A DNA stretch of 63,716 nucleotides, counting the filler, from Rhabdomonas costata (lineage: Eukaryota): the NCBI GenBank assembly GCA_019059605.1. It is 36 parts of 36 records of this genome, joined end to end, with 100 filler letters (N's around TTAATTAATTAA, not from the genome) between each part and the next. Parts side by side here need not be neighbours in the genome. Positions count along the whole stretch, not along the records: positions 7,087 to 8,758 come from JAHMHO010010914.1; 35 more parts are not named here. One strand, 5' to 3'. Positions 1 through 63,716 of this stretch are shown here, piece by piece. Numbering within the stretch: the stretch's first letter is position 1; every line of letters starts with the position of its first letter. The translations under genes and the position numbers were made by a program. The notes below the pieces were generated by a model. That model saw nothing but the letters and a program-made list of their open reading frames with translations. It searched no databases and was not told where the DNA came from.

Positions 1-54
1 TGTGGTGGGGTCAAATCGTGTTTTTGGCTTGCATTCCTCTTACTACCTCGCCAG

Positions 55-250
55 GCTGGCTCGGTGGCCTCCGCGGACGTGCCGCTGATCTTGGTCCGCA
101 ACCTTGCCAACCTCGGGGTCGGTGCGGTGGTGTTCTGGCTGTGGGGGTGGGGCATTGCCTTTGGATACAACGACAACTCCGGCCAGAACGGCTTCATCGG
201 GACTGGCTCCATTGTTCTGGTGAGCGACGGCGCGTTCGCGGGAAAGAATG
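55..250 (+). CDS. Ammonium transporter (Amt/Mep family), one internal exon
   Basis: CAG| at 54, |GTGCCT at 251; AGSVASADVPLILVRNLANLGVGAVVFWLWGWGIAFG...NGFIG matches the Amt N-terminal EAGxV...N...WxxGxxxAFG...GFIG pattern. Confidence 0.85.
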
Positions 251-1672
251 GTGCCTGGCCACCCGTCCGTTTTTATCTGCAAAACCTTCTTTCCCTTGGT
301 CCCACTCCAGGAACTATAAAAAAACATTAAGAACCAAACTTTGTTCAACAAAAAAAATCCAAATTCCGAAGGAGCGCATGTATCCCCCCCATCATAACCA
401 CACCCGTCACGGTGTGCATTACATTGCTTGAGGGTTGGGAAAAGGAGGGAGGGAGGGAGGGTTCTTCGCCCACGCAGCTGCCAAATTTTGTTTGCATCAC
501 AAAAAACTCGCACGCCACGCCAGATAACACCTCCCAGAAAGCCAGACCAACTTGCATGAGGAGGACAAAGGCGCCTCCCAGTAACGTCCAAAGGACGGTT
601 GCGGTTCCGAAAGGGTCAATGTTTAGCTCCTAAATTGAAATGGAGAAAACCTAACATAAACAAAACGCCGGGATTGCTCACCACAGGAAAGATGGGTTGA
701 AGGCAAGCATACCTTGGCCTTAAACGAGTACCGAGGCAAATCTGAAAGCTCGCCAGCATCGTGCCTGAAAAAAACAAACAAGGAAAGCAAAGTGGGGAAG
801 GCGGAGGGGGAGCGTCCCCCCTTCCGTTACGACGTTTTCGCGCGGCGAAGGCTGAGTACTTGAACTTGAGTTTTCTTTTCTTTTTTTAAAGCAGGGGGTT
901 CTTCTTCTTGGGTCTTGGGTAGTGGTCCTCGGCCTTTGAGTTGAGATGGCGTTTTTTTTTGCATTACGCCGCCCTCGAGGTTGACAGAGCGGGGGTGAAG
1001 GCTTCTCGAGGCGGTAGTGAAGCCTAAACAAAAACCAGTGCCCCGACGATGTCCCAGTGTGGTTCTCTTCTTTGAAACCACAGTGCAGAGTAGTCTCAGA
1101 AAGGGGCAGACAAGACACTTGCGCTTTGCCCCTGAACGCACACGGGAAACACTGCAAGACAACCTTTCCTCCATGGCCAGCGATGCGCAAACGGTTAGTT
1201 GTGTGCGCATCTCTTTCCAGAGAGGATTTACTGTCCCGGGAGGGGGGGCGCGAGGGGGCGGCGCAGCACCGCCCGGACAGCACCCGCCCATGCATATCCT
1301 GTTTCCTGTTTTGTAAACAGGCCTGGACCACGCCAGTGATAACGTGAATCAGTTGAATACTTTCGTCACCGTCGCTGAACTGAATCCTTGGGGAGTTGCT
1401 CCCAGCCGCTACATCCACACGAACAACGCCTAACAACGCCTACCGTGGGCCTCGCCATGCCATTTGGCCCAAAACCCAACTCGAAATAGCGTGAACGGTG
1501 TCCTAAGGCCTGCGAATCTGCAGCGGCCGAGCGACCGCCCCTGATAGGTCTTCGACAACATGCAGGAGCTCGTCTGGCCGCTTTAACACCATCCGAGCCC
1601 TTGCCCAAGCTGACGGAATACCTGCGTTTGTCGGCCACGGTGCGCCAATCCACTCCAAGACAACCTTACCTC

Positions 1673-1772
1673 NNNNNNNNNNNNNNNNNNNNNNNNNNNN
1701 NNNNNNNNNNNNNNNNTTAATTAATTAANNNNNNNNNNNNNNNNNNNNNNNNNNNNNNNNNNNNNNNNNNNN
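1673..1772. other. Artificial contig spacer (first of 35 identical ones)
   Basis: 44 N + TTAATTAATTAA (stops in all six frames) + 44 N, recurring about every 1.77 kb to 62043; flanking contigs are near-equal in length, as in a size-sorted concatenation. Confidence 0.99.
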
Positions 1773-1903
1773 GTGGTTGGGGGGCCCACCAGGGAGAGCC
1801 CCACACATACGAAGCATTGTTGAGATGATGATAAGGAGCTATGTTCAGCTCAGCATAGCCCCCACCAGCGAACAATTGCGTAGACTGTCGCTGTGCTTGT
1901 CAG

Positions 1904-3415
1904 GTGACCTGACCGCAGAGAAGCTGGCCGAATACATCCGGATCTGCAGCAGTATTCTCCATGGTATGTGCACTTGCCACTCCCTGGTGGGCCCAGACCG
2001 CCCCCCTGCGCTCGAAATGCCACATAGTATGATGGAAGGAGGGGAGGAAGGAAGGGAATGAATAGCTGTCAGCTGGCAATCTCCAAACGCTGTGAACTAC
2101 ACCAACAGTTACGCACATGCGTTCGCGGAATGACTGTTGGCACTTTTATGCGTCGGCGTTTGTGATAGTTTGGTAAGGGGAATAGAATGTGACGGTCTTT
2201 CAAAATTGAGTCTCATTTCGTCAAACTGTGTTCCCTTTTCCCTAGTCTTGACTTTCACCTCTTTGGTGCTTGGACTTGTGATTACAGAGGAGTGGTCCTA
2301 GCTTTTGGAGAGTGGTGTTCTGCGTCATTGAAGAAGTCACTACAAAAAGCAAAAGAAAACAGAAAGAAAGAGCTGCGGAGAAAAAGCAGTGCGCAAATTG
2401 AATCCACACACCACAAAAAAAACACAGTGGCGCTGGCCTTCAATGAGATCTCTGCGAAGGGCTGCCGGCAGTTGGCTGATGCGATGATCATCAACAGCTC
2501 CCTGCTCACTTTGGACCTCGAGGGCAACCACGTCGGTCCTCTCCCTTTGTCCCCCCACTTGATCCACACTCACCTCTCCCTGTGTGCAACTTGAACCCCA
2601 TGGCTCCATGGCTGGGCCGGGCTTAAGGGTTTAACGCCATTAACGGCGAGAAAAAACTTTAGAAGCTTTTGAAAAAACTCATCTTTGGGACGCTAGCACA
2701 ATTTGCCCAACCCCCGTGCTTGGAAGACCACTTCAATAGAAAGAATTTTTGGATTTGTGAAAAATTTGCTGAACGGTTTGACGTTAACATCGTTTATCGT
2801 GGAAGGTTTTTGCATGACCCCCCCTCCGTGGAACCTTCGCGGCTCATCCGTCTGCTCGGTCGCACCGGCTGATTTTTGCGGCCGTGGGTTGGCTTGCGCA
2901 CCAAAAGCATTTGTGTCCCAACTGATCGGCAAACGTTTAAGGCGTCGAATGTTCCAAGAGGTTTAACACACACACACACACACACCAAAATCCCAATTGC
3001 CCTCATGGCTTACCAGATTTATGCCCGATTGGCCCTTGGATTGGCATCGTGGATCCAGTCTTAGTGTGGTGGGTGACGGGACGTAGTCCCGATAGAGTCG
3101 CTGATCGGGAGAGCTGAGGAGAAAGGAAACATGCCTGTGGGTTTATCGTGTCACGGGAGCTTACTGCCCCCAGGCATGACGGACTGGCTTGTGTGCTGGC
3201 ACCTAACAGCAGAAATTGGAGAAAGACCACCACGGAAGCAGTTATACCAGAGATGGATTCAGACAGCGCTTCGTGGTGGATTCAAGGAATAGGGTTCAGT
3301 GTCAGTGGGAGAGGGAAGAGCGCGGTGAGGGGTGCGGGAATGTGCCTCCTCCGCGCACAGGGGAGGAGGGTGGCGTTGCCCTGGCCACAATGTTGGAGGC
3401 GAACAACCAGCTCAA
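1904..3415 (+). CDS. Leucine-rich repeat protein (RI/NLRC3-like LRR), three exons, partial
   Basis: Exons 1904-1963, 2428-2535 and 3361-3415 with GT-AG borders join in phase: GDLTAEKLAEYIRICSSILHVALAFNEISAKGCRQLADAMIINSSLLTLDLEGNHVGEEGGVALATMLEANNQL, 28-residue LRR spacing. Confidence 0.85.
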
Positions 3416-6400
3416 GTGCGCTTGAGCCCCTTTACCCCACCCCCNNNNNNNNNNNNNNNNNNNNNNNNNNNNNNNNNNNNNNNNNNNNTTAATTAATTAA
3501 NNNNNNNNNNNNNNNNNNNNNNNNNNNNNNNNNNNNNNNNNNNNGGTGTTGTTGAAGCTCAGCCCCGCGTGCGCCAGCTCATTGCCAGGTTATGGGTCAG
3601 GCTATATATCAACCAGCTGGGCGAGAAGGCGCGCAGAGCAGGGCTAGGTGAAAGATGAAATGCCAGCTGAGAGACAGGGTGGAATACCGCTGCCGAGGCA
3701 GAGAGACAGGCCAATGGATGTCGCGTGGAAGGAGGTAGACAGCACACGATCAGACCGCATTAGAAAACCACAGGGTGTGTTGTTGTGTTGTTGAGCAAGA
3801 AGGTTTCATTTTCACCTTTTTTCTCCCGAGTTTTCACAGGTCAGTCAGATTTCAGAATTTGGCCTGACTATACTTGTGGACCTGAACGCCCAGAACTACG
3901 AGAATGACAGAAAGAGAGAGAGAGGAATAGAGAGGTACTTGATTAGAGGAGGAGAAGCAGAACCACAGCAGAACCGCAGGCGACAGCCGCTGAGACCAGA
4001 GACACAAGTAGATAGTAAGATGGTGGAAAATGGTGCGGCGTTAGTGCGGTGAACACTGGACAGTGTGTGTCTGTGTCTGTGTTGGAATTAGAGCCCAAAA
4101 GGAAGTGTACGAGCGCGGAAGGTTGTTTACCAACAAAAGGACCTCTAAACTCGCAAATCATGGTTCCCAAGGCCCGCGTACACTGTGGATTGTGGTTCAA
4201 ATGTGGTAAAACAATGTGACAAGACAGCGTGACAAGGTACCATGGGCCGACCATGGTGTGAGTCCCGATGGGCTTATGCCACATCGAAAGGTGGGAGCCC
4301 ATGGGGGAAGTGGACTTCGAGTCCTCCCCAGAAAAAACTCATCCTTGCCAAGTGCACCAGTGTGTGTATGCGTGTTTGTGCAGTCGCGTGACCCTTCCAC
4401 GGCTTGGTAAATCGAAAAGTGTTTGGCACCACCGCCACCGTTTCAGAAAGGCTACGCCAGCACAAAGCACCATCAGAGCAACCACAGGACAAACGGAAGA
4501 GACCTCCGCCACGTTCTTGGTGAAAAGACACCTAGGTAAGCCGAGGCAGCGCCCACGTTGTGCAAGCAAGGTCTGTAAACAGTCCGGCTCGAGTGGGATC
4601 CAGAGGCACTAACACCCCAAGAGGTAGGAGCCACGTAAAAGTTCCCGCAGCATAGTTGGAGTGTTACACCTGGTAGCAGAGGGAGTGTGCGTTCCAGTTC
4701 GCTAAAGGTCTACCATGTTGACACCTGGTAGCAGAGGATCATTGAAATTCCAAGCCCCTAGAGAGCTGAGCATGCAACGTTGGAACGTGTTAGCAGAGTT
4801 TTTCTTGGACCAAATTGAGCGTATTGGTGCAAATTCCGCGGAGAAATCAAGCAAGGTATGATCACATTTACAAGTTGTCGCAAGGGTTCAGAGCGCAAAA
4901 TACCACACCCCACCGAGGAAGGCCGCGGAAAAAAGATAAGATAGGCGAGTAAGATAGCCGAATTCCACCCCACCGGAGTGAAGATCTTCATGATGTAGCT
5001 CAATACCGATGGTAGCTACGTATCATCAAAAGGGGAGACGAGTCATGTCAGGAAATCCCCCGCCCACTAACCCAAGCGCAGCGCCAGCACCACTGATGGA
5101 GCAGAATGTTTTACTCAAATGGTTCAATTTTTCAGAGAATGGAGCAGCAACACATGACAAATCACCACCTTACTCAGGAGTTGCTTCGCAGAGTGATTTA
5201 TGGGACCCCAACAAACNNNNNNNNNNNNNNNNNNNNNNNNNNNNNNNNNNNNNNNNNNNNTTAATTAATTAANNNNNNNNNNNNNNNNNNNNNNNNNNNN
5301 NNNNNNNNNNNNNNNNGGTGTGTGGGGCTTCATTATAGCATCTTCTTTACTAGGGACGCTTTGCAGTACACCTTTGGTGATTTTTCTATGCCCTGAGTTT
5401 TGGGTGTGCGTCTGTGTGGTGAGGGCAAATGAATGGTCTTTTCCCTGCAGCAAAAATCGATTAGTCGCTGTTGCTTCCCCACATCCTAGTTTGCATTCTG
5501 CTGTCCTCGAGGTTTGTGGTTTAATCCTCTGTATTGTCTCCACTGTCTTGCAGCCGTTCGCCCTCTTTGCACACATCTTATCCTTTCCACTTGGCGCGTT
5601 CGTCAACTCTCGCGGTCATGAGCCCGCTTCTTTAGGACAAACCATAGGATCTTATGTCTCTTTATGAATTCTTTCAGAGTTCCCAGGTGTTGTTGGTTGT
5701 GACGAACCGGTCGGCGGCGTATTTCTGTGCGAGCTTTCTGATGGCTTGACCAATGTGAGAGCTACTAGCAAATCACCAGGCAACTCACCATTTCAGGCAA
5801 TAGAAACGACCAAATTGAAGCAACCAAAAGTCCCGCTGTAATGATATGTCCTACTCTCAGCTTCCCTTCGCATATCCTTTGCATGGACAGCCAAAAAAGA
5901 AAGGCAAATCATCCCACCAGAAACGTGGCAATGAGGTACTGAATTGTAGACGGTTCCGCCTTCCTCTGCTTTGTTTTTGTTTGAAATTATTCTATCGGGA
6001 TATACAGTTAGGGCCGAGCAGGCCTATTTTTCGTCTTGCTCCAGCCTCCAACATTTGTACGATTGTACGATGTATGACGTATTTGGAGGGGAAGTGGGGT
6101 GAGGTTTGAGGTGGTGTGCATGGTTGTTGCCGAGAAATGTTTGAGATTTAGTGGCGGCTAAACTGTGTCTGGTGCAGATGGTTACACGTAAACACTACCC
6201 GTATGGAAAGAGGGGGCATTTGGGGGGGAGGGGGATCGCCAAGCGTCCCCAGAGCCCAATGAGACTGTAAGGTCAGGGGGCAGCGAAACTTCAGTCAGTG
6301 GTGGGGAATGGCGACGAAGGGTGGGGTAGTATACTTTCTGTTTATAGAGCGAACCTTTTTCTCCTTCGTTCTCTTTTGCTTTCCGCTTCTTTGCTTCTTG

Positions 6401-7193
6401 GTGTTCGCCCCCGCTGCCCATGTCCGCTTCCCAGTCTCACCGTGGGCCATACACCAAGAATCGCCCCTTTCCTCTGCACCGGACTCGAGCGTCGCTGTCG
6501 GTCGAGAGCCCTCTCAGCACAGCATGGTACCTCACGGATGCCTCCTACTTCCCGGACACCTCTGAGTTACCTTGCCTCCCGATTTACATTACTGAGGTCC
6601 CTGGAACGCATCCAAGATGCAAGCTCCAGAAGAACGCGCCAGCGGTGGCCCTCGTAGACCTTTGGAAGACTCTCCACCGAGTCTTGCGCAACGGTTGGTA
6701 TACTTTGCGAGGACGCCACTAAAGGGTAAACCTTCAGAGAACATGCGAGCATGGGGATGGCTGTCCTGCTCCGTGTTTCTCCATTGCCTCATCCTCCATA
6801 GCCAGCTGATTGCTAGGCCTCATTCACTCGCAGCGAATGTTTTGAATCTGCGACGGAGTCTTGTTTTGTTATTTTCCTGCTTCACCTCGTCCTCCCCGAA
6901 GCTTTGCCGTGTTTTTGCTCTCTCGAAGCATGTGAACCTTTTCGGAGACATTCACTGCCCCCCCACCCCCCAAACACACCCACCACNNNNNNNNNNNNNN
7001 NNNNNNNNNNNNNNNNNNNNNNNNNNNNNNTTAATTAATTAANNNNNNNNNNNNNNNNNNNNNNNNNNNNNNNNNNNNNNNNNNNNGTTTGTTGGTGTGG
7101 GTGTGGGTGTGGGTGTGGGTGGGTGTGAGTCAGTGAGTGAGTGAGTGTGCGTGTCTTTGTGTCTGTGTGTCTGCGTGTCAAGGGGGGGTTCAG

Positions 7194-7789
7194 GTTTACC
7201 GTGAGGCGGATCTGCTCAGCCCCCCAGCTCGAGCCGTGCAGACCACCACGGTTCCCGCTGGTGGGGCAACCGTGGTGGAGATGGATGCCATTGTGCCCGG
7301 CAACTACACCCTGATTGACCACTCCGTCTTTCGGGTGGACAAAGGCTGCGGTATATGTCCCCGGGTGGTTGTGGCAGCGTTTGGTTGTGACCTTCTTTTC
7401 TCTTGGTGCGGGAGGTTCGGGGTCTCGATTGAGCTGTATTCACAAAGATGACAGACTGTTTTTAGGGGGTTCCCTCATGGCTTGTCGAGGATGTGGCGGG
7501 CAGCACGTGCTGCAGGGGGAGGGTATTGGGTAGAACTACACGATAATGGTTGTGGTCTGTTCATCAAGGATAGTTGTGCAGGGTAATTATGCTTGGTTCC
7601 TTGGTTCCTTACTGAAGCAGGGGTACCACAAAACCTCTGTTCTTGTATCCTTAATTGTAATCTGCCTTTTTTTTTTACATCTGCACCTCAGTGGGCTTTC
7701 TGAAGGTGTCGGGGCAGAACCCCAGGAAGGAGATCTACGACTCCAGGGACCGGCCCACACCTTGTCCAGGGTGCAAACTACACAACTAA
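7194..7789 (+). CDS. nirK: Copper-containing nitrite reductase, last two exons
   Basis: Exons 7194-7350 and 7692-7789 (GT-AG, phase 1) give [84 protein letters not shown], with the NirK QTTxVPxGG and PGxYxxxDHS motifs. Confidence 0.92.
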
Positions 7790-8858
7790 GGGTCCCGCCA
7801 TAAGCGGGGCTTCAGCTGCAGCAAGTTTTCTTTTTTTCTTTCGCACAGACTGCATTTCAGAATAAATTGTTCGTATACCATTCGATTATTTTTTCTTTCT
7901 GTATTTTTTATTCTATCTCCATGGTCTCCATGGTGCAGTTAGTCTTAGCTGATGGTGCACCCCTTCCCATCGTTGTCTTCTTTGGCCCACCTCAGAAGGG
8001 CGCCTTGTATCAATACGCTTCCTTTGAAGTTTGTCATTTGGGTAGTGGGTGAGGTGGCGGAGCACAGGGGATTGCAGTGAAAGGAAGGAATGGAGGAGGG
8101 TAGGGGAGAGAAAGACGGAGGGTTTGGATTCGGGGTTTTGGGATTCTGAAATTCACGTCGCAAGTCCTGTGAACCGTTGAGATGCATCATCTTCCTGAGG
8201 TTGGTGAGGGTGGGGGTTGTCATTGCACCGTTGCACCCTACCTGGGATTTAGTCTAGGGAAGGCAAATATGCAAGGCCTGCACTCATCAGAAGAGTGGGT
8301 ACGCTGGAATCGGAGAGCAGAAACCACTGGAAACCATTTGTCGAGCATGGCCATAATGCCTGGCGACGTCCCAATTTTAGACAATATCACATAATATTTG
8401 GCCCATTATATTTTTCTTGGGGTTACACACCCAGAACCCGACCTATCCTCCGATTAAAGATGCGACGCATACCACAAAAAGTCGACCTCCACCCCAGTCG
8501 CAAAGAACCTGACGAAGAGCGTCCAAGGCGGAGATGTTGCCTTGCTGATGATGACACAACCACTCCGCCAGGGTGGAAACTCCAGGCACTCCAGTGAGAC
8601 ATCAGATCATTCAGCTGCTCAACTGACAGTTTTTCCCCTTTCACCTCACACTCTCTGTTGCGCTCTTCCAGATCTTTTCTTCTGCTCCCTTTCTGTGTGT
8701 TGGCATCCTTCTGAGTACCTTGTCGAGAATACTTCTGCACCCTCCCCTACCAACCCCCNNNNNNNNNNNNNNNNNNNNNNNNNNNNNNNNNNNNNNNNNN
8801 NNTTAATTAATTAANNNNNNNNNNNNNNNNNNNNNNNNNNNNNNNNNNNNNNNNNNNN

Positions 8859-10529
8859 TGGGGCCGTGAGGTCATTGTACGTGAAGAATGGCTGCAGCTT
8901 TGACATCAGCAGGCCAGCGGACCAAGAGGAATAATACGGAAAGCTCACCAGGTGAAGGGTGTGCCCGGCAATACCCCCGTTGCTGTTTATCTGCGCAAAC
9001 GCCGCCTGCACGCCTACCTTCTGCAAAGCAGCTGTCGGGGAGTCGCTGAGGTAGGCGACACCGAAGCGAACTGGGCGCTGCAACGACGTCTGGGGCTGCG
9101 AAGCGCACTGCCCGCTGAATCGAAACACTCCGTCAACGGCTTCCGTGGGCTCTCCAGTGCTGTCACCGTGGACCATCCAGACCTGCCTCAAGCCCTGGTT
9201 GCACTGGCCCCATAAGAACGGCCCCAAGGAAACCGTGTCCAGCACATATGTAGACGCACTATACAGAGTACTGACAAAGCCATCAGAAGACCGCAGCTGC
9301 TGAACGCTCATTTTTTGAAGGGCCGCTATCACAAGGCGGCCCGTGAGGTATCCTTCCAGCGAAAGCGAAGATGGAGAGCCTGAAACAAGGGGAAGTGCAC
9401 TGAGGTAATGACTGACCAATGGATGAGAGATGCTGGACAGCGGCTGGACCACCTGGTTCACATAAACTTGGCTTGCATCAGAATCAAGAAGGTCGTACAG
9501 GCCATCCCCAACGCTTGAGGGACACAAGTAGAGCATAACCTCAGCAGGAGTACCTTGCCAAATGGCCTGGGCTTGCGAGATAAACTGCGCAGCCACATCA
9601 GTGGCCGCCCAAACAATAACGGCACCTGGCTGGTGAGGCTGAGCGTTCCTTGCTAACCGAATAAGGGCACTGGTCACCTCACCTCTGGAAGAGATACTGG
9701 CGTTGCTGAGCAACGTGAGCTGGATCCGAGAGAGCGACTCCAAGACAACCGACATGGCCCATTGACCAAGAGTGTCGGACTGATAAAACAAACTGAATCG
9801 GGTGACGCCTCGAACCGACGCCCCGTAATGGATCAAAGCATGAATTTCATCCTTCAGCGATGCTCGAAGGTTGATCACCAGATGATTTGTTGTGTTAATG
9901 GCAAAATCTTCGGAAACCGACCCGATAAGCGCTTTGCCCGCGGCAGTACTAAGGTCGGAAGCCACTTCAGTGGAACCACTGCCGTAGAACCCGGCAAGCG
10001 CTGTTACCTCCTGTAGCAGGCGCTCCGTGTTGCGAGCTGCAGTGGTTACGTTGCCAAAATCGTCGAGAGTCCAAAGCTTCAGCCGGTGCCCTGAAATGCC
10101 CCCGGCCTGATTCTGCTCTTCAAAGGCTGCTTCCAATCCTTGCTTCAGTGCCACCCCGGCAGCTGCAGAGGTTCCGGACAGCGGCGCGGACTGCCCCAAA
10201 ACCACAAATCCATAGGGTGACAATAAGCTGGGGTCACTTATGCAGCCACTCTCCGAGAAGCTGAAGGTGTCATTGGGAAGAGTCTGAAAGGCTCCTTGAT
10301 AAACGCTCGTCATCCACACCTTTCTCATCCCTTGATTGCAGCTGGTGCTGTAGGGGCCGATCACAAGCTGGCTGACAACCACAGAAGATGCCTTGATCAG
10401 CGCCTGAGAAAAACTCGCAGGATTCATCAACGCTGATTCAGGGACGTCCTTAAGAACCTCCACTGCCAACCGCACATTCACGTATCCCTCGAATGACACA
10501 GTTGAATGCGACAAGGAGGAATTGTACTC
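8859..10529 (-). CDS. Protein with tandem type-1 periplasmic-binding (Venus flytrap) domains; likely receptor ectodomain; open at both ends
   Basis: Frame is open across the whole contig; LGQSAPLSG...GLEAAFEEQNQAGGISGHRLKL...DD and a second GVQAAFAQINSNGGIAGHTLHL; two EGY...GP...CNQGxRxVW domain ends. Confidence 0.85.
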
Positions 10530-10629
10530 NNNNNNNNNNNNNNNNNNNNNNNNNNNNNNNNNNNNNNNNNNNNTTAATTAATTAANNNNNNNNNNNNNNN
10601 NNNNNNNNNNNNNNNNNNNNNNNNNNNNN

Positions 10630-10715
10630 GGTTTGGTTGCCACGGCGGCATGGCCGTTGTACGCGGCCCAGTGGAGTGCAGTGTCTTTGTTTCGGTCCCC
10701 AGCCTCGAGTTCGGC
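10630..10715 (-). CDS. Ankyrin-repeat exon, partial
   Basis: CAG| then AELEAGDRNKDTALHWAAYNGHAAV, a canonical ankyrin consensus. Confidence 0.8.
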
Positions 10716-11309
10716 CTGGGGCTGGGTGATGCGGTCGCAGTTGACGTGATGGTCGGGGTCAACGTCGGGACGTAGTGGTCGGACGAGAGCTGTACATACC
10801 TTTTTTGTGTGTGTGGTGGGGGGTGGGCCAGTGTGTCGTGCAAAGTGTTTTGGTGTCCAAAAGGACTGGGACTCCAAAAGCTTTAAGAGCAAAAGCTGTT
10901 CTTGCGGTTCACAAGAATAGAACATCTCTGAGTGCTCTGAGTGCGACAGGAAATTCCTCAGAAAAAAAGCATAAAGTTGGATCAAATTCTGATGAGAGGT
11001 CAATTTTTTTTCATCAAACAAACACTTAGTTCATTGGCTGGAGAGAAATTTCATTGCCAAAGGTTATGCCCAAGTGTCGGAGGGCTGGAAAACCATTAAA
11101 TTTGGCATTAAATTTTACATGTCCTTCGAGTTGAGGGTTTCGTCACCTCCGTTTTTCAGCCCACCCACACTGGCGTGGAGTAGGTCAAAGCATCAAGCAT
11201 TCATCTTGTGCTGAAACTGTAACCACAGGAAAAGTGAGGAGGCTGGCTCTACGCGGTCCCGGGATTTGGCAGGAGCAACGCAGAGGGAGAGAGGGAGGGT
11301 GAAATCGCG

Positions 11310-12017
11310 CCATGCCCGCCACAAGTGGTCTTGTAGCACACGACGAACCGCCCCTGAGCTGTGGGTACCCAGGTGTAATTCGCCAGGCCCCCTGTCATGT
11401 TAACAGGGGCCTCTTGAGACCCAGGGGCATCCACGGCGTTGCCCCCCATCGGCTGGCAAACCCCAGAGCTCAGCACCCGTACAAGGTCCAAAGAACTTAG
11501 CCCCACGCCCTGTACCCACACCGTCACGGGGAGGCCCTGCCGCGGCACCGCGGGGACCAGCCAGTAGCTCTGCGGGCCGTTCACCACCGAGGTGCCCAGA
11601 GATACCCAGCCCCCCTGGAAAGCCAGGTAACACACCGTCACCACCCCACCCCGAGACAGCGTGGCGTTGAACATAACCCCGCCGCTGGGGGTGCCTGTAC
11701 CTGCCAAGGAGGCCAGGACGAGTGCACCGCTGGAATTGGCTGCGAGGCTGCAGCTTAGGCTTCCGTTGAGCAGAGCGAGGGCATCCCTCCCTGGGCCAGG
11801 GCTCAGGTTCAGCCCGGAGACTTGAAAGACCAACGGGATTCCAGCAGCCAGGGACGAGCAGGTCGAGTTGCCCGACGGCCAGTAGTTCTGGGGCCCGCTC
11901 ACGGCCCAAGAGCAGTTAAACGGGACATACGCAACGCCTCCCTGGGGTTTGTAACAAACGGGGAAGACGCCCCCACGCAGAAACAGGTTGCTGTAGTATA
12001 GCACGCTGCCGTTTTGC
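11310..12017 (-). CDS. Exon of a repetitive beta-rich probable surface protein
   Basis: Pyrimidine tract + CAG at 12018; about 230 open codons with three G-x-x-x-VCY motifs about 100 aa apart, two GPQxYW motifs and several N-x-S/T sites; 3' exon end uncertain. Confidence 0.7.
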
Positions 12018-12957
12018 CTGAGAAAAAAGCAAACCAAAAATGCTTGTCGCTTTCGCAAATGAAAAAAATCCGCAATGCAGGAGATTGGAGCAAATATGGA
12101 CGCAAGAAAAGCATGAGCGCTGCCCGTACAGTAAACAAAACCTTCTCCAGGCGCTACTGCATTTAGCTCCCCCCCCCCTTCCCCCACTCAATCGGTTGGA
12201 TTCACCCATTCTGAGGTGTACACTACTGCCTTTATCGGCCTCCTTCCTGGGGGAAGGCGTGTAAAAGCCTTCACGACGACTCCCACTGACACACCACAAC
12301 NNNNNNNNNNNNNNNNNNNNNNNNNNNNNNNNNNNNNNNNNNNNTTAATTAATTAANNNNNNNNNNNNNNNNNNNNNNNNNNNNNNNNNNNNNNNNNNNN
12401 GGTGGTGTGAGGTTGGGTACGGCTACAGCCGGATCTTTGATGATGAAACACTCAATTCAGGGGGAGAGAGGGTCCCCTCTTCGACTCGTCGAGACTAGGT
12501 GGATAGAACAGGCTGCATCCTCTTCTTGTCCCCTCTGGGGAGCTGGGAGGAGGGGGAGCATGCAGCTACTCGCCGTTGAATCACTACAGAGCTTCAGGAT
12601 CTGCATTGTCGACTTCCGCAATCTCTCTCTCTCTTTAATTGGGGTGAGGGTTGTGGTTGTGGAAATGGTGAACAGTGTTTAGCGCGCTATTCAGTGACGT
12701 ACCTCTCTCAACTGACGGGGGGGATTATCCAATTCACTAAGGCTGAGGGCAACGGGTTGAAACGTCAGCAAAAAAAGGGGGTGGGGGCATTCAGCGCCAA
12801 GCAACCGCAATGCACTGACCCGACTGACCCGCACTGTGCAAACCGGTTGCTGCAATTCCGGCAGTGGCTCCTTAACAACACTGACTACGGTACGGCTGGC
12901 GAAACCTTCAAAAACCAGTGCAGGGTGGGGTGATGAGGCGGGTAGGGGGCTTCGGGC

Positions 12958-13953
12958 CTGTGTTGATCGTGCCCGCGGTGCCCACCACGCAGATGGGGCG
13001 GAGGCCAGCCTGGCGGTCCTCTTGGATCGCCGCGGCCAGGGCCTCGATATCAAACGTGAAGTCCTTCTCCCGGACGGGAATCCTGTGCAGACTGGCAGCT
13101 CCCATCCCCAGGGCTTCCAGGGACTTTTGCACACAGCTGTGGACCTGTGCACCGGGTCATGCACAGTTGAAGGGGAAGGCGTCATACCTCGAACACACTC
13201 TGACGTCTCTTAGCGGCATGTCCCCATGCCCCCATACCCCAGCCTCTGCCGACCCGGCCACTAACAACGTAAATCGTCTGATGTTAGTATGTCCCCATGG
13301 CAGACGTAACACGAAAGGACCACCTCCTACGAGGTGACGAAAAATTCACGTTGGAGGGTTTTTGCATTTGATTGAATGGAATGGAAGCGGCCTGGCCATA
13401 GTGAAGGAATTTCGGTCCGAGGCAGGCACACCAAGAAAAACGCAAACAAACGTGAGTGCATGTGGGAAGGGTTTATGAAGAAGGTGAATATTCTTATCAC
13501 CCATTTTATGGGCTTTATTAGATTTCTTTGACTGAGGCGGGAATGCGCAAAGCCAACCACACAGAAATATGTAGGGAGGTGTTTTATTAAAAATTTCAGA
13601 CCTCGACTTTGCCCTCTGCTATTGTTCGCGCCCACGACTTACCTGACCCACCTGACATCCAAAAAGTTCCCAATGCCCCAATGCAACGGGTCACACCAAA
13701 GAGCGCAGAGCAGCCAATGCCGCGGACGCGCGATGAAAGGAAAGACACGATTGTGATTGGTGCACACCTCACTCGAGCCGTACACCATCAGTCGCTGCGT
13801 CACGGCCTGCATCCCCAGCTCCCTCACATTGACCCCGGCTTTGGCATTGCGCGCCACGGCCAGGCCGATGAAGTTGGCCATGGAGCCGCCGCTCACCAGC
13901 AGCCCGCTGGCCTCGCGAGGAAACCCAATGATCTCTTTGATCCATGAAATCAC
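12958..13953 (-). CDS. Group II pyridoxal-phosphate-dependent amino acid decarboxylase, two exons, partial
   Basis: Exons 13953-13768 and 13144-12958 join in phase 0: [20 protein letters not shown]...[20 protein letters not shown]...[17 protein letters not shown], hallmark motifs of the DDC/GAD/TDC family. Confidence 0.92.
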
Positions 13954-15222
13954 CTTTGTGTGTCCACCCACCAAAACAACCTTTTCAAGACCCCACAGTG
14001 AATATTTTCGCCCTGAAAGTCATGACCGGATCGACCAAGGACAGTTTTTGCCTAGAAAGGCTAGCTCATTTNNNNNNNNNNNNNNNNNNNNNNNNNNNNN
14101 NNNNNNNNNNNNNNNTTAATTAATTAANNNNNNNNNNNNNNNNNNNNNNNNNNNNNNNNNNNNNNNNNNNNTGGGTTTTTTAGCTGAGGGGTGCGCAGGT
14201 GTATGTGCAACAAAACCGATTCAATGGAGTGTTTTCAGGCGCGGTGTCGGCCTCGCTCAAAGGCTCCAGTTGTGCCTGAGATATGAAAGGTATAACTTGC
14301 TCTGTAACTTGCTCTGTGCAACTCCGTGCCAGCTGGACTTGCGGGCTTCCAGAGACAGACCAGACTGGAAAAATCCGCTCACCACTTTGTGTATCTTTCC
14401 ACTTTCCAAACGGAATCAGATGCACAAATGCTTCGAATTCTGTACTGGGTCCTTCGCCAGCGAGCGTATATATATCGATGATCGAAGGTCGCTCGAGAAG
14501 AGGAGCACTGCGAAACACATCGGATTTCTCGTTGGGGCTGGAGCTGGGATTAAAGCTCTGCGGTTACCGGTCAGCGATGCGGGGGAGGTAGGTAGGCTGT
14601 TGGTCAGTTTGCTTGCCCGTCCAATGATTGACCCCCTCCCCCCCTGACAACAAACGCCGGGTCTATCCCCACCACCAACCACCAGAACACCGCATCCCGC
14701 CCCAGTGAAGCACAGACAGGCACGCCTTCACATGACGAAAAACCGCAATTTGAGAGTCCGGCACAGAAAGCCTAGTGCACCCTCTTATCTGGGTCGGATT
14801 TCTTCGTTTGCGGCCATTCTCATGCTTCAGGGTCCGCGGGGTTTTCCTTGGTCGTGATTTCCTATCTTCCCGCAGCTTGGGGGATTCGGGCGTCCCTGTA
14901 GGCAATCAGGCTGTCGTGCCGGAGCACGGGGCGCAGCCCCGCCTTGAGTCCCGTTGAGACATGCGGTGACCAACACGCTACCATCATGCTGCTTCATTTG
15001 CACCACTACACTTTCATTACACTCACATTTTAAAAATGCAGGCATCCCCCCCCCCCGCCCCGCTACTTCCCCTCTCCCTCAAAGAGCCCAAATAAGATTT
15101 CCAGACTCTCAAGTGGCGGTCGCAGACAAGGAAAAGGAAACCACCACACATAGTCGCGGGGCAAACCAGTTCCATCGTCTCCAACCTCCTCCGGCGTTGC
15201 ATTCCAAATAGGGGGCGGATAC

Positions 15223-15410
15223 CAATCGTCACCCCCATTGGGTCCCAGCGTAAGCACGGAGATGGACTTCGACTCGGGCTTGGGCTTGGGCTTGGCCTCG
15301 GGCTCGGGTTTGGGCTTGGGCTTGGGACCGGGCTTGGGCTTGGGATTGGACTTGCGCTGCGGAACACTCCCGGCTTGCTGTTTCGCTTTGTTTCTTCCAC
15401 CTCGCGGCAT
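15223..15410 (-). CDS. Probable first exon of a hypothetical protein with a Pro-Lys repeat
   Basis: ATG at 15410 after a long pyrimidine tract; MPRGGRNKAKQQ...PKPKPGPKPKPKPEPEAKPKPKP; GTATCC donor; no family recognised. Confidence 0.4.
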
Positions 15411-17141
15411 TGGACCAGGATGCCTCGAAGAGGAAACGTGAGAAAAAATCGAGAAGCAACGAATAAGAAATGAAGAGTAAAAACGAAAGAAAAGAAAACA
15501 AAAGAAAACCAAGAGTGGAGTGCGGCAAAGGATTAAGTTGCAAGATAAAACATGCAAACAAAAACATACGTGACAACCGAAACTCAGATCTGCACCGCAC
15601 ATATGACTGGGTCGAAATCAAAACTCTACGAACCCTTCCCCAAAAGCGGCCCGTCACAGAATCCAGTCTTAAAATACAGAACAAAGGTGGGCCTTCGCAG
15701 TCAGGAATACTTACACGACGCAAAGCAGCAAGGCAGCTCCACTCAGAAGTAATGTGGGTATGAGCCACATTTGACCGCATTCAACTCTTGGAATAATTCA
15801 ACTTGTCAACATCAAACCAAAAGCCTTGGCTACACCACCCCCNNNNNNNNNNNNNNNNNNNNNNNNNNNNNNNNNNNNNNNNNNNNTTAATTAATTAANN
15901 NNNNNNNNNNNNNNNNNNNNNNNNNNNNNNNNNNNNNNNNNNTGTTGTTGGTGCGCGTAATAACAAGGGGGAGTTATTCAACTCAAGTCAGGGTGCTTAG
16001 AACAGATGAAGTTCGGAAAGAGCACTCAAGGGCTGAAGGCTCAAGACAGGAAAAATCTCTCTTAGATGAATCTCTCTTAGGCTGTTTTTGTAATTACCGA
16101 ACAAATAGGATGTCTAGTGCTTAAGCCTTCCATTTTCCCAGAACTGAGTGCCAACACTGGGGTATGCCACGCTGCAGGGAATCGATGCCTTCCCAGCGAC
16201 AAACACTGAATTTAAGCATACACAAAAGCAGATAGCAGAATTTTCCCCACCTCATCTCTCCCTCTAACAGGCTTACTCTCATCAACCAAGAAGCATGAGC
16301 AGCAGTCGCTGTCGAACTCCTGGGCTGTAAAACTGGAACAGGTAAGACTCCACGTCGTCCCAGACAAGAACACGGCCAGGATCGGCGGAGTAGAGCTGCT
16401 TGTCCCGAACCTGTGAGCATGCCCATTCCTCTTTCCAAGATGACCACCCACCTTTGAAACACCTTTGAAACCCGTCGTACCATTCTCGAGCTTTTCAAGT
16501 GAACTAAGGTGAGGAGGATCCGGAAGAATCTGCAAGGTCTTGCTAGCGCCTTCTGGCGGTTATGTTACGGTGGTGGCTCTTCTAATCTCTCCTGCTGCCG
16601 TGGGCCGGTTCTTGAACCGAGTGTGGGGTTGTTACTCACACGATCGGTCTTTCGTGTACGATGTGGCCTGCTCGAGCCTTTGTTCATTTGCTGAACTCGG
16701 TGGATTTCCTCTGCTTTTCAGGGAAAGGGCCTCGGCCTTCCACTTCAGGAGGTCTTGCAGGAGCACTCCTGGTGTGGATCATCCTCTAGACCTTTGCCCA
16801 AAACCCTGAGTGCCTTTGGGTGAAACCAGCTGATCGGGCTGCAGACGAAGACGGGACGATGGTGCTGCCGACAGAATGAGGTTCCAGTGCGCGACCACCA
16901 GTCGAAGTGTGAAGCAATGGAGACGAGACCTGTTCTCTTGGTGAGCCAGAAGAGGCGTCATCTCCAACAGACGGAAGCCTGGAAACGTTTCGGAAAGTGG
17001 CATGGGAGAAAAGTCCCCCGTCAAAGAAAACGAAGCCTACGAGCTCATAACAGGTTGACGAGGGCGTTTACAGGACAAAAATTATTCGCAGTCTCAAGCA
17101 TCCCGAGCTTCATTAATAATAGAAAAAAATAATAGAATTTT

Positions 17142-17609
17142 TTAAAAAATAATAGAATTTTGCATTTTATGTTTCCAATAATTCATAGGATCTAGTTTAA
17201 GAAAACTTTTTACAATATATTTTTGACCATTTTTTTTAAGCGTAATTGTAAAAATAGTCATACTAAAAGTTCCATAATTTTTTGCAGAAACAATTTGGTC
17301 TCCATTAATTGTAGTAAAAGAAAAATCATGTTTATTAATTTGAGACCATATCTCTTTATTATTAATATATTCTTGAATTATCTTTCTTATTACTAGCTTA
17401 TCTTTTGCAACTGAAGGTTTAATAATTTTTTTACTGTCATCATTTGTAATTTTTACAGGATTAGCTAATTTATTTTCAGAAAAATGTTCTAATTCAGAAT
17501 ATCCCATTGAATATTTTTGATTTGAATGACCAATAAATTCAAGTTTTTTTACTTGTTTATTTCTATTAAGCTTATTATTTAAAGGTTTGTCTGCTATTGT
17601 TTTAAACAA
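17142..17609 (-). CDS. AT-rich hypothetical ORF, 5'-truncated, foreign to the surrounding DNA
   Basis: 155 open codons in very AT-rich sequence, rich in K/N/I, no introns; composition changes abruptly near 17110. Confidence 0.6.
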   Translation of the reverse strand: MFKTIADKPLNNKLNRNKQVKKLEFIGHSNQKYSMGYSELEHFSENKLANPVKITNDDSKKIIKPSVAKDKLVIRKIIQEYINNKEIWSQINKHDFSFTTINGDQIVSAKNYGTFSMTIFTITLKKNGQKYIVKSFLKLDPMNYWKHKMQNSIIF

Positions 17610-17721
17610 AAAANNNNNNNNNNNNNNNNNNNNNNNNNNNNNNNNNNNNNNNNNNNNTTAATTAATTAANNNNNNNNNNNNNNNNNNNNNNNNNNNNNNN
17701 NNNNNNNNNNNNNGTTGTTGG

Positions 17722-18560
17722 GGGCTCAGCGTAATTCACGACTTCGGTCTACCCAATGCATGTAGCAAGTTGAGGGCTTCTCCTGACGGCAACTTCATAG
17801 TTGCGGCAGGTATTTTTTTGGTGGCCCACTTGACTTGGAATGTTACTTACCATTGAATGGATTAGGATTTTTTGTCTCTCTTTTTCGCAGGAGAGTATCC
17901 TCCGCAATTTCATTGTTACGAGATTCGGGAGATGTCCTTGAAGTTTTGTCGTCATGTCGACGAGCCCATTGTCGACTTTTTGGTAATTTGTAGGGGCTCG
18001 CTGTTGTGCACCGTCCTCCCCCTCCCCTGTCACCGTGAATAGGCAGGTTCTCGGTTTGGTTTGATCACACTAAGCAAAAGAAGAGCAATGTTCACAGTAC
18101 GTTTACAGGAAAAGTACCAACTGCTGGTCTGCATACTGAGCATACGAAATGGTGGAGCCGAAGAGTACTGACACCGGAGTGGGAATGCATGTGTTTACAG
18201 CCGCCCATGAGGCCTTTATACAGGCTTGGGAGGACCGTTTATTCTCCTGGGTTTTGGGTTGTGATTTGAGAAAAAACTGTAAGTGCCGGTGTGCCAGCAC
18301 TGTTTTTTTGAAACAGCAGTCACAACAGGAATGTACGGTCATGCGTTTTCTGCCTTTTCTCTTTTTGGTGTTCTTTTGTGGTTTTGGTGAGGTTTGGTTT
18401 GCAGCAATTACCCCCCGCCCCGCCGCTCGTTGAAGGAAAGGTTCTTTTTTATCCTCAGTTTCTGACACCTGACTACTGCAAGCTTGTCTTCCTGGAGTCC
18501 CGTCGCTGGGTTGAATTTCACCACAAGGCGGGCCGGCATTACCGCCTGCGAGTTCCGAAG
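17722..18560 (+). CDS. NOL10: Nucleolar protein 10 / Enp2 (WD40, 40S biogenesis), three exons, partial
   Basis: Exons ~17722-17809, 17891-17982 and 18459-18560 join in phase: VIHDFGLPNACSKLRASPDGNFIVAAGEYPPQFHCYEIREMSLKFCRHVDEPIVDFLFLTPDYCKLVFLESRRWVEFHHKAGRHYRLRVPK. Confidence 0.9.
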
Positions 18561-21256
18561 GTTCCCCATACATGGAGTAATTCTCATTGTGCTGCTTTGT
18601 CGTTCGATAGGTGATTATTTTGTTCCGTGGGCTTTAGGTGGGGCGATCACTGGCCTACCACCCTAGTACAGGTGAGCTCCTGATCTGCGGCTCGTCGGCT
18701 GAGGTGTATCGGCTTAGCTTGGAGCTGGGGTCCTTTTGTCCTTCAATTGCCACCGACGTGGATGACGACGAAGAGGGGATAAATGTATGTTCTTATGCAA
18801 GGGAAGGGTAGAGTGAACTTGGCGGAAACGCTGTGGGTGAGGGTTCAAGTCTGGGCGGAATTTAGGAAGTTTTTTGGCGTGTAGAGTCGCTGTGGGTTGT
18901 CCGGATAAAGTATTTCCACGGGTTTTTTTTGTGGGGACTTGTTTTTTCTTTTGAAAGCTCGCATTGGGTCGTCGCACCCCCGGCCCTTAATCACTGCGAG
19001 CTTGGTCAATGCCACCGGAAATGGAAAAGGCGGGAATCCGCCAAGGCGGTCTCTAATTCCGCTCGCTAATAGTGGAACTCACAAGAAACAAAGAATACGC
19101 GAGTGGAAAGGGAAGGGACCGTGGTACAAATAAACAAGCAAACGAGCGAACAAGCAAACAAACCGAAACCCCATCAACCAACCTGCGAACTCACTAACAG
19201 GATGTCGTTTACAATGAGAGATGGGGGGAGGTCGGGGGCTTTACGGGTCCATCTCAAACGGTCAAGAGTCCGGCTCATCGCCGGGAAATGGTGACACCCA
19301 CAGGCCCCCGGCCTGCGAATAAGCTGCCCCTAGCTGCCGAGCCACCGCTTTGCGGAGTGCGACTGCGACTCTCTGCCAGCATTGTNNNNNNNNNNNNNNN
19401 NNNNNNNNNNNNNNNNNNNNNNNNNNNNNTTAATTAATTAANNNNNNNNNNNNNNNNNNNNNNNNNNNNNNNNNNNNNNNNNNNNACACTCTTTTTTCTC
19501 TTGTAGACTGTGCGTTGCATCAGAGCTTTTGATTTATTTTTCTGCTGTTCAGCTGCCAGTTTTCATGCAACCTACCGATCAAACGACTTCATCGGGCAGC
19601 AGCTGAGCAACTCAGCGTACCCTTCTTTATCTTCTCTAGTTCACAAATAACGGTTTTCTTCTTCGCTTGGTTTGCTAATGCCATTCGACAACCAATGACA
19701 TCCGTTGCTTTCATGGCACTCCTACTGCACTACCGGACTTGAACCTCTGTTGCATTCACCATGCTCACCTATCTTCTAGTGTAATTAGCTTGACTTTGGT
19801 GTAGGAAACTCCAAATTGTTCTGCATTTATCCCACAAATAATCATCACCACCACCTTCAACACAGTTCAATCACAGCTTTGTAAATATACACACGCACCA
19901 ACTCAGCCTTTCACTGTTCACTTGTTTTCTTGTTGTTCTCAAGAAGCTTCTCTGCCATTGTTTTCCACTATTATTACCACTTGTCGTGCACCTTTGTGCA
20001 CCGCATACACACTCCATGCACCACCATCCGACCAAGTCGTGAAGTTCATAAACGGATAAACCCAGAGTCTATTCCTCATACCAGTGGTAAAACTTTGTAT
20101 CCCCCCTCTCGTGGAAGTCCAATTTTGACTGCTAGAGAAGTCCAGTTTTGACGGCTGCCCCGGAGGAAAGCAGCCACCCGTGGTAATGTGACATGCTCGG
20201 CCACAACACCATGCAGTACCTGCACTGGGGGATGTGAACCGGTACCTAGTAGAAGGGTATGTAACGTTTTACCTCGGGATATGGTCACCCGTTCAGCGAC
20301 GCCACACCCACCGTTCAGACCGTGTTTTGCCTCGTGCTGTTCTTTGTGCTATCTTGTTCATGCTCGTTTGTGTTTTCCATGCACTCCACTCAACTGATGC
20401 ACCACCATTCCGCGCGTTTGTGTTTTTTTGAATGTCTTTCTGGTCTCATCTTTTCTTTTGTACCAGCCAGAGTGCGTTCAACCTCCGCCAGCACGCCGCC
20501 AAGTAGCAGCCCTTGCGCGCAGCAGCCGGCAGTACCCACACCCGCCAGTCAGCCATGTGCGCCGGAACATCCCGCCTGATTCTCAAGAATACCAGAATAC
20601 ACACATGCACACATATATATACACTGCACTTGTTGTGCCCTTCGCACCACTTTCCTCGGCTAAGTGATTCTACCCTAACACATCCAGTTTCTGAAATTGG
20701 TCGCCACTTACCTGTTTGTAGTAATACTCCGCCCCTAGTGGTGGATGGTGTAAATGTCATCTCCACGGCCAATTGTCACTTCTTGCCCGGAAACACATAC
20801 CACCACAACACATACTTTTGCCCACATTTCCCCCACAACGATATTCCATTTTTGGACAAATGACAGTTATGACCATCCCCCCTTGACAATTGCTACTTTC
20901 GTTTCCTGCACAACACACATTGCCTTTTTCGTGCTTTTATTCCTACTTCTGGTTTCATTGGGTACCGCTTTTCACACAAGGACATTTTGGTCACTTGACC
21001 GTACCGTCTTGTTTTAAAGTTGCTACCGCAATAGACCAAATCTAAAGAAATCTAATTAAAACCCACTTATGCTAAACCGAAACTCCCATCCCCACAACAC
21101 TACCGGATTTGAACCGAACATTTATTCCAACTTAGTCTAACTTAGTCCAAAACCACNNNNNNNNNNNNNNNNNNNNNNNNNNNNNNNNNNNNNNNNNNNN
21201 TTAATTAATTAANNNNNNNNNNNNNNNNNNNNNNNNNNNNNNNNNNNNNNNNNNNN

Positions 21257-21625
21257 TTCTTTTATAATAGTGCCAAAAGCTTTTACTACAGTTTCAGAGG
21301 ACTTATTTTTTAATGGCTGTGCATACGCTTTTCTTGTGAATATATCAATTGCTAGCAGAATATAATGTATACCACTGTTAGACGTTGCCAAGTTATCCAT
21401 CTGTAATAAATCAACCTGTAATATCTCATTAGGATATTTGGCAATAATTGGAATATATAACTTTGGAATCTCTGGTTTTTTGTGAAGCTGATATGCTTCT
21501 TGATTATTGAGAAAATAATCAACTTGCTTTTTAGTAATTCCTTTATCCTTTACTGCTTCATATAATTTTATTTTGCTTTGAAATCCAGTTAACGGGTCAT
21601 AATAAATCTTCCTTAGAGTATCCAT
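21257..21625 (-). CDS. Polinton-type retroviral-like (rve, DDE) integrase, N-terminal part
   Basis: ATG at 21625, 19 nt after the polB stop; LRKIYYDP...LY...FL..QEAYQLHK...QVDL...YILLAIDIFTRKAYAQPLKNKS. Confidence 0.92.
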
Positions 21626-21644
21626 ATACAAATAGATTAGTTAA

Positions 21645-22925
21645 TTATTTTGGTAGTTTGTAATATCCATATGGGAAAGAAGATATTCCATCATTTAGAA
21701 TATATCTCTTGTTATCATATACCGAAAGAGTCTTCTTTTTTTGTTCAACCGTGTATATTTGGTGTTTGAAGGATTTAATAATTGTCATATTATGTGGTTC
21801 ACTAGTCTTATCAATTAGGCATTTTTTATAATCAGAGTATCTTATATTTTTCTTTATAGTCCATGAGCTTACACCTTTCGCAGTTTTCTTTTCTTCTTCG
21901 TTAGATTTTACAAAGGCATACATTTTAGCAGCTAGACCTGTGTACTCAACAATTGGAGAAAATGACTCATCCTTAAACCGACCGATAACTTTTTTATTTT
22001 CATTGCTATGCAGAAATTGATTATAATACAAAACTGGTTCTCTATTTTCAATATATTCATCACTATTATAAACATACTGTTCTGGTTTTATTTCTTCATA
22101 CAAATAAGTGGGGTAATCAGAAAAGTCAAAGTGATTTTTAAACGCCTTATCATCATATATATCTTTGTATAAATCCATAGTCGTTATTTCCAAAAATAAT
22201 GAATCTGTATCAGTAAATAATAATTTAACTTTATCTGCTCCATATTTTCTTTGAAGAACATTATAATAAAAATCATACATTAAATGTTTAGAAAGGTCTA
22301 AAATGCAAGCACCACCAATAATAGGCTTATTTAGCTTAACCTCTTTCTTATGCAAATGTACAGCTACAAGATTTTCATGAAAGATACTACAACTTTTATA
22401 AGTTGGTCTATTGATATACCGTTTTAATTTTTGTCCGTCATTCAGTATTAGCTCAATATTAACATGTTTTCTAGTGTTTTCAAGTTGCTTGCCATACACT
22501 GCATTATTCATTAACTTATAAAACTCTTTCTCGAAGTCATTTTTAGATTTAGATCTTCTCTTAGTATTTTCGTCAATATAGTTTTTCATCCATGGTTCTT
22601 GTCTAAACTGCAGGACTTTGTGAACAGTTTTTAATTTTAGTCCAAGTTGTAACGCTTGCTTTAGGTTCCTATAGTGAAGAATGTAATTATTCTTATCTGT
22701 TAAGTCACAAACTAATTTTTCAACATGGTCACTTGATATGTCCTTTTCGTTTTTAACTTTTGTTGCAAACTCAGATAAAACATCATCAGTAATTAGTCTA
22801 CGTGTTGGACATAATGGATAATATTTATGACTGTCATGAATTTCAATAGGATATTTAAGATCTACCTCAAATATATATCCTACATCTTGTTCATCCTTTA
22901 GATTTAATATTTTTTCTTTGTCCCA
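21645..22925 (-). CDS. polB: Protein-primed family B DNA polymerase, C-terminal part
   Basis: Frame is open from the contig edge: GYIFEVDLKYP...YPLCP...KLVCDLTDKNNYILHYRNLKQAL...KLMNNAVYGK...LFTDTDSL...GRFKDE...KMYAF...AKGV...DNKRY. Confidence 0.95.
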   Translation of the reverse strand, partial: WDKEKILNLKDEQDVGYIFEVDLKYPIEIHDSHKYYPLCPTRRLITDDVLSEFATKVKNEKDISSDHVEKLVCDLTDKNNYILHYRNLKQALQLGLKLKTVHKVLQFRQEPWMKNYIDENTKRRSKSKNDFEKEFYKLMNNAVYGKQLENTRKHVNIELILNDGQKLKRYINRPTYKSCSIFHENLVAVHLHKKEVKLNKPIIGGACILDLSKHLMYDFYYNVLQRKYGADKVKLLFTDTDSLFLEITTMDLYKDIYDDKAFKNHFDFSDYPTYLYEEIKPEQYVYNSDEYIENREPVLYYNQFLHSNENKKVIGRFKDESFSPIVEYTGLAAKMYAFVKSNEEEKKTAKGVSSWTIKKNIRYSDYKKCLIDKTSEPHNMTIIKSFKHQIYTVEQKKKTLSVYDNKRYILNDGISSFPYGYYKLPK

Positions 22926-23631
22926 ATNNNNNNNNNNNNNNNNNNNNNNNNNNNNNNNNNNNNNNNNNNNNTTAATTAATTAANNNNNNNNNNNNNNNNN
23001 NNNNNNNNNNNNNNNNNNNNNNNNNNNTTTTTGTGTGTTAGCCTTTTGCCATCCACAGTGGTTTCCTTTCGTTTCTTCTTGTGAAATCTATTTGGTATTG
23101 ACCCTTGCTACAGTGCTGTGACTTTGTTCATGTTCATGTTCATGTTTCCTTTGATTTCGCAAATTTCCACCACCAGAAAGCATCCAAATTGACTACCTTT
23201 TTTTTTTCCATTTGTTCTTGTGTTTTTTACTTTGTAGAAACGCGTTTCTCACCACCATTTTTCTTTTTATTAATCTTGGGCCCCACAACGATTTCAATAT
23301 TCGAAGAAGCGCGAAAAAATATAGCAAGTTTTCCCGGGGGTTTTGCTTCGAAAAATTGGTCAGTTGCGGACCAAATCAATTGTGTACCTCAATTCGTTTC
23401 CTTTACAAAAGTTTTCATAACATGCGAAATTCGAACTTCAGAGATGTGCCACGGACCGTCAAAAGAGGGTCAATAATGTAATAAATTACAAGCAGACATC
23501 AATCATCCAAAAGCAACCCTAAAACAGTAATATTGCAATTTCATTTGCAGTGGGTTTGTGGCATTATTTCTTCGATTGATTTGATTCTATCGCATCAAGT
23601 GAAAGTGATGAAGTGATGAAATGCACTTGAA

Positions 23632-23750
23632 CACACACACAACACAAAACACCACACCACACCACAAAACACCACACCACAAAACACCACACCACACCAC
23701 ACCACACCACACCACACCACACCACACCAGACAGGGCACACACACACACC
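23632..23750. repeat. (CACAC)n / (CA)n microsatellite
   Basis: Directly visible tandem CACAC and CA units. Confidence 0.95.
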
Positions 23751-23798
23751 CCACTTTGTTACACTGGTGCACTGATGCAATTCTCAACAAATGCAAAC

Positions 23799-24265
23799 CG
23801 GTGAAGTTGGAGGAGACTGCCCAGAAGAGCGCGAGTGTCCGTCCGGGGACTTTGGCGGGTCCAAACTTTCCTGAAGTTGAAGTTGGTAAAGTGAAAAGGA
23901 AAAGTCACCAACGAAGAAAAGCCAAATTAGCGTTTTGAGACCAAGCGAAAAACGAACCTCCTCTGACTTCCTGGGCGAGCGATTGCCAGGCAACAGGCGA
24001 GGGACGTAATGATGGGTGGGGTGATTGGCTCGTTCCTGCCGAAGCTGCCGCTAAATACATGTCATCAAGGGAACCAAAAGAGGAAACAAGAAATTTTTGA
24101 TGAGGTCATTCAAACTTCCAAAACAAACCTGCCGAGCTGCTATGGCTGTCTTTAACTTCTCCAGCCTTTCATTTTCCACCTGCTCCAACTTTTCGTCCAA
24201 GAGTGTCGAACCCTTCGTCTTGGGATCATAGGCGTTTCGGCCTTCGCGGCCCACATAGAAGCCTC
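23799..24265 (-). CDS. Hypothetical protein, three exons
   Basis: Exons 24265-24129, 24050-23958 and 23870-23799 have GT-AG borders and join in frame (GFYVGREGRNAYDPK...AIAARQ|RQLRQERAN...KSEE|ESLDPPKSP...); no family recognised. Confidence 0.6.
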
Positions 24266-27200
24266 CTAAACGCCAAAATGTATTCCAATGTATTGTATTG
24301 TATTAAAGCACCTCTTCAAAACAACCAAAGGTTGGGTTGTCTACTAGCGCACCTACAAGCCATGTGTTGAAATTCTTTAAAAGCTTGGGATGGGTCGGAG
24401 GTGTTGTTTCGGTAGCCATTCCGACCGAGAACAAGCGTTCACATGCGACACATAAGCAATGCACAGGAAGAAGAAAAAACTGCCAGTTGCCAGAAGAAAG
24501 GTTAGGGTTCCCAAGGGTTCCCAAGGAAACGGCTGTTTCCTACCCCAACTGCACAACTCCAGTTCCTACCCCAACTGCACAACACACAAACCCATTTCAC
24601 ACTATCTCAATCCACACAAGTTCCAGCTATTTATCATTTATATTTTTGGGACCACCTGTTTGCCCGCTCGCTTCCCTCTCCCACATTACCCCCCCCACNN
24701 NNNNNNNNNNNNNNNNNNNNNNNNNNNNNNNNNNNNNNNNNNTTAATTAATTAANNNNNNNNNNNNNNNNNNNNNNNNNNNNNNNNNNNNNNNNNNNNTT
24801 GTGTGGTTTTTTTCTTTACGTGCTTCCATGAACAATTTTCCGACGATTCCGCACCACCAGCTCTGGCGCTGCGGAGCTGGTGGTGCGGGGGAAATCGGCC
24901 AGTGGGGTGAGGCAGCCACTCGGCTGCTTCGGAGGGGAATAAGCATGCCAAGTTCCCTTGCCTGCGCAGGGTAACCTCATCTACTAAGACGCACCCGTGG
25001 CAGCATTTTCGGTGCACGCACCTGATAGGCCCAAACTGTGAGAGCACTTCTCGCTAAAAACCAAGGTTGGCAGTGTCGATGGGCCAGGTCTCGGGTATTG
25101 GGGTGTAAAATGACTAGCTCGTGTATGCAGTATTCTAAACATTCACTTTTCGCTGGCGTCCAGAATTTACAGATTGCGAAACCAAATACCTCTAATGATT
25201 TATCACCAAAACAGTCACGTCCAAGGAGCTGTTTCAACTTCAACGGAAAGGGCAAAGGGCATAAGTAAAACGCAGAAAAACGCCAAAATAAAGCCGCCTT
25301 TAAGACAAAAAATTTAAAGTATTTTAAATTGGGCAATGAGTGCGGTGGAGAACCCAAAGTAAATTGAGAAGCAGTGCCACTCAAACCTGCTAGTAATGTG
25401 GCTTCAACGTCAGTTAAGCCCGAACTGTGGAGGATGGCCTCCAAATTTTCCGCTGAGTTCAGGTTCTCTTTTTGCTGAAAAACCCTAAAATTTTTAGTAG
25501 CTATTTTCTTTCATTTGGTCTGACGCCAACCATAGGTAGGAAATGGGGTTTTCAAAATCGAAGAGAAATGGAGAGAAAGGGCGGTAAGTCGTGGTTTGGA
25601 GAGGTTGATCCCAATTCTGAAAAAGCACTAACTTAGCACTGGATGGTAACTTGCTGCTTACGCAAGTGAGGCTGTGTGCATCTCTTTTCCCTGCGCACGC
25701 CCACGCTCGCTCGCTGACTCACCGCTGCTCGTCCACTTCGGCTGAATCATAGCCGTAGCAGAGCGACTTCCCCCTCCTGCTGCTCTGTGTGCTTATTCTG
25801 CCAGGCCTCCACATCTTGCGCCTCCGTTTGCCGTTGGCTTATATTTGGGGTGAGTCATTTTCGGTCTTCGAGAATCCAAGAGTTTTCGTTGTGTGGTTTG
25901 CCTGTAGACCTACTTTGTTCTGGTCGGGTTATGTTGCGAGTGCTGTTGCCTTTTTCCATCCACATTGTTTTCCTTGTGTTTCTTCTTGACCGACCACGAC
26001 TAGGCGGATCAGGATCAAACGGAGTCTCTGATGACCAGAGATCGGGCAGTCAACGAGTGCATCGAAACATTGTATAAACCACATTAACCACTCATCAGTT
26101 GGCGAGAATTGTCTTCTCTTTGTTTTGACACCGCTCACTGAACACTGAACCCCGCTAAGAGGATTTCTTTATAAAAAGGTACTCTCCACGTGCCCAGCGC
26201 TTGTTTTTCCCGTCATTCTTCTGAGACTCGTGAAACCTTGCCGAGAAGAGGCGAACAGTCACACTAGACAGAGAGCTTTTCGCTAAGACAACCGCAGAAC
26301 TTTACTGCTTCATTCCAATTGCATTTGTCTTGGTCTGCTTTTTGTCTTTGTAGCCGAGTGAACCCACTTCACCGTCTGCAGACACAAGCCTTCAAGCAGT
26401 TTTTTGCCCGCTCGGACGGTTCAGAACTTGTTTATCAAAGACATGTGGTGGATTCCATGTTCTTTCGTNNNNNNNNNNNNNNNNNNNNNNNNNNNNNNNN
26501 NNNNNNNNNNNNTTAATTAATTAANNNNNNNNNNNNNNNNNNNNNNNNNNNNNNNNNNNNNNNNNNNNTTTTTTGGTGGCCGCCCCAGTGGGACGGGACA
26601 AGGGTGAGTTGTGCGTGTGCCGCGTTCTTTGCACTTCTTCCCCGCATTCTGTGGTGGCAGTGGAGTGGACGTGCAATGCACCACAACCCAACAAGGGTTT
26701 CTCGTCCCAGTTGGGTGAATGATACGCATATGGTCACGTAACACGTGGTTCCTGCAACCCTGACAACGTAAATCGTGCGTCTAGGCTCAACTCCTCATGC
26801 GTCCAGGGGTTACTGGATTCGTGAGCATCGTCCTTGTTGTATTCGAGTGTGAGTAAAGTGCAAAAACCTCTGAACACGGCCAGGTCCTACCCGCACCACT
26901 TCCCTGTTGTCATCAATGTCAAGCTTGACTGCTACACCGCCACTCAGTGCTTGATCGTACACGTGCTCTGGTCGTAACCAAATTCCTGCTTGGATATCCC
27001 GAGGGACATCCACACACAGAAATCCACACGCAGAAGTCACCACCAACAGGTCAGCTCACACCCACACCCAGTCCAACTCCCACACCAACACCAGCAGCAA
27101 GAACGCAAGCAAGCCCAACCCAGCCTCAACATCCACCCCTCACTCAGCCCCTCAATGCCCAATATGTCAGCATCTTGGAGTGGGTAGTGGCATCTTCACC

Positions 27201-28050
27201 TCAAGTTTACTCTCTTGGGCATCTGTCACTCAGCCAGCGGCCATCATGCAGCCACTACCATGACATCAGGGTACATCAGGCATCACCCTTGGCATCAACC
27301 CCTCACCCTTCTGTGGTAGTGAGGTAGTGGTAGGTTATGTGTGCCCTCTTAAGTGTTGGTTCTGTGGCGTCGTGGCATGTTGCATCTTGGCTCAACATCA
27401 CGTGCGTCATCTTTACTCCTCATCAGCAACTCAGCAACATCGGAGTAGGCAGTGCATCATCCGACCTCTGTCACCTCTCACTCCTGATGAATGGTTCCTA
27501 GCTATGGGTTGGTGGCCCAGTAGTGGTGTGTGCCCTGCCTCTCCAACTGTGCAACATAGTGGTGGTTCCTCTACGCGTATGTCTTACCTACAACTACAAC
27601 TATGGGGCTATGCGTACCCTGTAGTGAAGCACAAACCTGACCGTAGCGTTCCTCACACCATTATGTCACCTTAAACATGGCCGTATCCTTCACCACGAAC
27701 AATGCGGGCCCCCAACCACTGGCGGCTTTCAGTCATTGCCACTACGCGGGACAGCCTTAACCGGGACAGCTCACTTTCATCGGGAACCACCGCTACCGTA
27801 AAAGTTTGAGTAATGTGTGCTCGCATATTTCCGAAATGCTTTTTGATGCGCTTTGAAGTTTGGAACCATGCGGATGGCCATCCACTAGAAAATGTAGATC
27901 AAAACAAGCGTCCCCGTCTTCAACGCCTGAATACCGCAGTGTTACCTTTCGCTGCGCCGAGCCCGTCAATGTTCGGAGCAGAAAGCTGAGTTTTACCTGC
28001 CACCATCTGACATCTGAAAGTTTGTACCTGCAGAAATCCGCCCTGAGTGG

Positions 28051-28231
28051 GTGAATATTATGACATTATGACCACAACGCTCACCAACCTGTCGCTCTTT
28101 CCCTCGGAGACTTCCCTGGATGCCGTCTTTCTTGCAACGAAAGCACTACTGGCGGCTCCGAGAAGAGGCGGCCGGGAAGTCTCCGAGGGAAAGAGCGACA
28201 TGTTGGTGAGCGTTGTGGTCATAATATTCAC
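28051..28231. repeat. Long inverted repeat / hairpin
   Basis: 28065-28116 is the reverse complement of the arm starting at 28174 with one mismatch; GTGAATATTATGAC extends the match; loop about 57 nt. Confidence 0.9.
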
Positions 28232-28620
28232 ACCCCCCCNNNNNNNNNNNNNNNNNNNNNNNNNNNNNNNNNNNNNNNNNNNNTTAATTAATTAANNNNN
28301 NNNNNNNNNNNNNNNNNNNNNNNNNNNNNNNNNNNNNNNTTGTTGGTGTTGTGGTGGTTACGTTCTGGCTCCCCAAGTTGCTGTACAATTGTCTCCTTCC
28401 GAGTTCTCTCTTTTGTGCCCTCAGTGCTAAGTTTAGGCTGAGCTGCCCTCCAGAGCTAAAGAGGTGAAGGAAAACAAGAGTGTTGAGGTGGGCGACCCCT
28501 TACCCACTTTCATCCGGAGTGCAGGCGATGCTTTCCCCAACTCTTCTTGCCACAGCAAATCCAGCGAAGCTGTGGCTGGTTTTCCGGCACCCAACCCCGA
28601 CCTTCGACACGGAGACCCAG

Positions 28621-29915
28621 GTCCGGAGCGAGCCCGGACTCCTGCAAGATATCCGCGCCCGCAACTGCGTGGTGCTTACCGGTGCCGGCTTCACCGCGCC
28701 TGCCCGTGGGCCTAGCTGGCGCACCCTCCTGGAGCATGTTGCCGTTCGGGGCGCTGCGGAGGCGGAGAAGAAGTCTGGGGTGCCCTGGGTCTCTCCCCCA
28801 GTCCAGCCAGATGACGACCTGTATACCCCACAGTAACACACACTCACACTCACGCGTCAGCCCACCTATCTCCACCTACTCGGGTTGATAGAGCACAGGA
28901 ACAATGATCGCTGAGATCACTGCTGCCAATAATAGCGAGCTGCTGGATGCGGAAGATCACGTTGAGAGGGGGGGGGGGTAGACCATATCATCACACCCCA
29001 ACCCATTGACTAACCCATTGAGGGAGCATCCGCCCAAAAACTCCCCAGAGGGCAGGGAACGTATTTTTTATGCTTGCTCTGCTTTTTCTTCACGCATGGT
29101 TGCAAATGCATAAAAATGCATACATGTAAACAATGGCAAATTTGTTAATGCTAAAGTGGGTATGTTTGCTGTTCTGGCAAACCGATTGACAAAATTCTGT
29201 GGAGTTTTTCAGCTTCTGGTTGTGTAGCAACTCCCGTAATGCTTCAGCGTTACCGCAAGTGCAGGTCCTTTGCTCACTTTGCCGGACATTCAGTCGGGCC
29301 ACTTTCCATCTCGAGGCACCTCTGTTGGGAATGCGTACGAATGGTGCTATGCATACTTACCTTCTCCATTCACCGCAGCACCAGGGAGGTTTCCACCGCT
29401 TCCACCGAGACGGAAGGCGAGAGTTTCCGGTTCAACGAGACCAGATACAGGATGAAGTTCATTGTGGATGAGGTGATTAATATTGTTCGTCGTGGTGACT
29501 TTGAACTGGCCGCGCAGCTATTACAGGTATACATTCCAGCAATCTTTTCATCCCCGGACGGGGGAGGCATTGCTGGAACAGAGTTTTCTGAGCTGTGTGT
29601 TTTTATTTAATCTGGCTCTGAGCGCATAGAGACATTCTCCGAAGGTGGCGTTCCACAAATCGCAATATTCCGCACGTGCAGGGTGATGCCCTTGCCCCAC
29701 ATCAGGAGGCACATCAGGAGGGGTATGGTTTCTCACTCTGCCTTGTGGGTGGGGCAACCGCTGGCAGTCCACGTTGCACAGCTGGAGCATTTCAAAACCT
29801 GGACAGATCAGCATCAATGGACGGACGCGGTGCACGAGTTCAGTTCCAGCCTGCTCGAGACGAACCTGCCAATCCGGATGCGCAGGATGCGCGAGCGCGC
29901 GTCCGGAGCTCACGC
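28621..29915 (+). CDS. SIR2-like domain protein (SIR2_2 type), N-terminal exons; exon chain only partly resolved
   Basis: LLQDIRARNCVVLTGAGFTAPARGPSWRTLLEHVA fits the L...I.....V.F.GAG.S...G.PxW..LL start of SIR2-like domains; later exon 29379-29526 ends GDFELAAQLLQ|GT; probable exon from 29783. Confidence 0.7.
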
Positions 29916-30190
29916 AGGCGCTTGGTTGCTCAGCCCCACCCCGGTGCACCCCTTTCCCAGATGGGCCTCCGCGGAGTGGCGATTGTTGCTGTTGTGGTGT
30001 CTGGCCTCCCNNNNNNNNNNNNNNNNNNNNNNNNNNNNNNNNNNNNNNNNNNNNTTAATTAATTAANNNNNNNNNNNNNNNNNNNNNNNNNNNNNNNNNN
30101 NNNNNNNNNNGTTGGTGTGGGTGCGCACCACAACCGGCCGAGGGTGAAAGGTCAGAAAATTCTCACCCCAAGGACCGGTCACGTAGCGTT

Positions 30191-30277
30191 TCTGGAGGCC
30201 TGTTGTATATACAAAAGACCCCAGGCCTGCTTCGGCTCAGCCCTCTAAGTTCGGTGGTGATATACTCCTTAGCCTAG
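30191..30277 (+). repeat. Dispersed short repeat, copy 1
   Basis: GGAGGCCTGTTGTATATACAAAAGACCCCAGGCCTGCTTCGGCTCAGCCCT is similar to 53196-53245 and to the reverse complement of 57772-57855. Confidence 0.85.
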
Positions 30278-33200
30278 CATGGTGGCCTCAATCCTGGTTC
30301 TAGATTTTTGGCACGAATTGCGAGTGCTTGTTTTTTCCAGGCGGGTGGACCGAACCTTGCCCCGGTGGTTGTGTTAGTTTGTTGGCGGCGGTTGCAGTAT
30401 TGGAGCACCCTGTGAATATCAACCCCTTTTAACTTTTCCACGAATGTCATCTGCCCCCCCCCTCACCCTCTACGGCCTGTGCTAACCTTCAGCTTAAGCC
30501 CACAAAATGTTCTTTGCGTATCCTTTTTTTGCTGCCTTATCTTAGCATTCTGGTCTGCTCGAAAAACAAGGACGGAGCTCCCTTGTGTCGCCTGTTCCAT
30601 GAATTTTGCTGCGGTATGTGTCTCCCTTTTTGTGCCATGAACGTATCCTCGGCATCCGTGAAGCACCCGCTGGTGCGCTTTGTTTTGTATGATCCAGGCG
30701 GAATTATAGGTCGTGTCCTTCTACCTTTATACCCTGTGTTCAGATTCCCGGCTTTTTCCTTCTTTTGGAGTTTTGGAGGACTTAACTGTGCATTTACCGA
30801 ACGTTAGCCATGTCCCGCCCATCTCGATCTTCCCTTCTCTCCGGGCGACCCCGGCGGCGATCTAGGAGGGGAGGTTAGTTGGTGTTGTTCAACCTCTCCA
30901 CCGGAGCACTGCCTTTTTCACATAGTTTGTGGCATTAACCATGACCCAAGTCTTTCATAGCCCTGATTGGCTCCAGTACACTGAGGGAAAACGTCCAGGG
31001 GCAGTACCCAGAGGCACCCGGGCCACAATGGAATCCCGTGGATGATTGAAAGGTCAAAATCTCTGTCACTGTCATTGGTGATCTGGAAGCCTGAAGAATG
31101 CTGCAACAGTTGTCCACGGTGGTATTTGGAGATATCCCGGTGATGCCGCGCCGTCGCTGGGATTTAGCAGCTTGTTTGGAAAAGCCGCTGCAGCCTTGGT
31201 TTAGTTGACAAAGGACAATGTGCATGCTGCCTTTGTTTATTTTTTGTTTTTTCATTTTTGCGCGGTACTGCAACTGATTCTGAATCCAAAGGAGTTCCTG
31301 TGGTCTCTCCAAGAGGCTGTATATCTTTATCTTTCTTTTTATATCTTTTTATATCTCCCGGGAAGCGCCTCTGCCAATGAGGCGGGCACGGGCACCCCAC
31401 CACCGCCGTCGCCTAGCCCCACTGAGCCCCACCATCACCACCACTTGAACGATGGCGAAGGAAGAATCCCACCGGGAGATGAATAAAGCAAATCCTGGTC
31501 TCCACGCAGACGCAGAGACAGCGCCACATCAGCCGTCAGATCACACCATACAAACGACCCAGTTGGCGTCTTCCGGAGATGTCAACTTGCCCCTCTATCG
31601 AGAGTAGGACGAAACTCTTTGTAGCCGGGTTGGCTAAGCAAAGAGGAGGGGGGAGGAGGGGTCACACTTACGCTCAGGATGTTACCGTTTTGGAGCTAGT
31701 GTACAGCGAGAACGGCCCGCTACTGAGCAGCCAGGCCACGGATGGCACGGGGAAGTGGGGCAGCGTGGGCGAGGTTACCTCNNNNNNNNNNNNNNNNNNN
31801 NNNNNNNNNNNNNNNNNNNNNNNNNTTAATTAATTAANNNNNNNNNNNNNNNNNNNNNNNNNNNNNNNNNNNNNNNNNNNNAAGACCGGCGGGGGCACAA
31901 CGCTCCCCACGGCAGCGGAGCGGTGAGGGCGAGGCCGCGGGCCCCCGGGACCACCTGCCGCCTGTGGCGCATATGGTCCCGGGAAGAATTTCACCACCAC
32001 CAACAACAACAACAACAAAACGCTCGCTGTTTAATTGGCCGCTCTTTTCTTTTTTCAACTCGCTTGGGTCGTTGCTCCCCAGGCCCCGAATCACTGCAAG
32101 CGTGGAGGAACTATGCTTAATAGCATATCAAAGGGCTCCTGGGCCGCTGGGGTCATCCGCGATCTGCAGTGCGTGTGGGGGGAGGGGGAGGGGGTTGCTG
32201 TCCGCGTTGAGCAGCCTGTGCCCTTTCCTATTTGCTTGCTGTATTATTTCCTTGTTCCGTTTTCAATGCATGCGACGCATACAACTGAGCATACAACACT
32301 ATTTTCAGAGGAATGGTTCGTCAGCAGCTCATCACTTCAATTTGTAAGGGAGTCAGGTGAGTTGCGTACGTGCATCCCATGCCTTACGTCAAGCTGGCAG
32401 CACCCCTACAACTAATATTGATTCGCGACTTGACTGCAGCGGGGCACTCGCAACGGAGCAAGCCATATGTAGCTCTGAGGTACAACAGCCGCAAATGCCG
32501 CTCGCCGTAATACGGAAGCTGATTCTACGGCTCTGCCAGCCAGCGGGGGGCAGCTGTCGTGTGGTTTCCTGTTGTGCGCTACCTTGTTTACCTGTTCCTT
32601 GCCTTTCTTTCCTCTGACTTTATTCCCACCCTTGTACCATGGTGACAGCTCCAGGTTGCGGGTCGTCACCTGGTGTTTGGACCCAGAGTCAGACTAGCAC
32701 GAGCCCGCTTGGGGGGCACTCACTACTTCACCACCCTGACATGCGCAACCTCAAAGCACGGAGCTCCTCCCAGCCCATTCGGAGGCTGAGGCGCCCACTA
32801 TCCCCGTTTTTTTACTGCTCCGAAAACAGCGCCCTATCTGGTGGTTTTCGTGAGAGACTTTGGCGGCGCGAAGCGGAAGAAGGTGTGTACTCCGCGGAGA
32901 CTTCCCCCAGGTCTGGGCAGGCGTTGGGAGATTGGCCGGCCCAGTTGGGCCGTTGGGCCGCCACATGGAATCTGGTAGCCTACCAGAACACCAAGAATTC
33001 GTTGTTCCCACCCGTGTTGTTTTGTTTGTCTGTCACCTTCATGTACACAACACACTCTCTTTCCGCTCTGTGCCCTGCAATCAAAATTCCCGTCCTTTGT
33101 CCTGAAAATAATTGTCGCATCACGTTCCTTCAATAAAAAGTGTTAGTGAGCTAGTTTTGGTTGCATACCTGTTTTATAACTTTGGCTGAGCGCCAACCCA

Positions 33201-33828
33201 AGAACAACCACCAAAACATGCTCCACCAGCCAACCCCACGGTGTGTTTTTCTTTTACAGCGTACAGGCTGTAAAGAAGGCCAAAGCACACAGTCTCGCCT
33301 CCCCACAACGTTGGCAAATACGGGACTGCCAAAATAACAAAAGAATGAGTGTGAGGCAGGGAGAGGGGATATCAGGATAACAGATCCCTCCCTTCCAAAA
33401 AAAAGGAACCCGGTGAGGCACAAAAGGACACTACATCGTACAGCACTCACCCTTCTTCTTCTTCCCCCCCCCCTGACTCCCCACCCAACGATCTCTCCTT
33501 CACAGCGCGCGATTGCTGAGCGAGGGGACAGCCTCAAGTGCTCTCTAGCGCNNNNNNNNNNNNNNNNNNNNNNNNNNNNNNNNNNNNNNNNNNNNTTAAT
33601 TAATTAANNNNNNNNNNNNNNNNNNNNNNNNNNNNNNNNNNNNNNNNNNNNTTGTGTGTATTTATTTTCGTGCACCTGGCTCTCATGCATCGGGTGGCTG
33701 TTTGTATGGGGCGAAGACCAATTTAGAACTTTTTATCAGGTTTACATCAATAGTGTTTTACTCCTCTTCTCTCACTCTCTCTCTCCTTGCCCTTTTTTCT
33801 TGTGAACTTTTCCGAGCGTGTTGCCAGA

Positions 33829-35083
33829 ATGTCGCAGAGAATCATGGATATCAACAAGCCCATCCGCTACTGTGAGGACTGGGCTGTGGGGATTCCGCTG
33901 ATCGACTCACAGGCTCGTGGCGCCCCTTCCCCAGTTAACCTCTGCTCTGTATAGGTGTTGCTGGGGTGACAACCCCGCCCACCCGAGTTGTCAGTGCTAG
34001 AATATCAAAACCAAATTTGAAGCACGGCCCATCGAAGCCCTTCATTACTTTCGTGCGTGGGTAGCTAGCTCCCCACGTCCCTTTGCTCTGGTTTTCCTTT
34101 TGCCTTCCTTCCTTCTTGCCATTACATGTTCGCGCCCCGTTGCTTTGTGTCTGGTCTGCTTGCTCATTTTCAACCCGCACAGCATCTGAGGCTGTTTGAG
34201 ATGATCGAGGACCTTCGACTGGCAGTGGTCTCACAGGCAGAGAATGCGATGATTACCAAGGTGCTGAAGGGGCTGGTGGACTATTGCTTCGACCACTTCG
34301 AGTGTGAGCAAATGGTGCGTACTCACTCGCTCTCTCACGCGCTGCGTCATCGTTGACGTCTCCCGTGTCCTTGCTTTTTGCTTTCTGCGGAGGAAAAGCT
34401 GCCTGTTCACCTCTATGATCACAGTCAGAGAGTTGCCTTTTTTTTGGCTTGTTGCTTCGGTTGTACACCACTAAGTCATAGCGGTCGACGCACAATTTCT
34501 GGGAGCTCAGAATTTTCAGCGCCCGTGCTCTCTTTTCCTCTGCGGAAATGCATTTTTGGGGGGTTTCGGCGCTTCGAAATGTGTGTTTGTGATGGGGCGG
34601 CAATATCCCATTATCCCCTTGGCCAGGAGAACGTCCACCGTGACCTCACCTCTCCCCAAACGTCCTCCTGTGCAGTGTTGCACTTTTTCTTGCGTGTTCT
34701 GGCACTGGTCTGCGATGGAAATGCCCTGTATGCTGCGGGCAGTGGCATTGGAGAAGAAGAGAAGAGGTGCAGAGACGTTATTGAAATTCTGAGGGTGATT
34801 GCTCCAAGAAGTGAGTTAGGACCTTACCGACAGACTCGGGGATCCCTGCAGAAGCTGTGGGTTGGTGCACGACACCTTCTGCCATATGCCCTGTTTACCC
34901 TTCTTTGTCGTGTTTCTCACATTATCGTTGTGGTGACCATAGCTGATGCAGTCAATTGAGTACCCCGTGTACAGCAGCCACCTGGGGCTGCACCAGCAGT
35001 TCACGGACCAGGCCCTGCATTGGTTCGCAGAGCACCAAAGCGGCAAGCTGGACTTGACGATTGTCCTGCATGCCCTAATGGAG
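33829..35083 (+). CDS. Hemerythrin (bacteriohemerythrin-like di-iron protein), three exons, last exon missing
   Basis: Exons 33829-33912, 34183-34314 and 34943-35083 join in phase 0: W-AVGIPLIDSQ|HLRLFEMI...LVDYCFDHFECEQM|LMQSIEYPVYSSHLGLHQQF; iron-ligand pattern H, HxxxE, HxxxH present. Confidence 0.9.
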
Positions 35084-36926
35084 GTTAGATTTTGCTTTCC
35101 CTGTGCTGCTTGACGCTGGGCGCTCAACGCCCTAATGGAGGTCTGGCATTCCCAACGCCTCCTACCACTCCAGTCGTTTTCGCCTATGGCAGTGCTATCC
35201 TGGGCGCGGCGCGAAACGGTTTGAAATGTGGGAGGTTTATCATGTCCTGAGGTCCTTCACCCCAGTGTCACAAAAGTTCTCACGGCTTAAATCAGTGTCG
35301 TCCAGTTTTAAAACCCCAAAAANNNNNNNNNNNNNNNNNNNNNNNNNNNNNNNNNNNNNNNNNNNNTTAATTAATTAANNNNNNNNNNNNNNNNNNNNNN
35401 NNNNNNNNNNNNNNNNNNNNNNGAGAGAGAGAGAGAGAGAGCCGAAACGTAGGGACTGCATGGCACTGAGGGCAAAAAAAGCCGCGATAAAGGTGGCTGT
35501 GTAGTGTGCTGACGAGTTCAAAACTGAATTTCGAAAAGTTGGTGGAAAAAATTGAGGAGGATGTGTCTCGAGTGTGGGGGACATTGTCGGATTTCTGCAA
35601 CGTTGATATCAGGCATACATTTTTGTTCACCCTGCTCACACCTACTGTACCCATGTGCAGTGCGTGTACCGCTCAAACTTTACACCAGCCAGCCAGAAAA
35701 TGCCCCCTCCCCCCATGGATCGGACCTGCCAGACAAAATCCAACCCATGTAAACATATCTTGTGAACCTTAACAATTACCGGATGTGTCACAATGGTATT
35801 CTGAAATTCTGAGGTCACCAAGCCTGCTCCCCGACACAAGCTGAATGGCATATTCGGCTGAGAGTGGGAGGAGGAGGAGGGGCAAAAGTTCTGTTCGCTT
35901 CTCATACTTCTCGCAGGCACCCAGCGGTGGTAACATGTGTCCGCGACTCTGGGGCGTTCTGGCGGCTCATCACGCATTGCCCCTCCAAAATGATCTGGAA
36001 GCTGTCACCTTCAGTGTATGGCGCACCTGCCATGACACAGAGCTTCCCGAAAGCGCACAAATGCATTGCAGCAGCGCGTGTAATTTCCTTTTGAGACACG
36101 TTTTTTTTTTCATCCTTGCAACCCATGCCGAATCAAAAAGGGGACCTAAAAACTGACTGAAATGCAAGCTTGCGACATTGCGAGACAAAAGAAACGAAGT
36201 AAACGCACCGTGCGAAAAACCAACCCACAAGGCGCACAGAAAAAATAATTAAACGCCAAACATAATAAAGCACTGAGCTGTCTTGGACACGGTAATTGCT
36301 CAGAGGAACTACAAAATACTAATATTAACTAATACTCGCGTTATTTCTTGATGATCTCATGAGGACCAATAAACACTCAAGTATTTCAGATCACGCACAA
36401 AAACCTCCCGCACAGAATCCCAGAAAGGAAGTAGCAGAAAAGTTATCATTCCAATATCATTGGAACGCTTCGAGATGGCTCGAAAATCGGCAATGGAGTC
36501 CCACCTGACGGCCGCCCGCTTCTAAAACAAAAGAACACCCACAGCGTGTGACTAAACTTTGAGATAGTTTTTCTTATTTAACGGTCTTTCTCAGTTGTGG
36601 GCTTTCTTGGGTGTTCTCTCGCTAATAGCTAAACTTTGGATTCTGAAGTCAACGCCTTCTGAAGTCTGATATGGCGGATGGTCCCCCTCCCTCCGATTGT
36701 ACAATGCTTTTCATAGAAATGACGGCAACATGGCTACAACATTGTCTCTTTTGGCTGGGGGGAGGGTGACGCGGGCCCCAGAAACGAGAAAACAAGATTT
36801 TGGAAAATGCTGCAAATCCGCTATGCAAGAGCGAATGGAGATGGAAGGATGGAAGGTGAAGCGCAAGCTCCAAAAAGAGAGAATGCGAGGCCAGGCAAGA
36901 ACAAACCCCCTCGCCCCAACGCATAC

Positions 36927-37029
36927 TTGTACATCCGAGCGGTGGTAAAGCCCCCCAAGAAGCCCATGCAGATGTACAGCAGCAGCAATGCGGTCATCAG
37001 GCCCCCCCGTTGGGCAGGCGATAGGAATC
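36927..37029 (-). CDS. Transmembrane 9 superfamily (nonaspanin/EMP70) exon
   Basis: TAG|...|GTATGC; GFLSPAQRGGLMTALLLLYICMGFLGGFTTARMYK matches the TM9SF GFLSPxNRGxL...ARLYK segment. Confidence 0.9.
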
Positions 37030-37607
37030 CTAACCCCAAAGAAAAACGAATGACCCACCACGATAGGCAGTGACGACATTAGACCAAAAACANNNNNNNN
37101 NNNNNNNNNNNNNNNNNNNNNNNNNNNNNNNNNNNNTTAATTAATTAANNNNNNNNNNNNNNNNNNNNNNNNNNNNNNNNNNNNNNNNNNNNTTTGTGGT
37201 GGCAATTTTTCCTGAAATCAACTGTTTCACTTGTGGGTGGGTGGGTGTGGGTGCGAAACTAACAGCGAGTGAATGCTCAGGGAACTCGTCGGTCGTGTGT
37301 ACTTTTTCTTGTTTTTTTTTCAATGCACAAGTTGCCAGCGAATGTCAGCGTCATCAAGGAACCGCCGCCTAATGAAAAAGAGGGAGGCAGAAAATAGGAC
37401 TGTGGATGCGCGCGTGCATTGGGAAGAGGGCTGTGGCGAGGTTAGGAGTGAGAAACAGGAGCTGAAGAGTGGGACTTTGGGACCTTGTTTTTCTTCAAAA
37501 ATGATGAGCCCATCAAAGGGGTGGTCGTCTTCCTCCGGGTCGCTTTTTTATCTTGGGACGTTTTCTTTCAATGCCAACTGCGAGAGTTGCTCCCGCCCCC
37601 CCTGCAG

Positions 37608-37697
37608 GCGATGAACCGAATTATGGTGAAGGACGGTGTGCTGAAGGAGCGCAAGGAGGACATGCAGAAGGCGGAGACGCTCAAGCGACATGGCTGA
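37608..37697 (+). CDS. Terminal exon of an unidentified protein
   Basis: CAG| AMNRIMVKDGVLKERKEDMQKAETLKRHG*; G/C-ending codons like other exons here. Confidence 0.45.
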   Translation, partial: AMNRIMVKDGVLKERKEDMQKAETLKRHG

Positions 37698-38373
37698 GCT
37701 GAGCTGAGAGAAGCCCCCCACCTCCCGCGTTCCTTTGCCTGTCCCTCCTGTTTCCTTTCTGGTCAAAGGGATGGAAGCATGGAAAAACTGTCCCCAAAAC
37801 CCCCCACCGCGCGTGTTGGCCGGCTGAGTGGTTCATGTCTTCGTTTTGGTTTTGGAATTCCGGAGGTGGACAAATCAGGCCGAAACGGCAAAATGCAGAC
37901 AGCCATTTTGGAACAGATTCTGGCAACACACTTCCAGAGTTGATTTTATGGGTTTTTGGGTTTCGCTGGGGATGAGCCAGAGGTATCGAGCCAGCCGTGA
38001 TTCGTGGAACCCATGGAAGGGACGTCTGGTAACTGTCATCTTCCTTTAAGTTGGTGTGGAACAAACTGTCGGGGTGCTAAACTTGCACGTGCACAGCAGG
38101 ACGTTGCACCCACCCCCTCTTCACTTCAATGAACTTCAATGAACCATCGGCCAGTCAGACAGCAGCAGTCTCCTGCGCGCTATGCGTCCAACACGCTCCT
38201 CTCCAAAAAAACGCCCCTCATCACAGCGCTGCAAGCCAAATCATTGCCTTTATCATTTTTTTCTCACCCGTTTCTGGGCGACCCATTCTGAAAAGAGACA
38301 ACAGAACCACCTAAGGGCGAGGAAGACCGAGTGGGTCTTGCCTCCTTATCCTCCTCATTGCACTTGGGACAAT

Positions 38374-38552
38374 ATGGTGAGGCGCGAGTTCACCTTGGCC
38401 GCGCTCCTGGTGCTTGCGGTTGTGTTGCCTGCCCTGTCGCTGCCGTGGCGAAAGTCCTCAGCTTCAGCTGCGCCTCCGACCTCGTCCTCGCTGCCGTTTC
38501 GTAAGAACAGTTCTTCGGTCGTCGTGGACCTCACCGATGATCAGTTTCTAAA
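38374..38552 (+). CDS. First exon of a secretory-pathway protein, possibly thioredoxin/PDI family
   Basis: Signal peptide MVRREFTLAALLVLAVVLPALS, then VVDLTDDQF resembling the start of a thioredoxin fold; GTACCT donor. Confidence 0.55.
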
Positions 38553-38790
38553 GTACCTCAGATTTTGCGCTCACCCCCGTCCATCTCTCTCACTCTTTCA
38601 CCACCACCACCACCTTTCTCCCTCGCTCCCCACCCAAACGCACTTGAAGGACACTGGAATTTTTCTATTAAATAGGGTGTGTCGAAAGCGATCGCGAATG
38701 CTCGGCACTGCACTGCGCCACAGTCCCGTGAATAGTCCAGCAAACAACAACACAATTAATTACCGTGAGGTCAGGAGGCTTTTTCGGAGT

Positions 38791-38859
38791 TTGGGTTGCC
38801 ATTGAGTGGACAAAATACGAATTTGGAATACGAATTTTGTCCACTCAATGGCAACCCAA
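38791..38859. repeat. Inverted repeat / hairpin at contig end
   Basis: TTGGGTTGCCATTGAGTGGACAAAAT and ATTTTGTCCACTCAATGGCAACCCAA are perfect 26-bp reverse complements. Confidence 0.9.
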
Positions 38860-41050
38860 CCCNNNNNNNNNNNNNNNNNNNNNNNNNNNNNNNNNNNNNN
38901 NNNNNNTTAATTAATTAANNNNNNNNNNNNNNNNNNNNNNNNNNNNNNNNNNNNNNNNNNNNTGTGGGTGTTTGTTTGTCAGTTGGGTGTTTTAGTATCC
39001 ATAACTCCAGCTACGTGGTGTGTAGGTGTGCGGCCTTCCTCTTTGCCTGCGGTCCCTCCGGTCCCCTCGAGAGGGTCTGCCTTGCGCCATGCCTTTCGCT
39101 TCTCCTTCCGTGTTCTTTTTTGTTTAATGGTGTTCGCGCTCTGCCGTTCCCATCGTTCATTGCTTGCGGAAGTGCGGCAGTCCCGCTGTTCTGCTTACGT
39201 GGGTGACATGCTGCTACTTCTTGGCTGTGCATGCTTTGCCCGGAATTGATCGATGCATCCTTCCTTCGGTGGATGTTCTCGTTTCTCTCGGCTTCTGGCT
39301 GATGACTTCTGCCGATGAAGAATGGCCTCACACCGATAAATGCCGATGGATTGGGTGGGATTGATTCCGCATGCGGTGATGCTTTTCCTCTTTTGGTTTT
39401 CGTGGACTTCATCCAAATCAGAGCAAAAGGGCATCTTATATTTCTGCGACTTTCCTGTATCAGTCACATTGCACAGTGCACAACAAATCCTCAGCGCTGT
39501 CCACAAATTCCGCAGAGGTGACACCCAGTTGTGTGAAACAACAACCTGCAGCGATAGCCTTTAGTTTTTTTTGGTGCTCCTCGGTGAAAACTGTACCTTT
39601 GCCTCCCTCGCCTTATACAATGCTCTAACCACTGTGAATGTTGTCGTTCGTTGAAACGCGACAGTACTCGCAATGGTCACTGTGCTGTGCTGCGTAACGC
39701 GGGAGCTAGCGGCACTTCCTTTGGGAAGCCTTGCACTTTTTTTCGACGATTTGCAGTGCTTCCCCTCTGTTAGTAATGAACGTGTACTTTCTGCCGATTG
39801 TTTTTTTTACGGATGCGGCAACATCCCATCCCCCATTTACCATCTCTCGCTCACTCCGAGCCGAGTTGTTGCCCGTTGTCGTGGAAAAATGGCTGGATGT
39901 CTTCTTCCCAGGCAAGCCCTCCAAAGCGGGTACGCCCTGCTCTTGGGGGACTGGGACGCCGTGTAGTGCATTCCCCAGGACATATTCCAGCTGGGGTGGA
40001 GGGACAAAGTCAGCCCTAGGGTTCCTAGAACCACCACCAATATTAAAGAGAGGCAGACCATGGGGACAATTTTATGGGAGGGAGAGATGCTGAACGTTTA
40101 ACGGCGTTAAACGTCATGTCACCTTGTCCCTTGATTGGGTGGCATTATTTCCTGGGAAGAGGCCAGTCCACAGCGCCGACGGGGAATGATGCATCTCTAT
40201 GACTTTCTGTGTTTAACGACAAAAACAATCTGTGGTTAGTACCGTTAACGGTGTTAAACGTTTAACAGCGTTCAATCCACTTCTTCCCAATTCTACCCAG
40301 CAACGAAATTCGCCGGCGGGCTACTGCGCTACTACGGGCACATCCGTTGTCTGCCACCAGGACGCGCACCCAAGCGGGCCCTTGTGAAAAAAGCTCCCTG
40401 TGCCGACCAACGGGGTCGCCCCGCACTACCTGGATCCAACTTCTTGAGGCGGATGCAGCAATATGGGAATAACCTTGCAGTAGCTGCAGCAACTAGTTCT
40501 GGACTGCGAGAGGGATCCGCAGTGCGTCGTTTAAGCCGACCGTTCAAACGACAGCCAAAGCGCCTTCTCCTGACCCAGCCAAGCCCTTAACGCACGTGTC
40601 ACCCAAAATATTGGATTTTCCTCCAAACCCCCNNNNNNNNNNNNNNNNNNNNNNNNNNNNNNNNNNNNNNNNNNNNTTAATTAATTAANNNNNNNNNNNN
40701 NNNNNNNNNNNNNNNNNNNNNNNNNNNNNNNNTGCTGGACGGAGGTTCTTGGGAAACCTCCATGGTGCACTAAACCGCAGTTCTTGGGAGCTCCAACTCT
40801 CTGCGCTGGCCCAGTCTGCTTATCGCTCGGTGGCCTCATTCAACTCTTCTTCTGCCATACACACACAAACACAGCAGGAAGGCGTGTCCTTCTGAGCTTG
40901 CACCCGTGGAGCTGTGGTGCCAGTACGTCACTGCAGATTGGCTGAGGCAAGGCCGCAACGACGCGTAGAATGCACCTGTAGTTGTCTGTATCATGGGGGG
41001 AAGCTCGGGGAAGGGGGGGGGAGGTTAAGGGAGAAGCGCAATCACACCCA

Positions 41051-42402
41051 AGGGGCAGACGCCGCCGCGGTAGTCGTTGAAAGTTGGGTTGGGCTGCGGG
41101 CTGGCTGTGTAGCAGATGAAGCCTGCTGAGCAGATCCCGGTGATGACTCCATAGGTGCAGTACGAGCCGTTGATACCTAAAGGAAGAGAGCACACCGCAA
41201 AAAACAACAAAGGGTATCGGCAAAACCCGGGGTCCACCTGTGCCGCCCCCGAAACACAGGGCCGCAAAACCAACAAAGGGTGTGCCGGTCAGGGATGCCA
41301 TTACCAGGCGTTCCACCGTCTGTGCAGCTGCCGTCGAGTCGAGAACCGAGAATCCATTAAACACAAACAGCCATACCCGACAACAATGCGGTGGGCATAG
41401 GTCTTCTGCTGGAATTCTGACAGCCCACAACGCTTAATATCACACCGCATGGAAAGTCAGCATAATTTCCGCCTCCATCCCCCTCCCGCTCCCCTCCATT
41501 TTTCAGGAGCATACAGGGCAGGCACTGCCGCTGGTCCCTGAGCCCGGTCTGGTAGGAATACGTGCCGTTCTGGCACGGGACAGGGGCCCCAGTGCCCGGC
41601 CCACAGACGAAGTTGGCAGGGCACAGCGTGGGCTGCACAGCATTCTCAATGCAGTAGTACGCTGCACAAACACAACGATGTGATGGCATTAGTAGTAAAA
41701 GAAAGGTGTAGGACAGCTGCGGTGATTCACGTTAACTTCTTTCTCGTTCGTTGTATGTTGTACAACAACGCGCAATGCTATTCATTTATGCTGCACAGAA
41801 TTCGACAGGAATTATTAGGTCATTAGGTCGCTTGACAAGTCGAACCAGATTCTGACAGCAAAAGCAGCTATGAAGACTGCAAATCCTGGAGGAGGGGGAC
41901 CTTCGGGGCAGATCTGGCAACTTCCCTGTGTGGTCCAGGACTGGAATGTCCCGTCGGGGCAGCCCACGGGGTAGGTGGTTCCCGCGGGGCAGTAGTGACC
42001 GGTCGGGCTGCGCCACGCACACAACGCAAAAAAACAACAACATAAGATTCAAGTCATACAACGCTTGAATGGTTCCCGCGGGGCAGTAGTGACCGGTCGG
42101 GCTGCGCCACGCACACAACGCAAAAAAACCCCCCCATAAGATTCAAGCCATACAGCGCTTGAAGGCATGCTAGACACACTTGCATCCAACCACATCCGCT
42201 TCCGCAGATGTGCCCATCAACCGCCGCACTCTTGAGATCCACGCTGACACACAATTCACACACTCAAAGGAAGTGCACACACATACCAAGGGAAGGCGGC
42301 CGGGGTGCTAGTGTTCTGCCCACCGGGGCAGAACCACCCCGAGGCGCATGCCCCGGAGGGCCTCTGCAGCCCCAGCTGGGCGCAGTACGAGCCCCCCCAC
42401 AA
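41051..42402 (-). CDS. Cysteine-rich repeat surface protein (CPxGxYC / GCC2-GCC3-like), four exons, partial
   Basis: In-phase GT-AG exons: GSYCAQLGLQRPSGACASGWFCPGG...FPC|PTGHYCPAGTTYPVGCPDGTFQ...|YYCIENAVQPTLCPANFVCGPGT...CQNGTYS...|CINGSYC...CPLG. Confidence 0.88.
41976..42162. repeat. 94-bp tandem duplication spanning a splice acceptor
   Basis: TGGTTCCCGCGGGGCAGTAGTGACCGGTCGGGCTGCGCCACGCACACAACGCAAAAAAAC... begins at both 41976 and 42070, with a few substitutions further on. Confidence 0.92.
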
Positions 42403-43078
42403 NNNNNNNNNNNNNNNNNNNNNNNNNNNNNNNNNNNNNNNNNNNNTTAATTAATTAANNNNNNNNNNNNNNNNNNNNNNNNNNNNNNNNNNNNNNNNNN
42501 NNGTTTTTTTGTCAAACGTAAATTCTTCAAAAAGGGAGACGCCAGAGGGTCCCCCTTCTGGCTATACACGCAGCTTCCCACAGAATGCCTGGGCTGAAAC
42601 TAAGACCCATTCGAAAGAAGTCCTGATCCCCCCCGTCTTGGTCCTAATGGGTCTTTAGGGCAGAGCTTGCGTCACATCGAGATGATGTGGAGCCAATGTT
42701 TTCTCCTCATTGTTTTCACATTTTTTTCATAGAAATTTGAAATGTACCGTCATTTGAAATGTAACGTCAGAGTATTAATGATGGATTATGACAGTAAAAG
42801 GGAGGGCGGGGTGAACCCTTAGGAGAGGGTGGAAAGGGGGGCATGACTAAATTGATTTTGATTTATGCTCAATCCTCTCAGTACCCTTTCACCATTGTAT
42901 TTTGAGCGTGTGTGTGTGTGTGTGTGTGTGTGTGGTGGTTACCCTTTACACCGTGTATATACACTATGTGAAGTGTGTGTTTCCGTGGCTTCGAGAGTAT
43001 TGGGTTTGGAAGGTTACAGCGGAAAATCTCTCCAGCTGAAATCTCTCCCTCTCTCTCCCTCCTCACTTCTTTTCTCAG

Positions 43079-43482
43079 GATTTTACCCTTTTCCTCACGA
43101 CACCTTGAGTCCCGAGGAGCTCACTGGGATTCCCGGGGCCCTTTCGGATCAGCAGCTTTACTTTGGTCAGCACCCCCGTTTTTCGCTTTGTTTTGTGTTT
43201 CAAAATTGAATTAGCGCCATTTTTTTTGCTTGGATTGTAGATACTAGGGTGGAGTTGCTGACCAAGTGGTTTGTTAGCCACAATGAGATCATCGAAGCAA
43301 ATTCAAGTCTGGAGGTATTTTGGCGCAACCGGCGTACTCCTCTTTGAAGCCTCCAGATTCCAGCAACCTTCCTTGCACTTACCTGTTCATTTTCACTGCA
43401 GGATAAGCCTATAGATATAATCACCGCGGTTCTTTCGTTTTTGGAACGCCACGGACATCTCAATTATGGAATTCTGCCAGCA
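43079..43482 (+). CDS. SWIRM domain (LSD1/KDM1-like), three exons
   Basis: Exons 43079-43165, 43241-43314 and 43402-~43482 join in phase: FPHDTLSPEE...QQLYFDTRVELLTKW...IITAVLSFLERHGHLNYGIL, matching the SWIRM PxDxxSxxE...R...W...FLERxGxINxG pattern. Confidence 0.8.
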
Positions 43483-43832
43483 AGTGTGTTTTCTGTGACA
43501 CCGACTCTTTCCACCTGGGTGGATGTCCCCCCAAGTCAAAGAAAACTCCATCCAATCTCATCCATGTTCCACTCGGTGGACACGCACACACACACACACT
43601 CACTTGCTGTTCTCGCTCCCTGCCAAACATCTCCTTCAAGCCCACTTCTTTATTGCAATGTCTTTCATTTCTTGAACTCCACCGATAATTCCTCGAAAAT
43701 ATTCAAGCAATAAAATAATCCACCTGTATAAACGAAAAGTATTAAGGAGTTGATCTGAATCCATTTTTGTCCGTTTGAAAGACAACGCAAATATTTCTGG
43801 ATAGGATTTTTGCAAAGTCGTCATGTGGTTTT

Positions 43833-44029
43833 ATGGCTGATTTTTACCGCTTACGACTGAATTCACACCTTTTGAACAGAGTGTACGCTGCAACTAAAGA
43901 AGCAGAAGAATGCAGATCGAGGGAGACGCTTGCTTGCTGCAAAATACAGTCGATGTTTCGCATGGTTGCAAAGCGAAGACGGTTTTTGCTGATAAGAGCA
44001 AGCTGCATACACATTCAGCGTGCATTCAG
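43833..44029 (+). CDS. IQ-motif protein, SPATA17-like, first exon
   Basis: ATG start; two IQ motifs (KIQSMFRM, HIQRAFR) after a short N-terminal helix; |GTACCC donor. Confidence 0.7.
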
Positions 44030-44529
44030 GTACCCTTTTTTCCTCCGAGTTGGAAGGCTGGAAGGTGAACAAGGAGGAAGTATGGGTCCCCTCGACTGGT
44101 GGAAATCCTCAGGCCTCCGATTGTCAGAAGGGGAAGATGATCGGGTCAGCTTCGTCCGAAGAGGTGACAACACAAAANNNNNNNNNNNNNNNNNNNNNNN
44201 NNNNNNNNNNNNNNNNNNNNNTTAATTAATTAANNNNNNNNNNNNNNNNNNNNNNNNNNNNNNNNNNNNNNNNNNNNGAAGCTTGTATGAAAGGTTGTAT
44301 GCTTGACATCAATGAGGCAAAAAATGACGAATTTGTTTATGTTTTGCATGAATGCAACGCAAATGGGGGGAGGGGGGGCTGTTGGGTGCAGCTGCCGAAA
44401 TGCGTGGTTGCAATGACACAAGCCCTTTGCCTGAAACGTGAAGGAAACACCCAGGAAATACTGCAAAAGAATTTTTGCGAGGGAGGTAGGGAGGTGAGAA
44501 AGGTTGAGGAAGGTGGGCAGGGCGAGTAC

Positions 44530-44700
44530 CTGAGCGGACCAGAACACTTGGTCCAGCACAAAGTTTTCTGAAGTTCGGCGATTGGTGATCGAAACAGTGC
44601 TTCCCGAAGTCACTTCCACGCATGGCGGATCGTTGGATTCCGCCTCTGCCTCAGTGAACGGCCGCACTCGCAGGGCAACACGAACTCGCTCTGCAGCCAT
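44530..44700 (-). CDS. Kinesin motor domain, first exon
   Basis: MAAERVRVALRVRPFTEAE...ENFVLDQVFWS; VxVxxRVRP and FxFDxVF kinesin motifs; GT donor. Confidence 0.9.
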
Positions 44701-47700
44701 CTTCAAGGAACCACTCATGGGTTGGGTCGAAGGCGGATCCGACGAAAAGGAGGAGCATGCGTGGGGGGCATTCACTCCACTGGGGTACGTTCAAGTGAAG
44801 GGAAATTCTCTTACACACTCTTACACGCACAGTCACAAGTACATAACCTGGAAACAAAAGCGTGAACCTTCTTTTCCCGCAACTCTACCAACTGATTTCA
44901 ACTGAATCAGAAATCCAAACCGCCCACTTGCCTCTTGCGTCTATGAACACGATCTACCTGGACGGTAATAGAGCTTCCGCAAAGACGTCATCTCACGCTG
45001 GAGCTTCCAGGCAATCAAGAATGACTTTGGTGTCTCTAAGGCCGGAAACAGTCCCGAAAAATCGGAAACTGTAGACTGTTGGAAAATTGACTTTGAGCTT
45101 TTCAGAATGCAAAGGAAATTGGATAATCCTTTTTTTGGCTGCAATTGAAGCCGATATATAGGTCCGGGGTTTCCCAAAACGCTGTGTGAGCCTCACGCCC
45201 TACCCCCTTGGCGGCTCTTCCTTTTAATTTTACATATTTTATACCACCAATATAAAACTTTCTCCAATATGTACTACTCACATCCCGTTGTTCTTTGACA
45301 TCTCGCCGCTGATACGCACTACAAACAGACACCTGCATAAAACGAAAGTTTTAATTGACGTAACCTACTCATCCAGAAGAACAAAAGAAATCTCTGTTCT
45401 AGGATTTCTATTCCAACGAAAGAAATGGAAACCCGCGTCCATGTTTAATTTGCAGGATGCAAACTCTTGCAGGTAGAAAAGTAAAAAAAAACCAAAACAT
45501 TTTTATATTTTATAACTTTGAACAATTGTTTTCACTGTTTGTTTCCATTTTGGCGGCTTGCCCACCCCACCCGCAGGAATCAGGAGGCTAGTGAGGTTTA
45601 ATGTGCGAATTTTTTTAAGCGACGATTTTATTAGGAGGTATTTATCCCCTTCATGGGGGTTTACCCCCTCAGAATGAGAATGGTTGCGTAAAAACCGCTG
45701 AGGGAGGATCCGGACTCACTCTGCGACATGGGATTATCTCGCCCTTTACGCACACAAGCACTGCTGACACCGTTTCTCTTCCCCTGGCTCAATTTCTTCC
45801 AGAAGCATTTCTCCTACCATCTGGTGGGTCCGATGCACTTTTTCAGGGGTTTAAACGATGTAAGTACGATAAATATTTTGGCAAATTTAAACCGTTTAAC
45901 GTTGTGAAACCGTCTAACCGCGATGAACGATAAGGCTCAAAACCAACNNNNNNNNNNNNNNNNNNNNNNNNNNNNNNNNNNNNNNNNNNNNTTAATTAAT
46001 TAANNNNNNNNNNNNNNNNNNNNNNNNNNNNNNNNNNNNNNNNNNNNTGTGGGTTGGCGGCGCACGTGCCCCCCCCCCTGGGAGAAGTTGTTTGGTCTCA
46101 CAAGGGATTAGGAGGCGATGCACGTTAGAATTGTAAGGTATTGCCCTGGTCAATTGCCCGACCTACGTGCTCAAGAGCAATTGCCCTTCCCCCCCCCCCC
46201 AGGGCGTGCGTTGACTAACATTTTTCGCGGCCTCTTTCGGCTTTTGTCCTTCATTTGTCTTCAAAAACGTCAGTGTCATGTCTCATATCAAAGTCACCAA
46301 GACCACCCTTCAACAATATTCTTGGAAAATCCCAAACACTCAGACTGCGCATGGTGATAGTAAATACAATCGCCTTTTTTGACCTCACTATCGGGGGTGG
46401 GGTGCAGACCAAGGCCGCCCCTGTGCAGCGTCCCAAGTTCCATCTTTGTCAATGAACTCCATTAAATCCAAGCTCATAACAACGTCCTTTTAACTTTTTA
46501 AACTGTAAAAGTAGAAGCCATACCAATTTCCCTCAGAAAAGACCTTCGAGACAAACACAGAGTATACCAACGCACAAGTTGGCGGCGTAACTCTTTTCAC
46601 GGGTTTGAAGTAGCTATTCGAAAAATTTTGCCTTCTCTAAGAACAAAATAAAAATGTTAGCTAAATGGAATGAAGCAACACCTTGTCAAAAAGGTTGAAT
46701 GCTTCTTTGTACTCTGTGATCTGCTCCTGGGAAAGTTCGTCCATAGGAGGCTAGACTTCTCGTCAGAATTGTTTTGTGTCCGTTGTAAAATACTACATTT
46801 TACAGGGAACCGCCAAATATAAAACTCCGCAACAAAAAATCAATTTGAGAATCTCCCCGAATATTAGCGGTAAACCCGGCGCATTGGCTTCTCCTTTCGG
46901 ATGGCTTCGTGATTCTGACGTGAACTGGCTTGACTAGGACTCGTATCACGGTTTCTGCACTGCAATTTTGAATTCGCAAGGGTGTTTCTGTCGCGGTGTA
47001 GGTCTCAATTTTGGGGGCTCTCCCGAAGGGAGGAAGATGAGATTCGCTGTGAATACGACATGCCCCCCCCCCCGCGGGTTGGCAAAGTCGTCGAGTTCTT
47101 TGAGAATCTTCCCCACACCGGCACCCTAACTAGCCGTTTTCAAAAGCTGCGAAAAGGCCCTTCGTCGGTTTTCCGTTCGAGGCGGTACCTGGAGGAGCGG
47201 GAGTACCCGAAAGTTGGTCTGCGTCTTTCTCCCAGACAGAAGCACAACACTAAGAACGAGGCATTCGGCTAAATTGGGCCCCACACGTCACCAGTTGATG
47301 GACCATGGTACACAGCCTCCTGACCGGTGTGGGCAGACTGTGCCTATGCATGCGACTATGCAGGGGCCACTGGACCCTGGCTGTAATCGCGTTACGCAAT
47401 TCGCACAAGTTGCCCTGACGGATGACTTTTGAGAAGCTTCTGTGAGTGGGTTACTCTTAAACACTTCACGTAGAAGTGGGAGAGTATGGCCTCCAGTAAA
47501 AGGGGTAAATATTGCGATTGTACCCCGCCCTACAGCAGGGGTGCTTTTGCCTAAACAGAGGTAAAAGCAGCAGGGCTGACACTCAAGCGTGCAAACAAGG
47601 AAACTCGAAAACAATCACACACTTCGGAAAGCCTCACTGACCCGTTGCTGGACACGTACACCCATGTGCCTCGCGCCCCGATACCTCGGACCATTGCGGG

Positions 47701-49604
47701 GTTCCCACAAAACCACNNNNNNNNNNNNNNNNNNNNNNNNNNNNNNNNNNNNNNNNNNNNTTAATTAATTAANNNNNNNNNNNNNNNNNNNNNNNNNNNN
47801 NNNNNNNNNNNNNNNNTTTGTTTGGTAATAGCACTGTCACTGTCGGTGCACCTTGCACTTTTTGTTGTACTCAGATTTCAGGGTTTTGAAGAATTTGTTT
47901 TGAAGATCTTCTCAAGTCGAAGGAAAGGAAGGCGAAATATAGCAACTGTGGAGTGCACTGACAACAGCATTGAGCAAGACGGCGCACTGGAAAAAATTTA
48001 AACGCTGTCAATCCCATTTCATGAGGCAGTGTGCAGGTCATAAAAACTGCGCCGGCCGCTACTTCATTGCAGAGCGCAGGACCTGCGGCCTTCCATATCG
48101 CAGAGAAGGGAGCAGCACCCCCTCCTGTGGCGAGGAGGCCCAAAGAGGGAGGAGGAATTAGTGCCACCGTAGAGAGCTGCAGCGCGGCGTGGTCGTACGG
48201 GACGCGGTGTGTGGTGTGCAGCAGGCCCACAAAGGGGCTGCCAAAGATAGGACAGTCCGCACCGAGCACGCACAGGTCAAGAACCTGAGGGCGTTCTGGC
48301 ATCTGCGAAAAAAGAACTGACTGGATGGGCTGTGCCGCAGCAGGTAAGATCGAAGGACAAACAACAGAACAAAAACCACGGCAAATAGAAGAGTAGGGAA
48401 AGGTTTGAAGATGAGCATGCACGAAGAAAAGAAAAAACATTTCAACGAAGACGAGGAGTTATCAACTTTTTGCCGTCAAAGCTCCTCCGTCTCTTCGTCA
48501 AAAAATGTAAACATCCCATACATCTTCTGTACCATGCGCAATCGACAAATGAAGGAAGCAATGGATGCAGCAATTTCCGTAAAAATGGAAACAACCATTC
48601 CGGGCAGAGGCAAAAAAGAAATAATACACACCAGCTCATCTATTCAATGCAAAAATAGAGACATCTCAACGCTTCAGAGGATGTCTTGGAAAGACCGGCG
48701 TGCACTGTGATCTGAACATACATCTGATAATGCAATTGATTGTATCAACAGGAGAGAATATGCACATGCGAATACGCAATTCAAGTACAGGTTCACGTAA
48801 TTGACCAACGGTGGCCATGAAAACCCAGCAAAAGCGGCAAGTGGGACTAGACATCACGGACAACATGCCTGGGTCGCTGCTGTGCATGAGGGCAGCTTGA
48901 ACCCCACCACCACGGCTTCCACACCACACTCTCTCAGCCTATTCGGGGCCGCTGCGGCAGTCGGCTTGGCGGCCTTTCCTGTCGCGTGCTTGCCCACGGG
49001 CCCTGCCGCTGCCAGTAATGGAGTCGGAGCCTCTACCAAGCGAAACCACACCACATCCATCACGTGAGCCACCGCGCATAGCGCCACCCCGTACACGCTG
49101 TGAACCGCGGGACTGACCACGCCGTCCACAGAGAAGGCCTTGCCACATGGGCACAGGGCACGCGCGGCACACGCCCCGACATCCCCGTTCGGGTCGCAAA
49201 GGATGCGGGAGGGGGACGTCCGGACTGAGTTGAGGGTGGGAACTGAGTCTCTTTCAGGCGCACCTCTCTATCTTTCACTGGAAGGTATGTGCACGGTTAG
49301 CGGAAATTCTTGGAACTATAATCTCCATCCGTCCAACCACAAAAGAATACTACCTATACTGATTAATTCGCGTTTACGTATTTTTTGAGACCTTCTGAGT
49401 TTGGAGACAGTGCATACCATGATGATGAATAAGCATTTCAAGTGATTGCGCACAACCCTTATTCACCACCAAGTCCCCACACAAACNNNNNNNNNNNNNN
49501 NNNNNNNNNNNNNNNNNNNNNNNNNNNNNNTTAATTAATTAANNNNNNNNNNNNNNNNNNNNNNNNNNNNNNNNNNNNNNNNNNNNGTGGTGGGTGTGTT
49601 TGGT

Positions 49605-49605
<1 letters not shown>

Positions 49606-49689
<84 letters not shown>
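49606..49689. repeat. (GT)n microsatellite
   Basis: Directly visible; similar tracts at about 42908-42933 and 62236-62276. Confidence 0.95.
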
Positions 49690-49690
<1 letters not shown>

Positions 49691-50069
49691 CTCGGAGGAG
49701 GTACTGTACTACTTGTGGACGAACTTTTCAACTGTAATTAAGTCATTCATCGGTGGGGCTGTTCATTGTCCAGGCACAATAGGGTACCCCAGCGATTTAT
49801 CTGGCATGTGTGGCCAACAAAGGGTGTTCGTCACATTCGCCGGATTGGGCTGATTTCGAGTTTTCGGGCAGTTTCGGGCAGGGTTCATCCGATTTGGATA
49901 AGCTAACTGCTGGGGCTGTGAAGTGCATGTTTAATCGAATCTCTTTTCTCCATCTGACTTTGGCGGGTTCCCTGCAGATTCGTGCGGGTGTTGCTGGCTA
50001 TTTTTTGAACGACGACAGCTGTTCTGATTTTTTTTCTGGTGTCAACTGTGTCTCTGTTGTCTGCTGGAA

Positions 50070-50982
50070 ATGGCTTCAGGCGGACTGAGTCACGCGGTGC
50101 TTCCTCAGAGACACCGTGTCCGTCCCTTTGCGGACGAAAATGGAGAAGATGGGGTTGGTGACAACCAGCTGGAGGAAAAGGAAAGCACCAAAACGGGGTT
50201 GGCTTTGCCTCCCGAAGCCCCGGTCATAAGGGCGCAGAGTAACTATGAATGTATGCCTTTCGGGGCAGCGGGGATGATGTTCAACTCAAAGAAACGTGTG
50301 GATTTCGCATCAGGGTTGCCTGGGGCCGACGGGTGCCGGGAGTCAATTTACCGCCCGAACCATCCATTCTGACCACACCCCGACATGTAACACTAACTCA
50401 AAGATGTGCGTTACTGGGAGACCCAGTTGGAGAACCTATCCCATATCTTCAGCCAAAACATGATCCGAAAGGTTAGGTTTCTGGGTTTTGAAATTAAAAA
50501 GTTAGGCGAAATGAAAAGAAATTTTATTGTCCTGGTTTCTTCACAGTTTTGGACCACACTGCTGATGTGCAGATTCATTCTTGTATGCCTGAAGCCTCAC
50601 TCATCCTTTGATTTGTTTGCTTCAGTCAGTTCAGTTTGCCACTGAAGATTCCTGATTTTTGTGCTTCACGCTTTAGTTGACATTTCACGGTTGCATCCGT
50701 CCGTGTGTGCATCCATGCATTCACCAAAAACAATTCACTCCCTGCTCACGTGTACTCGTGTGTCACACCGCTTTTTTTGCAAGCGGTTGCATCTTGAGAA
50801 AGCAGGCGCTTGGGACTTGCAACAGCTTGAGAATTTCCTACCTTTTCTCATTGGGCTCACTACAGGGGGCGTTGTCGTGGAGGAAGCGTTTGAGTTCGCA
50901 GCATTGGCAATGTTCGACTACATGACCGAGCGTCGCACTGTTGACATTGACGAGAGTTGTACCTATGACTTCACCGTGAACG
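50070..50982 (+). CDS. ZBTB8OS: Archease (RtcB tRNA-ligase cofactor), first three exons
   Basis: Exons 50070-50250, 50547-50582 and 50866-50982 join in phase 1: NYEF|LDHTADVQIHSW|GVVVEEAFEFAALAMFDYMT; DHTAD is the archease signature. Confidence 0.93.
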
Positions 50983-51449
50983 GTTTGCACTGTTCATCTG
51001 TTCACGCTGACCTGAAGGCAGAGGCTTTTTCTTTGCAGATGGTCGGGGATGCGAGGCGCACTTGTCCTTGTCGGCTAGCTCCCAACCGTTCCCTTCACGC
51101 AGACAGACACACAAGCAAGACGGCGCAAATGTGAAACCAACCCAAGAGGAGGACCTCGTCCAGGACATCCTTAGCAGAGTTGGTGGTAGTGGTGAGTCAC
51201 AGAACCTTCTCAACAGAGGTATTCAGGGGCTGTAGGCCCATGCTCCGCGGAACCTCCATAACCTGCGCTCATGGTGGGCAGCGCTGCGGAGCGACCTAGG
51301 TTCGTGACTCACCACCACACCCNNNNNNNNNNNNNNNNNNNNNNNNNNNNNNNNNNNNNNNNNNNNTTAATTAATTAANNNNNNNNNNNNNNNNNNNNNN
51401 NNNNNNNNNNNNNNNNNNNNNNGTGTTGGGTGTGGTTGGTTTTTTGGGT

Positions 51450-51690
51450 TCGCGCTCCAAAGCTCAAAAGATTAACGCTTGAGCTATATGCTGGTGAAAG
51501 ATCCTTCTGCGGTGAAGAATGGGATGCGCTTGGAGAGCTACACCAGTGTTCCTCTTTAGTTTGTCTGAGGTTAAGCTTGAAATTGGGCTTCTGCCGCAGC
51601 GCTGCTCCAGACGAGGTTGCTCGAGGGGAGGCTCTTCAAACGGAAATGCGGCACCACCTACCCTCCGCCGATGTCAGGTGGTGTCGGTAA
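51450..51690 (+). CDS. C-terminus of a possible LRR-like hypothetical protein
   Basis: APKLKRLTLEL...CSSLVCLRLSL has LxxLxL spacing; open to the contig edge. Confidence 0.35.
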
Positions 51691-53195
51691 TTCGGCGAGG
51701 AATTGGCAAGGAAACTTTTTTGGGTAGCTTGAAATCAAGGTGCAGGTGTCTCCTCTGCTGTGTGGGACAGGTTGAATACTGCTTCCGCGTTTATATAATA
51801 CCCGTTGATATTTTGCTGCGAGTGGAAATACGGGTTTCCCCATCAGAATGAACCCCATCAGAATCAACCCCATCAGAAGGCGTACTAGTTCTCTGGACCT
51901 TTGGTGACCATCTCTTTTGCTGGTTTTGTTCCACGGGAGGAGGGTGTTTGCTCCAAACAGAATTGCTCACAATATTCTGTGAATATCGAATATTATCCAG
52001 TACTCAAAAGCAGCGCTATTCTTCGCGCCCTCATCGGCGGTGGTTTTTTTCTTCTTTGACTTTGGGACAGTTGTGTCTGTTTGTTCTGTTTGTTGTGGTT
52101 GTTGTCTACTGCTTCTGTTGAAAAACTTGAGCACTTGAGCAAGGGGCGGAACATGCCACGGCACAGTAAAAGGCAAGCAAACATCACAGGCCATGGAGAC
52201 AGAAAATGGCGATCCGGTTTAATGGCAGTAGGCCGCGTTGACGCCGAGTTACGGCGAGAGCGATCAACAGTAACCAAGCGCAGCACACCAGGACAGGGCG
52301 GCACTCAAACACCACCACCACCATATTCCACCCCACCCCACCACATGGTATGTTTCTTTTTCCACTGACCACCGCTTCCCGCCCGCGGGACCTGTGGGAA
52401 AAGGTTTGCCTTTCTTCGGTACCTTTGCCGCTGGCCGCACCAGCCAGGATGCTAACATTCCGTTTCATGCCGTTCCCGTTGGCTGGCAGACCCTCATTGC
52501 GGAAAAAACTTCACCAACCGCCCGCCTATACAAATATACAGCTGCGCCACAGCGTCATCCACCCAGCGTTGGTAGGGGCATCGGCAAAACCTGGGTGTGA
52601 GAGCCAAGGTTGTGACTGCCGCCCGACGCCGGCCTACGGCGTTGGGAACGCGCGGTCGTTCATGCCAAACCTTGTCGCAGTGTATTCCCGCCAACCCTGC
52701 GGGCGCTTGGCGCGGATTTTGGAAGCGAAGAAACCGGGACCCCCAAGTCGGCGTCCGGGGCGCTTGACGAAAACCAAGCTCCGTTAGTGCCGCGCCTCGG
52801 AAGACTCAATTACCGACATATCCAAAGCAACCACGTCCTATCCCACAGCAAACCCACCCAAGCAGGCAGCACGGCCCCCTTTACCACATTTACGCGGAAG
52901 CCAACGTTGGATTGAGTGGACCTAGCCAACGGCCCAAGAAGCCCAGGCATCGCGAGCCCAGCAGCAAACTCTGGCCCCCATCGTGACCGCACAAAAAAAA
53001 CAAGAGATGAGCGGAACGCTATTTGGACAGCCCCATGTACAGACAGCGCCAAGGGGTTCTGCCCGTGACGGCCAACTCCTGGACCAACAAACNNNNNNNN
53101 NNNNNNNNNNNNNNNNNNNNNNNNNNNNNNNNNNNNTTAATTAATTAANNNNNNNNNNNNNNNNNNNNNNNNNNNNNNNNNNNNNNNNNNNNGAT

Positions 53196-53245
53196 GCCTG
53201 TTGTATATATAGAAGACCCCAGGCCTGCTTCGGTTTAGCCCTCTC
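53196..53245 (+). repeat. Dispersed short repeat, copy 2
   Basis: GCCTGTTGTATATATAGAAGACCCCAGGCCTGCTTCGGTTTAGCCCTCT matches 30198-30246. Confidence 0.85.
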
Positions 53246-53723
53246 CTTTGAGCCTTCTCCTCTGTAGCGTCTTTGGTTTAAAAAGAATGCCAAAAATAAT
53301 AACTGAAAACTCAATTTAAAGCAGAACCGCACCACGTTCGTCGCACGTTCAGGCAAAGGCAATAGAGTGGATTATGACAACGGATTCCAAAAATTGAAAC
53401 AAAAAAAGTAACTAAAATGCTAATTTTAATGAAGAACGGCAAACCGGTGCACACGATGAAAGCAGGAACAATTTGATAAATAAACTGGCTGACAAGGCGG
53501 AAAAGGTGGGAAGAATTTAAAGCAGAAGACTTTTTTACTGGTGATTCATCCCCACTCCTTGAAAATGATGTGAGAATCCGAAATAGCAATCTCCTGGACG
53601 CAAGTCACCATACTTAGAAACGCACACCACTATAACCAGCAGCCACATTTGTAAACTGGCCACATAAGTGGGCAGTACGCGTATTGACACCCCTGCAGCC
53701 CCCAGGCCCTTGGCCCCACACAC

Positions 53724-54376
53724 CTTCTGCTCTGGCGGTGCCGCAGGCCTTCTCCGAAGTCCTCAAAGAAGCGGTGCGTGAGAAGGGTCTTCGCGCTGGG
53801 CCGCTGCGGAGCGCCAAGCTGCAAGCAGCCCCGGATCAGCTCCGCGGCCACCGCTGGAACTCCCTTGAGGTCCCTGCACAACCACCCACCCGGTTATTCG
53901 CTTCACTCCCTCGCCCCGGTTGCAACTCTTTCTCGCCTGCTTGTGCATTCCTCAGGCCGGCCCTCGAGCTTTGGACTCGTGTTCATGAGAAAGTGGAGCG
54001 CGGGAAGACCTTGGGAACCTCGGCGGGCACTGAGAGGGCTTCTGCGAGCCTGAATCTTCGCAATAAGGTTTGGGGGCACATCTGAAGACGTGGCATTTCC
54101 AACCAGTGCCAACTGTGTTGTGCACCGGCCCATATGGGTGCCATTGGTTGCTGGAAGGAGTCCGTTCAAAACCCTACGTTATCTGCCAAGGGAGACGATA
54201 TCACACACAGCAAGGGAGCGGAAAACGCGCTCAGGGGGCTGAACAACTGCGAGGTAAAAGCAAGAGGACAGGACTAACTCGTTGGCAAACACACTTCAAG
54301 CGTATGTTCCCACTGCGGAGCTGATACAGCTGGCAGACCGGGTTGGCCAGCTGGACGTCAACAAATGGAAGCTCCC
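53724..54376 (-). CDS. Ser/Thr protein kinase, subdomains IX-XI, two exons
   Basis: Exons 54376-54295 and 53873-53724 join in phase 2: GELPF...K|DLKGVPAVAAELIRGCLQLGAPQRPSAKTLLTHRFF. Confidence 0.8.
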
Positions 54377-56174
54377 CTAAACATCGCCAACCCCACAATA
54401 AAAAGCCACGGAAACACCAAAACGAAACAATCCTTCTTTGTAGCTGCCTACCCAAGCTAATCTGGCTCAGCCTGACAACCGCGCTGCATGGTAACTGGGT
54501 ACTAGTATATAGTCTGTGAGCGTGACAGCGGCGTGAGAGCAAACCCCCAGGGGAGTTCGAGTCAACTAGCCAACTGCATGTCCAGCAGCTTGCAGGCGAT
54601 CGAGACACACAGAGGGCCCCTCAGAGAGGCTAATTTTGGCTTCTGGGACCACCGCAAGTTCGGGTGCACTTTCATTCCCGCCAACGCAATCATCGCCAAC
54701 GCCATCGCATCAGCGTTTACCGCGATTTCCTTCGTTTCTTTCGTAATTTTCTATTTGTTTCAGCGCCTGCAAATCCATCTCACTGCACACCCCGAGGAGA
54801 ACGTGGGCGTCAAACGGCAAAAGCGAGAATGCAAGACAACCGGCTGCATTGGCACACCCCCCNNNNNNNNNNNNNNNNNNNNNNNNNNNNNNNNNNNNNN
54901 NNNNNNTTAATTAATTAANNNNNNNNNNNNNNNNNNNNNNNNNNNNNNNNNNNNNNNNNNNNGGTTGGGGTGCAGAATTAAGACCCCAAGTTTCGGACCG
55001 GAATTTCGCGTGCCCTTTGCTTTGTAAAACTCCACACCACTTGCGCATCAGCAACAGTTGCCCAAAAATGCAGAACTAAATATCAACTTGTTGTTTTGGA
55101 ACCTAGGGGCTCGTGGAGTACTTACCCTTTGGGATGCAATTTGCAACAGAAATCGAGGAAAAGAAAACTAATTAGGGTCAAACTCACAATTATATTCGCT
55201 ATGATTGCCCATGAACACCCTGCTGAGCTCGTCAAATGCAGAAGCTCCAAAACCGCACATGAACGACGCTGCAATGTAGATATTCCGTCGAAAATCGCCA
55301 GAAGGGAACAAAAAAGCGGCTTTTGCTCGAGAAAAGCCACTCGAGTGTTCGAGTCATAAAACGAGGGTGGCGGCAAACGAGTGAGCATTTCTCGCCCTTG
55401 GCTCGGATAGAGCGCGGGAAAGGGGCTTATCTAGAAGCGCTGTAAACGGGCATTTTCTCGGAAAAGGAAAAGTGGATACAGTTCAAATAACAATGACCCC
55501 CCCAAAAAAACTAAGTCCAAATATCAGTGGAGAGAAAACGCACCCTGCCCCAGAGCTCGATAGGGGAAGCACCGAAGACAATTATTTCTGCATTTGATGC
55601 AGAAAACGGGGGCGGAAAATGACGTCGCGTGTATGTGAGAGGGAGGCCCAATCCCCGTCTCGAAACGTGCAGCCCTGAGCTTTACAAACCCACCCCTTGT
55701 ATCGCCACTCGATTCAATTGAACTGGTATATTTGGGGGCTGTAACGAGGGCACATAATAACCAACAACAGAAGATGCCGCACCGTATGTACGAGCCACCC
55801 TTTTTTCTCAGCTCGGGCGGGTGTGGGAGTGAATGCGTCCAAATCCAGAGCGTGGGTGTTGACAACGACATGATTGCCCGAAATCGATGGTGCGATATTA
55901 GGACCCCATCTAGGACTCTTGGCCGGATCGCTTGTCACGTGGCGTGGAAGGAGGGCAGTGGGAATTGCCTTTGTGTGCCTTCACGTCTCCGTCTCTGCGC
56001 GCGTGCGCGTGCCTGTGTGTGTCGGTATGTGTGTGGGGGCGGGTGGCGAGTGGGGGCAAACTTACCATCAACCCGGATTCATCTCCGGGTGAAGAAAAAT
56101 GTTGCGTCCGCATGAATTCATGACCAAAGGAAAATACTTTAAGTCACGGTAACGGCAGGTGTGTTTCGGGTCCT

Positions 56175-56386
56175 TTAGCGGTCGATCTCCCCAAAGACGA
56201 TATCCATGGTGCCCAGCACTGCGACGAGGTCACGCAACAGCAGGGTCTGTACCATGTACGGCAGCGCGGAAAGGTGCAAGTACGACGGGGCCCGGACGTG
56301 GGCTCGGTAGGGCAGGGTGTCGCCGTCGCCCTGCAGGAACACTCCTAGCTCCCCCTTGGGGGACTCCGCAGCAACGTACACCGAGC
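56175..56386 (-). CDS. NDUFS2: Complex I 49-kDa subunit (NDUFS2/Nad7), terminal exon
   Basis: CAG| then YVAAESPKGELGVFL...PYRAHVRAPS...DLVAVLGTMDIVFGEIDR*; similarity stops at the acceptor. Confidence 0.95.
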
Positions 56387-56807
56387 CTGGGACCCAAAGG
56401 AAGCTAGGGAGGCAGCGGAAAGCCGCCGCAAAACCAATAAGAGAAAGGGTCCGTTATTTACACATGTCAAGAAGTGAACTTAGGTTACACAGTGTGTTGT
56501 ATAAACAGAAATGAAGAAAGGGCATTTAGCAGTTTCCTCCGGAATCCGATGATAGCAGATTCACATCATTTCCACGCTTTCGACCTGCCTGATGTCGCCC
56601 GTGTCATACCAAAAGTGCGAGATAAAAACAACANNNNNNNNNNNNNNNNNNNNNNNNNNNNNNNNNNNNNNNNNNNNTTAATTAATTAANNNNNNNNNNN
56701 NNNNNNNNNNNNNNNNNNNNNNNNNNNNNNNNNTTGGGAGGGAGGGAGGAAGGGAGGATCGAAATTAAAACTGTGTGAGAGTACCAGGGGAAAGTTTCCC
56801 TGGAGAC

Positions 56808-57510
56808 CCGGAAGGTGAGGTCCCAGGGAGCTGCGGCGGCACCGTGGCGGGCCTTGTGGGGGGCGAGAGGAACTCCCGTGCCTCCTCGAGCTGCTCCTCC
56901 AACAGGACAAACGGGCGCCCGGCCTGGGGCTTGGGGAAGGCCCCCCCTGTGTGGCAATATATTTTTTGGATGGGTTTTTTTGCAATGTGCTTACAGCCTT
57001 TCAGATGGACACGCCGCACAGTGGAGAAAGACAACCCAGTTTGCAACTCAGCTCGGTCTCATGGAACGCTGTAATAATAGTGCAGTGGCAGCAGTGCAGA
57101 CTACCAAATCGTCGTCGTCTGTTTTCAGCAGCAAGATGCGTAAAAAATTCCGGGGCCCAAGAATGGGACAAGGCCAGCAGTAGACGGGGGCATGAGGGGA
57201 AGAAGCGCAAGGCAAGGGCGACGAAAAAGCGTTCCGCACCGGATAGAAGAAACGCAGTGAGCGCTTCCCTGGCGTCCACGTCGGGATTCCGAAGCAACTA
57301 CAAGGCAGAACGAGAACACAACAGCACAGAAAGAGCAGGCTCCCAGAGCAGCCTCCCTGCGCCCAAAAACAATGCGACATAAGGGTGGTGGTGATGGGGG
57401 AACTAGTTACTTAGGTGAGCGAACGCGCATGCCGTTTGCATCATTCCATGGTAGAGGATGTGGATCTTCTTGTCCCGGACATACTCCACCTGGCTGCTGC
57501 TGGTAGACAT
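56808..57510 (-). CDS. Protein with an N-terminal RIIa/Dpy-30-like dimerisation-docking domain, three exons, partial
   Basis: Exons 57510-57433 (GC donor), 57297-57240 and 56946-~56808 join in phase: VEYVRDKKIHILYHGMMQT|LLRNPDVDAREALTAFLLSG. Confidence 0.65.
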
Positions 57511-57771
57511 CTTGTCAAAGTATGAGAAGCGAACCCACACACGAACAAGCACGAACACACAACGAACAGTGGTATGCAAGGGAGAGCTGCGAGAAGGAAA
57601 ATCCAGGAAAGAGGGATGATTACTCATGGGAAGATTAGCTCAACGAAATGCGGAAACTCGCTAAGCCGCCATGCTGCACATCGGAATGAACATCGGAGTG
57701 CATCCACGCTCATTCACGCACACGTTCACAGACCAACTTTTTGTGAAGCGAGTGTGAGAGGGTGCAAGTTA

Positions 57772-57855
57772 TAGGGCTAAGCCGAATCACCGAAAATAAA
57801 GGGCTAAGCCAAAGCAGGCCTCGGGGTGTTTTGTAAAATACAGCAGGCCTCCAGG
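57772..57855 (-). repeat. Dispersed short repeat, copy 3
   Basis: Reverse complement reads CTGGAGGCCTGCTGTATTTTACAAAACACCCCGAGGCCTGCTTTGGCTTAGCCCT, matching 30192-30244. Confidence 0.85.
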
Positions 57856-58222
57856 AGATGAATTATTAAATAGTTCACTGGTCCCACACGGCTGCAGAGT
57901 CCGTGGATTTCAACATGGATTCTCAGTCTCGGAGGAAGAAGAAAATCCGAACCGTGACCTGTGGAGAAACGGTTCTGAGAGGCCGATAACTGCGCGCAGT
58001 GACCCGGAATTGGGCATTGCGGATGCCACCAAATACCCACTGCACTGCAAAGGTGGGGAAGTACAACAACTTTTATCAACAGTGCCCAGGGCATCCAAAC
58101 GTGCTTTTGGGCGAGTCCGGAACGCCAGCCATCTTAATCACAAGGAACAGAACATGAATCGTAACAGTAGTAATATCAGAGATACCACAGCCCCCTCCTC
58201 TTGAAACGCACTGGAAAGAGTG

Positions 58223-58400
58223 CTATGCCCTTTCCAGGACAACGGAGAGGACGCGGGTCTTGCGGTGAAACTTCGCCGAGTAGCCCTCCGTGCGCACCGC
58301 CGAAGGCAGTACCAGGTCCACTGCGCAGCCCCTCGAGGCCACACTGAGCCTCACGGACATCGACGACACCACCTGGACCTGAAGCCGAGAGGCCACCAAA
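58223..58400 (-). CDS. C-terminal CS/HSP20-like domain (PIH1-like)
   Basis: VRLSVASRGCAVDLVLPSAVRTEGYSAKFHRKTRVLSVVLERA* has the LP..V.....AKF.K....L.V.L CS-domain ending; absent from the ORF track. Confidence 0.7.
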
Positions 58401-59356
58401 AACNNNNNNNNNNNNNNNNNNNNNNNNNNNNNNNNNNNNNNNNNNNNTTAATTAATTAANNNNNNNNNNNNNNNNNNNNNNNNNNNNNNNNNNNNNNNNN
58501 NNNGGTTGGTGTGGACTTTTGTTCCTGCTGGGGACAAAGCGCCAGCCTTTCAGAAAAAAGGCTCAACATAGGTGTAACCCGATTTCGGAACCGGTCATTC
58601 TACATGAACGAGATGTTGATTGGACCATGTCCGCTCTCAAAATTTAAGAAGATTTATTCTTTATTCTTTATTCTCCCTGTTTTTCAGACGTTAGGGGACG
58701 ATTGCATTGAGGAGTGTTAATGCTTAACACTGCTGTTTTTGGTTTTTGTGGATTTTTCGGAATGGTTGTCGTTGCTGGGTGTTGCTCCGTTTAGCACTGG
58801 TAACAGATGGAAGCGGTCACTTCTTTCTGGACGATATTATTTTTTGGGTCCGGGGATTGGGTAAGCCGCGCCAACCATCGTGCATTTACTGAAGCAAAAT
58901 GGGGTTAGCTTAACTGTTTCCACTTGGTAGAAATATTTCACTTAACCGGACCGGGCACGAGTATTATGCGACTTAGCAAAACGTTTAAAGCCGCCAAAAA
59001 GAACAGGGATGGGCTCAGCACAATTGGCATCACACAGCTGTCGAAACCTCAGTACTAGTGCTTGCTGCCCATGCCAGGATGCAGCGCTAGCCCGCGCGTA
59101 AAACTCCGTGCGTTCCGGAAAAGGAGACACAGAAAACTGAATTGTGTGCTGCCGCACTCACGCAAGAAAAACGACGCGAGGGAAGGGGGAAGGGCGCTGG
59201 TGGGTTGCACGCGATCCGAAGGGTTTGCGAAATTTTCAGTGATTTCCGGACAAAACAACGACTTTTTTAGCGGCATTAAGTCTAAGCTTCAACGTTCCGT
59301 GACCAGTTTCCGCTGAATGATCGTTTCAGCTGTAATTCTCACATAGGTACACAAAC

Positions 59357-59530
59357 CTGTGCAGCTGCCGCTCTGCGACCAGGCCCCGTTCGAACCACAC
59401 GACAGAGTACCCCCTCCGGTGTACCCTGTGGCGCAGCTAAAGGTGCAGGTCATTCCTGCCATAGTGCCCAGGGGGCACACCGGGGCGGCAGCATTGGAAG
59501 GTGTTCCGGGAGAGCTGCAGTAAACCGCCG
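59357..59530 (-). CDS. Sushi/CCP domain exon
   Basis: 174-nt exon: YCSSPGTPSNA...GMTCTFSCATGYTGGGTLSCGSNGAWSQSGSCT, with the C...CxFxCxxGY...C..NG.WS...C pattern. Confidence 0.8.
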
Positions 59531-60273
59531 CTGTGAATACAGAAAAGCGATTAAGAAGTAAGAGAGAGGTAGAAACAAACGAAACGTTCTGGGATACTAA
59601 TAAGGAGATGAGAGCTCACAGAAACCGTCAAAACACTCAAATATTGCCACCACCCCCCTTGGAGTGTTTCTATGCTCGAGAGATTGTTGCTGTGGAGGTC
59701 TTTCTGGTTCCAGCGGGGCTTTGCACTTGAGCTTATCCTCTGCTCGTGAACGGAGTTCGGTGGATACCCTGATCAACACATTTACAAAACGGTCGCACCA
59801 AGTATATGATTCCGAGTGATCCGCGTGACGGTAATTTTCTTTTTGATATGGAACAGGGGTCCCCAGGAATTCGTATTTTCTTTGTCACACACACGGTTCG
59901 TAAAATTCAAAAAGAATCAAGATAGCTCATAAAACTTCGTATTTTTCTCCTTTTCGACAGGTAAATACTTGTGGTATTTTCTTCTGAAAACTCATGAAGA
60001 TGTTTATACGAGTCAATCAGAACCCCTGTGCGAGAAATGGATGTGCTGGAAGACTGTGATCGTGCTTGCAGCGAAGTCTCCAAAGTGGAACATTGTGGAG
60101 ATCCTGTCATTTACAATGGAAAAGGGGTCTCGTTGGGGGTCGGTTGGCAATGGGAACCCTTGCCAACCAAACCNNNNNNNNNNNNNNNNNNNNNNNNNNN
60201 NNNNNNNNNNNNNNNNNTTAATTAATTAANNNNNNNNNNNNNNNNNNNNNNNNNNNNNNNNNNNNNNNNNNNN

Positions 60274-61387
60274 AGATACGTGGCAGACTGCTTTGAAAGG
60301 GCCTGCTCGGCCTTGATGGCGCGTTGAAACAGGTCCAGAGCTAGCCCTAGGTTCCCCCTCTGCTTCTCCAGGCACCCGAAGTTGTTCAGGGTGGCTGTAG
60401 GACAAAAAAGACAAAAACAAAAGAAAAAGCACCACCAGTGTCAAATTAAAACCTCGTTTGGAAAGTGTTTAGTGGGTAAATGCAGTTAAACTGGAGGTAG
60501 GAGGTACAGTTTCAGAACGGGAGAGTTGGACCACTCTCTGCCAACGTTAGTCAGTTTCTTTGAGCCGCGTCCACAAAAGACACCCACTGACATCCGGGAG
60601 TCTCTCTCATTAATGAGCAGCTTTCCCGCATCACTCTTTGATCTTCAAAGTATTCAGCTCAACGAAACGGTGAGTGGGTGGTGACCGCGCGCGCAGCACG
60701 CACTCAAGAGATGCCAAGGAGGAGAGTTCTGGGAGGTCCCCAGGCGACATCATCTGTCAAGTCACTGCAGTATACAGGAGAGCCAGTAACGCACACAACC
60801 GCGCACACCGGAGTAAAGCTGCAGCCGGACCTCCCGGGGTAGCACAGGGGCCAGCAGACCCTTAGGGGATGCCATCGCATAGGCCGAACTCAGCATCGCA
60901 GCGGCCTCCTCGAACCTCTGCTGCTTCAAAGCCTCCACGCTGAACTGGTTCAGCAGCCCCAGGTGACGTTCCGCCGCCTGTTTTTTCCCAGAAAAATAAG
61001 AGATCGTTGCAAATTTTTCTTCCTTTCTTCTCCGGGTTGATGTTTGAATGGAGCTTCGTAGGTTGGTATCACTCTCCCTATCAGCTAATCTATTGCTGCA
61101 TTACTCAGGCCTGTTGTCCAAGTACTCTCTCACTCCTTCCTTCCTTGGTTCACTCCCTGTCACATACAGAGCCGTTCCGTTTCCCCTAGATGAGCACTGA
61201 ACATTGCTTGACATCACTCTTCTGTGCAGCCACAACCCGGGCATACTGCCCTCCTTATGTCCACCGCCACATTCCCCTACTTGCACATATCCGTTTTAAT
61301 CTTTCCCTCGCTAAATCTGAGTTTATAGGAAGAAGAAGGGAAAAAATCCAACACCGGTATCTTCAACTTCTCACCCGATTGGGACAT
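60274..61387 (-). CDS. TPR-repeat protein, first four exons
   Basis: Exons 61387-61355, 60977-60860, 60753-60715 (GC donor) and 60394-60274 join in phase: LNQFSVEALKQQRFEEAAAMLSSA...ATLNNFGCLEKQRGNLGLALDLFQRAIKAE. Confidence 0.78.
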
Positions 61388-62233
61388 CACCGAACCTTCT
61401 CTGAAAGCTCTCCGCTCACTTGCCGTATTTTTATCTCCTGAGACAAACCAAGCAAAGGCAGGCTGTTGCCTGCAAAGCAAGAGAGCCCACACAACCACAA
61501 CCGTGCTACAGGCTACGCAGGCGGGGGTCCAGCTGTTTCTCAAAGGGTTGGAAGTCTCAACGCCGCACAGGCGGAGGCCAGTCTTTTCACGCACGCGGAT
61601 TTGCCCTCGACCGCTCATTCTTGCTACCCACCACGGAAGAGGAGGATTTCTCGACGGAACCACAGCGACGGGGCAACAATCATCAAATCATTCCCGACCG
61701 GATTCAAAACGGAGGGGAACGGGGAGTGCCGTGCCTGGATCAGGTCCTCGTCGCAAGAAGCGCAAGGCCCCAGAGTGGCCCTCTTGTTTAGCCACCGCGA
61801 GAGCAGCTGCTCGGAGGAGGACAGCAGCTGTTTCTCCTGTAGCCATCCAACCGACGTCCCAAACCAACACCCTAACACGAAATCATTCCCCAATAGTTGG
61901 TGGCTTGGCCATTCTGCTTCTGTTGTTTGCTGCACCCAAAAAANNNNNNNNNNNNNNNNNNNNNNNNNNNNNNNNNNNNNNNNNNNNTTAATTAATTAAN
62001 NNNNNNNNNNNNNNNNNNNNNNNNNNNNNNNNNNNNNNNNNNNGAAGGGGGGGGGGGGCGAAGTTAAGGCAAAACGTGTTTTTTTACCATAAATGGAAAT
62101 TTGAGCTTAAATGCAACCCGTAAAAAAAGGGGCGATGCAGAAAAAATACGTAACTTAGGGAAAACTTCATATCAAGATGGGCAAGCTCAGCCGAACGATA
62201 TTACGATATTACTGTTGGTAAACAACGTACCCC

Positions 62234-62280
<47 letters not shown>

Positions 62281-62482
62281 CGGTCTCACGTGACGACGTG
62301 CAACGAAAGCGATGCATGTTTGGGAAAGACGACGAGTGGCGAGGCGTCCGATACTAGTCCTAGACTTCACTGCAAAACATCGTAATACCGTACATAATAA
62401 TAAAATCGATGCGGGGTTTAACACTATCCCAAATGACTACTTCCTACCAACAGACACCCAGCCTCGCATACGCTTTACACAC

Positions 62483-63631
62483 TTCCTGAATCCTAGGGTC
62501 GCTGGCGTCGAAAGGAATGTTCTTCACGGCCATAAGCTCCCCAGTGTCCTCGTTCAGGGCAATGTATACTCGCCCAAAACCACCGGAGCCGATCTGAGCT
62601 CCTGAGAGGATGGGAAAAGGAGTGCACTTTGATTGTGTGGGTGAAAAAAGCGCCAGCGGAAAACGCAGCACAGTGCACGGGTTGTTACGGCCATTCTCCT
62701 CGGCGAATCATCTGGACAGTGCTGAGAAGAGTTGTACGAGCAAGGAGAAAGTGCGGATAGAGGAGGGAAAAGCCCCCCAACACTTCACCATCTGGTCAAA
62801 CAACAATCGTTGAAAGCAGCTTGGAACAATCTTCCTAAATAACTGCTGTTCTGTTCGTTGCTGTACCGGGGACAAGTCCTCAAGCTCACTCGAGAGGACT
62901 TGCTTTGCTGCCCATGTTATCCTATCCATTTTTCATATCTCGCCACAAGCTTTGGGAAAGGACATGTCGGACCGCAACTACGTCCTCAAGACTTCATATA
63001 AAGAGAGTGATATTTCGGCCCTCCAGCAGATTTCAAATCTTCTATCGATGACTTCTCGCTTCTCGAGGTGAAGATCGCCCCTAGTGCTGGATGGAGGTTC
63101 TTGGAAAACCCTAATGGCGAATATGGGCCATTCTCCACAACAAGCGAACAGCTGCCGTGGAGTTCTCACGGGAGCGCTCATAATGTCGGGCTGAGGGTAT
63201 AGTGACCAAGAGTATGACATTCGAAGCAGGAGGCACATGTTCACCTCTCTTGAACCGCATCTTCTCTCCTGACTTCGGCTCGCGGCCCTTGCCCCCCTCG
63301 AAGACGGAGTTCCTTCGGGCAAACTCAGACTTTGCGTCCCGGGAGCTTCGGCTGTAGGCCTGTGCAGCGGCACATACACCCACACCCACATGGAGAAAGA
63401 GACGAACAAGCGCGAGTGGTGCAAAACACACTAAAAAAACGTACGAGCAGTCGCATCACACCACATCAAGGACCTAGTTGTGTCGAGATAAGGCGACAAG
63501 GAGAGGGGTACGTCCACAGGGCAAACCGCTGCATTGAGGGGGCGGGGGCAAATATGGGGACCTCGTAGGCGCTAAATCGGCGGTTGCGGAGGCGATCTGC
63601 ATCGGATATCGATGCCATGGGCATCAAAGAC
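62483..63631 (-). CDS. MAP kinase kinase kinase (STE11/NPK1-like), three exons
   Basis: Exons 63631-63562, 63359-63245 and 62601-62483 join in phase: MRFKRG|AQIGSGGFGRVYIALNEDTGELMAVKNI. Confidence 0.9.
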
Positions 63632-63716
63632 CTGTAAAGGCCAGTACCCCCCTCGTGCAGACGAAGCCACCGCAGAATGCACAAAAACGTAAACATGTGT
63701 TCTGGCACACAAACAA

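Follow-up and report, generated by a model that had tools for sequence, protein, structure and literature searches.

We found that positions 7194-7789 of the analysed DNA very probably contain the final two exons of a Rhabdomonas costata nuclear gene, which encodes a two-domain, NO-forming copper nitrite reductase (NirK) belonging to the eukaryotic, mitochondrial-type clade. The analysed DNA (the window, 63,716 nucleotides over its full length) consists of 36 pieces of 1669-1736 bp joined by spacers of the form N..TTAATTAATTAA..N, and nirK is in the piece at 7087-8758. A literature search turned up no paper that connects euglenids with nirK or copper nitrite reductase, and the NirK of this colourless euglenid is apparently the first noted in the group. 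Eukaryotic NirK is known in fungi, amoebae, algae and Naegleria, and separately in foraminifera. R. costata is free-living and facultatively anaerobic, and a nuclear NirK in this euglenid would extend the enzyme to the Euglenozoa. It would also bring a second discobid lineage into the debate over whether nirK goes back to the ancestor of mitochondria or was dispersed by gene transfer, and R. costata would be a culturable organism for work on nitrite-dependent anoxic survival and on production of NO and N2O. The protein is already in a public set, yet it is unmentioned in the text and the searched supplements of the species paper. The gain is therefore an annotation and a hypothesis and not a new kind of system.

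The gene contains spliceosomal introns: one complete GT-AG intron and the acceptor end of another (Table 1). The donor of the complete intron is gctgcg followed by GTATATGT (boundary at 7350/7351), and its acceptor, ...CACCTCAG, comes after a pyrimidine tract. The penultimate exon is directly preceded by the acceptor ...GGGTTCAG (ending ...TTCAG), as read from the sequence. The end of the preceding intron is GT-rich, with microsatellites of TGTGGG, GTGA and GTGTCTGT units and tandem repeats at 7090-7179. Spliced together, the two exons encode the 84 C-terminal residues of the protein, ending PCPGCKLHN (7760-7786) before the stop codon. The penultimate exon encodes a ligand of the type-2 copper, His366 (codon 7320-7322), in the motif LIDHSVF (DHS). 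The last exon encodes a C-terminal tail with Cys400 (7763-7765), Cys403 (7772-7774), Lys404 and His406 (7781-7783). Two other readings of 7351-7691 were rejected. Retention of the intron would give a peptide unlike all homologues, with a stop at 7449-7451. A nonconventional euglenid intron does not fit the canonical GT-AG ends and the pyrimidine tract. Downstream of the nirK stop there was no open reading frame with family support and no Rfam match above chance, and the euglenid spliced-leader 10-mer had no match in the window.

Table 1. Features of the nirK piece, in positions of the window.
Feature	Position	Strand	Comment
3' end of preceding intron	7087..7193	+	incomplete, the piece begins inside the intron; identity to P0003 ends at 7194
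nirK penultimate exon	7194..7350	+	residues 324-375 and first base of codon 376
Spliceosomal intron, 341 bp, phase 1	7351..7691	+	GT...AG; skipped exactly in transcript-derived P0003
nirK last exon	7692..7789	+	last two bases of codon 376, residues 377-407, TAA at 7787-7789
Presumed 3' untranslated region	7790..7870	+	inferred; AATAAA at 7861-7866

A protein of 407 amino acids in EukProt (P0003, labelled EP00906_Rhabdomonas_costata / RCo011480) is 100% identical over both exons. In a tblastn search of the window, its residues 323-375 match 7191-7349 (E 8e-28), and the sole mismatch, at residue 323, marks the place of the upstream intron. Residues 376-407 match 7691-7786 (100%, E 3e-16). The other four matches in the window all had E values of at least 4, and the upstream exons were not found there. 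Only 84 of the 407 residues and one of the seven copper ligands (His366) are encoded in the window, and the rest comes from the transcript-derived P0003. According to passages of the species paper, the fragmentation of the genome precluded predicting genes from it, so that the transcriptome was used to predict the RCo proteins, and the introns of R. costata are tabulated by Trinity and contig identifiers in Table S2 (PMC8219788). P0003 reads straight through 7350/7692 and therefore provides RNA-level support for the splice. The original prediction had placed a GT-AG intron with this junction, and it was correct to the base.

Comparisons with TIGR02376, the PDB and Foldseek support the NirK identity that had been proposed. 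Alone, the penultimate exon peptide matches the copper nitrite reductase model TIGR02376 of NCBIfam at positions 252-299 of 326 (E 1.8e-10), and 35 of its 36 PDB matches at E<=10 are nitrite reductases (best 6.9e-11). Neither short exon peptide had a match in Pfam, and the last-exon peptide had none in NCBIfam. The whole of P0003 matches TIGR02376 with an E value of 3e-84 over profile positions 5-322 of 326; its score is 283.1 bits, and the equivalog cut-off, 296.3, is 13 bits higher. In Pfam, it matches two cupredoxin-type domains, PF07732 (36.9 bits, cut-off 21) and PF07731 (33.1 bits, cut-off 20.4).

These Pfam domains are generic multicopper-oxidase domains, and they and the TIGR02376 score slightly below the curated cut-off are what one would cite for some other multicopper oxidase (laccase, CopA or ascorbate-oxidase type) in place of a nitrite reductase. 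We consider this extremely improbable. The next-best NCBIfam families matched P0003 with E values of 6.9e-9 or worse, 75 orders of magnitude weaker than TIGR02376. The original prediction had allowed that other multicopper oxidases might be the best matches, but among the 107 PDB sequences that matched at E<=1e-20, the best was AniA (1kbv, E 9.6e-95). The best 60 of these 107 are all nitrite reductases or AniA, except 4kns, deposited as 'Multicopper oxidase type 1'. In a Foldseek search with the AF2 model of P0003, the top 50 matches were all NirK (AniA TM 0.89-0.91, normalised to target). The ESM Atlas search returned bacterial NirK clusters only.

The residues needed for copper binding and catalysis are also present, as determined by alignment to AniA. 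The type-1 copper ligands of P0003 are complete and encoded outside the window: His165, Cys206, His214 and Met219 align with His94, Cys135, His143 and Met148 of AniA, which we take to be its type-1 ligands. The type-2 ligands are also complete (His170, His205 and, in the C-terminal domain, His366), and the catalytic residues near the type-2 copper are Asp168 and His315. Further arguments against another multicopper oxidase are the three-His type-2 site and the catalytic Asp and His, which are specific to NirK. Across all 22 eukaryote-type sequences in the alignment, none of the nine ligand and catalytic residues varies.

We placed P0003 in phylogenies of the kind that had been suggested as a check on the prediction, and it is inside a well-supported clade of eukaryotic NirK. 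In the FastTree tree (159 rows), a 104-row clade with support 99 contains P0003 and all the named eukaryotes: green algae, Naegleria, fungi, nematodes, a red alga and a choanoflagellate. In the IQ-TREE tree (69 rows), a 56-row eukaryote clade has support 99/96, and a 60-row clade that includes four bacteria-like basal rows has support 100/100. Euglenozoa are represented in these trees by one sequence, and there is no foraminiferal sequence. Judged by its sequence, the R. costata NirK is an ordinary member of an already known eukaryotic NirK group. The closest database sequence is 66-67% identical to P0003. Metagenome loci came no closer. With a single-protein query, there were 64 pattern matches, none of which was confirmed. 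With an alignment query, there were 80 loci from 589 relatives, all contiguous and at most 56% identical, none closer than the known proteins. The 8-mer of the euglenid spliced-leader 3' end was scattered in these loci and never found at a transcript 5' end.

It is possible that R. costata gained nirK recently by transfer from a green alga or another eukaryote, and not vertically within Discoba. IQ-TREE places Rhabdomonas as sister to the chlorophytes (84/95), within a 32-row clade (96/97) without the Naegleria clade, and a passage of the species paper affiliates ~5% of R. costata genes with Viridiplantae (PMC8219788). However, the support for the sister grouping is moderate, and FastTree leaves the position of Rhabdomonas open. 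AU tests did not reject a grouping of Rhabdomonas with Naegleria (p-AU 0.053) or a wider group that was named after inspection of the tree (p-AU 0.137). In addition, the Rhabdomonas branch is long (0.58-0.71), and Euglenozoa are sampled by this single sequence. We regard a recent transfer as rather unlikely. It is far less likely still that the gene belongs to another eukaryote in the culture or libraries (e.g., a fungus, an alga or an amoeba). R. costata was cultured with an uncharacterised mixture of bacteria (PMC7580956), contamination is acknowledged as a problem in a passage of the species paper (PMC8219788), and P0003 is beside green-algal NirKs, albeit with the moderate support given above, and away from Naegleria, a fellow discobid. 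In contrast, the co-cultured organisms that have been reported are bacteria only, and the gene is in both the DNA and RNA data sets and survived the authors' decontamination. The nearest database sequence is only 66-67% identical, and the source is therefore no known fungus, alga or Naegleria; the grouping with Naegleria is compatible with the AU tests. The GC contents of the piece (0.513) and the exons (0.61; GC3 0.73; 0.48 for intron 7351-7691) agree with the values for the R. costata genome (51.6%) and transcriptome (58.3%) given in a passage of the species paper (PMC8219788). A bacterial contaminant was rejected because the gene has an intron, and on this point the original argument holds. 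The euglenid host that it assumed is also borne out, by the Rhabdomonas costata label on the identical protein in EukProt. Our assignment of the gene to R. costata rests on this label, the composition and the absence of a closer relative, and it is in all likelihood correct.

The protein ends in a Cys-x-x-Cys-Lys-Leu-His tail, a motif found in 150 of 164 relatives. The original prediction had called this a fungal-type tail. Fungi do have it, in the form C-x-G-C-K-L-H-x in all six named fungal sequences, but the tail does not single out fungi. It occurs across the eukaryote-type clade, in 100 of its 104 rows, and all 22 aligned sequences of this type have Cys400, Cys403, Lys404 and His406. A bacterial sister clade (Elusimicrobiota, Planctomycetota and Omnitrophota) shares the tail in a variant form, CxxCLVHP, in 43 of 45 rows. 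The Cys-x-x-Cys-Lys-x-His tail as a feature of the clade is an observation made here, with no published definition behind it. The last-exon peptide matched no chain in the PDB, and no solved structure contains the tail; in the AF2 monomer of P0003 its pLDDT is below 50. The invariant tail probably binds a metal or forms a redox-active disulfide.

In composition, the N-terminus of P0003 resembles a mitochondrial presequence, and a putative hydrophobic anchor comes after it. Residues 1-35 include eight Lys/Arg, no Asp/Glu and ten Ser/Thr, and a hydrophobic helix is predicted at 31-53 in the AF2 model. Homologues from Chlorella, Ditylenchus, Chaetomium and Cyanidium have the same bipartite N-terminus. 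NirK is in the mitochondrial proteome of Acanthamoeba, according to a passage of the report (PMC13632651), and for the NIRK of Chlamydomonas a mitochondrial location is predicted, with up-regulation both in darkness and on nitrate (PMC7412212). RCo011480 was absent from six supplementary files of the species paper, including the predicted mitochondrial proteome (PMC8219788).

Established NirK enzymology and these relatives together suggest how the R. costata enzyme might work. NirK is a homotrimer, and the R. costata protein would form one too. An electron would enter at the type-1 copper and pass through the Cys206-His205 bridge to the type-2 copper at the subunit interface. There, His366 would be supplied by the neighbouring subunit and nitrite would be reduced to NO. 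Based on its N-terminus and on the fungal, algal and Acanthamoeba relatives, the enzyme would enter mitochondria and be anchored on the side of the intermembrane space. The respiratory chain would supply it with electrons, probably at low oxygen, and another enzyme would dispose of the NO; candidates include the hybrid-cluster protein and the flavohaemoglobin-like protein that are listed for R. costata in the table of its predicted mitoproteome (PMC8219788). In its fullest form, our proposal is a nitrite-reducing branch of the mitochondrial electron transport chain, in which NirK in the intermembrane space would be fed by cytochrome c, the hybrid-cluster protein would convert NO to N2O, and the pathway would aid month-long anoxic survival; the tail would give this NirK subfamily a third site, so far undescribed, for a metal or for redox chemistry. 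With all of these parts together, we think that the proposal is unlikely, and we offer it tentatively. If it exists, the nitrite-reducing branch would give the Euglenozoa their first example of denitrification-type respiration.

The protein could also be a genuine NirK with a non-respiratory role, in NO signalling or nitrite detoxification, and no part in energy conservation or anoxic survival. This is a serious possibility, although we lean against it. The authors of the Acanthamoeba work state, in one passage, that NirK functions 'remain unknown' (PMC13632651), and the physiological role of algal NirK is described as unresolved (PMC7412212). The supplements of the R. costata paper had no matches for 'nitric' and 'nitrate', and no dedicated NO reductase (P450nor or NorB type) or dissimilatory nitrate reductase was found in them; there are six 'P450' rows, of which one listed row is of the sterol type. 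RCo011480 was also not among the orthologues recovered for the mitochondrial proteome of Euglena gracilis. On the other side, a passage of PMC4686598 describes a coupling of NirK in fungi with both ATP synthesis and the mitochondrial chain, and R. costata endures a month of anaerobiosis, as stated in one of the species paper (PMC8219788). The presequence-plus-anchor architecture would put the predicted enzyme at the site of cytochrome c, as the respiratory reading supposes.

The R. costata NirK is similar to several known systems. Like the fungal mitochondrial NirK (Fusarium oxysporum type), P0003 has two domains, all ligands, a basic N-terminus followed by a hydrophobic segment, and the C-terminal tail, and both are in the same well-supported eukaryotic clade. 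In contrast, fungal proteins are 49-55% identical to P0003 and constitute a separate subclade (100/99) that does not include Rhabdomonas. The matches of five fungal-like genomic loci (L011, L014-L016 and L018) are contiguous from residues 73-85 to 406, and these loci therefore have no intron at either of the R. costata positions. In the supplement search, P450nor, the partner enzyme in fungi, was not identified for R. costata. The NirK proteins of Naegleria gruberi and N. lovaniensis (P0083 and P0079), from other Discoba, are 59-61% identical to P0003 and in the same size class (389-407 amino acids), with the tail C-P-[GN]-C-K-L-H-x and a short basic N-terminus and hydrophobic segment; neither tree groups them specifically with Rhabdomonas, though such a grouping is AU-compatible.

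The nearest named sequences are the chlorophyte NIRKs (Chlamydomonas, Chlorella, Edaphochlamys and Pleodorina; 63-65% identity), the maximum likelihood sister group described above. The algal proteins are longer (452-574 amino acids), with long N-terminal extensions, and the algae also have CYP55 and flavodiiron NO reductases, neither of which turned up for R. costata. In PMC7412212, the supplementary tree of NIRK includes 'Excavata'. Among solved structures, AniA of Neisseria gonorrhoeae (1kbv, 5ue6) is closest, with 45-48% identity, and every ligand and catalytic residue aligns with P0003. However, AniA is a bacterial lipoprotein without the Cys-x-x-Cys-x-x-His tail, and the alignment stops at query residue 387. 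Foraminiferal NirK (Globobulimina; PMC6783311) was reported deep beside prokaryotes, outside the fungal and eukaryotic clade that contains P0003. Its eukaryotic origin was argued, as is that of P0003 here, from canonical spliceosomal introns and from genome and transcriptome evidence.

We confirmed the nirK segment in the window as the 3' end of a genuine nuclear nirK, interrupted by spliceosomal introns, in Rhabdomonas costata. By direct reading of the sequence, the exon coordinates, the 7350/7692 junction, the DHS motif and the C-terminal tail (Cys-x-x-Cys-x-x-His, ending PCPGCKLHN) were exactly as in the original prediction. The two exons join in phase 1 to give 84 residues. GC content was 0.61 in the exons (GC3 0.73), 0.48 in the intron and 0.49 downstream. 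An unspliced reading past the donor gave an unrelated peptide with a stop at 7449-7451. An AATAAA hexamer is located at 7861-7866, 72 nt past the nirK stop codon.

Features of the nirK segment, from direct reading of the sequence. Positions are those of the window; a slash marks a splice site.
Feature	Position	Strand	Remarks
Intron, 3' end	up to 7193	+	piece starts inside this intron; GT-rich microsatellites
Acceptor before penultimate exon		+	...GGGTTCAG/
Penultimate nirK exon (exon 1)	7194-7350	+	52 aa
Donor	7350/7351	+	gctgcg/GTATATGT
Intron	7351-7691	+	341 bp; pyrimidine tract, then ...CACCTCAG/
Last nirK exon	7692-7789	+	31-aa peptide; TAA at 7787-7789
Tail-encoding sequence	7760-7786	+	C-terminal tail

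The predicted GT-AG splice was borne out by a protein from the same organism. A search for longer proteins related to exon 1 retained 55 of 117 candidates (E<=0.001), the best being P0003, an R. costata protein of 407 aa (EukProt name RCo011480; accession EP00906_Rhabdomonas_costata_P008042 by exact look-up) with 100% identity over 100% of the query. The C-terminus of P0003 is precisely the spliced reading. The 39,456 RCo proteins were predicted from a transcriptome, since fragmentation of the draft genome precluded gene prediction there (PMC8219788). Because P0003 is derived from the transcriptome, it provides independent RNA-level evidence for the splice. In tblastn of P0003 against the window, residues 323-375 matched 7191-7349 (E 8e-28), the sole mismatch being residue 323, directly before the acceptor at which a second nirK intron ends. 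Residues 376-407 matched 7691-7786 (100%, E 3e-16), and the window had no further match better than E 4. That is, the window carries only residues 324-407 of P0003.

The composition of the nirK-bearing piece (7087-8758, 1672 bp, GC 0.513) fits R. costata. The draft genome has 36,105 contigs longer than 1 kb (N50 1194), GC is 51.6% in the genome and 58.3% in the transcriptome, and all 29 complete introns checked manually had GT/AG (PMC8219788). The window (1-63716) is an artificial chain of 36 pieces of 1669-1736 bp, separated by an N-run, TTAATTAATTAA and another N-run, so neighbouring pieces are unlinked in the genome. The piece at 8859-10529 is a single open frame on the - strand (557 aa, no evident intron) with Peripla_BP_6 (E 1e-35) and 'adenylate cyclase, periplasmic binding protein-like' domains, an architecture of the receptor-cyclase type. 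Two pieces are markedly AT-rich, 15943-17613 (GC 0.42) and 21257-22927 (GC 0.29), the latter with a 426-aa open frame (GC3 0.23, no Pfam match). These may be organellar, contaminant or AT-rich repeat.

The identification as NirK was supported by family, structure and ligand comparisons. Exon 1 alone matched the NCBIfam model for copper-containing nitrite reductase, TIGR02376 (E 1.8e-10, profile positions 252-299 of 326), and 35 of its 36 PDB matches at E<=10 were nitrite reductases (best 6.9e-11); the odd one was a CDP-archaeol synthase (E 1.2). Neither short exon peptide had a match in Pfam, and the last-exon peptide had none in NCBIfam. With full-length P0003, 107 distinct sequences in the PDB matched at E<=1e-20, led by AniA from Neisseria gonorrhoeae (1kbv, 9.6e-95) and the Ralstonia pickettii core. 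Its match to TIGR02376 (E 3e-84, positions 5-322 of 326) scored 283.1 bits, 13 bits below the curated equivalog cut-off of 296.3, and the next NCBIfam family was CopA-type (E 6.9e-9). Cu-oxidase_3 and Cu-oxidase_2 were both above the Pfam cut-off.

Alignment to AniA, with a position check, placed the type-1 copper ligands of P0003 at His165, Cys206, His214 and Met219, the type-2 ligands at His170, His205 and His366, and the catalytic residues at Asp168 and His315. We take their roles to be those of the homologous AniA residues. We aligned 22 eukaryote-type sequences, in which all nine positions were invariant; only His366 (codon 7320-7322) is inside the window. We built an AlphaFold2 model of P0003 on this alignment (mean pLDDT 75.9). 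The two-domain core was confident (residues ~85-330, blocks at 84-96). A Foldseek search of the PDB with the model had only copper nitrite reductases in its top 50; AniA matched at E 6e-36, with a target-normalised TM of 0.89-0.91.

We compared R. costata NirK to its relatives. A search with full-length P0003 scored 8000 candidates, of which 2949 reached E<=1e-10. In the best 120 of these, the closest besides P0003 were metagenome proteins with 66% and 58% identity. Named relatives among the same 120 were from Chlamydomonas, Chlorella, Edaphochlamys and Pleodorina (63-65%), Naegleria lovaniensis (61%) and N. gruberi (59%), the nematodes Aphelenchoides, Ditylenchus and Panagrolaimus, Cyanidium, several ascomycetes (49-55%) and one Omnitrophica bacterium (56%). 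These 120 had no second euglenozoan label; the EukProt proteins P0080 and P0133 have no species name. The choanoflagellate Salpingoeca punica is the source of another relative, P0069. In two scans of metagenome contigs, nothing was nearer than 56% identity to R. costata NirK, and no transcript had a spliced leader.

In a FastTree phylogeny of 159 rows (rows of at least 280 aa, with both exon peptides and five near-duplicates removed), every named eukaryote was inside a 104-row clade (support 99) whose sister was a group of 45 bacteria-like rows bearing signal peptides. An IQ-TREE analysis (LG+G4, 69 chosen rows) recovered a 56-row eukaryote clade (99/96) with four bacteria-like rows basal to it (100/100 for the 60). 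R. costata NirK grouped with named eukaryotic NirKs, apart from bacterial forms. Fungi formed a separate subclade (100/99). Rhabdomonas was within a 32-row clade (96/97), with the Naegleria and nematode clades outside, and inside that clade Rhabdomonas was sister to the chlorophytes with moderate support (84/95). AU tests did not reject a grouping of Rhabdomonas with Naegleria (four rows, named beforehand; p 0.053) or a six-row group chosen after viewing the tree (p 0.137). Based on these supports and tests, membership in the eukaryotic clade is solid; the placement within it is tentative, and the gene may have come by vertical descent or by transfer. Four NirKs labelled as from plant-parasitic or free-living nematodes, P0075, P0087, P0111 and P0155 (Aphelenchoides, two from Ditylenchus, Panagrolaimus), grouped together with support (99/99) among the eukaryotic NirKs. 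NirK in an animal would be unusual; two of the four are on contigs of 214-233 kb, and contamination is possible.

The original prediction noted a similar CxxCKLH tail in fungal-type enzymes. The tail was present in all six named fungi, but it is common to the whole subfamily. Of the 164 relatives retrieved with 280 aa or more, 150 ended in Cys-x-x-Cys-x-x-His. The form C-x-x-C-K-x-H was in 100/104 rows of the eukaryote-type clade (P0080 ends C-x-x-C-G-L-H-D and three rows are tail-less), C-x-x-C-[LMF]-V-H was in 43/45 rows of the sister clade, and none of the nine outgroup rows had a tail. Cys400, Cys403, Lys404 and His406 were invariant in 22/22 eukaryote-type sequences. The bacterial variant was in four of 80 loci kept from named prokaryote genomes, all four MAGs (L081, L082, L083 and L085: one Elusimicrobiota, one Planctomycetota and two Omnitrophota). 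No PDB chain matched the last-exon peptide (seven hits, all antibody light chains, E>=0.39), alignments of solved NirKs to P0003 end short of the tail, and residues 397-407 of the model were below pLDDT 50. From this distribution and the absence of a structural match, the tail is a conserved, structurally uncharacterised trait of the entire NirK subfamily and not a fungal signature. It may have a metal-binding or redox role. Among the matches listed for nirK and CXXC, no title or abstract gave an account of such a tail.

Five fungal-like genomic loci (L011, L014, L015, L016 and L018) have the tail CVGCKLH[AP]. They align to P0003 contiguously, from residues 73-85 to 406, over both intron positions; therefore, the R. 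costata introns are absent from them. Two bacteria-type NirKs with the tail (P0016 and P0025, ~525 aa) are fused at the N-terminus to a hemerythrin-like domain (PF01814), which is uncommon.

Residues 1-35 of P0003 include eight Lys/Arg, ten Ser/Thr and no Asp/Glu. Over the first 120 residues, mean Kyte-Doolittle hydrophobicity peaks at 33-51 (1.12), and a helix was modelled at 31-53. Homologues from Chlorella, Ditylenchus, Chaetomium, Cyanidium and Naegleria likewise start with a basic leader and continue into a hydrophobic segment; the bacteria-like relatives begin with an ordinary signal peptide. This layout appears to agree with published accounts of related NirKs. In fungi, NirK is coupled to the mitochondrial chain and ATP synthesis (PMC4686598), Chlamydomonas NIRK has a predicted mitochondrial location and is up-regulated in darkness and with nitrate (PMC7412212), and Acanthamoeba NirK is in an experimentally defined mitochondrial proteome, 'functions ... 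unknown' (PMC13632651). Against a mitochondrial role, RCo011480 was absent from six supplementary files of PMC8219788, including the predicted mitoproteome table, and the part of the supplement that was searched had no 'nitric' or 'nitrate' entries. Mitochondrial localisation and function are thus inferred.

R. costata has cristate mitochondria, yet survived a month of complete anaerobiosis, and its predicted mitoproteome table includes two hybrid-cluster-protein transcripts and a flavohaemoglobin-like protein (PMC8219788). Bacterial hybrid-cluster protein is described as an NO reductase (PMC13632651). It is possible that either protein serves as an NO sink in R. costata.

The original prediction knew of no nitrite respiration or NO production described for euglenids, and our literature search found no report of euglenid NirK. 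The words nitrite, nirK and denitrif never occur in the main text of PMC8219788, nor do these or nitrate in a comparison of euglenozoan metabolism (PMC7052976). Titles and abstracts on nirK or copper-containing nitrite reductase with euglenids or Euglena gave nothing relevant, nor did those on nitrite reductase and mitochondria in Euglena gracilis, and work on the assimilatory plastid enzyme identified no nitrite reductase in the Euglena gracilis and E. longa transcriptomes. Within the literature covered, NirK in euglenids appears to be unreported. One review places NIRK 'in Excavata', with no taxa named (PMC7412212). The interest of R. costata NirK is in a testable link to anoxic survival and in its conserved, unstudied tail. 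The protein sequence was already public (EukProt); R. costata extends a known kind of eukaryotic enzyme to a new lineage.
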